Positions 1 to 64,000 of a stretch of DNA of 64,000 nt are shown piece after piece. The DNA comes from Curvularia clavata (taxonomy: Eukaryota). The number at the start of each line of letters is the position of its first letter. The stretch's first letter is position 1. The position numbers were made by a program, and so were the translations under genes. A model generated the notes under the pieces. The model worked only from the letters and a program-made list of their open reading frames with translations. It made no database searches and was not told the DNA's origin. The stretch lies in the NCBI GenBank assembly GCA_023920165.1, contig CP089276.1:2170001-2234000 (forward strand), given 5' to 3'.

Positions 1-608
1 TTTGAGTGGGCGCGTACCCTTGGACTACTGTGGCTGAGGTCCGCACGGCGGTTGAGACGATGGCTCGCCACAGCCACCCCGGGACGGCCGGCACCGGGAT
101 CAAGCCGAAGCAACACGGCAAGCGTCATGTCTCCACGCGGGGAGGGAGTGCAAAATACCGCCATTGCTGTCGGCAAATGCTAGGATACACGGCTGTACTT
201 TAAAGCCTGTCTTGCGGTACTGCACGTACCTACTCGGCATACACAACATACGCCGGCCATACCCCGTGAGATGTGCACATCGCTAGTCTCGTCTCGTGGC
301 ATGCGAGCTATACGCGTCGAAAACGCGACTGGCGCCATGTGCGAAGCTTAGTTTCACTTTGAGTCTATTAAAACCCATATGTGCCATGGTTCGTTTTCTT
401 CTTTCTCCTGTCAAGTCTAGCACATGCGGCAAACCCAGATGAGGACCGACCGTGGCCGTAGGGCTGAGACGCGCCTCCGCATTGGCCACGCCCTGACGCA
501 ACTCATCCCCACATCAGTGTCTCAGGCACCAAGGCGAGCTGAATGCTCGTCCAACAGATAAATCCTCTGGTCCGCACCTGCTGCCTTCACATCACCTCTC
601 CCCACATC

Positions 609-2037
609 ATGAAACCCACTCGCGCCCTTCTGTCGGGCCTTGTGGCCGCCAGCAATGTCGCCGCAGCCCTCCAGCACGGCGCATCCCAACAAACAGTCCT
701 CGACGCGTCGGCCAAACAACCCGCCAAACCTGTGGGAGTTGGTCACTTCAGCGAATGGAGTCGCCAGACCAAAAAGGAGTTTCTGATTGACTGGCAAGCT
801 GGCAAAGAGTCGGAATGGATCTTGGTCCAAGGCAATGAGGGTGGTGACTTGGACTCGATGACTGCGGCACTTACTTGGGCGTACCATCTCGAACATTTAA
901 CTATGAATTCGTCCAACCCCGTCAAAGCAATTGCTCTGCTACAGACACCATCACATGCCCTCGACCTGAGGCCTGAAAACAAGGTGGCGCTGGACAATTC
1001 GCAAATGACGCCTGGCCACGAAGATCTGCTTACCCTGGACGAACTACCCGAAGATCCAGAAACACTCAGCAAGAAGCTCAAGGGCATTGTCCTGGTCGAC
1101 CATGCAGCACCCCTGAGAAAATGGTCACAGGCAAAGATTCTGAGCATCATAGACCACCACAAAGATCGTGGCACCGCACCAGATGCTGACCCTCGGATAT
1201 TTGAGACTGCGGCGAGTTGCACGACCCTCGTCGCCCGTCAAATGCTCGATGAGCTCGAGCAGCTCGAGGAAGAATACCACATGCCGCACGAGCTGCTCGA
1301 ACTTATTCTCAGCGCCATTGCCATTGACTCTGGCGGCCTGACAAGCGACAAGACCACCAAGGCCGACATTGAGACGTCGAAGCGTGTCCTCGCACGCAGC
1401 AACTGGAGGGACAACGAATTGGACGACGTCATGGAGGACCTTGACGACAAACTTACCAAGGCTCAAAAGAACATTGATAAGCTTGGTTTGTACGATCTGT
1501 TGCGTCGTGATTGGAAGTCTGATGTTATCGACACGCCTTCTCCACGCACCCCCACCATAAGCGTCGGCTTCGCTTCTATTCCTTACTCGATGGATGAGCA
1601 AATCCTCAAGACTGAGTTCGAAGAGCTGTTTGGTATGTTCTCCCTTGTCTTCCCCATGTCATATAAATGACACACCCCAAGCTAACGCACTTACAGACTG
1701 GTTCGCAATCCACGCCGCTTGGACAGCCCACGCAAACGTTGACGTCTCCATCTCTGTCAACAAGTTCAAGAAACACTACAAGGACGGAAGCAAGGAGAAG
1801 ATCAGAGAGGTCGTACTAGTAGTCCGCGACGACGTTCGCATCGATCAGAACCAAGCCGACTCGCTGTTCACGCTCGTCAAAGACGCCATTGAGAATAATG
1901 ATTTGGGAATTGATTTCCAGCCGTGGCACAGGGCGGATGAGCTGGCACCTCGCCAGATGGTGTGGCAACACAGGTCTGATGCTGGCAGGAAGGTCATCAA
2001 GCCATTGGTTGAGGACGCCATCACGGGCTGGGACTGA
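609..2037 (+). CDS. DHH-family exopolyphosphatase (Ppx1/Prune-like) with N-terminal signal-peptide-like leader
   Basis: ATG 609; motifs GNEGGDLDS, VLVDH, IIDHH, ASCTTLV, AIAIDS, LLRRDWK; intron 1633-1696 (GTATGT..GCTAAC..CAG) joins the 543..1670 and 1594..2037 ORFs; TGA 2035-2037. Confidence 0.85.
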
Positions 2038-2537
2038 AAGAGACTTGAGGGGAGTAAAAGCGTCCTGTTGTTCATGTACTATTGCTATCGTCACCTGCAT
2101 CACAATACACAAGGACACATGTGACATCATGATTCATCATTCTTAGGCTACGTAAGCACACTTCATCGCAATGCTAAAAACATAAAACAACCCCCAAAAG
2201 AAAACCACACTCCCAGCACGAGTACCCGGATCCGCCTGGCTGTGTTCAGCAGTCCCCATTGAGAGCCTTCCCTTTCGGGCGGCTGGAACTCAAATGGAGA
2301 TGCCTCATTCAAGCCCCGGCAAGACAGAGATACTGGCTGGGAGGTGACAAAAGAAACAAAACCAGCTCGGGGATAAATACAAAACTGAACCAAGCACAGA
2401 GCGAGAAAACAACGGCTCGGGGTGAACACAGAAAACAAATCAATCATGCCCACAGACGACTCCGCCCAAATGCAAAAAACGAGGGGTATCAAACGCTGAA
2501 TAAGCAATGCTGGTGTAAATATGTCCATCTATGGGCG

Positions 2538-3278
2538 CTACCGAGGGCGGACATTACGCGCAGCTGCTGGCTTGCGGGCATTTGCTGCATTGTTCTTGGG
2601 TGATAGTACTTGGCCGGCGGCCGGCTTGGTGCGAGATCCGGCACGGGTCGAACGTGTGCTGCCCACAGTTGCAGGCTTGTCCCCTTTCTCTGTCTTCTCT
2701 GGCTTCTCGGCTGCAGGTTTCTGGGCAATGGTCCTAGTGCGCTTCTTGGGTACAGGCAATTCTGAGTTCTCCTTGTCCTCGCCCGACAAATCGTTACTAC
2801 TGCGCCTTTTCGCCCGGGCTGTCTGTGTTGGCTTGGCATATGCGGGGGTGGGCTTTGTAGGTTTGGTGGTAGTCTTGACGCGCTCTTCTTGAGAAGATGT
2901 GGGTCTCGAAGAGGCACTAGCATTGCTGGGTGCAGCAGTACGCGTTTTGCGTGCAGCGGTGTTGGTGGCAGTACCAGCTGCCTTCTTGGTAGTAGTTGTT
3001 TTTGCGGTGATAGGAGCAGCAATCGTGACATTTGCTGCTAGTGCTGGAGGGATGGCGGGCTGCGTAGGTGCTGATGCCTTGAGGAGGTCGACAAGCGCGG
3101 TCTGGCGCGTCACCATGGGGACACGGTTGACGCGTCGCTCGAGACGCGACCGCATGCTTGTGCATTGTGCCTGGCACTGCGCTCGAAGCTTCTCAATGCG
3201 TGCCTCGATCTCGATTTGGAGGTTGAGAATCATATTGGACTTGGCATCAGCCGCGATACCGTCGGTAATGCTGGTCAT
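2538..3278 (-). CDS. Borealin/Nbl1 N-terminal domain protein (chromosomal passenger complex)
   Basis: N-terminal helix MILNLQIEIEARIEKLRAQC..RLERRVNRVP fits the Nbl1/Borealin_N pattern; basic low-complexity tail with DKEN; 5'UTR intron 3288-3343. Confidence 0.75.
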   Translation of the reverse strand: MTSITDGIAADAKSNMILNLQIEIEARIEKLRAQCQAQCTSMRSRLERRVNRVPMVTRQTALVDLLKASAPTQPAIPPALAANVTIAAPITAKTTTTKKAAGTATNTAARKTRTAAPSNASASSRPTSSQEERVKTTTKPTKPTPAYAKPTQTARAKRRSSNDLSGEDKENSELPVPKKRTRTIAQKPAAEKPEKTEKGDKPATVGSTRSTRAGSRTKPAAGQVLSPKNNAANARKPAAARNVRPR

Positions 3279-3455
3279 GGTTGCGGTCTGAAAAACACAT
3301 AAGCAGCTGCATGACAAATGGCAAGCAGGAAGGTGGGACATACAGTTGTAAAAGTCCCAAATTTGCTGACGGGGTTCACAGTAGCCTTGAGAAGCCCCGA
3401 TATCGTGTTTGTTACAGAGGCTGCGTCTTCCGGGTGCGGTGCACAGGAGGTAAAC

Positions 3456-3477
3456 ACGCGTGTGAGAACGCGACGCG
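3456..3477. promoter_or_regulatory. MCB-like elements (ACGCGT, ACGCGACGCG) upstream of the borealin-like gene
   Basis: ACGCGT 3456-3461 and ACGCGACGCG 3468-3477, just upstream of the 5'UTR intron of a mitotic gene. Confidence 0.45.
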
Positions 3478-4056
3478 GATGGCGGCAAGGTGTTTTGAGC
3501 TTGGAGAGAAGAGTATGAACACTTTCTAGTACTTCTGCGAAGGCTGCAGAGGATTTTCGTGTATTGTGTTGTAGTTGCGGGTGGTGTTGGTTGCAGCTTC
3601 TAAATCTTGGGTGGGAAGTTGGAGGAAGGAAGAGAGGAGCTGCTGCGAGGGCGTTTTGTACACCAGCCAGCGCCAAGATGACGCACTCACCGTTGCTACA
3701 ACCAGTCAGGCTACAATCACATGTCTTGAAAAGACATATTCTATATACCAGTGCCTCCAACACAAATTGTATAGAAAGCTGCACCGCAGGACGTACAATC
3801 TGCCATATACCAAGCGGCGAGTAAGATCTCGATCAACAGCCTTGTGATACGAGTCATTGCGTCAGATGCGCATGCGCACGGTCTCCCGTCCGCCGGTTGC
3901 TCCCTGACATCGCTCCTCCCACGTGACGTCGGAGGTCTGGTTGCCAGCCTCCGTCCTCCGCTGCGGCGACCTAAGCTCAGCAGCATACCGTCACCGTCGA
4001 TCTAAGCAACTACCTCCAAACAATCACTTCAACACACAGGACAAATCACATTCAAG

Positions 4057-5052
4057 ATGGTGTTGGAAGCTTCTATGATAGTGTAAGTCTGCCTCCGTAC
4101 TCTACATTCCTCTCGTTGCTAACTATTGCAGTGTTGACAACAGCGAAGCTAGTCGGAATGGCGATTATGTACCCTCGCGATGGGAAGCGCAACAGGACGC
4201 TGTCAATATGATCTTCTCCGCAAAGACTGGAGCAAACCCAGAGTCTTCCGTTGGTTTGATGAGCATGGGGGGCAACACGCCGGAGATCCTTACGACTCTG
4301 ACAACGGACATTGGCAAGGTGCTCGACGGACTGCACAGGACAAAGATAAAGGGTAGCTCACATTTCGTCACTGGTATCAATGTTGCAGCGGTATGTCATC
4401 TTATGGAATCGAGAAAAGCAGTTTCTAACACGAAAACGCACAGTTGGCTCTGAAACACAGGCAGAACAAATCGCAGAAGCAGAGGATAGTCATATTCAAC
4501 TGCAGTCCCATCGACGAAGACGAGAAGAACCTGATCAAGTTGGCGAAGAAGATGAAGAAGAGCGGCATCAGCATCGATATCATCGCATTCGGCGAACTTA
4601 GTGACGACACCACGCGGAAACTCCAGGCCTTCAGCGACAACGTACAGAGCGCCGAAGGCTCCCACCTAGCTATTGTTCCACCCAGCGCGAACCTGCTCAG
4701 CGATTCCCTGATTACCACACCTATAGTTGGCGGAGAAGGCGCCTCGAACGCTGGAGGCGACGGTGGCTCTGGAGGTGGTGGCGGTGCATCAGGCGGCAAC
4801 GACTTTGAATTCGGAGTAGACCCTTCAGTCGATCCGGAACTTGCACTTGCGCTCAGGATGTCTTTCGAAGAAGAGAAAGCACGGCAGGAAAAGGACAAGA
4901 AGGCAAAGGAAGCTGCTGAGGGCAAGTCAGAGCTTGAGCCCGTTGCTGAGGGCGATGAGAAGCAGCCGTTACTAGACGACCAGGGCCAGCCTAGCGGAAG
5001 TGGAAGCAAGAACAAGAAGGACGACGACCAAGATAAAATGGATACAGCATGA
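4057..5052 (+). CDS. RPN10: 26S proteasome regulatory subunit Rpn10
   Basis: MVLEASMIVVDNSEASRNGDY vWA start, ALKHRQNKSQKQRI, UIM FGVDPSVDPELALALRMS; introns 4083-4131 and 4391-4443. Confidence 0.97.
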
Positions 5053-5527
5053 GCCTGAGTAAGCACGGCATGGCATGAAAGCATGTTCGCCACAGCTTGT
5101 GTACGAGGCCTTTAAACTGGGCAGAGCATCTGCGGCGTCTACTGTATGACTAGAGCTAGTGTCTACCACATCTGACACAGATGGATGAATTAAACAAATA
5201 ATGACTTTGACTGTCTCCAAAGGCCGATGCCATGCACCCTATGGTGGGCCCCCTCATTTCTCTCTATATGACTGTTCCCAACCAAGCGACGCTTCAATTA
5301 CGTCGACGTCCGCAGTAACCATTGAAGTGATTGAGAGTCGCACAGCTTCGAGGACGCTACTTTGAAGTATTTCCCATGACCAACACATCCTCTGACGTGC
5401 AATATGCGTGCAAGATGGGCGTGCGGGCTGGGCGTTTCCTACGTGGCCATGCGTGTGGACTGGAGCAGTATGCCATCGCCAGTCCCTTTTTCCGCAGTCA
5501 TCGTGTTCTTGTTGCGATGCGCTATTC

Positions 5528-6087
5528 TCAGCCCCTAACCTTCACAAATCCATCTAATCCCCTGTCGAACTTGTCGCAACGGATCGGCATTTCTACGGTG
5601 TAGAATGGATTCTTCATCACATAGTCTGCATACAGCTCGTATATCTTCTTGATCATTGTATCCACGTTCGGCTGTTGCGGCTCAGTGAAGAGCAGAAACT
5701 TGACTCCAGTTTGTGTTTGAAAGCATTGGATGCGGAAGTGGGAACTCTCTAGTACTTCAATACCGGTTGCGCGGACTGGGAAGGTTTGTAGGTTGGGGGT
5801 GGTGGTGGATGGAGGGGGTGCGCGAGCGGGTGGAACAGGAGATAGTTGCGCGGTGATAGCGTGCATTCTGGGCATATGGTCAGAGAATTTATGGCTGCGC
5901 TTGTAGTGGGACTAACCCATGGAACGATCCAGCGAGCATGAGGTAGTCATTGCTCGTAAGCTTGGCCATGCCGGTATGGAATTCGCGGTTGTAGATAAGC
6001 CCACCGGACTTGCTAATTATGAAGAGGGCAAAGACAACCCTACTGTTGTTAGCCAGGACTCCATGATGTAAGACTTGGGCCATACAT
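5528..6087 (-). CDS. TRS23: TRAPP complex subunit Trs23 (sybindin family)
   Basis: VVFALFIISKSGGLIYNREF, LTSNDYLMLAGSFHG, FQTQTGVKF, YELYADYVMKNPFY..EMPIRC; introns 6040-6085 (splits the ATG) and 5868-5916. Confidence 0.92.
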
Positions 6088-6612
6088 GTTGCAGACTTAA
6101 ATGTGCTTGCCAACTACCGCGACAATGGAAGCGTGGTGTTGCGGCCTGGGTTCCGTGAGCGGTGACGGATTCTGCCCCCCTCCGCATACATCTACCTGCA
6201 ACCTGAGCTAAGGCTTCAATACCCAGGCCTGCCTTGACAACACTACGGTCCACGGCCTGCTTACGACTTGTTTCACCACTAAAGACACAGTTTCCGTGTT
6301 TCCACGCACGACATTTTCTTCTCGTCTCACATCCTTGCGAATCATACGCCCAACAACGCCGCGCAACACAACAGTCGAACCCACGAAGCCCTTGAATACT
6401 GCAGTATTTGCGCATTTGCTCTGTCAGTGCTTTAGCCTGGAGGTACCTGAGCGACTGCTTGCTGGTCGTGGACTGCTTTCCATAACGTAACCATACAGAC
6501 CGCTCAATCCTGTGTTCCCTCTGGGCCCTCACTTAAGCCCACGAACCCCGCGCCTCAAACCCACTCAACGAACTCACAAACAAGGCCATAACCGAAGGGC
6601 TGTTACAAAGTC

Positions 6613-7979
6613 ATGTCAAATCAATGCATTCTCAGAATCACCCGTGAACTGGGCGAGATTCAACGTGGATCTGACCTCTCGATAGCGGTCGCCTGCCGCG
6701 ATATCGATGTGCGCCACGTGCGGGCATTGATTATAGGTCCTCCCGATACCCCGTACGAATTCGGCTTCTTTGAGTTTGCCATCAAGTTTACGCGGGACTA
6801 TCCTACCAAAGCACCAAGTGTAACAGCCATAACTACCAACGGCGGCCGCACGCGCTTCAATCCCAACATCTACGCAGGCGGGAAAGTATGCCTGTCGATT
6901 CTTGGGTAAGTATGTCGTGTTATCTACATGGCTTCACATTGACAAGGTTCAGCACATGGCGAGGCGAGCGTGGCGAAGAATGGTCATCCGCACAAGGCCT
7001 CGAATCGATCCTCATCTCTATCCAGAGCCTCATGTCTGCCAACCCGTACGAGAACGAACCTGGTTTTGAAGACGCAAACTCCGACTACGACAAGAAGAAC
7101 CAAGAGGCGTATGTGGACAAGATCCGGCATGAGTCTCTCCGTATATCCGTCATTGAGCGCCTCGAGGAGTATCTAGGAATCAACAGGCAGAGGCCTGGCG
7201 TGACGATCTACAACGCTGAAGAAGACTATCAGTCCAGCAGAGATGACGCGCCCTTCGAACCTTTCAAGGACCTCTGCAAGCGGCGTTTCTTGTGGTACTA
7301 TCAGTCCTATCTTTCTAGGGTGGATGAAGCAGTGAAGCGAAACAAGGATGGAGACCGATTCGAGAAGATGCCATTTGAAGGCCCAGGCAATACCATGGAA
7401 GGTACCTTCCAATACACGTCTCTCAAGGAGCGTCTTATCAAGATTTTTGAGACTCTCAACAAGGAAATGGAGTCATGGGCCATGGAAGGCATGTCTGCTG
7501 TTAAGAAAGAGATGAGCATCGCCAATAATCTCCAGAGGCAATACGAGCAGATTGTTGAGAAGTACAAGAAGCAAGACGCGATCGCGCTAGATCTCGACCT
7601 AGTCGACAAGAATCCGTTTGTATGGCAGCTGGTTCTCTTTGGCCGGCCCATGACGAACCTTGACGGAGGCATGTTCCGGATCAGGTTATACATTAGTCCA
7701 AAGTTTCCAGACGTACTACCTCGTGTTAGGTTCGAGGCACCCATTCTGTATCATCACCGTGTATCCCCGGACGGCATTCTCTGCTATGACGCTGCTCGTA
7801 AGGACGACATGCGGTCGCATATCGAAGCTATCATCGCAGCTATCGAGGAGGAATCGCCTGCGTATGATCCCCGCACGCTAGTAAATCCTGAGGCTGCCAG
7901 GCTCTTCTGGGGCACTCCAGAGGAGAAGAAGTTGTACAACCGTCGCCTGAGGCGATCCGCGCAAGACAGCGCTGAGTAA
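6613..7979 (+). CDS. Ubiquitin-conjugating enzyme, UBE2Z/BIRC6-type, with a second C-terminal UBC-fold domain
   Basis: [45 protein letters not shown]; second domain GRPMTNLDGGMF..FP..P.VRF..YHHRVSPDGILC; intron 6906-6952. Confidence 0.9.
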
Positions 7980-8624
7980 GTCGTCATTTATGTTTCCATG
8001 GGTATGTGCTGACCATGACGTAGAAATTTCTTTTAGGTGTTTTGTTTTCAAAGGAAAAAGAGAAAAAAAAAGGGCAGATGACGATTTAACGGCCGACCAC
8101 ATCAGTTATGAACTTACATGATACCCCAGGTCTAATCAAGGCTTGCATTATACGGCGTTTGTGGGCCATAGGCATCGTAGTATGAAAGATCGGTGTCCCG
8201 AGGTATGGCGTTGGTCAAGCAATGGTGGTGCATTTCATTATGAATGTACCATATTTTCAGGTCAACGCGTCTATGCGTGTGCATGTATCTATAGGGAACT
8301 GAAGTAATTAAATATGAATAAAATCTTTACATGCAACGTCCCTCCTCATACTTGTAATCTAGATGCAGTCCCGCGTTTAGCATGTGCACTCCGGAGCCTG
8401 GTTTATGATGGAGTATAGTTATTACATTTGTTATTGGCTGTAAGCTTTTTGGAAGGTGATGGTGCAAGATCGCTCATGTGCAGAGCGAGACCGGATTAAG
8501 ACCGTTGGACCCTGAGCAACATGTGGGGACTGCCAATCATCCCTTGGGACGGAAATCGATCTCCCGAGCACTCTCCGCAAACAAACCCTAAACATCGCAT
8601 CGCCATTACCACACCTCAATCACC

Positions 8625-9795
8625 ATGTCGCGTGCAGAAGAAATAGAATCTCTTGGGAAGGTCCTTGTCATCGGAGGATGCGGCTTCCTGGGTAGCCACA
8701 TCGTTAGCTTCATCGTGAAGCGTCACCCAAAGACACAGGTCGCAGTCCTCGATTTACGAACCACCTCGAATCGCCATTCTAGCCCGACCGTCTCCTATCA
8801 CGATGGCGACATCACTGATGCCGCAGCAATGAAGGCTCTGTTTGCCCAGATCAAGCCCCACGCGGTCATCCACACAGCCTCTCCACACTTCGACCTGAAG
8901 CCTGAGATTCACGAAAAAGTCAATGTTGGAGGAACAAAGGTTTTGCTGCAAGCGGCACAAGAGGCTGGAGTCAAGGCATTCGTGTACACAAGCTCAGCAA
9001 GCGTAATTCTCGATCACCAAACAGAACTCATCAATGCGGATGAAAGGTGGCCTCTGGTGACTGGAGATGATCAGCCCGAATACTACACCACAACAAAGGT
9101 AAGCGGATAGTCTGATTGAACGCTCCTCGCTTCCCGCTAACACATGTACATAGGCCTATGCAGAGACAGCCGTACTCCAGGCGAACCGCAACCCCGAGAA
9201 CTTCCTAACCTGTGCCATCCGTCCTGCAGGCATCTTCGGCGAAGGCGACGTTCAATTGCTTCCTAAGATGGTCACCGCGTGCCGCAAGGGACAAACAAAG
9301 TTCCAAGTCGGCGATAATACAAACATGTTTGACTTCACTTATGTCGAAAATGTCGCCCATGGTCATGTCCTCGCGGTTCTGGCCCTCCTCCATACCCACA
9401 AAGTCCTGCCCACTATTCCGCTGGATACAGAACGTGTCGATGGTGAAGCTTTCTTCATCACTAATGGCCAGCCCGTCTACTTCTGGGACTTTGCGCGCAA
9501 GGTATGGCACGAGGCGGGCGATCGGGTACCCTTAAGCAGCGTCTGGCATCTCAGCGCCGACTTTGCATGGGTCATTGGCGCGATCCTGGAAAACGTGTTT
9601 TGGCTCATGGGCAAGAAACCGAACCTGACCCGAGCTCAAGTAAAGTACAGCAGCATGTCGAAATACCACAGCATCAACAAGGCAAAACAGCGGTTGGGTT
9701 ACGAGCCGCTTGTTGATCTGGACGAGGGCATCAGGAGAGGTGTCCAGTATATCTTGGAGCAGGAGAAGAAGGCAGGCGAGAAGAAAGGACAATAG
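8625..9795 (+). CDS. ERG26: Sterol-4-alpha-carboxylate 3-dehydrogenase (C-3 sterol dehydrogenase/C-4 decarboxylase)
   Basis: Rossmann GGCGFLG, VYTSSASV, catalytic YTTTK, IRPAGIFGEGD, FDFTYVENVAHGH, C-terminal KKGQ ER-retrieval-like motif; intron 9099-9153. Confidence 0.92.
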
Positions 9796-10055
9796 ACGCG
9801 TCTAGAATCTGCCCAAAATTTCATGAGAATATGTCATAGTGGAATTGGTTTCCATCTGTTACACGTAGCAAATATAGTAGTAATGTAATTAATTGTAGCT
9901 ATGATTTGGGATTCACCATGATGTTGGCTGGATGTGGTTAGAGTCTCCCAAGCGGACCCACTCTTCTCTTGGTTAAGTCGACTCCGTCGCGCGCAAGCTC
10001 ATTGACTTAGCAACCCCACGTCCATCCCCACCACCATGGAGCGCAATCACGAAGT

Positions 10056-11856
10056 ATGTCGCGCCCGCTACTTCCCGAGTCAGCGTACGAAGCGCTCGGT
10101 CTGTCTCCTGAAGCGATCAAAGACCTGATGAATCCCAAGCCCGCGCCGGAACCTACCAAGGTCCACGCCCCAAATTTATTGCAGAGCGACGAGGACAACG
10201 CGCGACCCATGTTGCCTAACGAAACTTCGATAACACTGTATGCCGAGCTCTTACTGCATATCCGCACAGTCACGCTCTTTGCCTCGCTGCGTACGAACCA
10301 TTCGCGGCAAACAGACGCGAAGCTGTCTGCCGATGGCTCCTACATTACTGTGTCGCACGAGGGCCAGTCAGCAACAATACGCCTGCCAATCAATGTCAAG
10401 GGAGGAGGCGATGCTGCTCTCGAGTTACCATCACGGCCTCCAAGCAAGGAGCTGACGTTACGCCTGCAACTGGAAGAGAAGGATGGTAGTGATCTGCTTG
10501 GTGCTCTGCAGCGCCAAGATCGACAAGCCAACATTGTACCTTGGGATGGTGCTTCACTAAACGACGCGAAAGATGTAGAGATTGTTTGTAAGAGCTGCTC
10601 GAGTGTTATCGTACCCAAAGGCAAGATACAACAGTGGAAAGATCTACCCAACGAGAATTGGGCAGAGATGATGGACTTTTGGCACTGCCACAAGCCCGAT
10701 GAACATCACTTGCACGATCATACCCACGAGCATGCCATTGGCCAAAAAGGATACGCAGCTGGCAACCGCCTCCAGGCCAAAGAGGGTGTAGGCTTCGTGG
10801 ATCTAACAAGCTTCCTTCTGACAGAGACTGATTGCGAGGGCACGCAGGTAAGCCTATAGCTTCATTCTGCCTTATTTGTCGGTGCGCTCGTATGATGATA
10901 TTTCGTTATATGGGCAGCGTATCGGGGCGCAAAGAAGGCGATATAGCCTTTCCAATGGCACTATCGTTGATACAAGCGCCCCAGAGCAATAGCTCATACA
11001 CGATCTCTCGGCCCGGATGTATCCTCACCTACCCAAGTTGACGGATTGCCGGCGTGATTGAGATAGCGGCCTGGTGTTTCACTGTCTTTCTACCCTTAGA
11101 CCATTGGGATTGGCGGGTTTAGCCAAAGGCTACATGCATTTCTAAACGCAGTGATATCTTTATGTTATTAGTGACGCTACTTGTGCTGACTTTGCGCAGT
11201 TGAAAACTGAAGGAGCAGAATCCAGCTCAGTTGCATGCAAACACTGCCAGCAGATGATCGGCAACCAGGATCCAACTGCAGGCGGCTGGCGAATACGAAA
11301 GTGGAACGTCAGCATCAACTCCAGTGCGCCCAGTCTACCTGCACATTCCTACACAATCCAAAAGTGGATATCAGCCCGCCTCCTCTACCTCATCGAGAAC
11401 ACTGCCGTCCGCAAGTTCCATATTCATGCCGCCCTACCGCCACACTCTGAAGGACCTACCCCTTCACTGCTTATATGGGTCTTCACTCCGGACCTTCTGT
11501 TCTCCTCATCCATCCCGTCACCCAACCGTCTTGATCCCACTCGCACGATGAAAGTCTTCTACCAAAAGCAGACATGGCAGCCACTTAAACCAGGCGAAGC
11601 AGAGAACGCGAGTATAGAAGATGTAGAGTTCCCCGAGGATTTATACACCGAGTTAGATCGCGCGTTGCAGCAAAGCCAACGCCTACTTCCGCCGACAGCT
11701 AAGAAGTTCCAGGGCTGGGATGTGGGATTATTGGAGCGGTTTGAGGTGGTGGAAGCTGGTATGGGACATGTTGTGGAGGAGTCTGAAGAGAGCAACGATG
11801 ATGACGGCAAGGAAGACGAGAACGAGTATGGGATTCCTTCGGAGCCAGTTGATTGA
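10056..11856 (+). CDS. IPA1: HECT_2-family E2-binding / E3 ligase protein (UBE3D/Ipa1-like)
   Basis: YAELLLHIR, CxxC, WKDLPNENWAEMMDFWHCHKP signature, second CxxC, LLIWVFTPDL; long phase-0 intron 10848-11199. Confidence 0.85.
10920..11137 (+). ncRNA. Intronic box H/ACA guide RNA (sno/scaRNA); 5' pocket complementary to the U2 snRNA branch-point region (snR81-like)
   Basis: Lower stem GGGGCGC(10924-30)/GCGCCCC(10976-82); pocket AAAGAA(10931-36)/GATACAA(10969-75); upper stem GGCGATA/TATCGTT plus GCC/GGC; H box AGAGCA 10983-88, 14 nt from the top of the pocket; second domain closed by AGCT/GGCT and followed by ACA 11132-34. Confidence 0.8.
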
Positions 11857-12902
11857 GATATAACTCAATACAATTCAAGTTAAACATGTCATGACCAAGG
11901 TCTCGTTCAAGTGAATTCACGTACACATGCACACACACGTGAGTGGGGCAATTGGTAGCTAATCGCGAACTATTCATAGATGGAATACTTGTCTCCCGCG
12001 TAGGGCGATGAAAACAACAGAATCCAAAGCCACTCTTTCCAAACTCTCGGAAGGAACAAATGCCGCTTGCCGTATAAACATTTCTTTGACCACTGAGACA
12101 TGCAACACACATATTCCCGTTCCTCCCTACCTCCCCGGGATTCCACGACCCTTCCCCAGCCGACTATCTGATCAGCTAACGGGTACGCACATGATTAGCC
12201 TGTATATCCGGCCTCACCTCCGTCGGGGCACGAAAAACCGCCGTGATTGTTAAGGCGGGTCTGTGTCGTGCATGTTGCATCGCCACCACCATCACACCAC
12301 TTAGACTTTAGCGCTGAGTCACACCTGCATGAGACACATTACGCGACAACTGGACCTTGCCAAGCCGACGTGACACGATGTTTCAGTCGAGCAACGAAGG
12401 GGCAGAGAGAAAGTCACGGGGACACTTCTGTTTCCTATCGAATATCTGTATTTTCTATACGCTATCTGATGATCTCTACCGCAGCCTTGGAAATAACTCC
12501 ATATGAAATGGGGGGAGATCGAAATCAGCGGGTAAAGCAAACTCGTTCGCTCTTTCCAAACAAACAAAGGCCATTTGTTTTTTTGTGAGGATTTTTCTTC
12601 TTGAGATTGTTCTTTGAGGGAAGAAAAAAAACCAGGTGCCCGTAAAACACGCAAGTGATAGGTAAACAGACTAATAACTGGAAGGTGCCATTACATCCCA
12701 TGCCTGTTGGGAAAACTTACTCTGTGATCCACCTCTTTTGTCATAATCAATCATGAACGCTGAATTGCAAAACGATACCGAGAACGCCAGCTCGGGCAAA
12801 AAAACAACAATCTCCTTGAATATACAAAGACAAAACGTGTGGGAGATGTTTACACAAATGCCTGATATGTGTATGCAAAACGGAGTAAAGTTTACTGCGC
12901 GT

Positions 12903-15299
12903 TTACATGAAGCTCATATAGTTTAGGTCATCCAACGTAGTGGTAGGCTCTGGGCAGAATTCCTCAAACTGCCCTCCAACTTGGTTGAACTCTGGGAAGA
13001 AGTTCGCTGTGTTGTTGAATGCCATTGTGCTGGGTGGAGTATTGTCGAACAAGGTAAAGTCTTCGGTTGGAAGGTTGAAGCATTGTCCGCCCATGTCCAT
13101 ATCACCAAACCCCTCGTCTGCGTGTGGCGAGAAGAGTGTGACATCAGGCTGCGCCAGTGGGGAAAGCTGGGGAAAGCCGTTGCCCATTTGGTTGTTCGAT
13201 GTGAATTGCAGTGGCTCAAAGTCGAAAGTGGTGCTCATGGGGGTCGGCTGCTGGAAGCCTGTGTTGAAGTTTACACCCAAGTTGCATGGGTTGTACATGT
13301 CATTGTGGTTGATGGAGATATCCTCGGGGGTCACTACAGCTTCGTTAAAGGCTGTAGGCTCAACGGGTGAATGCCCAGAAGAGGATGTAAAGTGTGAGCC
13401 ATCGGTGAAGATCGAGTTCCGGCGGTCGTCCTGGTAACTGTTGGTGCTCAGTGCAGGTGTGCCGAAGCCAAAGTCCATCATGGGCACTTGGGGCGACGGG
13501 GCGAATGGTGTCACTGGTGTAGCCATGGTTGCAGACATGGGTGTGCCCATAAATGGGGTCAGAGGAGTTGTGGGGCTTTGGTTGTTACTAGAAGGAGCCT
13601 TCTTGCGACCGTTGCTCTTGGAACGAACGTATTCCCAGCCATGGGCCTTCTCCATGTGCTGTTTGCAGTTGGATTCACGCTTGGAGGCATATGTGCATGG
13701 AGGGTAGAGACACTTGTACTGAGCAGGAGCAGCAGAGTGCTTGTCGTTCATGTGGCGGTCACGTTCCTTCTCCGTCGGCCAGCCGAGTTCAAAGTACTTG
13801 CAGCTCTTCTCGGAGCACTTCCAGGGACGGGAATGTGTCTTCTCGTGCTTGGTCAGATCGCATGGGCGCTTGAATTCCTTGTTGCAGTCACGGCAAGTGT
13901 GGACGACGTCGCCTGGCTTCTCGGATTTGCGGCGTCGTGCCATGGAGCGAGTCACCTCATCGTCGTCCATGTCATCAACGTGGGCATCGGAAAGACGACG
14001 CTTAATCCTAAACGTCTTTGCGGCATCCTCGTCAATGGGCATGACCTTTCCGTTCTTCTCACGGACCAGCTCAACGGGGCGGCCGTTGTGGCTTAGGCCG
14101 CCACGGAGCGTGATCTTCTCATCGCTGTTGAAGAGCTTGTCAGTGCGGGAAAAGAGAAAGCTGGCGGCTCGGTCATACCGTGAATAATCCATTTCGCTGA
14201 GGTCTTCGCCTTTGGATTCCTTTTCGCGGGTGGCGGCCATAATGGAGGCGTATCGTCTAATCTGTTCCATCAAGTCAAGGAAGTAGCCGTCAGTATAAGG
14301 GCGGTCGGTTGGTAGTCGCTGGTCTTGCTCGGAAAGGTATTGGACGGTCGTGGCCAAGAGCTGAATTGATCGTTCACAGAATCGGGAGTATTTGTCGGGG
14401 GTGGCAGAGAGCTCCTGAAGACCGCGAAGAATGCAATAAGCTTTTGCACTCGCAGGTATACAACGAATTTGACTTACCGGTGCCAAGAAAATGAGAGTCT
14501 TCTCGAGATCGCGAAGGTTGCGGATGTTCTTCTCACCTATGCGTCGGGGAACGTCTTTGATGAGGTCGTGGAAATCTTTTAGTGACTCCTCGGCGAGGAT
14601 GGGCTTGATGATTGTGTCGTGGATCTGCTTGCACGCGTACTCGCCCAGAGTGTGGCCTTCGTCAGAGGCACTGAGGGTAGAGGCTGAGCGCGTCACGGCA
14701 GAGTGGGTGGTGCTGATGGAGCTGCTGATGGATTCACGGATGCTAGAGTGTTGGGAGGGGATATCGTCTTTATGTATGTTAGAAACTAGGGCGTCTTGGT
14801 CTTGCATGGGTGGGTGCAGCGAGTCCTTACTGTATCTCGATCCACTGACACTGGAACCCAGACCGCTGTCAGAAGCGTGGTCGTGGGGGCTGCTTTCATA
14901 TGCAGATGGCTTGGAGTCAATCTCCATAGGGGTGTGGTCCAGAGCGGCGTTGTCGAGGAACAAGCTCGGGACAGGGAAGACTTCCGGGTCGCTGAGGATG
15001 TTGGAGGCGGTAGCTGAGGTCTTGCGTCCAGCAATCTTGGCCTCGATGTCGTTGAGCAGGTTGGTAACACGGCGGACACTGGGATCCTGGATGGACTCTT
15101 GGACAAGCTGCTCCAGACGTTCTGTGTTGGTTGGGGACCGGCGGGGCATCAAGTGTTTGTTCAAGTCGCAGATGTCGGAAGAGATGTGAGTAGGCGAAGA
15201 GAAGGTGCCACTCTTGCGAAGCTGCATGGTATGGGTAGCAGCCCCACCCTTAAGTGGACGTCGCCGGGGATGGCGGTTCTGGTCGTGGGATGCAGACAT
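12903..15299 (-). CDS. ACE1: C2H2 zinc-finger transcription factor Ace1/SltA (StzA)
   Basis: LRKSGTFSSP, HASDSGLGSSV, LRDLEKTLIF, DRPYTDGYFLDL, RSMARRRK, three fingers (KEFKRPCDLTKHEKTHSRPWKC; GWPTEKERDRH; YASKRESNCKQHMEKAHGW); introns 14768-14830, 14415-14477, 14125-14178; start taken at MSASHDQ. Confidence 0.92.
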   Translation of the reverse strand: MSASHDQNRHPRRRPLKGGAATHTMQLRKSGTFSSPTHISSDICDLNKHLMPRRSPTNTERLEQLVQESIQDPSVRRVTNLLNDIEAKIAGRKTSATASNILSDPEVFPVPSLFLDNAALDHTPMEIDSKPSAYESSPHDHASDSGLGSSVSGSRYSKDSLHPPMQDQDALVSNIHKDDIPSQHSSIRESISSSISTTHSAVTRSASTLSASDEGHTLGEYACKQIHDTIIKPILAEESLKDFHDLIKDVPRRIGEKNIRNLRDLEKTLIFLAPVSQIRCIPASAKAYCILRGLQELSATPDKYSRFCERSIQLLATTVQYLSEQDQRLPTDRPYTDGYFLDLMEQIRRYASIMAATREKESKGEDLSEMDYSRYDRAASFLFSRTDKLFNSDEKITLRGGLSHNGRPVELVREKNGKVMPIDEDAAKTFRIKRRLSDAHVDDMDDDEVTRSMARRRKSEKPGDVVHTCRDCNKEFKRPCDLTKHEKTHSRPWKCSEKSCKYFELGWPTEKERDRHMNDKHSAAPAQYKCLYPPCTYASKRESNCKQHMEKAHGWEYVRSKSNGRKKAPSSNNQSPTTPLTPFMGTPMSATMATPVTPFAPSPQVPMMDFGFGTPALSTNSYQDDRRNSIFTDGSHFTSSSGHSPVEPTAFNEAVVTPEDISINHNDMYNPCNLGVNFNTGFQQPTPMSTTFDFEPLQFTSNNQMGNGFPQLSPLAQPDVTLFSPHADEGFGDMDMGGQCFNLPTEDFTLFDNTPPSTMAFNNTANFFPEFNQVGGQFEEFCPEPTTTLDDLNYMSFM

Positions 15300-15353
15300 G
15301 TCGGGTATGACTGGTTGCAATGCGGGACTTTAACTGGAGGCGGCCTCAGGCTT

Positions 15354-15362
15354 ATGAGTCAC
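15354..15362. promoter_or_regulatory. Gcn4/CpcA (AP-1-type) consensus site upstream of ACE1
   Basis: ATGAGTCAC (GTGACTCAT on the minus strand), about 55 nt upstream of the ACE1 ATG. Confidence 0.4.
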
Positions 15363-16597
15363 GGACTGGAGCGGTTCCCCAAGCCCAGGGATCCAAACAG
15401 TCCAAGTGTGAATGGATGACAAAGCCGAGATCACGTTCTCATTGACCGGCGATTGGGGTACCTCCGGGTGCAGGACAAGATGATAGGCCAGACCGGATGG
15501 TAGAGATGGAGGTAGTACGAGGAGCAGAAGAATGATGAGCGAGCTGGAAGGGCGTTGGAGGGTTGGAGTGAGCTGCGGTGGTCAAGGCGCGGTATTTAGA
15601 AGGCGCAGCACCCGGACCAAGACGGGCGGCTTGGGCGAAGGGACAAAGATGCAAAAAGGGCGGCGGTGGGGCGAGTGTGCAACCAGAGAATGGGACGTGG
15701 TGGGCGCAGAGGGGGAGGCCTGAGGTGTCGAGAGTGAAGATGGAAGAGGAATCAGGGCATTGGGGGGTATAGGTGGTAGTAAAGAGAAGGCGCGACTATG
15801 ACATTTGGTGTCGCTGTTGCCTAAACCAAGGATTGCACGGCCCCGCTGCAATGCGCCACATTGACGCTAGTGCCGACTCCAATACGAGCATTCACCATTA
15901 TTCGCCAGCACCCTCTGCATGTACACACCTCACGGCCAATTGTCCAACCAGTTTCCTTCACCTGCATCGCCGGCCGGGTGTATTCGACGACAGTAGCGTG
16001 CAGAACCATGAGCAGAAACGTCCGACCGACACGGTCAACCAGCGCGGCCATGGCACAGGACCCTCCGCCAAGAAACCGGTCAGCCCCAAGCAGCGCAGGA
16101 ACGGCTGCTAGGCCTTGCTTTTCCCTCGCCCGTGGCGTAAGGCCTCCAGGGCTGTGCATGGATAAAGTCGGCGCGTCCTCATCGCCCTCATCACCACAGG
16201 GGCCCCGACCGACTGATAGTCATAAACCCGTGCTTCCGCGACGGTGCAGAAGTGCACACTTGCGCAGCTCCACCCTTCCGCAGGCCCCGTTAGTCGGGCA
16301 ACACGACTCCCCGATGGTGTTCTGGGTGCTCGCATACGTATGCAACGCGCCCCCATTGGACTGCTCGCTTGCTTCACCAGATTCACCGGTATTGTGTGGG
16401 GGCCAGAAACGTCGTCAACGTGCATGTGATGTTTAGGGTTGTCCTCATGCAGGGCAGACGACCATTATCGATTTTGAGGGTGGCTCGGCGGCCATGGACT
16501 AACTATCCCGCCGCCCTCCGCGGATCGACACATGTCCTTCTCTTAGCCATTCCACAACCTACCGCACAACCATCCACATTCACACTGCTCACCCCAT

Positions 16598-17305
16598 CTA
16601 GTGACATTTCCGCCGGAACATTTCTTGGACCATGGCTTCCATCCAATCTACTCTCGTCTGCTGATTCCAGTATCTCCACGACTTCAAGTCGAGTCTTGTG
16701 CAAAGTTCTCTGACAACCCATGCCTTTCCCGCGTACCCGATAAACCCTCTCATCGCATTCTTCTTTTCCTTTTCGCTTGGCTGCTGCATCTTCTCCCCCG
16801 TCGTACATTGCACAACGTACTCTTGCGTCGTCATGAACCACATGGAGCTGGGGTATCCAAATTGCTCAATGGTAAAGTCGGCAATGTATTCTCCGCCCGA
16901 TGGTGTCGTGATGCTAAACACGCTATGCCGTACCCTATGTGCCAGCGGCCTGCGATGCCAGTGGAAAAGAAGACGCGGTTTAGCATCAACAGCAAGCCAA
17001 TCAACATCCGCTTTCACCTCTCGTAGGCGCAACGAGAGATGGCAGAGAAACAGCCGAATACTGTAGTCACAGTAGTTATACTTTTGGCTACCCCTTCGTA
17101 GTTCGTGTGGCACCCATGCTGGATACGCTGCGGCGCCAGTGGCTTCCAACATCTCCCAAATGTAGTGAACGAGAATAGTAGGTCCATTGCTTCGTATCTT
17201 GTGAGGGACCAGGGCATAGGTAATGGGTCGCTTGTCGTATTCCAGTACAAAGTTGAACATGAACCAGTAAGGCTCCAGTATCGCTTTAACATCTGCAAAA
17301 TCCAT
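16598..17305 (-). CDS. Hypothetical protein, possible transglutaminase/papain-like fold
   Basis: 235-aa ATG-initiated ORF with globular composition; NYCDYS / HSVF / YIADFTIEQFGY pattern; start could lie in an upstream exon. Confidence 0.6.
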   Translation of the reverse strand: MDFADVKAILEPYWFMFNFVLEYDKRPITYALVPHKIRSNGPTILVHYIWEMLEATGAAAYPAWVPHELRRGSQKYNYCDYSIRLFLCHLSLRLREVKADVDWLAVDAKPRLLFHWHRRPLAHRVRHSVFSITTPSGGEYIADFTIEQFGYPSSMWFMTTQEYVVQCTTGEKMQQPSEKEKKNAMRGFIGYAGKAWVVRELCTRLDLKSWRYWNQQTRVDWMEAMVQEMFRRKCH

Positions 17306-18684
17306 TTGGAAAAATCAGCTGCTTTGCGGCTTTCGTCACTGTACAATAACAACGCTGGCGCAAATTGAAAATGCAGAACTCGCAATGTCGTTTCTGTGAT
17401 ATATGTTGCATGAGTAACGTAACCATTCTGCCAGATGCAAAGCCTACCCCAAGTAGGGTCTTCTTGAGTACGTCGCGTACCTATTTGTAGGCATGCTGCT
17501 GTGAGAATCTTATCCTTGGTCTACTTATGATTCACTGTGCTTACCTTTTGGCTTGTTAACTGTGGTTTGAAGGCGTTTACAAGGCCACGGATGTAAACCT
17601 CGGAACCCGACTGTAGCCGATGCAACTCATCATATTGATTTGCCAATCGTTTCTAGTGACGGCTAAGTTTTTCGTAGTGTAGTAGGCTGCAGGAAAGATA
17701 TGATACTAAAGTGAGTGTAGAGGTAAGAGCTGCCATTTCACCAAGGTTTTCCTAGTAGATCCCTGACCAACCACAGAACACGTATTGCAATTTCTATCAA
17801 CAGGGCCTTTCTATTCTAGAAGTTACGCTCATGGCGTTATCACATAATCGCATTGGGTTTGTATATTTCCCCGACTAGTGCTCTCCCTTGGTTCTCTCCC
17901 AAGATCCTCAGGGACCCGAAAGTCACTGGATACGGTGCGAAAGCTCGACAAGATTCTGTCTTCTTTTTCCCAACACATCATTTTGCGCACTGTATTCTAC
18001 TCTTAATCGGTTACAACGCGGTCGGTCGTCATCTCAATCTCTATTTACGGCAAGGTTTCGGACCGTATCTAACGCCAATTGTTTCTGCCGGTGGTCTCCT
18101 TCTTGCGTCAGCCACTTTCCCCACATCCTCAGCCAAAGCAAACATTTGCTTGCAAAAGCCGATGCTGTGCAAGGATTGCTTCACCCGTCAGTGCACCGAA
18201 TGGCCTCTACTCGATCACCATATCGGCGTCGCACGTTCCAGTAGCATGGGTCAGGAGGGAACCATCCATTTGACATCACATGGGACCGCGTTTAGCGACT
18301 TGGCGCCGGGTGGTGGCTAGCGCCCTGGGGTGCGAGGCTGAGATCCAATGGGCGCGCGAAGCACCACTCCTTCTGTTTCAAACACACTGTCAAGCTCAAA
18401 CCCCTCGCGCCATGCTGGTGTCGCCGCCGTCGCCGCCGTCACTGCCGCCGCCGTGAGCGTCCCATCTTTATCTCGTCTCAAGTGAGCCTGTCACTCCCTT
18501 GACAGTCCATTCCCGTCGCTCCCTCACTCCCTGTACCTATTTCCTTGGGCCTTTTTGCGCCCGTTACAGTCGCTCTACGCACAGGTTCACGCTGGTCGTG
18601 CCTGCCTACGCTCTCTTGCTAGCGGTACATATCGCCACCGCAAATTCGGACATTCCGGTATTCGTTGTTTGAGGTTTCGCAAAG

Positions 18685-20356
18685 ATGTTGGGTTTCCACA
18701 GAAGGACGCGGTCACTCATCCCAGTCAAGGACTTGGGCAAATACGACAAGGTGGCCATGGTTGAAGAGGAAGAAGAGGAAGAGGTTGAGGTTGAGGAAGA
18801 GATGGAAAACACGCTGGACGGTGCAAACATGTCACAACGAGGGCAACTGATACTGGTGTACCTTGTCTTTTTTGCTGAAGCGTATGTCTTCTCGTTCAAA
18901 TCGAGTCTTGAGACGGCCCTGGACCAGTGCTAATCTTCACCACAGCATCATGGCATCTAGCCTCCAGCCCCAGCTCCAAATGCTCCTCTCATCTTCCGAC
19001 TACTGCGGCACTCTATCCTCATCTTATCTCCGAAGTATCCTCGACTGCGCATATGCATTCGGTGGAACGACAGGTCTCTTCTGGGGATACCTCGCGGATC
19101 GCATGGGAAGACGGCGCGTCGCCCTCATTGGGCTCTGGAGCATGTTCGCCTGCTGCATGTGCATGGGGTTTGCGACCAGCTTAGCTGGCTGCACCATTTT
19201 CCGCTTCGTCGCTGGCATGGTCAGCTCAGCAATTGTATGCACCACCCTAACCATGATTGGGGATTTGAGCACAACAGCAGAGAAAAGGGCAAAGAATGTC
19301 GCCCGCCTACCCGTCATCTCCCTCGGTGGTTCCATGGGCCCTATTATGCAGCTCATGGTCTCGGAAAGTCTGCAAGCATACAACATGGTATGGCAGGACT
19401 ACCCCACTCTAGGCTCAGAGCTGGCTTGCGGAAGCATACTGTTCATTATTGCACTTATGGCTAGCATCTTCCTCAAGGAGACACTGCCCAACCTCAGCGA
19501 GCGTACAGCAGACCTAGTGGACATGGACTGCGAGAAAGCCGCTTTCCTCCGCCGCGATTCACATGACACTAACGTAACACTTGTCGACTTTGCTCGGCCC
19601 GAGCCCATTACCATTACCCAGTTCCTCCAAGCCCCCTCGCTCATGGTCCTCCTGTCCTCTTTCTGCCTGCTATCCCTCCACGCCTCGACCTTTGACGTCG
19701 TCCTCCCGCACCTTGGCCACAGCAGCACTGAATCCGGTGGCATGGGCATTCCTTGCGAATGGATCAACATCATCGTCCTCGGTGTACGCGGCCTCGCCGG
19801 CGCCGTCGTCTTCTACGCCGTTCCCTACGCAACCTCCAAGCACGGCCTCGTCACTCTCTACCGCTCTCTTTCCGCCCTGCTCCCCGCAACCTACGTAATC
19901 ACTCCTTTCCTCGCCGCCGTTGTAACATGCTCTGGCATCGGCCCCTTCATTTCCACCTTCTCTATCTTCGCAAAGCACCTCCTCACCGACGCCGCAACAG
20001 TAGTCGTTTCCCTCCTCGTCCTCAACACCACCCCCGATGCCTTCTCCGCCGGCACCGTCGTAGGCATGATGCAAGTTGCCAGTCTCTTCAAGGCTTTTGC
20101 CGTCGCCGTCAGCGGTACAAGCTACTACTTCAGCGACGACATCAGCGTCGACACAACGAACCTTGCTCTCTGGACTTGTCTCGCTCTCTTCGGCATCGCG
20201 GGCGCAGGTCTCGCGTGGTTCGTGCGCGAGAGACCGAGCGTAGAAAAGGATTTCCCCAGCGAGGTGCTTTGCTGGGAGACGTGCTTCGATGCTGATGCCG
20301 AGAAGCAATTTGAGCTTGAAACTAGCGATGTCGACTCAGATGTGGAGGGTGTCTAA
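18685..20356 (+). CDS. Major facilitator superfamily transporter
   Basis: MFS motif A WGYLADRMGRRRV, IFRFVAG, many hydrophobic segments, acidic N-terminal run; intron 18882-18945. Confidence 0.85.
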
Positions 20357-21145
20357 CATTCATTTTTCTTGTGTTGTTTTATTAGTTTGTTTGTTGAGCA
20401 CATGCCATTTACTCGTGGAACACACGGATGTGCATTTGTTCTGTTTTGTTTTGTTGTTTTTACTGATCTCTCTCTCTCCCTCCTTTACCGTTTTCACCTT
20501 GCACGTCGCTTTTTGTGTACTTGTTTTCTTTGTGTTTGGATGGGCTTTTTTATGTCAACCGAATCTACCTTTTTGACAGTCTATTCTGTGTCTACATATG
20601 TGCTTGCGTGAGTGGTGATTAATATGTGATGACCTCACTTGACGTGGAGTCTCTAGCCATCAGCTCAAGCGGAAAAGGGATGACTGCGATTCCCACAACA
20701 AGAACGGATGATAACCCGCTACGAATGTCACAACTGACATGCCAGAAGAAACTAGTCACAACAGCTGTTATGCGTGAACATACAAAGCGTTCGGGCACTA
20801 CTTACTTTTCTAGAGCATCACGATATCTTCACAGCAACACAGACGAGGGGTAGTTCTTTAAAAGAGTAACATACTCTATAGCTAGCTAGTAATCAGAAAC
20901 CTTGGCCTGTAAGGCAGATGGTCCAAATATCAAACCAAGCAACTTTTTCCGTTTGAACGCCATTTCCATGAGAGCCTTTAACTTTAAAAAAAAGAAGTTC
21001 TCTCACCCGATGATCATGTCACACATCATTATCGTACGGCAGAAGAACCTCTTACCCTCCCTCCATTACTTACCCCTTTTCGAGATGGTCAAAGCAGATA
21101 AACAAAGAAAGCAGAAAGGTGCACACAAGAATCTAGAAAAGATGC

Positions 21146-22727
21146 TTAGTCAAAAGACACCTTCTGGCCCTTGAAGTCGCCAAAGCCACCGCGGTTGAAG
21201 GAACCACCGCGGCCGCCTCCACGAGCACCACCACGGCCTCCACGACCACCGAAGCCGCCGCCACGACCACCGCCACGGCCACCGCGGTCGCCAAAGCCAC
21301 CACGGCCGCCGCGACCGCCGCCGCGACCTCCACCGAAGCCACCGCGGCCACCGCCGTTGTCATCACGAGGAGTGGCGTAGTCGATGCGGATAGCACGGCC
21401 AGCAATGTCCTGACCGTTCAGAGCCTCAAGAGCAGCAGTAGCCTCCTCCTGAGAGCTGAAGTCAACGTATCCGAAGCCCTTGAGCGAGCCGGTGTCACGG
21501 TCGGTAGGAAGTGAGACACGGGTGACATTGCCGTACTCAGCGAAGATCTCCTGGATGCTCTCGTTGGAGCACTCGAACGAAACATTTCCAAGGAAAAGGA
21601 TGTTGCTGGGAGGGCTGCGCTTGTCACCAAACTTGTTGGCGCGAGCACCAGCACCGTTGGCATCGGGCTTCTGGCGGGGAGTGCTGAAATCGACGTTCAG
21701 TGGGCGGCCATCGACCTCCTTGTCGTGCATCTCCTTCTGTGCCTTGGCGGCATCAGCAGCGTTGGCGAACTCAACGTAGCCGAATCTATGATGGTTAGTA
21801 CTCGATTTAGAAAAAAAAGTTAGTGTGGCAGAACATACCCCTTAGCACGACCAGTCTCACGGTCGGTAATGACACGGCAGCCGACAATCTCACCATAGCT
21901 CTCAAACTCGCTGCGGAGCCACTCCTCGTCAATGTTCCAGCTCAGGTTGCCAACAAACAGGTTCTTGACACCCTCCTCAGCGGGCTCCTCAGTCTTGGTC
22001 TTCTTGACAACAGGCTCAGCCTCTTCCTCAGCCTTGCGCTTCTTGGAAGGAGCCTCGGCCTCGTCGCTGTCGGACTCAGAGTCGGAAGAGTCGGAGTCAG
22101 AATCGGCGTCAGAGTCGGAAGAGTCGTCGGAGGTAGAAGCGGCCTGAGCTGGTTAGTACAAAGTAATGAGATGCCCAAAGAGTGATTACTGACCTCGGCC
22201 TTTGCAGCAGGCTTCTCATCCTTGGACTCGCTGCTCTCGGACTCGGATTCGCTGTCAGAGTCGCTGTCAGAGTCACTGTCGGAGTCGCTGGACTCAGCCT
22301 TATCAGCGGCCTTGACACCGTTGGCCTTGGCCTTGGGGGCAGGCTTCTCCTCCTCGCTGCTGCTGCTGTCGCTGTCGCTATCATCCTCGCTGCTGTCGGA
22401 AGAGTCAGAATCGGAGTCGGCCTTAGCAGCGGCCTTGGGAGCAGCCTTGCTAGAGGTCTTCTTCTCGACTTCCTCTTCGCTGCTGCTCTCCTCGGATTCT
22501 TCGCTCTCGCTTTCGCTCTCGGACGAAGAATCAGACTCGGGCTCTGGGGTAGGAGCCTTCTTCGACTTCTTCTTGTCCTTGACGTTGGAAGCAACTGACT
22601 TGGCAATGTCCTTGCTCTTGGACTTGGGAGTCGCAGCGGGCTTGGTGACGCGACCGGCCTTGACGCTCGAAAGCTCGGCCTTCTTATCCTTCTTGGAGGA
22701 CTTGTCTGCGACCTTGGTCTTTCCCAT
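21146..22727 (-). CDS. NSR1: Nucleolin-like protein Nsr1/Gar2
   Basis: Ser/Asp/Glu-rich N-terminus, two RRMs (NLFVGNLSWN, KGFGYV; LFLGNVSF, KGFGYVDF), RGG tail ending FKGQKVSFD; introns 22144-22193 and 21786-21838. Confidence 0.95.
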
Positions 22728-22915
22728 TTTGGCGGTAAAGTACTAAATCTACAATGTATTAGTATTATGTCATGTGCGATAGATGTGTGAATGTTTTTGC
22801 GATGAAGGAGAGAAAAGAGAGGAGTCGACGGCAAAAGTGCCGTCGCTCGGGCGCTGACGCCCGAAGGCCGTCGTATGCGCCAGCCTGCATGATCTGGTCG
22901 TCTCAAATTGCGAAA

Positions 22916-23197
22916 AGCCCACTGGTATCTCTCGAGACCGCATGAAGCGGAAATCCCTCAAGCCCACGAAAAGCCCACAAGAGCCCACAGAAAACCGAGC
23001 TTCAAGGCAGTGTGTTCCCACAAACGCCGAGAAGCTGGAAGATTAATCCTCATAGTAGCAAGAAGCCCTGTGGTTGATCTTGTCGTGCTCTGACGAGCGA
23101 CAGACGTGCCCTCTGTTATGTGTGTCAAGGAAAAGCCAAACGTTGCCCACTGACTTGTAATGTGATCTGGTACTGGATGATGCCCTCAGTAGCCCAC
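22916..23197. promoter_or_regulatory. Cluster of five AGCCCAC motifs in the NSR1/ALG6 divergent intergenic region
   Basis: AGCCCAC at 22916, 22961, 22972, 22982 and 23191. Confidence 0.5.
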
Positions 23198-23882
23198 TTG
23201 AAGTTTAAGCCCTCAAATGATGTTCGAACAGATAGTGTTCGAAGAAAAAAAAAGTAAGATGAGAATGGGTGATAGACGGTGAAGGCGAGCGAGAGGGAAG
23301 AGGCTGGTACTTTAATACCTGGAGGCGCAGAAAAGATCAGCGCCGAACTTTTCAGCGGAGACGTGGTCCGTGCGGTGCACCGCGACGCGTTGTCTGGTTG
23401 CGCTAGACGGCAACGCCCCACCGCGAACTTGGCTATCAGTTTCTGCAGCAATGCCAGGGTCCAGCAAGGGACGGCCATTTTACTTAGAGAGTGGAGATTG
23501 GAGTTGCGCTGTATTGACATGTATACTATGCACTGTGCATAACGGTATGCAGTCCACATGTTACGGACAAGTTTAACGACTCCAATGAGTACGAGCAATC
23601 TGCTAGCAGCCACGGGGCAATTCTCAATTACACGTGAAGTATTTCAGTATGTAGACAGTCATACAACGGTGAATCTGCTGGCTAGAGTTTAGAAGGTGAT
23701 GCACAGCTGTGCTCGGGTGAGAAATGTGTTCTTTTCCTCTGCGCTCTACCAGCCGTTCAGACGTTGGAAGCGAAGCTGCCTCTGCTTGAGCCTGTAGCTA
23801 TGCCCATTTCGGTAAGGTGTCGTGATACGTCCACGAACTCGGAGCCCTGGGGACATGCAGCTCCTCTCTAAGCAGCGTCAAC

Positions 23883-25692
23883 ATGGCTTCACCCGCAGTT
23901 CACAAACCCCGGCGGCGGAGAAAGATCGAAGAAGGCTCCCTGGCTCAGGTTTCCCACGGCACTCTGGACCGCGATCATTCCACAAACTCAAAGAAGCCCG
24001 CCTTTCCCCTCGTCGCGTTCCTCTGGCCTGCAAAAGGCACCGTGTCGCAATGGATCACCATACCCCTCATACTGATGGCTGTGGGTCTATTCCGATGGAC
24101 AGTCAGCCTCTGGGGATACTCAGGCTATCAGTCACCGCCAATGCATGGAGACTTTGAAGCGCAGCGACATTGGATGGAAATCACCAAGCATTTGCCCGTC
24201 TCGCAATGGTACTTTTATGATTTGCAATGGTGGGGGCTGGACTATCCGCCTCTGACCGCATACCACAGCTGGCTTCTGGGTGTCATGTATGTTTGTATTC
24301 TCGCGGCACATTCACTGTCATACTGATGATTGATGTAGTGGCTCTGCCATTAACCCTACGTGGTTTGCTCTTGATGCCTCGCGCGCCCTCGATGACCCTT
24401 CGCTAAAGATATACATGCGAGCAACCGTCTTCGTTTCCGAATACCTGATCTACGTCCCTGCGCTCGTCATCTTTCTCCGCCGGTTTTCTCGGCTCGAGGG
24501 AGTCAATATCTGGGAGTCGTCAATTGCATTGGTGGCTATATTGATGCAGCCAGGAGCTATTCTGATCGACCATGGACATTTCCAATACAACACCGTCATG
24601 CTCGGCTTTGCTGTCGCAACTTTGTCAAGCATTGTCGCCGGCAGACCGCTGTGGGGATGTGTCTTTTTTGTTGGTGCACTCGGATTCAAGCAGATGGCGC
24701 TCTTCTATGCGCCTGCCATCTTTGCATATCTCCTGGGTATCTGCCTTTTTCCGAAAGCTAACATTGTGCGATTTTTTGCCATTGCGCTCACTACCGTCGC
24801 TGCCTTTGCCGTACTGTACCTGCCCTTCCTAGCAGGCGTTGCATACGACGTTTACACTGGTGTCAACCACACTCCTCTGGAATTTCCACCACTTCTAAAT
24901 TTGCGCTGGTTTATGACACCATGGAACATGGACGCTTGGTACTTTCCTTATATTCTCCAGCTGGGGCAGTCAGTTCATCGCATCTTTCCCTTCTCCCGAG
25001 GATTATTCGAGGACAAGGTCGCCAACATCTGGTGTACTATTCACACATTCCACAAACTCCATCGCTATCCGATTCAGTCACTTCAACGGCTCGCACTCCT
25101 TGCAACATCGGCTGCCATTCTACCACCTTGTTTGGTCATTTTTCTCAAGCCAAAGAAGCAGCTCCTCCCCCTCGCCTTCGCAGCTGTGTCATGGGGCTTC
25201 TTCCTGTGCTCATACCAGGTGCATGAGAAGAATGTTTTGCTGCCATTGTTACCCATGACATTGCTTCTTGGTGGACACGAAGGTCTTTTGCCATCTACTC
25301 GTACATGGGTCGGACTTGCAAACATGCTCGGTGTGTGGACCATGTTTCCACTGTTGAAGAGAGACGAGCTGCGAGTCCCATACTTTGTCATTTCTCTTCT
25401 TTGGGCTTACCTTCTGGGTCTTCCTCCAGTCTCATTTTCGGCCTACTATGACAGTAGCCGTGGTGGGCTTGATATTTTCAGTAAGCTGATCCACATTAAT
25501 ATCTACATTGCCATGGTTGGGTGGCATGTTGTGGAAGCATTCTTTCCTCCGCCAGCAGACAAGCCAGATCTTTGGGTTGTGGCCAATGCCATTGTCGGCA
25601 CGGGCGGGTTTGGGTTGTGTTACTTGTGGACTTTGTGGCGGCTTGTGATCAAGAGCGAGTTGCTTGGAAAGGCGAAGAGCAAAACAAATTGA
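23883..25692 (+). CDS. ALG6: Dolichyl-P-Glc:Man9GlcNAc2-PP-dolichol alpha-1,3-glucosyltransferase
   Basis: [63 protein letters not shown]-terminal KSKTN; intron 24287-24338. Confidence 0.97.
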
Positions 25693-25891
25693 GCTCCAAA
25701 AAAGATATCTGTTGGAGGGTTTCCGTATTTCTTTGAGATACCCCAGCTAGGGATTTGGAGGGAAGATTCCAGTTCCATTCATAAACACTGTACAAATACA
25801 CGATGCCGTCTAGTTTTCAACGCCACCCACATGCTTGTTTCGTACATTGTCTCCGCCCATTATAGTAGTATACAATCGAGCCCGTCACGCA

Positions 25892-26179
25892 TCATATCTT
25901 GAAACCATAACCGGCCATGCATTGCTTGTATTGATCGACAAGGCTGGCGCATTCCTTTTGCGCATCGTTCGAGGATGAGAACAGCATGCATTCGTCGCGT
26001 TTGGCTTTCTCGTCGGTACAGACGCAGCAGGGCTTGACCTTTGGCTTTTCGGAGGCGGCAGTTGAAGTCTTGAGGTCTGAGCCCATGTTGGCGGCGGTAG
26101 GTGGTGCTGTGATTTCTTGCGTCAGCCAATTCGCATCTCTGAGGACGTCTTTGTCATCTTGAAGCCTACCGGATGCCAT
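25892..26179 (-). CDS. COX17: Cytochrome c oxidase copper chaperone Cox17
   Basis: KPCCVCTDEKAKRDECMLF..C..LVDQYKQCMAGYGF; ATG 26179, intron from 26169 to 26116 (or 26107). Confidence 0.95.
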   Translation of the reverse strand: MASGRLQDDKDVLRDANWLTQEITAPPTAANMGSDLKTSTAASEKPKVKPCCVCTDEKAKRDECMLFSSSNDAQKECASLVDQYKQCMAGYGFKI

Positions 26180-26493
26180 GTTTTGCGTGGGTGTTGTGGT
26201 GAGTGCAAGGTGATTAGCAATCAGTTTGCGCTCCAAAAGTTCCCAGCCGGCATGGTGTCATTAGATTGCCCTGTTCTTGGCGCGCACTCCCGCGGCGCCC
26301 ACGCCACGAGGCAAAACCCCTGTCAAGAATTCAATGGGTCTAGGCAAATCAACCCCCACTACGCCCGCCAAAACATTGCGCCCACGACTCACTCACACGA
26401 CTTTCTCGCCCAACGCCCCTCGCTGAATAGCGTCCGCCTTATTCCTACTGAGCAGTATTCTACCACGAAAGCGAGAAAAATCCTACATCCAAA

Positions 26494-27817
26494 ATGTCTG
26501 GCGCAAAGGTCTTCTCGATCGAGGGCAAGGGCCTGAAACTCACCACTGCGGCGGATATTGAGCCACACATTCAGGAGTTGAAGAACAACGACGACGTTGA
26601 GGAGGTCAAGTTCCTGGGAAACACGCTGGGTATCGAGGCCAGTGAAGCACTGGCTAAGGTTCTGGAGACCAAGAAGAACCTGCAGGTATGTTGGCTGTCT
26701 TTGTTGATCACCCACTGAGGGGCACTGACATGAATAACAGGTCGCGAACCTCGCCGATATCTTCACTTCTCGTCTGCTCTCCGAGATCCCACCTGCGCTG
26801 TCGCACCTCCTCACTTCCCTCCTTACCCTGCCGAAACTCCACACAGTCGACCTCTCTGACAACGCTTTCGGACTCAACACTGTTGCCCCGCTCGTTGACT
26901 TCCTGTCACAACATACCCCCCTTCGCTACCTATACCTGAACAACAACGGTCTTGGTCCAGCTGCTGGTGTACTCGTCGCCGACGCGCTCACTGCGCTTGC
27001 CGCAAAGAAGGAGGCTGCGCGCAAAGAAGGCAAGGATGTACCCGACCTTGAGCTCGTCATCTGCGGTCGCAACCGCCTTGAGAACGGTAGTATGGCCGCA
27101 TGGGCAAAGGCATATGCAGCCAACAGCGGCGTGAAAACCATCAAGATGACCCAGAACGGTATCAGACAGGAGGGCATCTCACACCTCATCACCAACGGCC
27201 TCGCGCACCTGACCAAGCTCGACACCCTCGACCTCCAGGACAACACTTTCACCGCCATGGGGGCAAAGGCTCTCAGTCAGGCAGTCGTAAACTGGACTGA
27301 TCTTCGCGAACTCGGCGTCGGCGACTGTCTGCTCAGCAGTCGTGGCGGCATCGCCCTCGCCGCAGCCCTCGAAAAGGGCAAGAACAAGAAAGTTGAAGTC
27401 CTCCGCCTCCAGTTCAACGACATCAACGCGAAAGGTCTCGCCGGCCTCGCCTCTGCATCTTCCACTGCTCTTCCTCTCCTCCGCCGCGTTGAAATTAACG
27501 GCAATAAGTTCGACGAGGAGGACCCCAGCATCGAGAAGCTGCGCGAGGTCCTCGATGCACGTAAGGAGGAGTCTGGAAAGAATGCTGATGACGAGGAGTA
27601 CTGGGGGCTCGACGAATTGGACGAACTAGAAAGCGACGATGAAGAAGAAGAGGAGAGCGACGAGGATGAGAAGAGGGGCGATGCTGATGAGGTTGAGGAG
27701 CGCGCGGCGAAACAACTTGCGGACGATGCAAGGGCTGAGGAGAGCAATGTCCCGCAAGAGAAGGACAGCAAGGTCGACGATCTGGCGGACCTGATGAGCA
27801 AGACCGAAATCAAATAA
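26494..27817 (+). CDS. RNA1: Ran GTPase-activating protein Rna1
   Basis: FSIEGKGLKL, LADIFTSRL, LSDNAFG, LNNNGLGP, CGRNRLENGS, QNGIR, LDLQDNTF leucine-rich repeats, acidic tail; intron 26686-26740. Confidence 0.96.
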
Positions 27818-28369
27818 GTTTGAGCATAGGTCACGTTCGTTTTTTTTTGTCAATTGGGTTTGCGGAAGGGAAATGTGGGGTGGAGGTTTGGGACCGGGCG
27901 AAGACCGGTTTGCATTTAGCGGTTCTGGGAGTTTTTATTTTAGTTTTCTTGTTTTCCTGGAGTATCAGTGAGTGGGTATGCAAGACCTTGATACCAATAG
28001 ACAATGCTCTAGCATCAACACTGAAAAACTGTCCTTGTTGTTTTCAGCGTGCCATACAATCAGCTAGTTGCTAAACATTGCTGAGTGGATTGTGTAAGGA
28101 GACCAAATGACCGCATATTGTGCTTCAAGTCACCACATTGAAAGGAAAGAAGCACAGAAGCAACTAGAATGAAGTGTGTTCCGCTAGGATGCTACTAGGT
28201 CGGATCATGTAGGTATACTTACATGTCTCCTTCACTGATTACATCTGTCTTTAACGTCTCTTGCGCACTCCACGACTTACCTTCCTCCATCACACACTAT
28301 CCCATCAATTCTTCCTGTCACGCTTCTCGAACCTTGTTGATGAACCAAGCCGCCTTACTCAGAATGAGT

Positions 28370-29710
28370 TCAGCAAGCCTCCTGCTCTGCCGTTGCACCA
28401 TCGCCCAGGTTTCCCTCGATCTGAGCCTTCTCTTTGTGGTGGCCAGAGTCAGCGTCCTGGGAGATATTCGAGTTGGAGACGTCAGTGCAGGCTTCCTGGT
28501 TTCGTTTGGACACAATAGACTGAGCTGTAGCGCTCAGTCCGCCCTTCTCGACATGTCCATGAGCACGCATCTCACGCGACTGGAGTTTGTGAGCCTCAGC
28601 TGCAGTGACAGTACCGTCCTCTACCTTGGATTGGATTGCAATTTCCGCTTGACGAAGGTTTTCCTCCTTGTCGTGGTGGGACTGCTCTTGAGGAGAGAGA
28701 CTTCTTTTGCTGCCGGCACGAGAGCGTTGGTGACTAGCATTTGAACCACGCCTCACGGCAGTCGACTGAGCGGTGGCAGCAACTCCTCCCTTTATGGTGC
28801 TTCCATGAGCGCGAGATTCGAGAGAATGGAGATAATCAGCCTCCACCTTGGTCACAGTGCCGTCCTCAATCTTGGGCACGACAACATCCTTCGCCCCAAG
28901 AAGGTTGTTCTGCCTGTCATACTGAGATTGCTGCTCGGGCGACATGAAAGACTGGATGTTGGAATGAGACCGGCCACTGCTCGGGTTCAAGGTAGCCTGA
29001 GAGTCGCCGCTCAGTGATAGCTTTCGCTCACGTTTAGCCACAACAGACTGGGCCGCGACAGTGATACCACCCTTTTCAGGGTGTCCATGTGCGCGGGCCT
29101 CAAGGGAGTGAAGGTGATTGGCCTCAGTCTTACTAACTGTGCCTCGAGCAATCTTGGGCTGAATCTCGGCGATTTCCTCCTGAAGCTCGGCTTCAACTTC
29201 TGGGTGGGTAGCATTGGTATGGCCAACAACCTTCTGCATTTCTGCGGCACTGTCAGCATGTAATTTCTAAACTCTAACTCCTGGGAGGTTTTTTGAAATG
29301 ACGAGGCGGCTAAAGGTATGATAGTTGTCTGGACTTACTGCTGACGATGCCCTGTGCAGTGCGAATGACTTCCGGAGTGACCTCGTCATAGCTGCCATCA
29401 ACGGCAGCATACAGGTCCTTGACGGCCGTCAGCAGGGAACGGTGAGGAGCCTGAGGATGGCTAGATCCCTGGTGGTGCACACCTTGTTAGCAATAGCTAG
29501 ATATTCGACGGCAGTGATAATGCGGACCGCTCTCTCATCCTTTGCAGTGACGCTCTCAGAAAGAAGTTGAGCTTCTTCAGCCGTGATACTGCCTGGCTCA
29601 GTTTTCAGCTTTGCTAGGATAGCCTCCAGCTGGCCCTGAAGCTGGCGTAACCGGCTAGTTGCACTACTACTCATGTTGGAGGATGTCTTCTCGCTCAGAC
29701 TTGCACTCAT
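28370..29710 (-). CDS. Seed-maturation-protein (SMP)/LEA-like hydrophilic repeat protein
   Basis: Three repeats EA..L(H/Q)S.E.RAHG...KGG....AQS; intron 29242-29338 clear, first intron (about 29418-29482) less certain. Confidence 0.7.
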
Positions 29711-30258
29711 AGTAGGCAATCGAGAGTGGAGTTTGATGCTTCAGGTGATAGTGTGATGTGAACGAAAAGATTGGGAAGAGTGGTGGTGTGGGTTAGAGCG
29801 CGATGTTCGAGCTTTGTGCTTGGTGGCGATGACGTTTGGGATGAGGGAAAGTGCAAGTGCACCAAAGGGATGGGACAACAAACAGCTACGCTTGCTAAAA
29901 ATGCTTAATGCATGAGATTTGTCCTGACACAGCACTAGTATTCAGTCGAACATTACTCTATTTACATAGTGAAAAGAAATCACACTGAAACTGCAGGAAT
30001 GGATTATCCGCCATTTGGGCCAGGCACATGAGCGAATCGAGGTGGAGGCAAGTACAGTAAGGCTGTACAGTCTGAGAAATGAGGGCAGGGAAGATTCATG
30101 CGGTATGCAGTTCATGGACTAGAGGTATCAATTTATGCCTTGAGTTATTCTCCATCGCCAAATTCATGATAGCCCATTTCGGTATCTAGAGCAATTCCCT
30201 TCCTCAACTTGGACCCTAGGTAGACTTGAACAAGATACAACTGAAGAAAAAGCATATC

Positions 30259-32162
30259 TCACGGAGCCATGCCTGAAGAATGACCATCCACCAACTTCAG
30301 CTTCTCATCCAGCACCGCCAAAAAGTCCCTTTCCCTGCCAAACTCCACAACATTCGCAAGCTTATCGAGAGTATTCTTCGACTTCTCACACTCTGTATAC
30401 CACTTCCGCTCGAAATTGTACTCCTCGCTTAAATCGTCCCTAAGAATCGTCCACTCTGGCAGCGGGCACGTCTCCTTCTCACCATCCATGTACCACCAAA
30501 ACCTCGTCTTCCCATCTTTCTTCCCCTCCCAAGCCTCCCTGTGCCATGATTTCCGCAGCGGGGAATGCGATTCCCAGCCCTTTATGAGACTGCGGTAGTA
30601 AGTGACGGGGTGAATATACTCATTTGTATCACCCAGATCCGTCAGCTTGGTCCATTTGTACACCTTTGACTTTTCGTCGTATTCTTCGACATGTTCGTGA
30701 CCTGGCATACGCACGTGCATGCCGTTCAGGTGGTACATTGCGGTAAATGAGTCGACAATTGGACCAGTGCCCCAGCTAAAGTCGAAGTGCTCGTGTGCAT
30801 GTGGTGCGGCGGCTCGGGGGAGTTTCAGCTCGTTGCCGCCACTGCCCACAAAGGGAATAGATGGCAGCTTGGGGACATAACTCAACATCTTTTGGAGGAA
30901 ATTCGGGTGGTGGTAGGTGCAGGCGTAGCGAATGCGGAATAGCCAGCGCTGGTATTGTTCAAGGTGCAATTTGAAGGCATGTCGGTCGATGGTCAGATGT
31001 GGGGAGATAGCCTGGAGCATCCAGCAAAGGGTTGCTGTTGCTATGTCTAGGTTTCTTTTAGTACTGTATCAATCCATCTCTACATCTGGAACTCACTTTC
31101 TGAATCTCCTTTCATTCCCTCAATTGCATCCTGGGCGCCACCACCGCAATTGATATGTACACCAGGGAACTTGACAAATCACAATTAGCTCATGTACTGT
31201 TCCAGGTAGATTGCGTCACATACCCAGACCTGCTTGAGTTCGGGTGTAGGTCGATTTGGGTCATCAATGAGGTCCTTTGGAATATACCAGAGGGTTGGAC
31301 GGAAAGCCTTACGGCGTTCATCCAATGCAAGCGCTTGGAAAGCGTGCTGGATGTCTAATACTTTATCAGCGGAGACCTCAAATTTCCATCCATGCAACTT
31401 ACTCTCCGTCAATCTGACATTATGAAACCCATATTGAGTTCTCTGAGAGGCCAGGTTAAGGCCTACTATATCCGGTATACCCAAGGAGCCAACAGTGTCC
31501 CAAACGCCAACAACTTTTACTTTTCTACTATCCGCGCTGACAGCAAGTTCTCCGTGTGGTCGAATTTCCCACACTTCAGCCAATTGCTTGAAGTCGTTCG
31601 TGCCAATCTTGTTAACATCAACGCCTTGTTTCTTCAACTCTTCTCCCTTCTTGCTCAGCTTGCCTTCAGTAAACCATCTCCATGCCTCGGTCTTGCGGAA
31701 CTCAACACCTTCATCATTCGTCTGATACAAACTGTACAGCAACGGGAAGAATTGCATGCTAACTGGTGCTATGACTCCAAGATCAGACACCAGTCCGGCT
31801 ACTGCACGGGCGGTATAGGCGCCTCTGGAGAACCCGAAGCAGAAGATCTCGTCACCTGGCTCATAATTCTGTACAATGAAGTTGTACGCTTCAATCACGT
31901 TCTCTGCTAAACCTGCTCCTGTACCACCCTGTCGATTTTTTTCAGAAGAGCCGATGTTGCCTGTTCCTATTCCCGAATCGTAGTAGACAATCTGGTGAAA
32001 CTTCTTCGAAGGATTCTTCCGGTCTGAGCCAACACGCGCAATCAGGCGACAGAGCTTGGTGACATTGGATGGGACATTTGTCTCAAGTGTGACACTGGAC
32101 TGCCATGTTCCGTCACAGCATATTACCAGGCGTCGTCCCCAAGGCTTGTCGTCGTCGGCCAT
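30259..32162 (-). CDS. DUF2235 / Tle1-like alpha/beta-hydrolase (putative phospholipase)
   Basis: RRLVICCDGTW, SNVTKL, GIGT, FGFSRGAYTAR, VGVWDTVGSLG, ALALDERR, WFPGVHINCGGG; introns 31355-31402, 31170-31223, 31047-31096. Confidence 0.9.
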
Positions 32163-33695
32163 GTTGGAATAGGACAAATTGAAAGCACAATGTAAAACAA
32201 TGATTGAGTGGTATGTGATCTGAAGCGACAATCAAGTTTCCCGCTGTATATACATGGACAAGATGCCAATTTGTGATCAACGCCTGTTGTGGGTGGAGGC
32301 GTAACAAAAGTAGTTTATCGTGTGTGGCTTTCAGGGGTAACCCATGAACGTCAGGAAAAGGGAAATAGGCGGCAAGGCGGCATCAGCTTTCCTTTTTCAG
32401 CTCTCCTCCCGTACATAGCAAAGGCTACACCGCAAAGGATCGACGGGTATTTGGTGCTGGGTGCTGGCCCCCAAATTTGCTGACCCAGCTCGCCGTTCTA
32501 ACTGCGGCTGAAGTCTCTGGCGGGGTGCCAAGTAACATGTTCTGCGGCATGAAGCGAGGACCGCAGTTGTGTTTTGCCCTTTGCTGAGCCACAACATCAG
32601 TGGGGACGCCGCTTGTGTTTTCTGATTTGGAGCCAAGAAGTGGGGTCCTGTGTGCTTCCTTTTCAACTTTTATGCGTCGTCAGTTCTGAAGCTTTGAGGG
32701 TGTGTGGCTCAATCATCCCAATGGTGGTCATTGCTGGTTGATCGCAACACAGCATTTACCTAGGCAACTTCATGAGCGAAACCTTATTATCGTCTACAGA
32801 TGCGGGATAGGTGGCAAGATGCATCTCGACGAGTGATAATGCAAACAGAGGTTTTGTGTAGCCAATTTCTAAGTCATGATTTAGGTGGCAGTCCCTAGTT
32901 CCGAGACACAAATCATAATTGGTCTGGAATATCGTATTCCGGGGATATACAGTTCATCTAGCGTCTATTGACAGGAGACTATCAGATCTCGCTCACAGAG
33001 TGTGAGTTGTGCATGCATGCATAAGTAAGTCATCTGATGTTTCCTTGAACGGTGAATGGGCATTCTTATTCTCGATGGGGCGCAGCTGGGAAAATGCCAA
33101 GGGATGCGGGTCTACCCGACTCCCGCAACCCGACTCCACCAGGGAACACGTGCAGAGGACAACTGCACCGGTTCGTAGATCTTGTGTCACACACATAGAC
33201 ACATGTCAGCTCTGTCAGCTCAAGGATCATTATCTTGTCTCATGATCACAAACCACATCAGCTGGACGATTCTGCTAAATCCTCTAATACACTGCTCCAT
33301 TCTCGTTGAAGGGCTGACTCTATCGTTGCTGCTCTCAAAAGGAAGAGAAGACCGATGCTTCATTCTCAAATGCCACTGAATATGCCCAAGCGCGACCTGC
33401 GCTAACATAAAACAAGAGATCAATGGCAGTTCCTACCTGTTTTTAAAAAAAAATCACCGAGTGGATGAGGTGACCATACGTATGTCGAGAATCGCGTGTC
33501 GCGATATGGCGCCATTTTGGCGCAATATGAGCCCCTCATATGGTATCTCCATGCGCACCAGTATATAACGCCTGCCATCCAACAATAAAAATAATCGCTT
33601 AATCGCTGAACTGCAGAACTCGCCATGCCAAGGGGCAACAAAAAACAACGAAAATCATTCCAATATCGTAACCACCGATCTCGCGAAAGACGGCC

Positions 33696-36128
33696 TCACT
33701 GTGAGTGAGGCGAGTTGCCTGCCGTGTGTGGCCGGCTGTCATATTGTGAACCGTCATGGAAGCCATCGAAACTCTCGCCAGACGACATCTTTCTGAGATC
33801 ATCACCATCGACCATGTCAACATCTTCCTGCTCATACCGTCCTGGCCCGTTGGAGCTTTGTGGTGGCCCCATGTTCGAGAAGGATGAGTATTGTCGTGGA
33901 GGCGCTGGAGGCGGCACCCCAGCATTGCTAATCTGCTCAGCTAGACTCGGTTTTTCTGCCAGATTGCTGAGCATAGCACGGCTCGCATCCAGCATGGAGA
34001 CTGCATAACCAAGGAAATCGGCACGCTTGGAAGAGACGGATAGAGTCCAGCGGTATTCACACAACCTCAACTTGTAGAACTCGGCCTCTTCTTTGGCAGG
34101 CGCTGTAGCCCACAATAAAGACCCGAACGTGCCGATGAGTGTGAAGTTGACTCTAGAGGCAAAGTACCAGAACGCCTGCAGATGTTCCGGCTTAAGGCGG
34201 TTGACGAAATCCATGGCGGAAATCAGGCGAGTCTTTGCAGCGCTACGGCACATGAAGAGGCCATACGAGTCCGGGTTGGTCGAATCGAGAGACTGTACAA
34301 TACGCCGATGAAGAGTGATCTCTGTCGCAAAGTATGCGAGGTGCAGATAACCGGTCGATGTGAGCTTGCCTTTCTCGGGTGTGTTCATCTTGACTTCGGC
34401 AGGCAGCTTCTCGTGCCACTGACGAAGTTTGATCTGCACGGGTTTCGCACGTGCCAGAATGAGCTCAGTTGATTTTTTCCCAGCGTTGGCGAAATCTTGG
34501 ATGGCAGTTTGAGTGTAGAATGTGTCCATCACCTCCGCCATGATCTGAGTGAGGCCTATCATCTGGGCGAACAGTATCCGCCCTCGCTGGCTCTCCGCTT
34601 TCTCTTCTTCCGTCTCTTCTTGCCGTGTCTCATAGCCGTCCCCTTCCTCGACAAAGTCCTCTTCAGTAATGGGCTTAACCGCCCAGTTGGCGTTGAAAAT
34701 GTGTGATGGGCGACCATGGATCAATGAGCTCCATTTATCTTGCATGTACAGTGCACATGCAATGCGCTTCCTCAGGCCCCGCTCCCAAAGGGGAATTGAC
34801 CATGATGAACAATCAAGGTGAAGACCAAGCTCTTGACCCACCGCCACCAACTGTGTAGTAAGACTCCATGAATCTGCCTCTGGACGCTGAAGCAATAACA
34901 AACCTGCTTGAACAGTAGACAGTTTTGGTCGCTCCATAGCCAGTGCCAATGCCTTCATGGCAATTGCTTCTAACCGAGCTGCATCAGGCTTGGAATTGGT
35001 TGCGAGCTTGGGGTTGAAGGACCACCAGTTGAGGGCCAGAATGTACATACCAGCCAGAAGGGCCGGTGAGAAGCCTCTGTCGCCGCTGCGATACCGCTCA
35101 ACGAAGAGGTGCTTCTGGATGATGGGGTAGTTGGGGTGTACTACTTGGAAGTACAGGTCGAGCAAGGCAGGGCCATGTGGGTGCACGAGCTGCTCCACCT
35201 GGCTCAGTGCCTCGGACTCGCCAGCAAAGTCTTGCGTGTTCTCGTCAGGCAGCATAATGAAGCATTCATGATCGTTTACTCGTCGGAGTGTGCCAAGGTC
35301 GAAAGTAGATTCGTTGCGGGTGTCAAACTGAGAGAGACCTATGAGCAGAGAGTCGAAAGGCGAGCTCAGGCCAATGTATCTGCTGTGCTGGCGTCGTTGC
35401 AAGCCCAGTGTCTCTCCAAGTTGAGGTAGGTGCAGACTTGATACATGAGACAGCTGTGGCTGTGGTGGAGGGGGACTTGGCGCGGTTGCTGTGATGGTGG
35501 GGGTTGAGAGTGCTAGTGGTGGAGGGTCTGAGTCGACAGATCTGGTAGACGATATCAGTCATCCCGTCCAGCCATATGAAGCACAAGACGAAAAAGAGAA
35601 TCTGAGGGTAATGGATGCAACCAATAGGACGAGCGAAATGGAAGGGTACGGTAGCACGTGAGCACGTGACGGTTTCGTATATCGCGGACAGTAGCCATAC
35701 AAGAGGTGGTGGCCGCTCCTTCCGGAAGCGAAGCGTCGGACATTTTACTCATCAATGCAGGGCAGTGGAGGAGCCTAGACATACCTCTTTTTGGTGTTGT
35801 TGGGTGAATCCTTTTTCTCGCCGTCGACGACTTTCCGCTTTCGAGGCAGCGGGCTTTGTACAAAGGTACACTCCTGCTTGTGGAACTCGCACAAGACACA
35901 CAGGGCGGCGCCCTCATGTATGACACAGCGGCTTTTCCTCCTTCTGCAGGCGTCACAGGGGCGTTCCCTCCGTGATCGAATGTTGGAGACGGGACCGTTG
36001 TTTGACGTGGGCTTGGTCAGGTTGTCCTTGGCCGAGGGCGACTTGTGTACTGTGCGAGGGCGAGCTGGTGCTATGGAGACAACGGGGCGTGGGCCCATGG
36101 CCGGCTGCTGCATTGCTACTGCCGTCAT
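33696..36128 (-). CDS. tamA: Zn(II)2Cys6 transcription factor TamA/Dal81-like (nitrogen regulation co-activator)
   Basis: RSRRERPCDACRRRKSRC..CVLCEFHKQECTF cluster; LYFQVVHP, RPKLSTVQAGLLLLQ, QDKWSSLIHGRPSHI, LHLAYFATEITLHRRI, LKPEHLQAFWYFAS; intron 35542-35784. Confidence 0.85.
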
Positions 36129-38859
36129 GGCAGGCTAGCTGGCGTGGAAGGGGGCGATAAGGCTATGAGAGACTATGGGCCGTTGGCCAGGCTGCGGATC
36201 AGGAATGCAAGTATCTTGCTATCGGAAGCAGGGTATGTGACAGGTCTTATCGCGTGGGAGATAGGATGGTCACTTGGATATTAGGCTATGCCAAGAAGAG
36301 CAGATATAAATGGGAGAAGGTAGGGGGTCGGCAAAAGAGGAGGCTGATCAAGGGCCCAGGTTGCCGCTGACGGCTGTGAGGAGAATGAGGTGACTGATGG
36401 TTCGCGCCGTCATTGAAGGTCTACAGAGCATGTAGAGGCAACGGGGCGGCGGGCAGCGGGAGCGGCGGAAAAAAGCCTGGGGCGGAGGATGGCTGGAGAC
36501 CTAGGAGGACATGCGGGGTGTGGGCAGGTGCATAGTCTGAGTGGGCAATTGGGAATATTGGGGAAGATATTTTGTTGCCCGTCAAGAGAGCGCTGCCTCA
36601 GTCTTTTGTGGCCGACATGTGGTCGGGATGGGTTTCGAGATGCACAGCGCACGGATGCTCGTGGACGGTAGGCTCGAGGGGGACTAGCGCCGAGCCTGCC
36701 CTGTATCTTACGTACAGCCGAGAGATAAGGAAGGCAGCACTGGCCAATCGCCGCCGCCCGTGCCTTCCCCCACCTGAATAGTTTGATCTTTCCATTACTC
36801 CAGCTCCGCCTTATCTGCTGCCCTGCACTACTCACGCCCCCGTTTGCCTGTCTAGGCGAATATCTCTTATGTACTCGTTACCAGACTCCATATTTGGGGC
36901 ATTAGCACATGCACGTCACCCACGAACCCACCGGGCCACTACGACGACATCATCACCAAGCCCTCTCTCGCCTGTCACCACCAGCCGACCGTTTTGCGGA
37001 GGGCCCCTGCTGCAACGGCCCATGGGCAGACGTACCCCCGGCACCCTCCAAAGTCTGTTGTCTGTCTGTCTGCGCACTCAGTACCGACTATTACTTTACG
37101 TACACACATACAAGTACGGTGTAGGCATGCTGTGCCACCTTGGCCAAGCTCACTGCTCCCCCATGGTTGTGCCATGGACGCCCTTTGCACGTGTCGCCCG
37201 ACTGTCTTCTCCACAGCGCCCTAGTACTAGCAATGCTAGCTGCTAGGACCCTCGATTACCATATCTGCGCCGCTCCTGCCCTGGCTGCAAACCTCACCGC
37301 CCGCCCTTCAGGCAAGACGCCTTGCCCTCCGACCACCGGCAATGCGCAGAATCCGAACTTCTCCGCCCACTGCATCTACCGAGCGTCCATTCTTCCGGTG
37401 ATGTCATTCTCGCCTCTGTGCGACTCTGTAGCGCCGGTGCTGCTACCTAGTCGTGGTCAATTGCGACTCGCATGCCCTCCTAGACCCTCGGACGGCTGAA
37501 GAAAACACGGTCGAGATCTACAATTGTGTACGTAAAAGCACAGGCTTAGCCTTGCACTGCCAGCGACCTCAGACTTGGGTTGTTTGCTGCAAACCGACAG
37601 GTGGGACCCCAGTTGCACGCTCCCTTGCCAAATCCGGTCTCGCCAAAAGCCGTGTCCCAATTTCTCAACAACGGAACCTTGCCTCCTAGGTCGTTATCCC
37701 AAGTCAAAGGCCCGTAAGCCTCCTTGGCCTGTCGACCTCGCGCTCCAAGTCCGCGCCCCGTCACTGGTCGACTTCGAGGATGTCTACTTCCGTCCAACCG
37801 CGTCAAATTCTTGAAACCACAAGCTTCTTTGGTTTAGATTACGAGATCTTTAATCGCAGATCCGCATGTGACAACATAGGCGAGCGAAGGCTGCTTAGCC
37901 CAGCTAGGAAAGTCGGGCCGCTTTTCTCCGGAGTCAATACTCCCATCGTTTTATCCTCTGGAGCGCAGTTGTCGCGTTTGCCATTTGTCACCGACTGAAG
38001 AGCCATATGCAAGTCAGATCCTACACCGACTGCCCGCCACGTTCATGCCGTAATGTGCGTGCTGACTGGGTGGGATGACCGAGTCGTGAACACGTCTACA
38101 TATTGTGCCGTCATTCGGTATCACGGCCCGGCATATCAAAGGTAGTGCAACTATGACTACGAGTATTGTTATTTGGGATTCCTTGATGAGACAAGTCGCA
38201 ATCGAGCCGTATGAGTAGATTGTAGGTGTAGGTTTCTCTAGAGATTTCCTTTGCGTCTCATGCCATGTGGGGCGCGAAACTTTCCGACTGGCACTCGCAT
38301 GATTCTCACCGTTTAAAGTTCACCGGGCAACCGCGGTATATCGTTTGGCCGATGCTGACAAGGCAAGATATTCATGACAAAGATATCAATCAAGGTCCTA
38401 ACGTTTAGTGCTGGCAATGTATATGGTATTCGCATGGTATTTGACCTTGGCGCCATGTACAAATGCGTCTGATCTTGAATTACACATTTTGTCACCATGT
38501 GTCGTTAGCTTTCTTGTTGTCTTGCCTCTCATTCCCTGTCTTTCTCAGCATCAGTTTGTCCTCGTGATCACTGCGCCATTATTCTGTCCATCTTCTAGGC
38601 TCTACACTACAGCATAGCCTCTACTGTCCAATCCGTCTAGCGCCTTGGCGTTACCATCTGGATGGTAGTCGGTCTTGCTAGGCATATCAGAACAATCAAC
38701 TTTTGATATCTGCTACATGCGCCGAGCTCTGTTCGTATCCTAACAGGTGTATTATCAAGCATGAGTGGCTGGATACAGCTGTTACACGATGAAGAATCAT
38801 TCTCTACTGTCACGGCAAACTGTCCAACCGGATGTGGTTCCACGGTACTCCGGTCCTTA

Positions 38860-38892
38860 GTGGTGGTGGTGGTGGTGGTGGGGGGGGGGGGG
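38860..38892 (+). repeat. (GTG)n microsatellite running into a poly-G tract
   Basis: gtggtggtggtggtggtggtg followed by about 12 G. Confidence 0.8.
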
Positions 38893-39918
38893 CGTTCTCT
38901 ATGTATCCCTCAGACCAGAGTAAACGAAGCCAGCTACATGTTCAATCGTCCGGGTGTTTGGTAAGAATCAATCATGGTCTGGGTATCATACCAATTGAAC
39001 TCTTCGATAAGAAATGCATGTTACGCTGTCTACTAATGGCGAAATCTCTCCAGCATCTCAACCAATCTATCCACAGTCCTACACACTATTTCAGAATGTT
39101 AGAGTCATATTGGACCCTCTATCCATCAACACTCCAATCCACACTGTCCCTGCTGTGACCACCGAATCTATCCACGGTGCGCTTCCGAAATCTCATGCTT
39201 CTTTCTCGTATCATTAGCAGAGCAATAGCTTACAGATATATTGTTTTGGTCGTGCGGGCTTGTTCTAGCAATTTTTTGGTTTAAGATGGTTTGGTGCCGG
39301 GGAGGGTTGCTCTGTCTTATAGTCATGTATTGGACGAAGCTATTTCACTCCAACTCTGGTATGCAGAGCGACGGGCTTTGATTGACACATTACGATATAA
39401 TTTGGTGAGACGCTCCGAACTTAGCTGTACACCTCTCTTGGATTCGAGTGGCCGTTGAAGTTGGTAAATCATGCTGCTCATCCACCATCTCTCAGCAGGT
39501 CGGAAAGCCAGCTTCTCGACAGCACAAATAAACAATGATTTCTATTTGGACAGGAGCAATCGTAAATTCTTGCAATAGTCAGGACCCGGGTACCAGGCTC
39601 ATGGCGTTTTGCTTATTTCCCGGGTACTTTGCAAAGTCCCCTGCGATGATTCATTGTATGTACAAATCCGGGCTTCTCGTCGCCCTCGCCTAATGGAATG
39701 CTAGACGCGCGTTATCTGAGCCATATAGCGCGTCATATGTTCCGCCATGATCATATCGTCGTTATATTTTAGCGTTCTCTCGCTCTAACTCGACAAGGAA
39801 GCAACAAGGTATCACAAATACGGCTGTGTCGTGCGCCGTAGTAGTCTGCGCGGGTATTGCGCGCGCGTCGTGTTTGACGTGAGGAAGGCCGGAAGCCGCG
39901 CGGAGGCGTGCTCTTCGA

Positions 39919-40427
39919 TCAGTGCATCGGAGGCTGGTAGTTGATAGGTCGCCTATGTGCCATTAGTCCGAGCTTTGTGGTATTCACGCCGCAAAAACAA
40001 CATACTTGAAGAGCAAAATGTGTGGCTCCGGTTCGTGTACCTCATAGTGCTCCCATCCCAGACTCTGTTGTAGTGTCAGCAAGTCAGATGTATATCCGTC
40101 GGCGCACATACCTGGGTGATTCCCAGTGCCCTCCATTCTTCCTCCCACAATAACTTCAGTGTGCCTCGTGCGCCATCAAAGTAATCCTTGGGAATTGCCT
40201 TCAGCATCTGCTTGGGCAGCTGCACATGGCGATATTCGTATACGTCATCCGAGTACCTGTCCGCAGCGTCAGTACAAAATGCGCTGACCGCTCCTTGAGC
40301 AAACCACCGACCTTGCCGAGTAGTGAATCGCGTCGACAAACTCGTCCAACTTCTCCTTCTCGTGTTCGGAAAGCGGGCGCGGCTTCTTGTTGCGGCGCGT
40401 AAAGTCGATATCCAGATCGCCCGACAT
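39919..40427 (-). CDS. CKS1: Cyclin-dependent kinase regulatory subunit Cks1/Suc1
   Basis: [57 protein letters not shown]; introns 40257-40311, 40065-40111, 39953-40005. Confidence 0.97.
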
Positions 40428-41293
40428 GGTTGCAGTTAGGGACGCGAATGGCAGTGCTCGTGTGCTCGTGCAGAGTGCAGTGTTCAGTGGGGGTCGCAGG
40501 TGATGAAGCGAGTGGGGCAAACGGCAGCGCGGTTTGGCGTAAGGCTGTGATTACGTATGCGGAAAGGGGCGCGTCGACGCAGTGCCTGGTCCTCGATGGA
40601 GAGAGAATGGCTGTACGGCTGAACCAGAGGAAAAACAACTCAAGTCGTCCAGCCCAAACAGTCCTTGTTTACGAAGGCCATGGAAATTTGGTCGCCGCAG
40701 ACGGCCCAAGCTTCTGCGCTAGTGCTGACACAGCCTAGCCTAGCCGTTCCTCATGTTTTCTACTGTTCTCCCGCAACGTCTTTCACCCCTGTATCTGCAT
40801 CTCTGCTGATCAGTGTTCGGTTGCCAGTTTTACGAGTACCAGTCCTTGTCCGGACGTTAGCCTATTTATGCCGCTAAAGTATCTAGGCTGTCTTTCCTTT
40901 CTTTCATTCTACGATGTTTGTTTGTACCGCGGCCAGCGAAACAAGGTTGAAGCAACAACCCTCTGGGCCTCCTTTTGCTTTCCGTTTTATTTTTTTATTA
41001 CTACCCTCGAGCATGGTCTTCATGCTTCTAATCTGCAGGATCAATGGGATTGTGCTATGAAAGTGGTACTCTATGTGTCCAGCCAAAGTTTCCTTTGACG
41101 TGGACTGCATAGTCGTAGATTCTATGTAATAACTAAACAAATCACATACAAAGTAGCAACATATCTGTAGTCCAATAGCGTGCAATATCTTTACAGACAG
41201 CGATATCTGGCACCTCTCATACAATACACAAAGGCAAGAGAAGCTTGACGCAGCTGGTGCACCAACAGTGCAATTATTACCAACGTGCTCAAG

Positions 41294-41854
41294 TCAAAGA
41301 GGAATATCAGGCGACGTTTCAAGTTGGTGTTGCGTACAACTCATCGCGTGGTCCTTTCTCTTCTTAGCTCCAGGTGACCTGTCATCCGTTATGTCTCCGC
41401 CTCCACACTCCCATCTCAAGTGTTTCTTTGGTTTCACGACAGCGATCTGTCGCATCTCGGGCTTTTTCATCCCGAGATCTCCGTCCACCACATCGACTCC
41501 GTTATCGGTGACTCCCCGCTCTAGCCACTCGCTTGCCCTGTCGTTGCTGGAACTAGTCTTGATCTCGGGAAGAAGTTCAATCGATGGCGATGGTGGCACC
41601 GATGAGAAGCGCTGTAATAGATCCTCTCGCAACTCCTGTTGTGTCTGCTGCCGGGAAATTCCATGCGATAAATGAGACTCGCGACCGGATTCGAGATCCA
41701 GAAGTCCAGGCTCGAGGTCTTGTTGTGATTCCAGTTTCTTCTTGCATCGAGTAATGAGTCGGACAAAGAGGTAGATCATCAATGCTGTCAATATCGTTGA
41801 AGTTAAAACAATCAGAACCATGAAAAGACTGGAAGTAGTTCTCGACGCAACCAT
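41294..41854 (-). CDS. Hypothetical single-pass membrane protein
   Basis: One N-terminal hydrophobic helix followed by a basic stop-transfer segment and DLE(P/S)G motifs; a branch/acceptor-like sequence near 41862 suggests a possible upstream exon. Confidence 0.55.
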   Translation of the reverse strand: MVASRTTSSLFMVLIVLTSTILTALMIYLFVRLITRCKKKLESQQDLEPGLLDLESGRESHLSHGISRQQTQQELREDLLQRFSSVPPSPSIELLPEIKTSSSNDRASEWLERGVTDNGVDVVDGDLGMKKPEMRQIAVVKPKKHLRWECGGGDITDDRSPGAKKRKDHAMSCTQHQLETSPDIPL

Positions 41855-42277
41855 GATGCAACTAGACGCTGTCAGTTGCCGTCAAAATATGCAAACAGAC
41901 GGTATCAGAAATATGACTGGTGTCGCGAGGCCCTGGCAGAAAGTAAACCGCGGTATTTAAGCCTGTCGTGGGTGACATGTGCAACGTAAATGTGGTCGAG
42001 ACAAGCGGGTACATGATATTCATTGTCTGAATTCAATTGTGAACCTTACTACTTGAGGATCTGACCGAAGTGTCGAGTACGATCTAAGTGTAGGGCAGGG
42101 TCACACGCCTATAGGAACGATATATTGTTGTACGACAATGGCGGACTCGAGGGATATGACTGCCAAGTTTGAGATCCAAGTGTGGACATGAGAGAATTCT
42201 TCGTTGATCATCAGACAAGTCCAGTAAATGATAGACTATACCCTCTAATTCCAACCACTTGCTCGTATTGCGCCCTA

Positions 42278-42952
42278 CTACAATGCACCCACATAGTCGT
42301 AAACAAGTCTAACCCTGACAACCTCATCCTTGTCCTGCTTCCTGATCACAAACCTCCTCGTCAACTTTCTCTCCCCACCAACCTCCGCAAAGCCCCAAAT
42401 CTGCCACGCTGTCCACTTGTTCCCCTCGTTGACCGCGAACCCTTCGACGATTTCCCCTTCTTCTGTTTCCTTCAGCCACCCCTCAGTCACGTACTTAATG
42501 TCTTCGTCCGTTACACCCTCATTCTTCTCACCCTCCTGAAGCTTCTGAAGGGTTGAGTAGCGGGTGCGGCCTTTAACGGTCCCAAAGACCCAATCAGTGT
42601 GCTCGCGGTAATGCCAGTCCAAGGTGCGGTTCTCAACTGAGCCTTTGAGGCCACCGGTGAGAACCTGATCTATCTTGATGAGTGTGGTTGGCTCGTTGTC
42701 TTCCCCAGTTGTAGGCGTCTGTGAAAGGTGTTGAGTCAGGGTGGCTGCGCCTATAGCTTTTCGTGTAAGCCAGCCAACGCCCTGGAGGGCAAGGACCGGG
42801 TCAGCAGAATCAGAAACTGTCTTGTTCTGTGAAGCGTTGTCAGAGAGGGCTGTTGAAGTACAGCACGTCGGTCAATTTCCGGGGTTTATTGAGCTCACCA
42901 TGACCCATTTTCCCTGTAGATTCTTGATATCTACGTTCGCGGGTGCCGCCAT
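42278..42952 (-). CDS. Conserved fungal protein, lipocalin/FABP-like beta-barrel
   Basis: MAAPANVDIKNLQGKWVMNKTVSD, LALQGVGWLTRKAI, ENRTLDW, WTAWQIWGF; intron 42827-42898. Confidence 0.7.
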
Positions 42953-44899
42953 ATTGGTTCGTCGTAATTTTTTGCTGGCTATTCGAATTTCCAAAAGCGC
43001 AAAAAGCCGGTGTGTGGTGTTCAGAGCTATCAAGCTATGGAAGCGGTACCCAGGAAGACTCGTCATCTGAGGGGCGATCGTCTTCATTATATCACCACCA
43101 TCACCACCACCGCCTAGACAGCCGAAACTCCCAGAACAGTTATGCGTGCGAGCACCTGCCTTAGTCGACAATGACATGCTGTCACGTTCACCTCAAAAGC
43201 ACCTATCTACGCAAGCGTAGTACTCCTCCCTACCGAGGCTCGTCCGCTTTTGGATAGCACCCCCGCGGGGAACCCTGGATCGCCGACCCTTCAGTGGTCC
43301 ACCCCGGAATAGGTATACGAGCAGAAGCATTGGCAGATCACTATGGTGTTCCAACGAATGGCAGAAGATGGGCAACGGGATATGTCAACCGTGGCTTGGG
43401 CAGAGTAGGTACCACTGTGGTAGGCCAAGCGACACGAACCATGCATAAAGCCCCATGGCAATATATGACCGGTTCGAATACTCGGCGACATGTGATTAAC
43501 TTCTCCTTTGCTCTCCCAATTTCCGCTCCTCCGAGGCTTCAAGAGACTTTTGATCATTCAATGTTTAACCCCTTCTGCATGCTGCTACACAAGCTCCGAT
43601 TGCTCTAACTTTGGTCACACCCATGTCTCCTGAATCAGAGATACATATTGACGAGAAAATAGACAACGAAAGACAATTCTTACAGCAACTATGAGACACA
43701 CTATGCGAAGATGTTTTGGCTCGTTTCAAGGATGAATTCTGTTAGCATCTGCTTTTCGATCACAAACGCCAGGCCATTTCAACAGAGGGTTAGGAGAGCA
43801 TTGCGCTACTCATGACAAGGCTACTGTTCCTGGCATTTTTTGCAATTTCCCTCAGGAGGTGCATCATCTTTCAGGCACAAAGCGTTCTGGTTGGTTACAA
43901 CTTTCCGAAACCACCGTGCCGTTTCAACGGTCGCGGGTATGGTGTGGTTAGCGCAAACCTGTTGCGCCCACAATGAATTGCCGTGTCGTGAACGCGAGGA
44001 CAACAACAACACCAACGCGGGCTGGTTTCCCCTCTGACGCTAAGGCTGCGACGCGGAGTGTTTATGATTCACACAGACCTTGCTATACTTTCCAAGCGAG
44101 AAAGATAACACGTCCAGGGTACCCGCTTATGAGAGCGTTCTAGCTGTGGTTTTCATTTTCCTTTGCGCTCCACTCTCTGCAATCCCTCACTCTCTACATT
44201 TATGCGCGAACATTTGTGGACATAACTATCGCCTATCGTCCAATGCCAAGTGTCACTGCTGCACACTTCCGCCCCTAAACTGCAGACTTTGTCACCAAGC
44301 GTCTCGTCATTCGTTATTCATTGGCTGTCTATACGTCCTCATACTGTACCCTTACTGCGACCTACAACCTCACAGTGTTACACGTCTCGTGAGCGTGTAA
44401 TCTTGTGTATTCTAACCAGCTTTCCGCAATATCTTGGTGCTATACCTGCTCCAGAGAACCTCGCAAACCCAACTTTTCTTTCGCCCGACTGGAAAACTGG
44501 ACGCCTGGTATAGGGTGCGGAATAAGCAAGCGCCGTGGATATTCTCTCTATCCACAGTACCCATACTATCCACGAACGGAGAACTGCCTCTGAGCAGAGG
44601 TCCCAGAGCGATCAATTGTTCTGCACAGACCCGTGGTCTCGGTCGCTCTATCGGTCACCTGGTCGTTCTGGCTGCGTCGGCCGTTTGTTTGCCAAAACCC
44701 CAATTTCCGCCCAATACCACTCCCACTGCAGCTTAGTCACCGCTGTGTACATACTACTCGGTGGCTTATAATACGCCGTCCACTACCCTCCTTCTGTTGA
44801 TTTCCCACGCGACCCTGCAGGCAGCGCGGCAAGATCCGCTCTCTTTGAACAAAAACATCTAGTCTTTACACAACATCCAACACAGACAACGACACAGCC

Positions 44900-45178
44900 A
44901 TGAAGCTCACAGCACTCTTCCCCTTCGTCACCACGGTCATTGCATCCCAGGTCTACCACCTCCACGACAACTACGCCCGTGCGATGCTCATGGACCGTGG
45001 CATTGACCCTTCAACCATGGATCCCGCACTACTTTCGTTGCTCATGGTGCTCAAGACAGCCATGCCTTCTGGTACCAATGTTCCACTGCCAACGGGCACC
45101 TCTGAGCCGGACTGGTACAAGAACCTGCCTGACAACATCAAGAGCTCGTTGCACCAATACTACCCGGCGACGGCTACG

Positions 45179-45210
<32 letters not shown>

Positions 45211-45609
45211 TACCAGCCAAGTGACTTCGACTGCGGTTTCGAGTAGCAGCCAAGCAAGTGAGAGCGTGACACCTACATCTACACCTGCGATCACGTCCGC
45301 ACCTTCATTCAGCAGTACTTCAATGGTAAGTAAAAGACAAGCAATACCATAACTCATCTTACTAACCCTTTACAGTCTTCTGCTATCTTCTCCAACAGCT
45401 CCACAGCGACATCACCACCCCTCTCTTCTGTATCTGGCTTCACTTCTCCTTCCAGCAACCAGACCACTACTGTCGTCACGCCTCCGCTCACCTCTGCGCC
45501 GTCCTCAGCCCCGGTCTCCGCTGGCTTGAAGAACGCTGCGCATATGGGCTTGCTGACGACAGCAGTTGCCTGGCTCAGCGTTGGCGCAGGATTCTGTCTG
45601 CTTGCGTAG
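44900..45609 (+). CDS. Secreted Ser/Thr-rich, probably GPI-anchored cell-wall protein
   Basis: Signal peptide MKLTALFPFVTTVIAS, PDWYKNLPDNIKS motif, poly-Ser, hydrophobic C-terminus; intron 45326-45375; TATA-like at about 44765. Confidence 0.8.
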
Positions 45610-45965
45610 ACGAAGACGGAGGAAGAGGAATCCACTTGACTTCAAGGGTGTCGCTTCATTGATTACTCAATGGTCAGACATCCCATTCTTGCTTAGTATA
45701 TAATGTATTATCCACAGTTTGTGCGCGCGTAACGGTATTGATGTGAAACGGGGAGCATGAAGTTGACAGGCGGCGAGCGAGCGAGCGAGGAGGAAGGTCA
45801 ACGAGTCCGAGATATACCCCTTCTCTGAGATATACCCCCAGAAACGATTGCCATGAATTTGAGTTTTATAGTTTCCACATTTCTTGCGCTACTAGTGTCG
45901 TGATCCTTGCGAGGCCGCTCATGCTTCGCCTTGCCAGTGCCTTTTTACATTGGCATTATGTTTTG

Positions 45966-47272
45966 TTACAAACACAATACACTCGCGACTCTAACCCCCA
46001 AATCTAGCACAGCCAGATGCTCGTCCCCACCATCCACCAGTCTTTTATCCGTTTCGCTGAACACAGCCGCTAACCGTACTTTCTTGACGTCCTCTACTCT
46101 CTCATCGAACATGATCTGTTCGTACAACTGGGTAACTGTCTGCGCTGCACTCCACCCTTCTGCAACCATATTCTCGACAACTTTTGCAATCTCATTATAC
46201 CGTATTGACTTTGCAGTCGCGGATTTCGGAAAGAGGGACTCGGTGAAGGAAGATAGCGTAGCTGGAGGGAGAACGCCTGCGATTTCGGCAATGGTGGGGA
46301 GAGATACAGATGGCTGTGCTGATGTGGCAGAGTCGATGTCCATTTCGTCGTCGTCGGGAACCGCAGTGCGCTTCTTTCCCTTTTTGCCCCCTCCTTGTGC
46401 TTGTATAGCGCCTACGAGTCGCGCAGCCGATTGTAAGAAAGTAATCGCCTTTCGCAAGTCGCCGTCTGCAACGCGCACCAGTTCCTCTGCGACACCCTCG
46501 TCAAGACGCACATTCTCCAGTGCAGCAATGTCGCTGACGCGCTTGACGGCGTTTCCTTGGTCTAGGCTCTTGAAGCGGAATTTGGAACAGCGCGATGCGA
46601 GCGGGTCGATGATTCGCGTGACGTAGTTGCATACTAGACAGAATCTCGTCATTCGACTGTACGTCTCCATGGTTCGACGCAGTGCCGATTGCGCATCTTG
46701 TGTCATGCTGTCTGCCTCGTCAAGAACGATGATTTTGAACGGCGGACAAGGATACTTGTCCCTATACCGCACCATGCCTCCCTCTCCAGTCCCGCTCTTG
46801 TCCTCTACCATGACGTTGTATGTCGGAGCAACACTCAGTTGTTGTCTGGCAAAGTCCTTTACTTTTTGTCGTACAATACTGATGCCACGTTCGTCTGAAG
46901 CATTCAGTTCGAGCACGCGTGTCTTCATGAGGTCGGGACCGTACAGCTCCTTGGCGAGAGCGAGGATGGTGGAGGTTTTTCCTGTTCCTGGAGGGCCGTA
47001 GAAGAGCATGTGGGGTAGGTTGGAGGATTGCATTGTACGAGAGAGGACTTGGATAGTATTGTCCTGAGCTGTAACTTCGGACAGCGTCTTGGGCCGGCTA
47101 TAATCGTTGTTAGTCTTAGATCTCTGAGCCGACAGCATGTAGGAGGGGTGGTGTACTATTTCTCGACCCATGGCTGCAGGCGATTGGGTTCTTGCTTTGT
47201 TGTAGGGGCTTTTGATGAGCTCGCCTGTGCGGCGGCTTGTTGCCGGGCCTTAATGTTGAAGAAGTCGGCCAT
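45966..47272 (-). CDS. RFC2: Replication factor C small subunit (yeast Rfc2 / human RFC4)
   Basis: QPWVEKYRPK, LPHMLFYGPPGTGKTS, LELNASDERGI, IIVLDEADSMTQDAQSALRRTME, SRC, GDLRKAI; intron 47098-47156. Confidence 0.95.
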
Positions 47273-47326
47273 TGTCGCTTGTTGTGTCTGCGTTGAAGTT
47301 GCGCGGAGGTGGAGAGCTAAAGTGCG

Positions 47327-47350
47327 ACGCGTCGACGCGAACTCACGAAA
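47327..47350. promoter_or_regulatory. MCB/SCB cluster upstream of RFC2
   Basis: ACGCGT 47327-32, ACGCGA 47335-40 and CACGAAA 47344-50, 55-80 nt upstream of the ATG of a DNA-replication gene. Confidence 0.6.
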
Positions 47351-47660
47351 CCACGTTATTGCCGACCGTGCGGTGGCTCACCAACCATTTCGTCACCACT
47401 GCACATAGATCCTCATGCCATTGGGCTTTATCAGAGTATATTGTGAATTATTTGGTCTATCATCGAACAATACAATTCGCTGCTCATTTCGCGAAGGTGT
47501 ACCGAACACATGCGTGCCTTGCTCATATTGAGTGCATCCTGTTCATCGATTCCGCATGCCATCATAACCTAGCGTTCTGCCGTGCCATCCATCATCGGTC
47601 GAGATTGGTACCTATGGTATGAAGGGTCACGCCTCAGGAGCCAGACTAGATGTATCTAAT

Positions 47661-49723
47661 CTACTTCCCATTCAGCCTAACCCCCTTAACGCGCTTAGCC
47701 AACTGTACTGAATCGGAATCTGAGCCGTAGGAGGACTGTCGCATCGTACGCTGGTGCTCCAGGGGAAGAGGTGCTGCGGCCCCCCTACTGGCTGATTGGG
47801 AGGGAGATGGAGATTGATAAGAACGTTTCGGGGGGCGCTCACCACTTTCTTTAAGAATAGTTAGAAGAGTTGCCCAGCCACCAGTATGTTGGAGTGCTGA
47901 GCCTTCTGAGGTATCGCGCGTTGATGCAACCTTGAAGAGAAGTGACTCCTCGTCCTTTCAATCAAGTCAGCAGGTATCGAAACCACTGGGAGGGAAAACG
48001 CACCTTGGACAAGATACCCAAGCTATGGATGAAGCATAGCATATGGAAGTTTGAGATTGTGTTCAGGCCGCTATTAGTATTGAGCGCCAGGCCGTTTGCC
48101 TTGGCATTGAGAGCTTTGCTGAGGTGCGTAATCTCGGGCATTTCGCCCATAGCTTCGCGGTTCTCGATAGGAAACTTGCCGCCAGTAAAAAGCGGATTTG
48201 GCTGAGTAGGGAAACCGTGAGTAAGTGTAAGAAGCAAGTACTCAACTGGAAAGTCAGGTCTAGCAATTTCCTGTACGTTTGCGCCGTGTTCGTTGATCTT
48301 TCGGTAGAAAACTTCAGGAATGTACCGCGTGCGGTTGAGGGCTTCGTTTTCCTCTTCTGACTGAACCAGCATGACCTTAGGCTCGGCTGAAGGTTCAATG
48401 ATATCAGCGCGCACCATCTCAACAGCATCATTCGATACTTGGTAAGATGAGATGCCAATCTGGCCCTGGTCGTCGCCGCTAATGACGCAAGTTACAAAGT
48501 TGGATCCATGCCGACCGGTGTCGCTCCATTTTGACGGCCGGGGGTATTTTGCCTGATACCGCGCTGCGAAGCAAACCTCCAAGGAAGACAAGTAGTAGGA
48601 GTCCATGTGTCGCTTGCAGACAACGGAGCCGTCGCCTTTGTTTGCGTCGAGTAGATCGGTAAAGATGACACCAACCCGCTGCAGGCCGCACTGTGCAGCA
48701 ATGTCATCAATCTCCTGCTCGTTGTTCCAGTCACCCAACGAGATGCCGTCTACTTCATTGACCTGTGGCGGCTCATAGATGGTCTCAACCACAGCCTTTG
48801 TCCCCAGCGGCACTTCGGTATACTCCTCGTATCTGCCATACAGAAATCCTAATCTCTGACAGCCAGTTTGCCTCCAGAAGTTGATAAAATCATCAACAAC
48901 CTGTATCGATGCAAACTCGACATGGTCTACCATGCGGTATTCTTGCGGCTTGAGGGATATGGCGCTGGGCATGCACTTTGTGCAGATACCTTCTGGGAAC
49001 GGCTTGTGTCCCGATGGACAGTTGGGTCGTACGCGGTAGTAGGGCTCCGTCAGAGGAGGAATATAAGAGCTTCCGAGCTCTGGCCTGTTCTTCGCCGAGT
49101 TGACTTTGCGCAGGTATGAATGGAAAGAAAGATGCTTGATCTTCTTCTCTGCCAGATATTCAGGCGAGTAGGGTTCCAGCGGCATGCAATAGTCGCACAT
49201 ACCCTTCGGTCCGTGAGAGCACATGCGGGCGTCGCGTTTGCGGGGAATCTTGCCATCTTGCCTGTCCAGTCTGTCGTCGAGTGGCGATTGTCTGACCACT
49301 TCCCATGGGTTCTTTATGATTTGGGTGGAGGAGTCGAGGGGTACAGAGGGGGTTTCGCTGGCTTGGACGGGTTTGCCATTCAGTCGCGCGCTGCCCGACG
49401 TAGCTGTAATAGGACCATTCGATGAGGCAGACTGCTCTTCAAAAGAGAGAAACAGCTGTGCACCATTTCTGCAGATGTGTGAGTTGCGACTTGAAGCTTA
49501 AGCAAGCTACTTACGACAGTCCCACTTGTTTGAAGCTCACACCCTTGAGTTCAGCAAGTTTCCTGGCGTCGCCTCCCTGTGGACGGTTGCTGACCGTGAT
49601 GCTCTGGAGATCGACATTCTTGGGAAGCCTCTCGGCGACCTGAGGGATAATGTCTGGAAAAGTGTCCTCGGGCTGAACCGTTAACCTGAATTGGCCTTCT
49701 TTGCTAACGAACCTAAGTATCAT
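47661..49723 (-). CDS. NPL4: Nuclear protein localization protein 4 (Cdc48-Ufd1-Npl4 cofactor)
   Basis: MILRF start, [59 protein letters not shown]; introns 49469-49514 and 47955-48003; TAG 47661-63. Confidence 0.95.
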
Positions 49724-50204
49724 GGCGGGACACTCTCAGTTATGTAAACAGGGTAAGTGGGTTGGGCTGTCGGGCAGATGTTGGAAAACTAGGATTAGAG
49801 GTTGCAGGAAGAGAAAGAGGTGTAGGTAGAAGCACAGATGGGTATGAATGGAGAGTGGTTGTAGATTGATTACACACAGGCAGTCGGAAGGCGTCGAAGG
49901 CGGCAGAATGACGCGCGCGACGTTAGCGCACACCCTGGTTGCAGGCACCGCGCGGGCACCCGGACATTTACCGAGTTACGAACTGGCCAGATATTCTATC
50001 GATAAGTGAGAACATCGCGAGCGCATTCTGTTGCAACTTGGCCTTCACCCTCCCTCCAACTGTATCTCACTTCTGAGGACACCGCCGCTCCTTGAGGACA
50101 TCCACGCCCAACAGCTACCACCTCTTGCAACGTGTCCCGCCCGTCAAAGACATCGCCTTTATTGCAGTCGTCCCGGTGCCCTCAGCTAGCACTCACCACC
50201 CAAA

Positions 50205-50908
50205 ATGTGGCCCTTCGACCTCGTCGACTGGGTTATGCTCACTGTGCCCATCGCCTACATCGGTATACTTGCGGGCTCTTTTGGCGTCTTCACAAGTCTT
50301 TACCGCAAACGACAGGCTGCCAACGCCGCATCTCTTGAGCCCTGGTTCCCCACCCACCTTCAGCGCAATGTCTACCTCTCCCTACTCCACATGGAGGAGC
50401 CCAAGGTCCCAGACAGCATCCTGAAGGCTGCCTTACTGCGTCGGGCAACCGAGGACATCCACCGAATTGTTCAGATTAGGAATGCGAAGCAGGCGCTGCA
50501 GATCTTGTTGCAGAGGGGTAGTGTGGGGGATGACTTGTGGCAGAGGTTCCAGCGCGCTGAGAAAGAGATCGAGGAGGAGCTCAGGGACGTCGTCAATGAG
50601 GTGAGTTTGTACAGCCGAGCGTGAAGCATGAATGGCTTCATGACACTCTTTATATAAACTGACAATCTCTCCAGGCCAACGCATTCGTACCTAACTGGGG
50701 TCAAACCATCTTCCAATCAGCCTCTGAAATGGCCCAGAACAACCACATCCGCGAGCGCCTGGCTGAGATTGAGGCAAAGGTCCCCGCTGAGAAGGAGTGG
50801 TGGGAGAACCGCAGAGCCGGCATCCAGTCGGAATTCATGAAAGAGCTGGATGACGAGAAGGCCAAGAGCGAGGAGGACGCTGTGATGGTGGAGAAGGCCA
50901 AGCACTGA
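50205..50908 (+). CDS. SEC66: Sec62/63 complex subunit Sec66 (Sec71)
   Basis: N-terminal transmembrane segment, SLYRKR, LKAALLRRATEDI, LLQRGSVGDDLW, PNWGQTIFQSA; intron 50601-50674. Confidence 0.9.
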
Positions 50909-51285
50909 GTGTTTCTTTTTTGTGGTATGGTGTGTTTCGGGCTCTAATTCATGTACGTTTTTCGCAATAGGGATAAGATATAGGTATAGTGAGAGACAGA
51001 GGGGCTTTGGCGTTTCAAGCATCCAAGAGGCGCATTATCTAGACGATTGCACTCAACGGCGTCGTAGGCGCAAATACCATGTTTCAACTTGTTCAAAATG
51101 CTAATTGCAGTGCTACCGAACGCCAGTAATCCCATAGAGTACATGCTACTACGATCCGCTCATCAAACCAACGGCTTCAATACAACATATGTACGAGCCT
51201 GAACTTGTGCAGTCCAACCAAATCTTCTCGCCGATTGTTCATCCATCACGACTAATGTTCCATCTCTTACATGTCATCTTCCTCC

Positions 51286-52539
51286 TTACTTCCTTGCGGT
51301 AGGTCCGCTGACACCAGCACCAATGACGCTAGGTAGTTCCTCGGAACCCATTGAATAAAGCATACCAATACCAGCAGAGACGAGGAATGCCAGAATGACA
51401 CCGCTGCCAACAAAGAGCCAGAACTGAACCGAGATGTCCTTCTTCTGGCAGGCGGGACCTCCCCAGTAGGTGACCTTCTTCTTCGACTCCATACCTTTGT
51501 CTTCGCCAACATGCTGGACTGTAGCTTTGCAGGCACATCCATAGCAGTCCACCGTCTCCTGGTTGGACCCAGAGCCGCGACCCTTGTGGAGAAGTGTGCA
51601 CTCGCCGTGGCTGGAGCAGTTGTGAGTCTGGCTCTGGCAAGCATCCATCGATTTGAAACAGACGGGAAGAATGCCGCGCACAGGACCTTTCTTGTTCTTC
51701 TTGCCGTCGGCCTGAGCAATGACAGGGAAATCCTCAAGATCAGGTACCTTGGAAGTTGAGGGAATGGCGGAGAGGACGGCTTCTGGGTTTTGGCGACGCG
51801 CCTCCATGGGTGGAACATCATAGGTACCCCAAGGGTTGGCGGCGCGCTTAGACTTTGAGGCTGAGCGTGGCATCATGACGACAGTCGTAGAGAAACCCTT
51901 CTCTCCTGCCTTCTTGTTGATGTTGCTAAGCACCTGGGCAAGCTCCTCTGGTGTCATCTTACTGTTCTTGTCGGTGCGCCACATGTTGAGGTAGCCATTA
52001 TAAGCCTCCGACTTGCTCTTTGGTGGGAGAGCCGATTCAATCTCGAAGTTGGACTTGTATGTTTGTTGCTGGGGGTCTGGGTGTTCTGGTAGCGACTCAG
52101 CCTGCACGATAAAGTCCTGGATAAGACGATCGTTGTCAGACGCAGATGGCGCAGCGGATATAGCAAAGTCCAGTGTACGATCCGATCCGTCGTTGATGAT
52201 GACTGGAAGCTCGAGTTAGCCAGCAGCTCTCTCCCTAGGACATGTTCGCTGTCGTCTATGCCCACCTGTTGGCTCGTCTTGCTCTGCATCCTCTGCCCAG
52301 ACTAAGAGATGCGCCCTGGAAATTCCCGCGTTGTCTGCTCCGAAAAGCGTTTGTCGCTTTCCTCCATACGTGTTGATGTGGTGAAGCGTGTCGGCATCTG
52401 CGTGCTCGAGCGAGTGGAATCGCGACAGGCCCAGGCGTTGGGCAATGATGAGACGCGCTGTCTCTGGGTTGACGGTTGGTCGAGCTGCAAGCACGGCGCA
52501 GGATAGTGATGAGGCGACAAACGCCCCGGATAGCTTCAT
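51286..52539 (-). CDS. DUF3844-family type I membrane protein (vacuolar/ER)
   Basis: Signal peptide, ARLIIAQRLGLS, EGF-like C..THNCSSHGEC..CYGCAC, WGGPACQKKDIS, transmembrane segment, ELPSVIGAGV; intron 52203-52265. Confidence 0.85.
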
Positions 52540-52810
52540 CGTGGCTGATGGGTTGGGGTTGGAGAGATTCGTTGCTGCGGCGGCGATGATGCAGTCGCCG
52601 GCCAAGCTGAGACCTACCTACCTAGAACTCGGAAGTTGCCTCACCTACCTCCGAGCCTATCGCCTGCAAACCACCACAGCACGGCACTATCTTTGCTCAC
52701 GACATGCGGTATATCCTGCATTTGGCCAGTCTTGCCTACATTGCTTGAGCCTGCGCTGCGCCTTCATGTCTCTTCCTTTCTCCCAAAGGCATTCGTAACA
52801 TACGCTTGCC

Positions 52811-54129
52811 ATGTTCAGGCCACTGTTGCTTCGGCGCAACTTCTCCCTCTTGAACAGAGTACCGCATTCGCAGATAGTACAATCAGCTGCCCGGAATGGC
52901 CACGACAGTATTATAATTCAGCGAGTGCGTATACGCCGACCTTTCTTTAGAAAAACGTGAGTAGCCTCACAAGCCAAGCCCCTTCACATGCTAATCCACT
53001 TCGCAGGCGTTTGGTCGGCACAGTCGCCATTGCTGCGGCAACCTACGGTCTCGCACAGTACTTGGGCTTGGAAGTAGGGATTGAGGAGATAGAAGAGGGC
53101 AGCCATGCGGGGCGGTCGGCGAGTTCTGAGCAAGATGGGTGGGAAGTGGCTGGCACAGCAGATGACGAGGAAGACGAGGAAGACGATGCCATTCTATTCC
53201 TACCCACAGGCTTTGCGCGACCAGGACCCAGGACCTTTTACAAGGGCTCGGATCCAGAATGGCAGGCGTTCAAGCAGATAGCGAACGATCGCTCCAGGGT
53301 CATCAAAATACGACGTAAGCACGACACTGTGGAAGAGTAGTCACTGGCCGCTGACAAGAGAACAGGCGAGTTGATATCCATGATACGCACTCAAATGGCG
53401 AAGAGACCGGTGTGGATTTCTCGCCTTGGAAAGATTGATCCTGACAAGGGCATAGCATGGATCGAATTTGAGTTTCCACTCGGCCCTCCAATCCAGTACG
53501 AGCGTCCAGGCATCGAACTTACTGACAGCCTGGAATGGCGCCGGGCAACACGCCCGGTTGAGGATGCCCATCGTCGGAGGTTAGACAAGATATTCTATCC
53601 CAAAGAAACGGCAGTTGCTCTTTACAATGATACAGCAAGGAAAACAAAAAAGGCATGGCAGAACTTCAAGATCAACATGGGCTGGGACCAGGAGTCCAAA
53701 TCAGAGACGGTCCAGGAAATTGTCCAACGCATAGGTGCTAACCGCCAGTCTAATGGCCAAGCCACAAGCATAGCCACAAATCCTTTCTCGGCCTCTGCAA
53801 ATGATACCCAGCAGGCGAGAGTCTCCCCATCAGCCGCGCCCGTTGATGGGCCTGCAAGCATAGGCTTCGTCCTGCCCAATCCAAAGGACATGACCCTAGA
53901 CCTCACACAATTCCGCACTTCATTGGGTGCAGTTCTTTCGCAAATCAAAGGAGAGCCTCCCCGTGGTACCTTCACGATCAAGGGTCTTGTAGAGGTTCAC
54001 GGCGAGTTCGCTCGCATAACAGTCAATGTCGTTGGTGTATACGACCCAAAGACAGGTCAATATGTGGCCATGAACATGACCCCATATTCATATGCCCGAC
54101 ACAGACAGGCTCCGCGCGGCGGGCCCTAG
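52811..54129 (+). CDS. Hypothetical protein with mitochondrial-presequence-like N-terminus and one transmembrane segment
   Basis: MFRPLLLRRNFSLLNRVPHS (Arg-rich, acid-free); FLPTGF..FYKGSDPEW motif; introns 52957-53006 and 53315-53365 join three ORF segments in frame. Confidence 0.7.
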
Positions 54130-56949
54130 GTCGGGCCCCGTCGTTAAATGCATTATCCCGGCGTAAATGGAGAGTTCTTGGGCGCTAGATACCCATGCAT
54201 GGTCGGCGTCAAGTTTGCGTACAGGCATATGTATGAGCGTATGAGCTCTTGGAGGTATACTGTCATTTTTAGATTGCGTAGCCCTTTAGCGTTTACTGAC
54301 GATACGGAATGGACTCTTCAAAGCTCTATGTTTGACATGTTTGTATGCCATACACTTGTTTTCTGCATGTGTGCTCTCAGTCTAGATACCTGCAATGATT
54401 AAGAGGAACCGGGACTGTTACACGTGCCATACGCTTTGAGGCGCAGTGCTGTGGCTGGCTGTGACTGGTCAATGCTCTATTTAGACCATATGTATTCTGA
54501 CTGTAGATCCGAATGTTTAGGTACTCGGTTGTAGCGTATGGCGCACCGGCACAGCCAGCGGACCGCTTCTCTCTTAATTTGTTATTTCTCGGAGCATTCA
54601 TCGTTGTTACTTGACCAAGACATGAAGCTTCAAGCAAATAGTCGTACGACTATGCTATGGTCCTGCAAAGTGGTAAAAAGAAGGTCTCAGGGCGATATCG
54701 GCTGGCCTAAATACTTGCAGTGCAGTACAGCCTATGAGCCGGCAGCCTTGCTGCTGAACACTATAACTGGCTGATTTTTGAATCCTATATCGTTGTCACG
54801 AGTGGTCCGATCTCGTATGCATTGGCAGTGGGTTCCGATGGGCTCCAGTGGCTCCGATGGCATCGTATACACAAGCACTGATTCTTCGTGTTGTGATGCT
54901 TGGACCGTCTTCATGATCCAACTTGGATGCGCGTGCATTAGACATTGCCACCGGGGTCAAGGCATATAAAGTACGATATAGAATTCCAGCTGGAGGTGTC
55001 GCTTTGACCTTGAGGGCCAGGGATGAAGAAAATTACGCTTTGTCCTCGTTGATGACCGAACGTCTACGGGGAATATCACGAGATCTAGGTGAGAGATCGA
55101 GTCGCACTAGTAAGTGCCGTGCTTTTTTTCCAGGTTATATGTAAAATGCATATTGCAAGCAAAATCCTGCCGAACCTCACGAATAGATGTTGTACAGCCG
55201 CATCTGACGTATGTCTTCAGGCCAACGTCGTAATGTATTGCCACATCAGTTATGGTCGATACCACATGCGTCCTCTAACACTTCCCCTTAAGGAAAAGGG
55301 CCGAAGTGGGCATGCATCCGCTCGCCCCGACCTTCCTCTTTACGCCAAGCAAGGCTCGTCAGGGGAAGTGTAGTATAGCTTTGAATCAAGAAGGGGCGTT
55401 AGGGTGGAGGCGAAAATAACCCCTACAAAGAATTATCAAAAGTTCCAGAATTCTTGGCCAGCGCGATTTGGCGGGACCCAGTGTCTCTTGTGCAGCCCCC
55501 CAAGTAGACAGTATTGGTACTGGTTGTAAGCGAGTCACGCATCTAGCCGCCGAGTAATCCTAAGACCGCACTCCGTGAGCAAGCAAGCGCTTTCAAATGA
55601 GCAAACAAGTGACAAGGTTTGGTGTGAAACGAGCCGAGGCTTGGATCGGCCAAGACTTTGAAGCAGATGTACCTGACAGCATGTCAGATCCATGAGAAGA
55701 CGTAAGCCCTTTCGCTAATACGATACGCCTGGCCGAGTAATTGATCAAGCCCAGATTACTAAAAGATCTCGACCTTTCAGAGTCCCCACAGTGACAGCAC
55801 TTCTCCACCGACAACGGGGAACTAGGAAAGGGATCCTTCTGTCATGTTGGGAGCGCCACGTAAACGCCAGAACAGCAAGTAGGCGTACCGCTGAGCTGCC
55901 ACCCAAGGCACTTTTCAAGCGCCCGTCCAGTGGGCTTGGCGGATGATCGCGGTCCGGTACGCCACATTAGTACTGTTTCCACTACGAACAAGTGACAAAT
56001 GTACAATGGTAGATTGGATTTGTTGGAGAAATGAAATTTTTGCGTTGCTCAAGACCCAGGTAAAGAAAAAAAAGTCGGATGTGGGGATAGCCGTAGTTTC
56101 CGTTCAGAACCAAGGCGCCTGCAAGAAAAAAAGTGGTCTGGCTGACAGCATCTAGGACGGCGTGGTGGTATGTAAGGCGTGGGCTGAAGCGCCTGGAACG
56201 GAAGTAGATCGGCGACGGGACGTTGGTTTTGCCGGATGACGTCTTTCCTTAAGTAGCTAGCTCGACTCGCTAACATGGTAGTTTGCAGGCTAGAATCGTC
56301 GTCAGCGAGTGTCCTTGATTCGGAGGGGATTGCCCGACTTCGTACCTGCGGCCGTACCTGCGTGAGCACTTTTTAGCCTGGCCATGGCCTTGCGCTAGAC
56401 ACTCCCAACGTCTTTCCACCCAGCCCACTGTCCTGCAAAAGCCTTTTCGTGCATATGCCGCGGGACTCTACGTGGCCCCAGCAACTCGGCGACCGACAGT
56501 GCACCACTTCCGTCGTGATTCGACCATGTCGGACATGTAATTTCCACAAAGTCTTAGCTGGCATAGCCCTACCGGAATTGACGAATGGCCATACCCCACA
56601 GCCGGCGCCAGCACACCGGGCTATCGGGGCGTGCGGGAGAGACGATCTTATCACACGTGTGAATGTGTCGTCGGGGTTGGCACCAAGTCTTGGTTGAAAC
56701 ACTGCATCTGGGCAAGATTGGCCCCATGGGAGGGCTTACGCCGTGTGCTGTTCCCGCATCTGCTGTGGGCCTTTGAAAAAAACGCCTCGTCTTGGTTCAT
56801 TCTTTATAAGTAGGGACGTTTCTGCCCCGGGTTGATCAGCCAGCTCTGCTTTCAGCACTCAGTCTTTCCTTTGACAACTTTGTCTACCCACGCTCTTGTT
56901 AGCACCCCACATTCCTTCTTGGACCCTTAAGGCATCACACTCTTTCAGT

Positions 56950-57762
56950 ATGCTTACCTCGACCTTCATTATGGCCCTTGCTGGCCTATCAACCCTCACT
57001 GAGGCCTCCCCTCTTCTGCCCCGCGGTGGTGGCAAGCGGGGTCTTGCTTTCCCGAAGCAACACAACGGCGTTCCCGGATCCCAGTGGACTCACATGCTTG
57101 CCGACTCTTCCAAGATCACGTGGATGTACGACTGGGAGGCAGTTATTGATGGCAATGCCCCTGATCTTGAATACGTTCCTCTACTCCACTCCAACCAAGA
57201 CTGGTGCGCCTCAACCTGGGCCAACAATGTTGCCAATGCCCGCAAGAACTACAAGGTCTCACATATCCTGAGCTTCAACGAGCCCGACCAAGTCGGTGGC
57301 GGAGGTAGCAACATGGACGTTGGAACTGCCGTTGATACCCACAAGCGTCTTATTCAGCCCCTGGCTAGTGAGGGTCTCCGTATCGGCTCGCCAGCCGTTA
57401 CCAACGCCAATGAGCCCAACAAGGGAATCAACTGGCTCAAGTCCTTCATGAGCGGCTGCAGTGACTGCCAAATCGACTTTGTCGTCGCTCACTACTACGC
57501 CTGGGACAAGCCCCAAGATTTCAAGGACTACCTCACCAAGTTCCACGACACCTTCAACAAGCCCGTCTGGGTCACCGAGTTTGGTGTCACTGAGGGCAAC
57601 GCCGACAAGTTCCTCCAGGATGTTCTTCCCTGGCTCGACGCCCAGCCCTGGATCGAGCGCTACGCCTACCACATGGTTGCTCCTAGCGACGCCAACCAGT
57701 ACCTCATCAGTGCTGACGGAGCAAGCCTCTCCAACGCTGGCCGTGTCTACGCTACTGCGTAA
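56950..57762 (+). CDS. Secreted GH128 (Asl1-like) beta-1,3-glucanase
   Basis: Signal peptide, KRGLAF, WMYDW, LSFNEPD, IDFVVAHYY, KPVWVTEFG, WLDAQPWIERYAY; intronless; TATA-like at about 56805. Confidence 0.9.
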   Translation: MLTSTFIMALAGLSTLTEASPLLPRGGGKRGLAFPKQHNGVPGSQWTHMLADSSKITWMYDWEAVIDGNAPDLEYVPLLHSNQDWCASTWANNVANARKNYKVSHILSFNEPDQVGGGGSNMDVGTAVDTHKRLIQPLASEGLRIGSPAVTNANEPNKGINWLKSFMSGCSDCQIDFVVAHYYAWDKPQDFKDYLTKFHDTFNKPVWVTEFGVTEGNADKFLQDVLPWLDAQPWIERYAYHMVAPSDANQYLISADGASLSNAGRVYATA

Positions 57763-58696
57763 AAAGCTTCACGTATCGCATGACGACTTTTTTTACTCTT
57801 TCGATACGTAAATGACGATGTTACGACCCGTCTCATTCTTATCATTCTTTTTCCATCATTTTACCCTTTCTCTTCTTGTCAGATACCATTTTCCAATATT
57901 GTTCTTCAGACGCTATGTCTAAATACCCAAGAACAATATTAGATTCAAATTCATTTTTTAACCATTACAATCCGATCTTCTTTGTGACTGCATCGTGATA
58001 AGACGTCCCATACCACAGTGTAGGTTTCTTCTTGCTTACTGGATAAAAGAAAGGTAATTAAACTTAGTGACGCCATACACCTGACACACCTGCTTCCATT
58101 GTCCAATTACATCAAATCTTTTTTTCTGATTTTTTTTTCTCCCCCCTCCATCTCTTTCAAGCACACACCCACATACCATGCACGGACCACATCAATATCT
58201 TACAGAGATTTAAAAAAAGAAAGCTCATATCGATACGGAAGCAGGGAAAGGGCTCCGAAAGAAGCAAAACAACGTGCATATATGAAGTGATCGGATGAGG
58301 CAGAAAACGAATGAGCTCAGAGAAGCAAAGTGTGCGCGCGTGCGCGATGAAGGACACGTGCATAATGTCTATGCAGGCGTAGCTGAGTGAAGAGAGTCGT
58401 GATGATTCTATTCGTATGTTGGGGATTCGTCCTCAATGGAATATACACTGTAGCCGTTATATGCTTAATTTAAGTGCATAGTAATATAGATGTGAGGAAA
58501 CGTAGGTACATCATTCTAGTCAATTCACTGAAAACTAGCAACCTATATTACCCATCTGATCTCGAGATGAATCTACCCTTTTGCGATGTCTAATGTTCCA
58601 ACACCTTGAACACCACCAATGGTAGTAATCTCAAGTGCTTATGACGTCGCGCTATTGCATATGTGTTGTACAAAAATTTCACCTCTAGCGAGCCCG

Positions 58697-61321
58697 TTAA
58701 TCCTCAATGTCGTCATCGCTCAACACTAGGCTCGCGCCTTTATCCACCAGCCCAGATATCGCTGATTCGGGCTCCTGCGCCTTGGTCTCGAACTTTGCTC
58801 TTTTCTTCTTCTTCGGCGTTTCTGCGCCTGGTTTGTCCGTGGTCCACTGCTCCTGTTCGCCCGCATCTAGCTCATCTTCTAATTCGTCCTCTTCGTCGCC
58901 ACCCGAAAGAGCACTTCCGGTAAATGCGGTGATTTTTCGAATCTCGCGGATTGTGGCGGCCGAAGATGGAGACGAAACACGTGCCTTGCGTAAGATGGTG
59001 GTCAAGTAGGGGAGGCGCTCGAGAAGCATCTCGTGCCGGGCTGAACCACCGCTTCCCAGGAGAACTGGGATTGATGCATCGTCCCCATTAGGTTTTGAGC
59101 CTTGTGTCGATGCCAGTTGGGAGGACGAAGCGTTCCCTCTCCACGTGTGAACTCCTCCGTTGGTAATCGCTGGTTTTGGCGCACCTGACGTGACTGAGAA
59201 GAGTTCACCTCGTTGTACGCGCGACACCCACATATCCAATAATCCACCAATCTCTTCCTGCTGCTTCCATATCCGTAGCGACGCAGGATAATACATGACG
59301 AATGCATTACCTTTGGATAGGTTGCCACTCGATCCCTGACCCTTTGCTTTGATTCCCATGACGCCTGGAGGAGGGGCCATCCGCTTAACCGGATGCGGCA
59401 AATTATACAATAGACCACGCACGCTTGTTTGGAAGCACATTTCATCTTGGCGGAGGTTATCTGCACTTGTCCCCTGGAGGTTTCTACGGCCACCTCCGGC
59501 ACCAAAGCGGTCTGGAGAGAGAAGATCAGCGTCAGAGAGAGCTTCTATGCAGCCTTCAACAGAATCCATAGTTTCTTCGCTGTCTGCACCTGCACACGAC
59601 AGGACGTAGTTTTCGTGTAAAGCTGCAACAAAGGTCTGCGTATCGGTTCCCAATTCGTCAATAAGTGTGTCGACATTCACTTCCGAGGCTTTTGGTCGCC
59701 GTCTTTCAGGAAACCAATTTGGTGGGTGTGCAACCGGCATGTTGGGATTCTCTGCAGTACGCTTGTTGTACACAACCTTGCCCACTGAATGAAAAATGCC
59801 CAGAGTACTCTCCCGTTGCGTCACCATCTCGAGTGATTCTTGTTCGATTTTTGTCATGGGAGTATCCTTAAGGCCTTTCTTCTTGGTGAAATTGACCGTG
59901 GCACCCCAGCCTTCGGCGTCGTCACCACGTAGACACAAAAACTCCAGTGAAGAAACCGCGCTCCGGATGTCGCCGAGCTCGGCAAGGCGCTGGATAGCTT
60001 GTATACTCAGAGTCTTCTTTCGACCAGACTTCCTAGCCTCCTTGACAATGATGGTGTCTAGTGCTTTCGCCATAAACGTCGGGGCGATTGGATTGAACTC
60101 GACAACAGTCACTCCGGGATGTGTCAAAATCTCAGGACCCAAAAGGCGATGTGCGGTAAAGCTATCAGCTGCTGCCGTGTTGGTCGAGAGGAGTGTCTCA
60201 GAGATGATCATAACGATGGGAGTCACTGATTGCGCGGAATCGGCCTGACTTGAGAAAAATGCAGTGGCTGACTGCGTGTTCGCGGCGAGATATTTGAGTA
60301 CGGACGAGCGGAAAGACTGAACGGCCGAAGAAGTACGTGTGAATGTATTCGGGAACTCCTCTACTAGGACCAGCTGCTGTTTCCTGCTAGTTTGAGTAGC
60401 AGGCGAAGCCGTTTGCGTAATTGGTACTTCGGTATCGAAGGTCAAACTACCAAAGGTGCCAGTCCTTCCAACGAAGTCTTCGAACTGAGCGGTAACAGAG
60501 ACAAGGCTGTCGGACGTGGACATGGAACCAGTGGGATTCTTCCATTCATGCATGTCTATATCCAGCTCTTTAGAGAGCAGGGCCATGGTGGTAGTCTTTC
60601 CACTGCCAGCAGGGCCTTTGAGCAGCAGCAACCTCTTGCGTGTTTTGCCGCCAAAGACATCAGTGAGCCATGTGCGCACCTCTGCTACTTTTCTTTTGTG
60701 CACAGCAAGCTCGTCAAGGGACACTGGACCGAACCTTTCAGTCCATGGGCGGTGGTCTTCAACGTCTCGCCGTGGTGGCTGAGACGATACCGGCGGAGGC
60801 GTACTACGGGCCCCGTTGGCTGTTCGCAGGAATTTCTGCCTGCCAATCACAGTACGGCCATGGTCAGTCGGTGCTGTTGCCGCAATGGGTCTTTTGCGCA
60901 CAGGGAGCGCATTCGACGGTTGGGGGGGCTTTGCATCGTCATCGTCGTAGTCGGAATCGAAAATGTCGTCCAAGTCGTCTACTGATGGAGCAGGCTTCTC
61001 CGGGCTCGGCGTGGGCTGGGAGGGCTGGGAACGGGGGACATTGCTGAAGAAGGAGGTTATAGGCTTGTATACGGGCTTTGGCTTGGCAGGCGATTTGGCA
61101 GGCGACTTTTTAGTAGTGGATGCCCTGGACGCTTTTGGGGATGCTGCACGTGTCTGGGACCGGGTAGGCCTTTTCGTCTGACCCTCTGCATGCGAGGCGG
61201 GCGGTATGCTTGTTAGTGCGCCCCTGGTGGGAGGCTGGGGAGGCGGTGAAAGAGATTCACTCTGCTCGGAATCGGATGAGAGTACGACGGGCTTCTTCCG
61301 CGCCGACCGCAGCTTAGCCAT
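58697..61321 (-). CDS. RAD17: DNA damage checkpoint clamp loader Rad17 (S. cerevisiae Rad24)
   Basis: PWTERFGP..LDELAVHKRKV, Walker A GPAGSGKTT, LVEEFPN, FNPIAPTFM, GDIRSA, RESTLGIFHSVGKVVYNKR, C-terminal LSDDDIED. Confidence 0.95.
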   Translation of the reverse strand: MAKLRSARKKPVVLSSDSEQSESLSPPPQPPTRGALTSIPPASHAEGQTKRPTRSQTRAASPKASRASTTKKSPAKSPAKPKPVYKPITSFFSNVPRSQPSQPTPSPEKPAPSVDDLDDIFDSDYDDDDAKPPQPSNALPVRKRPIAATAPTDHGRTVIGRQKFLRTANGARSTPPPVSSQPPRRDVEDHRPWTERFGPVSLDELAVHKRKVAEVRTWLTDVFGGKTRKRLLLLKGPAGSGKTTTMALLSKELDIDMHEWKNPTGSMSTSDSLVSVTAQFEDFVGRTGTFGSLTFDTEVPITQTASPATQTSRKQQLVLVEEFPNTFTRTSSAVQSFRSSVLKYLAANTQSATAFFSSQADSAQSVTPIVMIISETLLSTNTAAADSFTAHRLLGPEILTHPGVTVVEFNPIAPTFMAKALDTIIVKEARKSGRKKTLSIQAIQRLAELGDIRSAVSSLEFLCLRGDDAEGWGATVNFTKKKGLKDTPMTKIEQESLEMVTQRESTLGIFHSVGKVVYNKRTAENPNMPVAHPPNWFPERRRPKASEVNVDTLIDELGTDTQTFVAALHENYVLSCAGADSEETMDSVEGCIEALSDADLLSPDRFGAGGGRRNLQGTSADNLRQDEMCFQTSVRGLLYNLPHPVKRMAPPPGVMGIKAKGQGSSGNLSKGNAFVMYYPASLRIWKQQEEIGGLLDMWVSRVQRGELFSVTSGAPKPAITNGGVHTWRGNASSSQLASTQGSKPNGDDASIPVLLGSGGSARHEMLLERLPYLTTILRKARVSSPSSAATIREIRKITAFTGSALSGGDEEDELEDELDAGEQEQWTTDKPGAETPKKKKRAKFETKAQEPESAISGLVDKGASLVLSDDDIED

Positions 61322-62251
61322 GCCGCCCCAAATCGCTGGATCTGAGGAACTGCTCGCTGCGCAGTGACATTGTCAGGGCCGGGCTAGTTGGGGTTGCAAA
61401 TGCGAGCGGACAGCGGCGCGAGTCTTTGATGGATGGGCTACACGTACGTCGCCGTGTCGGGACGGTCGAGGAAGACGACGGCTGGGCCCAAGCGCGCTAA
61501 TCCAGGCAGTCATGTGGGGCGACGACACTGTGCCTCGCTGCCAGCGCATCTTTGCTCCCTGCAACCTTCACCCTCCTTCACACACCGCTGCTCCTTTGCC
61601 CCTAGCTTCCCCGCGGTAGCGCTCTCATGTCGAGGCTGATATGCAGCTAACACGGCCAACTGCAACATGCCACAACGCCTTCCCTGTCCCGATTGCAGCG
61701 CGCCCAATTTCTTGAGCCCCGGCGCCGTCACGGCATATGCACCATCGGTTCGTTGAATCACTCTGCTTCAGACAGAGGCCACGGCTGTTCCGCTGCGTAC
61801 TGGAGCATCTTCGCCGCTCTACCGCCGAGGGCTTTTGTTCTTGTGCTGCAACAAAACACCAAACAAGATGATACAGACACCTCCTCGTGCTCGATGACGT
61901 TCACGGCCGCACGCGGTGGCTGGAGCCGTTCCCATCGGTGCACGCACTGCTTAGGCTGCTCAGGTTGACGATGAGCTGGCAGCTCCCGGCCACTTGCTTA
62001 TTGGACGGCACTGCGTTTTCTCTCCCGTACCATTGTCGTTCCGGATTTGCATTGGCGCCTGCTTTATATACTTATCATGCGCGTGCTCACCTTTTTTTGC
62101 CCATTTTTTTGCCATTATGCCATGTCACCAAGCACCCAGTCTTATATTTGTTAGTCCGCGCGTTTACTGTGAGAGGGTTATCAGTCAGATTGGGCAATTT
62201 CCTATGGTCTCTGTGCTGTAAATAATATTCCCGTTGTAGTCGGTGGTAGAC

Positions 62252-64000
62252 ATGGCGAAGAAAAAGATCAACAGCAACAAGAAGAGTCAGAAACCAGTGG
62301 AGTCTGCTTCTCCACCTGACTTTGTGCCAACCAACACGGGGGAGCCAGTCCCCAGCCCGCTTGAAATCCCAATGCCAGCAGAGCCGCCCGCCACGGACGC
62401 ATCGTCCGGGGAGCAGTCAGTGCTAGTGGAGCCTGTCAAGCGTAGTATTCCCAAGTCGGTGGAAACGTCCACATTTGTATCTTCAACACACCTCGACAGT
62501 TCACAGTCTATTCCCCACAAGGCTGCAGGCCCATTAGCTGCTGAAAGCACATCTGCACACCAAGATCCACCTATGAAGACACAGCAGGAGCTCGACTCCC
62601 AAATAGCACCAATCCAAGCCACACAATCCGGTATAGCCAACGACAACGTCGAGGAACTTCATCCTGCCGCCAATGAAATTGAACAACCATCCATTCAACG
62701 GTTCCATGGCAAACCAGAAACAGGTCGCATTCTAGATCCAGAGCCTCCTCTGGAAGAGGAGCACGAGGCTATACAGCCAATCCAAGACCTCACATCCACG
62801 ACCGTGCTTCCGAGGTCACAGCTTCTCCCAGCTCCGGAATTGCCTGGGGAACTCCACGCGGATATCGAATCTCTGGGTGAACCATTTACTATTGTGGCAC
62901 CTGAGGCGACACCAGAAGACTTTGCACAGAGCATTCCAGCCGACACGGAAGCTGCACCTGTCCAGGAAGGGCAGATGGAAATACCTGCCGGTCAAACGCG
63001 AGCAAAGTCTCCTCATATGGTGGCGTTCGACATTCCCGAAGCACCCACAGCACCCACAGCACCTGAAGTACAGATAGCTGAGCCAACAGAGCCAATAGAG
63101 ATTGCTGGTGGAGCTATTGATAGCGACCCAGTAAAAGAAACACCATCAGCATACCAAGAAAAGGCTCAGTCTCTTCCGGATTCCGATCATCATGGGGAAG
63201 ATCCAACAAGCAACGAGCCATTCGATGTGGCCGAGGAGCAGAGAATACTGCTGGAGGTGCCTGAGGCGCCCCCTTTGCAACCCGAGTCATTTGTCAGCAC
63301 AGGTCCGATAGAAGATGCCGCCAACCCAGCCGCAGAGCCTACGGTCTCTTTTCATGGTGAAGAAACTGAAGCACCTGCCGACATCCAGACAGCACATGAA
63401 GAAAGATGGCATCAGAGGAGAAGAGTACCACATAGATTCGAGCAGCACAGCATAGTAGAAGAGAGTGTAATTCCTCCAGAGGTGGCTCAAGATTCCCGGG
63501 AAACAGATGCTGAGGTTTACTGGCAACAAGGTCAGCATGAAAGGCCGGATCAAGGGAAAACTAGGTGGAAGAGGAGAGAGAACGAAGAGGCCGGGGCGAT
63601 AGGACTGCTACAAGAGCTTGAGCGGGAAATACACGAGGAGCAGACTCAAGAAGAGATGGAAGCAGCTCAAGTGGTTGATGAAGCTCAAGAGGAACCCGAA
63701 ACGAAGACCGAGGAACAGAAAGAGTCTGAGAAAAGACAGCGAGAAAGCGCCATTCGTGAGCGAGTCGAGAGAGAGACTTTAGAGCAAGTGTTCGAAGCCA
63801 AGAGGCTCCTGGCTCTGATGGAGCAGGAAATACGTGCTAATGAGGCCCAAGAGGAGATTGAAAAGGCCGCGCTTGCCGAGAGGGCCAAGAGGGAGAATGA
63901 GCAGCTCGAGTACAAGCAAATGCAGCGTGAGAGGCTTGAGCAGCACCGAAGGGACATGGAGGCTCGGATGGCCGCAGGTGGCGCTACAAGCGCTCAAAAA
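62252..64000 (+). CDS. Large acidic/Pro-rich low-complexity protein with coiled coil (partial, runs off the window)
   Basis: ATG 62252 (MAKKKINSNKKSQK); the same frame is in register with the Glu/Arg-rich coiled-coil sequence at the window end (583 codons); absent from the ORF track, consistent with having no stop in the window. Confidence 0.75.
   Translation, partial: MAKKKINSNKKSQKPVESASPPDFVPTNTGEPVPSPLEIPMPAEPPATDASSGEQSVLVEPVKRSIPKSVETSTFVSSTHLDSSQSIPHKAAGPLAAESTSAHQDPPMKTQQELDSQIAPIQATQSGIANDNVEELHPAANEIEQPSIQRFHGKPETGRILDPEPPLEEEHEAIQPIQDLTSTTVLPRSQLLPAPELPGELHADIESLGEPFTIVAPEATPEDFAQSIPADTEAAPVQEGQMEIPAGQTRAKSPHMVAFDIPEAPTAPTAPEVQIAEPTEPIEIAGGAIDSDPVKETPSAYQEKAQSLPDSDHHGEDPTSNEPFDVAEEQRILLEVPEAPPLQPESFVSTGPIEDAANPAAEPTVSFHGEETEAPADIQTAHEERWHQRRRVPHRFEQHSIVEESVIPPEVAQDSRETDAEVYWQQGQHERPDQGKTRWKRRENEEAGAIGLLQELEREIHEEQTQEEMEAAQVVDEAQEEPETKTEEQKESEKRQRESAIRERVERETLEQVFEAKRLLALMEQEIRANEAQEEIEKAALAERAKRENEQLEYKQMQRERLEQHRRDMEARMAAGGATSAQK

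Follow-up and report, generated by a model that had tools for sequence, protein, structure and literature searches.

The long intron of a gene for a HECT_2/Ipa1/UBE3D-like protein, located in the 64,000-nucleotide stretch of the Curvularia clavata genome analyzed here (hereafter, the window), appears to encode a box H/ACA guide RNA of approximately 214 nt on the sense strand. The first pocket of this RNA is predicted to direct pseudouridylation of U2 snRNA at the position equivalent to U42 in yeast and U41 in vertebrates, a reading to which we assign a probability of about 0.78. Judging from the comparison of related sequences, the element is most probably a real and ancient intron-borne box H/ACA RNA that is unusual in possessing an extra, third hairpin.

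Host gene and anatomy of the intronic element

The reading frame of exon 1, for which the start codon was taken from the consensus of the protein alignment, matches positions 1–193 of the Pfam family HECT_2 (PF09814; E 7e-59), and the reading frame 3' of the intron matches positions 200–369 of the same family (E 9e-42). The nearest named relatives of the host protein come from Pleosporales (Bipolaris maydis, 92% identity; Alternaria, 88% identity), and one of the near relatives is annotated as 'ubiquitin-protein ligase E3 D'; yeast Ipa1 is presumably a member of the HECT_2 family as well. The intron length of 352 nt that was claimed in the initial annotation is read directly in the sequence, which begins with GTAAGC at 10848 and ends in CAG at 11199, and in the related loci, the exon matches are interrupted at the same place (Table 1).

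Table 1. Features of the host gene and of the predicted H/ACA RNA, with positions given in the window.
Feature	Positions	Strand	Evidence
Exon 1 of the HECT_2/Ipa1/UBE3D-like host gene	10056..10847	+	open reading frame, Pfam PF09814, relatives
Intron, 352 nt, GTAAGC...CTGAC...CAG	10848..11199	+	sequence; flanked by the two Pfam half-matches
Predicted box H/ACA RNA, ~214 nt, with predicted ends	10924..11137	+	conservation of 10925–11135, covariance model, RNA contigs
Hairpin 1	10924..10982	+	folds, consensus structure, covariation
Pocket 1, 5' arm AAAGAA, pairing with U2 U44–U49 (yeast numbering)	10931..10936	+	computed pairing, conservation
Pocket 1, 3' arm GATACAA, of which GAUAC pairs with U2 G37–C41 (yeast numbering)	10969..10975	+	computed pairing, conservation
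H box AGAGCA, 14 nt after the top of pocket 1	10983..10988	+	sequence, conserved spacing
Hairpin 2, the additional hairpin in the middle, not followed by a box	11003..11064	+	consensus structure
Hairpin 3	11068..11131	+	consensus structure, covariation
ACA box	11132..11134	+	alignment, spacing from pocket 3

From the 5' end, the element consists of hairpin 1, the H box AGAGCA, the extra middle hairpin, hairpin 3, and the ACA box. The lower stem of hairpin 1 is formed by GGGGCGC (10924–10930) and GCGCCCC (10976–10982), and the upper stem by 10937–10943 and 10962–10968. This hairpin is present in the minimum-free-energy fold of the whole intron, and both the sequence and the folds confirm the anatomy originally described for it, namely, a 7-bp GC lower stem, an internal loop AAAGAA/GATACAA, and AGAGCA at a distance of 14 nt. 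Hairpin 3 comprises a lower stem (11068–11075 with 11122–11131) and an upper stem (11082–11086 with 11112–11116) that enclose the pocket arms GTTTCA (11076–11081) and GTTTA (11117–11121). The consensus fold, together with the covariation, yields the hairpin-hinge-hairpin-tail architecture of box H/ACA RNAs with one extra hairpin in between. The RNA thus departs from the plain two-hairpin form, as a third hairpin separates the H box from hairpin 3; when 10 relatives were folded as single sequences, each of them also showed a structured stretch between hairpins 1 and 3. The guess of an RNA of ~220 nt agrees with the length of the conserved block, ~214 nt.

A pattern search that ignores the stems (AAGAA, 20–50 nt, GATAC, 8–10 nt, ANANNA) gave three matches in the window, compared to 0.10 expected from 100 shuffles; two of these three matches were not recovered by the covariance model of the whole element (see below), which matches the window once. 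A C-box-like UGAUGA motif (10893–10898) lies upstream, within a strong predicted hairpin; this stretch was excluded from the RNA because it is not conserved.

By analogy with the general biogenesis of intronic snoRNAs, we infer that the intron would be spliced and debranched, after which exonucleases would trim it to the protein-protected RNA. The mature RNA would carry Cbf5, Nop10, Nhp2, and Gar1.

Conservation and covariation in related fungi

Forty homologous proteins were aligned, and this alignment was used to fetch 80 loci from public metagenomes, with host proteins 31–86% identical to that in the window. When the intron was compared to these loci with blastn, the similarity was confined to nucleotides 78–288 of the intron (10925–11135 in the window), and exactly this interval was aligned in 11 of the 24 matches listed, whereas the other long matches cover almost the same interval. 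In loci with host proteins 64–86% identical, the identity of the element is 71–83%. When the 15 closest distinct copies were aligned with MAFFT, three duplicate sequences having been removed beforehand, similarity was seen to begin at the base of hairpin 1 and to stop 1–3 nt past the ACA box. The flanks of the element diverge at once, and the conservation does not reach either the splice sites or the branch point.

The covariance model R1, constructed on the 15-sequence alignment, produced 70 matches in 81 sources, that is, one in the window (10921–11141, 211.4 bits) and 69 in the loci, 52 of the matches being from loci outside the seed. All these matches are on the gene strand, between the exon matches. 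Six loci that were negative with R1 (L039, L042, L046, L048, L050, and L051) carry hairpin 1 in the same intron, as detected by motif, with GAUAU replacing GAUAC. These six had been considered candidates for intron loss, given that the metagenome gene call P0040 aligns straight through, but this possibility was ruled out by the presence of both the intron and hairpin 1. In four loci (L034, L043, L059, and L075), the contigs end just after exon 1, and in one (L063), at most 55 nt separate the exon matches, leaving no room for the element. Taken together, the 69 loci identified with the model and the six identified by motif put the RNA in 75 of the 80 loci; L063 is the only locus that covers the site and yet lacks it.

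Among the distant carriers, the best named relatives, at 39–60% identity, include Fusarium, Colletotrichum, Cudoniella, Phyllosticta, Lasiodiplodia, Cryomyces, and Hortaea. These assignments are rough, and suggest that the element is spread over several classes of Pezizomycotina. Loci with host proteins that are only 31–45% identical have in common both the RNA and its location in this intron of the Ipa1/UBE3D-like gene, and both are, by all appearances, old: the intron seems to have been retained as a snoRNA host, even as the identity of the encoded proteins dropped to about one-third. This intron would thus provide a clear case of preservation for the sake of an RNA cargo that is missed by ORF-based annotation, and R1 can be used to annotate this RNA.

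Covariation among orthologous introns, which had been suggested in the initial annotation as a check, speaks for the element: the stems covary, the arms of pocket 1 are fixed, and the boxes are at the canonical distances. RNAalifold, applied to the 15-sequence MAFFT alignment that was made independently of the covariance model, produced three hairpins with 50 pairs, 10 of these compensatory. The larger alignment, of 57 distinct sequences, was fitted to the covariance model and is hence biased toward the structure; in this alignment, 90.8% of the cells are paired, vs. 72.8% in shuffled controls and 38–46% with slid partners, and 45 of the 50 pairs have changed on both sides, with none of the 500 shuffles reaching the observed value of any measure, and the RNAalifold result on the 15 sequences agrees. 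In hairpin 1 (helices 1–3), 94.6–98.5% of the positions are paired, and 11 of the 13 pairs include changes on both sides. The respective values for the middle hairpin (helices 4–8) are 81–91%, with many two-sided changes, and in hairpin 3 (helices 9–12), all 16 pairs have changed on both sides. The upper stem of hairpin 1 opens with GGCGA/UCGUC, GGUGG/UCACC, GGAGG/UCUCC, or CCGG/CCGG-type combinations, and the lower stems vary as well (GGGCG, GGGUA, GGGCA, and GGAUG).

Little variation is seen in the arms of pocket 1, with AAGAA in 54 of the 57 sequences and GAUAC in 53 (GAUAU in two more). The distance from the top of this pocket to the H box is 14 nt in 51 sequences, 15 nt in five, and 16 nt in one. 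The H box itself fits ANANNA in 42 of the 57 sequences and starts with A-N-A in all of them; in the remaining 15, its last nucleotide is G or C, with A as the next nucleotide in most cases. At the 3' end, the top of pocket 3 lies 14–16 nt from the ACA in 45 of 50 sequences, and ACA is found in 48 of the 57 aligned sequences. In box H/ACA RNAs, three nucleotides separate the ACA from the 3' end, which is a predicted one in the present RNA.

Four public RNA libraries with low-depth contigs were compared to the region 10000–11900. Two of these, metatranscriptomes from different studies, contain contigs inside the element (10931–11082 in X15 and 10931–11115 in X16), both at least 99% alike to the window, along with exon contigs. 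The two contigs demonstrate presence in RNA libraries and nothing more. In a further library (X19), a contig spanning 10749–11004 crosses the border between exon 1 and the intron, and such libraries therefore contain DNA or unspliced RNA. The splice joint was not seen among the contigs of the four libraries; given that contigs of this kind cannot show absence, neither the missing joint nor the stretches devoid of contigs (10848–10930 in X15 and X16, and beyond 11115) were counted. The contigs from X15 and X16 share their start, 10931, which is located 7 nt inside the predicted lower stem, a point that speaks against the reading as a guide RNA.

The constant position of the element, always in this one intron of this one gene, would also be expected if it were a conserved structure acting in cis on the splicing or expression of its host gene, as opposed to a stable, trans-acting RNA, and such a role could accommodate the X19 contig across the exon 1–intron border, as well as the fact that the ends of the element are predicted ones. 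A cis-acting structure, however, would have no need for an H box and an ACA placed 14–16 nt from two internal loops, or for invariant arms complementary to U2 next to freely covarying stems, and its conservation would not be expected to end at the base of hairpin 1 on one side and a few nucleotides past the ACA on the other, short of the splice sites and the branch point. We consider a cis-acting element to be most improbable and prefer the interpretation as a guide RNA.

Complementarity between the first pocket and U2 snRNA

In yeast U2 (nucleotides 31–78), GUAUC occupies positions 37–41 and is followed by U42, G43, and UUCUUU at positions 44–49 (PMC4712673). Computed against yeast U2 nucleotides 31–52, the pairing proposed in the initial annotation (GAUAC with GUAUC and AAAGAA with UUCUUU, leaving UG unpaired and U42 in the pocket) was recovered, with 6+5 contiguous pairs and U42-G43 unpaired; the other uridines of the same stretch reach at most 4+1 pairs with the window RNA. 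Of the 57 sequences, 55 pair with yeast U2 over at least 5+5 contiguous positions on either side of U42-G43, the two exceptions (L045 and L049) being offset in the alignment, and the lineage with GAUAU retains the pairing with U2 through a G-U pair. To our knowledge, the branch-site stretch of U2 is conserved nearly universally and is the same in filamentous fungi. Because the sequence used for comparison is that of yeast U2, the predicted target of pocket 1 rests on yeast U2 together with this conservation.

Under the proposed mechanism, GAUAC would pair with G37–C41 of U2 and AAGAA(A) with U44–U48/49, so that U42-G43 would remain free where the upper stem begins, with the H box at a distance of 14 nt. 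With this geometry, Cbf5 would be expected to convert U42 to pseudouridine. The RNA is a candidate guide for the Ψ42-equivalent across filamentous ascomycetes, many of which cause plant disease or are used in industry.

Cases of guides with good pairing but no action on the paired site are documented (PMC8522698), and the fit described above was computed on yeast U2. A genuine H/ACA RNA could, then, direct pocket 1 to a different RNA (an rRNA, another snRNA, or an mRNA) that contains GUAUC-UN-UUCUU, with the fit to U2 being coincidental or secondary. By our own arithmetic, however, a fixed 5+5 match at a given site is expected with a probability of about 1 in 10^6, or about 0.001 over the approximately 1500 uridines of rRNAs and snRNAs. 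Furthermore, the matched uridine is known to be RNA-guided both in yeast, where snR81 guides this constitutive U2 pseudouridine (PMC5824354, PMC5473140), and in vertebrates, where SCARNA4 has a pocket for U2-Ψ41 (PMC8522698). The fixation of the arms across very distant hosts is also what would be expected for an invariant target, of which the branch-site region of U2 is an example. Action on a different target is, in our assessment, quite improbable.

It could also be argued that the RNA only has the shape of an H/ACA guide and is an orphan with no role in modification, for example, a chaperone or a processing factor, such that the complementarity to U2 serves for pairing only. In line with this possibility, the RNA is unusual in having a third hairpin and, in pocket 3, a 3' arm that varies, and the accessible parts of the literature contained neither modification data nor a map of U2 pseudouridines for these fungi. 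Nevertheless, 51 of the 57 sequences retain exactly the 14-nt spacing together with the two nucleotides left unpaired, features relevant only to catalysis. An orphan role thus appears very improbable, and guidance of U2 pseudouridylation is the reading that we retain.

Known guides and pocket 3

The initial annotation allowed for a match to an existing Rfam family, but none was found at the gathering score, either in the whole window or in 20 diverse related loci. A permissive scan of 10780–11260 (E up to 10) gave only ceN48, RT-16, and HSR-omega_2, the latter two with E above 1. The hit to the nematode H/ACA RNA ceN48 (RF01638; 27.2 bits, E 0.0034) is below the gathering score of 70 and skips the second hairpin of the model; the consensus pocket arms of ceN48 are unlike those of the window RNA, and we consider the family to be unrelated. 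The RNA seems, by comparison with characterized guides, to be of a known kind that is not assignable by sequence to the known families, while resembling snR81 and the U2 pocket of SCARNA4 in its predicted function.

The box H/ACA RNA snR81 of Saccharomyces cerevisiae is an independent gene, and its U2 pocket is also located in the 5' hairpin. It selects, through an H/ACA pocket, the same uridine of U2 as the window RNA, and additionally a site in 25S rRNA. In contrast, the window RNA is intronic and contains three hairpins, and no sequence or profile match to snR81 was detected among the families listed by the permissive scan of 10780–11260. The description of the window RNA as snR81-like stands for the choice of the uridine, as placed on yeast U2, whereas a relationship to a known family by sequence or profile was not found. 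In a survey of fungal snoRNAs, snR81 was traced only within Saccharomyces, and one Pleosporales genome was included in which no H/ACA RNA was found, as far as the accessible part of that report goes (PMC5824354).

The vertebrate SCARNA4 (ACA26), which acts on spliceosomal RNA, guides the equivalent position of U2 (Ψ41) but differs from the window RNA in its host gene and second pocket, and the Rfam scans gave no match to it. In Schizosaccharomyces pombe, an H/ACA guide for the branch-site region of U2, pugU2-43/44, is encoded downstream of RPC10; it was found in 2017 through its pocket arms, as the first U2 guide of fission yeast (PMC5473140). The arms of that RNA, ACAGATAC and TGAAAA, are in the 3' hairpin and place U43/U44, and the gene is not intronic, whereas the arms of the window RNA, GAUAC and AAGAA, are in the 5' hairpin and place a uridine two to three positions upstream.

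An intronic H/ACA snoRNA of Pezizomycotina, present in one intron of one gene, has been identified by covariation (Gao, Jones and Rivas 2021; PMC8216456). According to the available text, it resides in a vacuolar sorting protein gene, has an average length of 177 nt, and is assigned to SSU-743/744 in 18S rRNA; it is a different RNA. A survey of Neurospora snoRNAs, in its accessible part, predicts no pseudouridines or guides for snRNAs, and CGAUACA is absent from the H/ACA sequences in its supplement; a screen in Aspergillus fumigatus is described, in the text available, as having cloned no H/ACA RNA. In the accessible fungal snoRNA literature, we found no description of the window RNA, nor of any guide for this U2 position in filamentous fungi, with the proviso that the supplements of two surveys (PMC5824354, PMC8216456) might contain an unnamed overlapping sequence, for example among the 'intergenic structures with an H box' of the latter.

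The pocket of hairpin 3 is canonical, yet less uniform than pocket 1. UUUCA forms its 5' arm in 35 of 50 sequences, and its 3' arm is variable, with GAUUA in 13 of the 50 sequences, GUUUA in eight (the group that includes the window), GAUAA in eight, and other variants in the rest. The commonest form predicts a target of the type UAAUC-U-N-UGAAA. GAUUA would pair with a loop ending in UAAUC, as that of stem-loop IIa in fission-yeast U2 probably does. In yeast U2, UGAAA, the complement of the 5' arm UUUCA, is the 3' strand of stem IIa (nucleotides 63–67; PMC4712673), and the uridine two positions upstream of UGAAA corresponds to U60 of human U2, where yeast has A. U60 is pseudouridylated in human and also in rodent U2 (PMC8522698). 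Stretches of U6, U4, 5.8S, 18S, and 25S RNAs were considered as well, and none of these seems to fit pocket 3 cleanly. We treat stem-loop IIa of U2 as a lead to the target of pocket 3 and not as a finding.

If this lead holds, the RNA could be an ancient fungal counterpart of the scaRNAs that is wholly dedicated to U2, with pocket 1 directed to the Ψ42/41-equivalent and pocket 3 to the equivalent of human Ψ60, the last nucleotide of the loop of stem-loop IIa. We offer this as a tentative proposal against which the odds still lie. If it is correct, snR81, SCARNA4, and the window RNA would descend from a single ancestral U2 guide, and the RNA would be freed only by splicing of a gene for an mRNA 3'-end factor, thereby coupling modification of the spliceosome to its splicing output.

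We know of no description of Cajal-body targeting of such RNAs in fungi. The consensus of the CAB box is ugAG in an apical loop, and RNAs of the Cajal-body class are bound by WDR79/TCAB1. In many of the sequences compared here, albeit not in all, and as an informal observation, the apical loop of hairpin 3 begins with UUAG, UCAG, UGAG, or CGAG, and this nnAG sequence resembles the Cajal-body box.

The host intron in public gene models and related loci

P0040, a gene call of 512 aa from public metagenome data, apparently continues across the snoRNA-bearing intron without a break. Several of the related fungal metagenome loci (L042, L046, L048, L050, L051 and L060) therefore looked intron-less; this status was ruled out for all of them, given that the exon matches lie ~360–400 nt apart and that the gap contains hairpin 1. 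Upstream of the host gene, a sterol-4-alpha-carboxylate 3-dehydrogenase-like gene, named after the fused model P0023, stays adjacent to it in many related loci (among them L001, L003, L005, L006, L013 and L017), and some public models represent a fusion of the two genes.

A shared contig start and the upstream flank of the RNA

Two RNA-library contigs, which come from two different studies, begin exactly at position 10931 of the window, 7 nt into the lower stem predicted for hairpin 1. This shared start may mark a genuine 5' end, or it may be produced by assembly where an RNA terminates. Directly upstream of the H/ACA RNA, the same intron holds a strong predicted hairpin (10878–10915), within which a C-box-like UGAUGA is found at 10893–10898; conservation of this hairpin was looked for in the related introns and was not found.

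Additional pocket-pattern matches

The stem-free pocket pattern (AAGAA, GATAC and ANANNA at set spacings) is matched 3 times in the window, against 0.10 expected from 100 shuffles. The covariance model built from 15 related intron copies recovers neither of the two further matches.

Features of the window outside the host intron
Feature	Position	Strand	Remark
Sterol-4-alpha-carboxylate 3-dehydrogenase-like gene	9154–9795	+	Upstream of host gene
Further pocket-pattern match	34559–34621	-	Within purine-rich stretch with repeated AAGAA
Further pocket-pattern match	53603–53649	+	Stem-free pattern

Pocket 3 and the apical loop of hairpin 3

In the related locus L080 (3633–3870), the 5' arm of pocket 3 is AUAUCA, as opposed to AUUUCA. 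This arm would match a U2 stem IIa of the CUGAUA type, as listed for human and plant U2 strings, and it is possible that guide and target have changed together.

In many lineages, the apical loop of hairpin 3 (window 11096–11105; loop columns 378–445 of A3, the alignment of distinct sequences matched by the covariance model) starts with UUAG, UCAG, UGAG or CGAG, and the next nucleotide is often A. This nnAG start resembles the Cajal-body box (ugAG) of animal scaRNAs.
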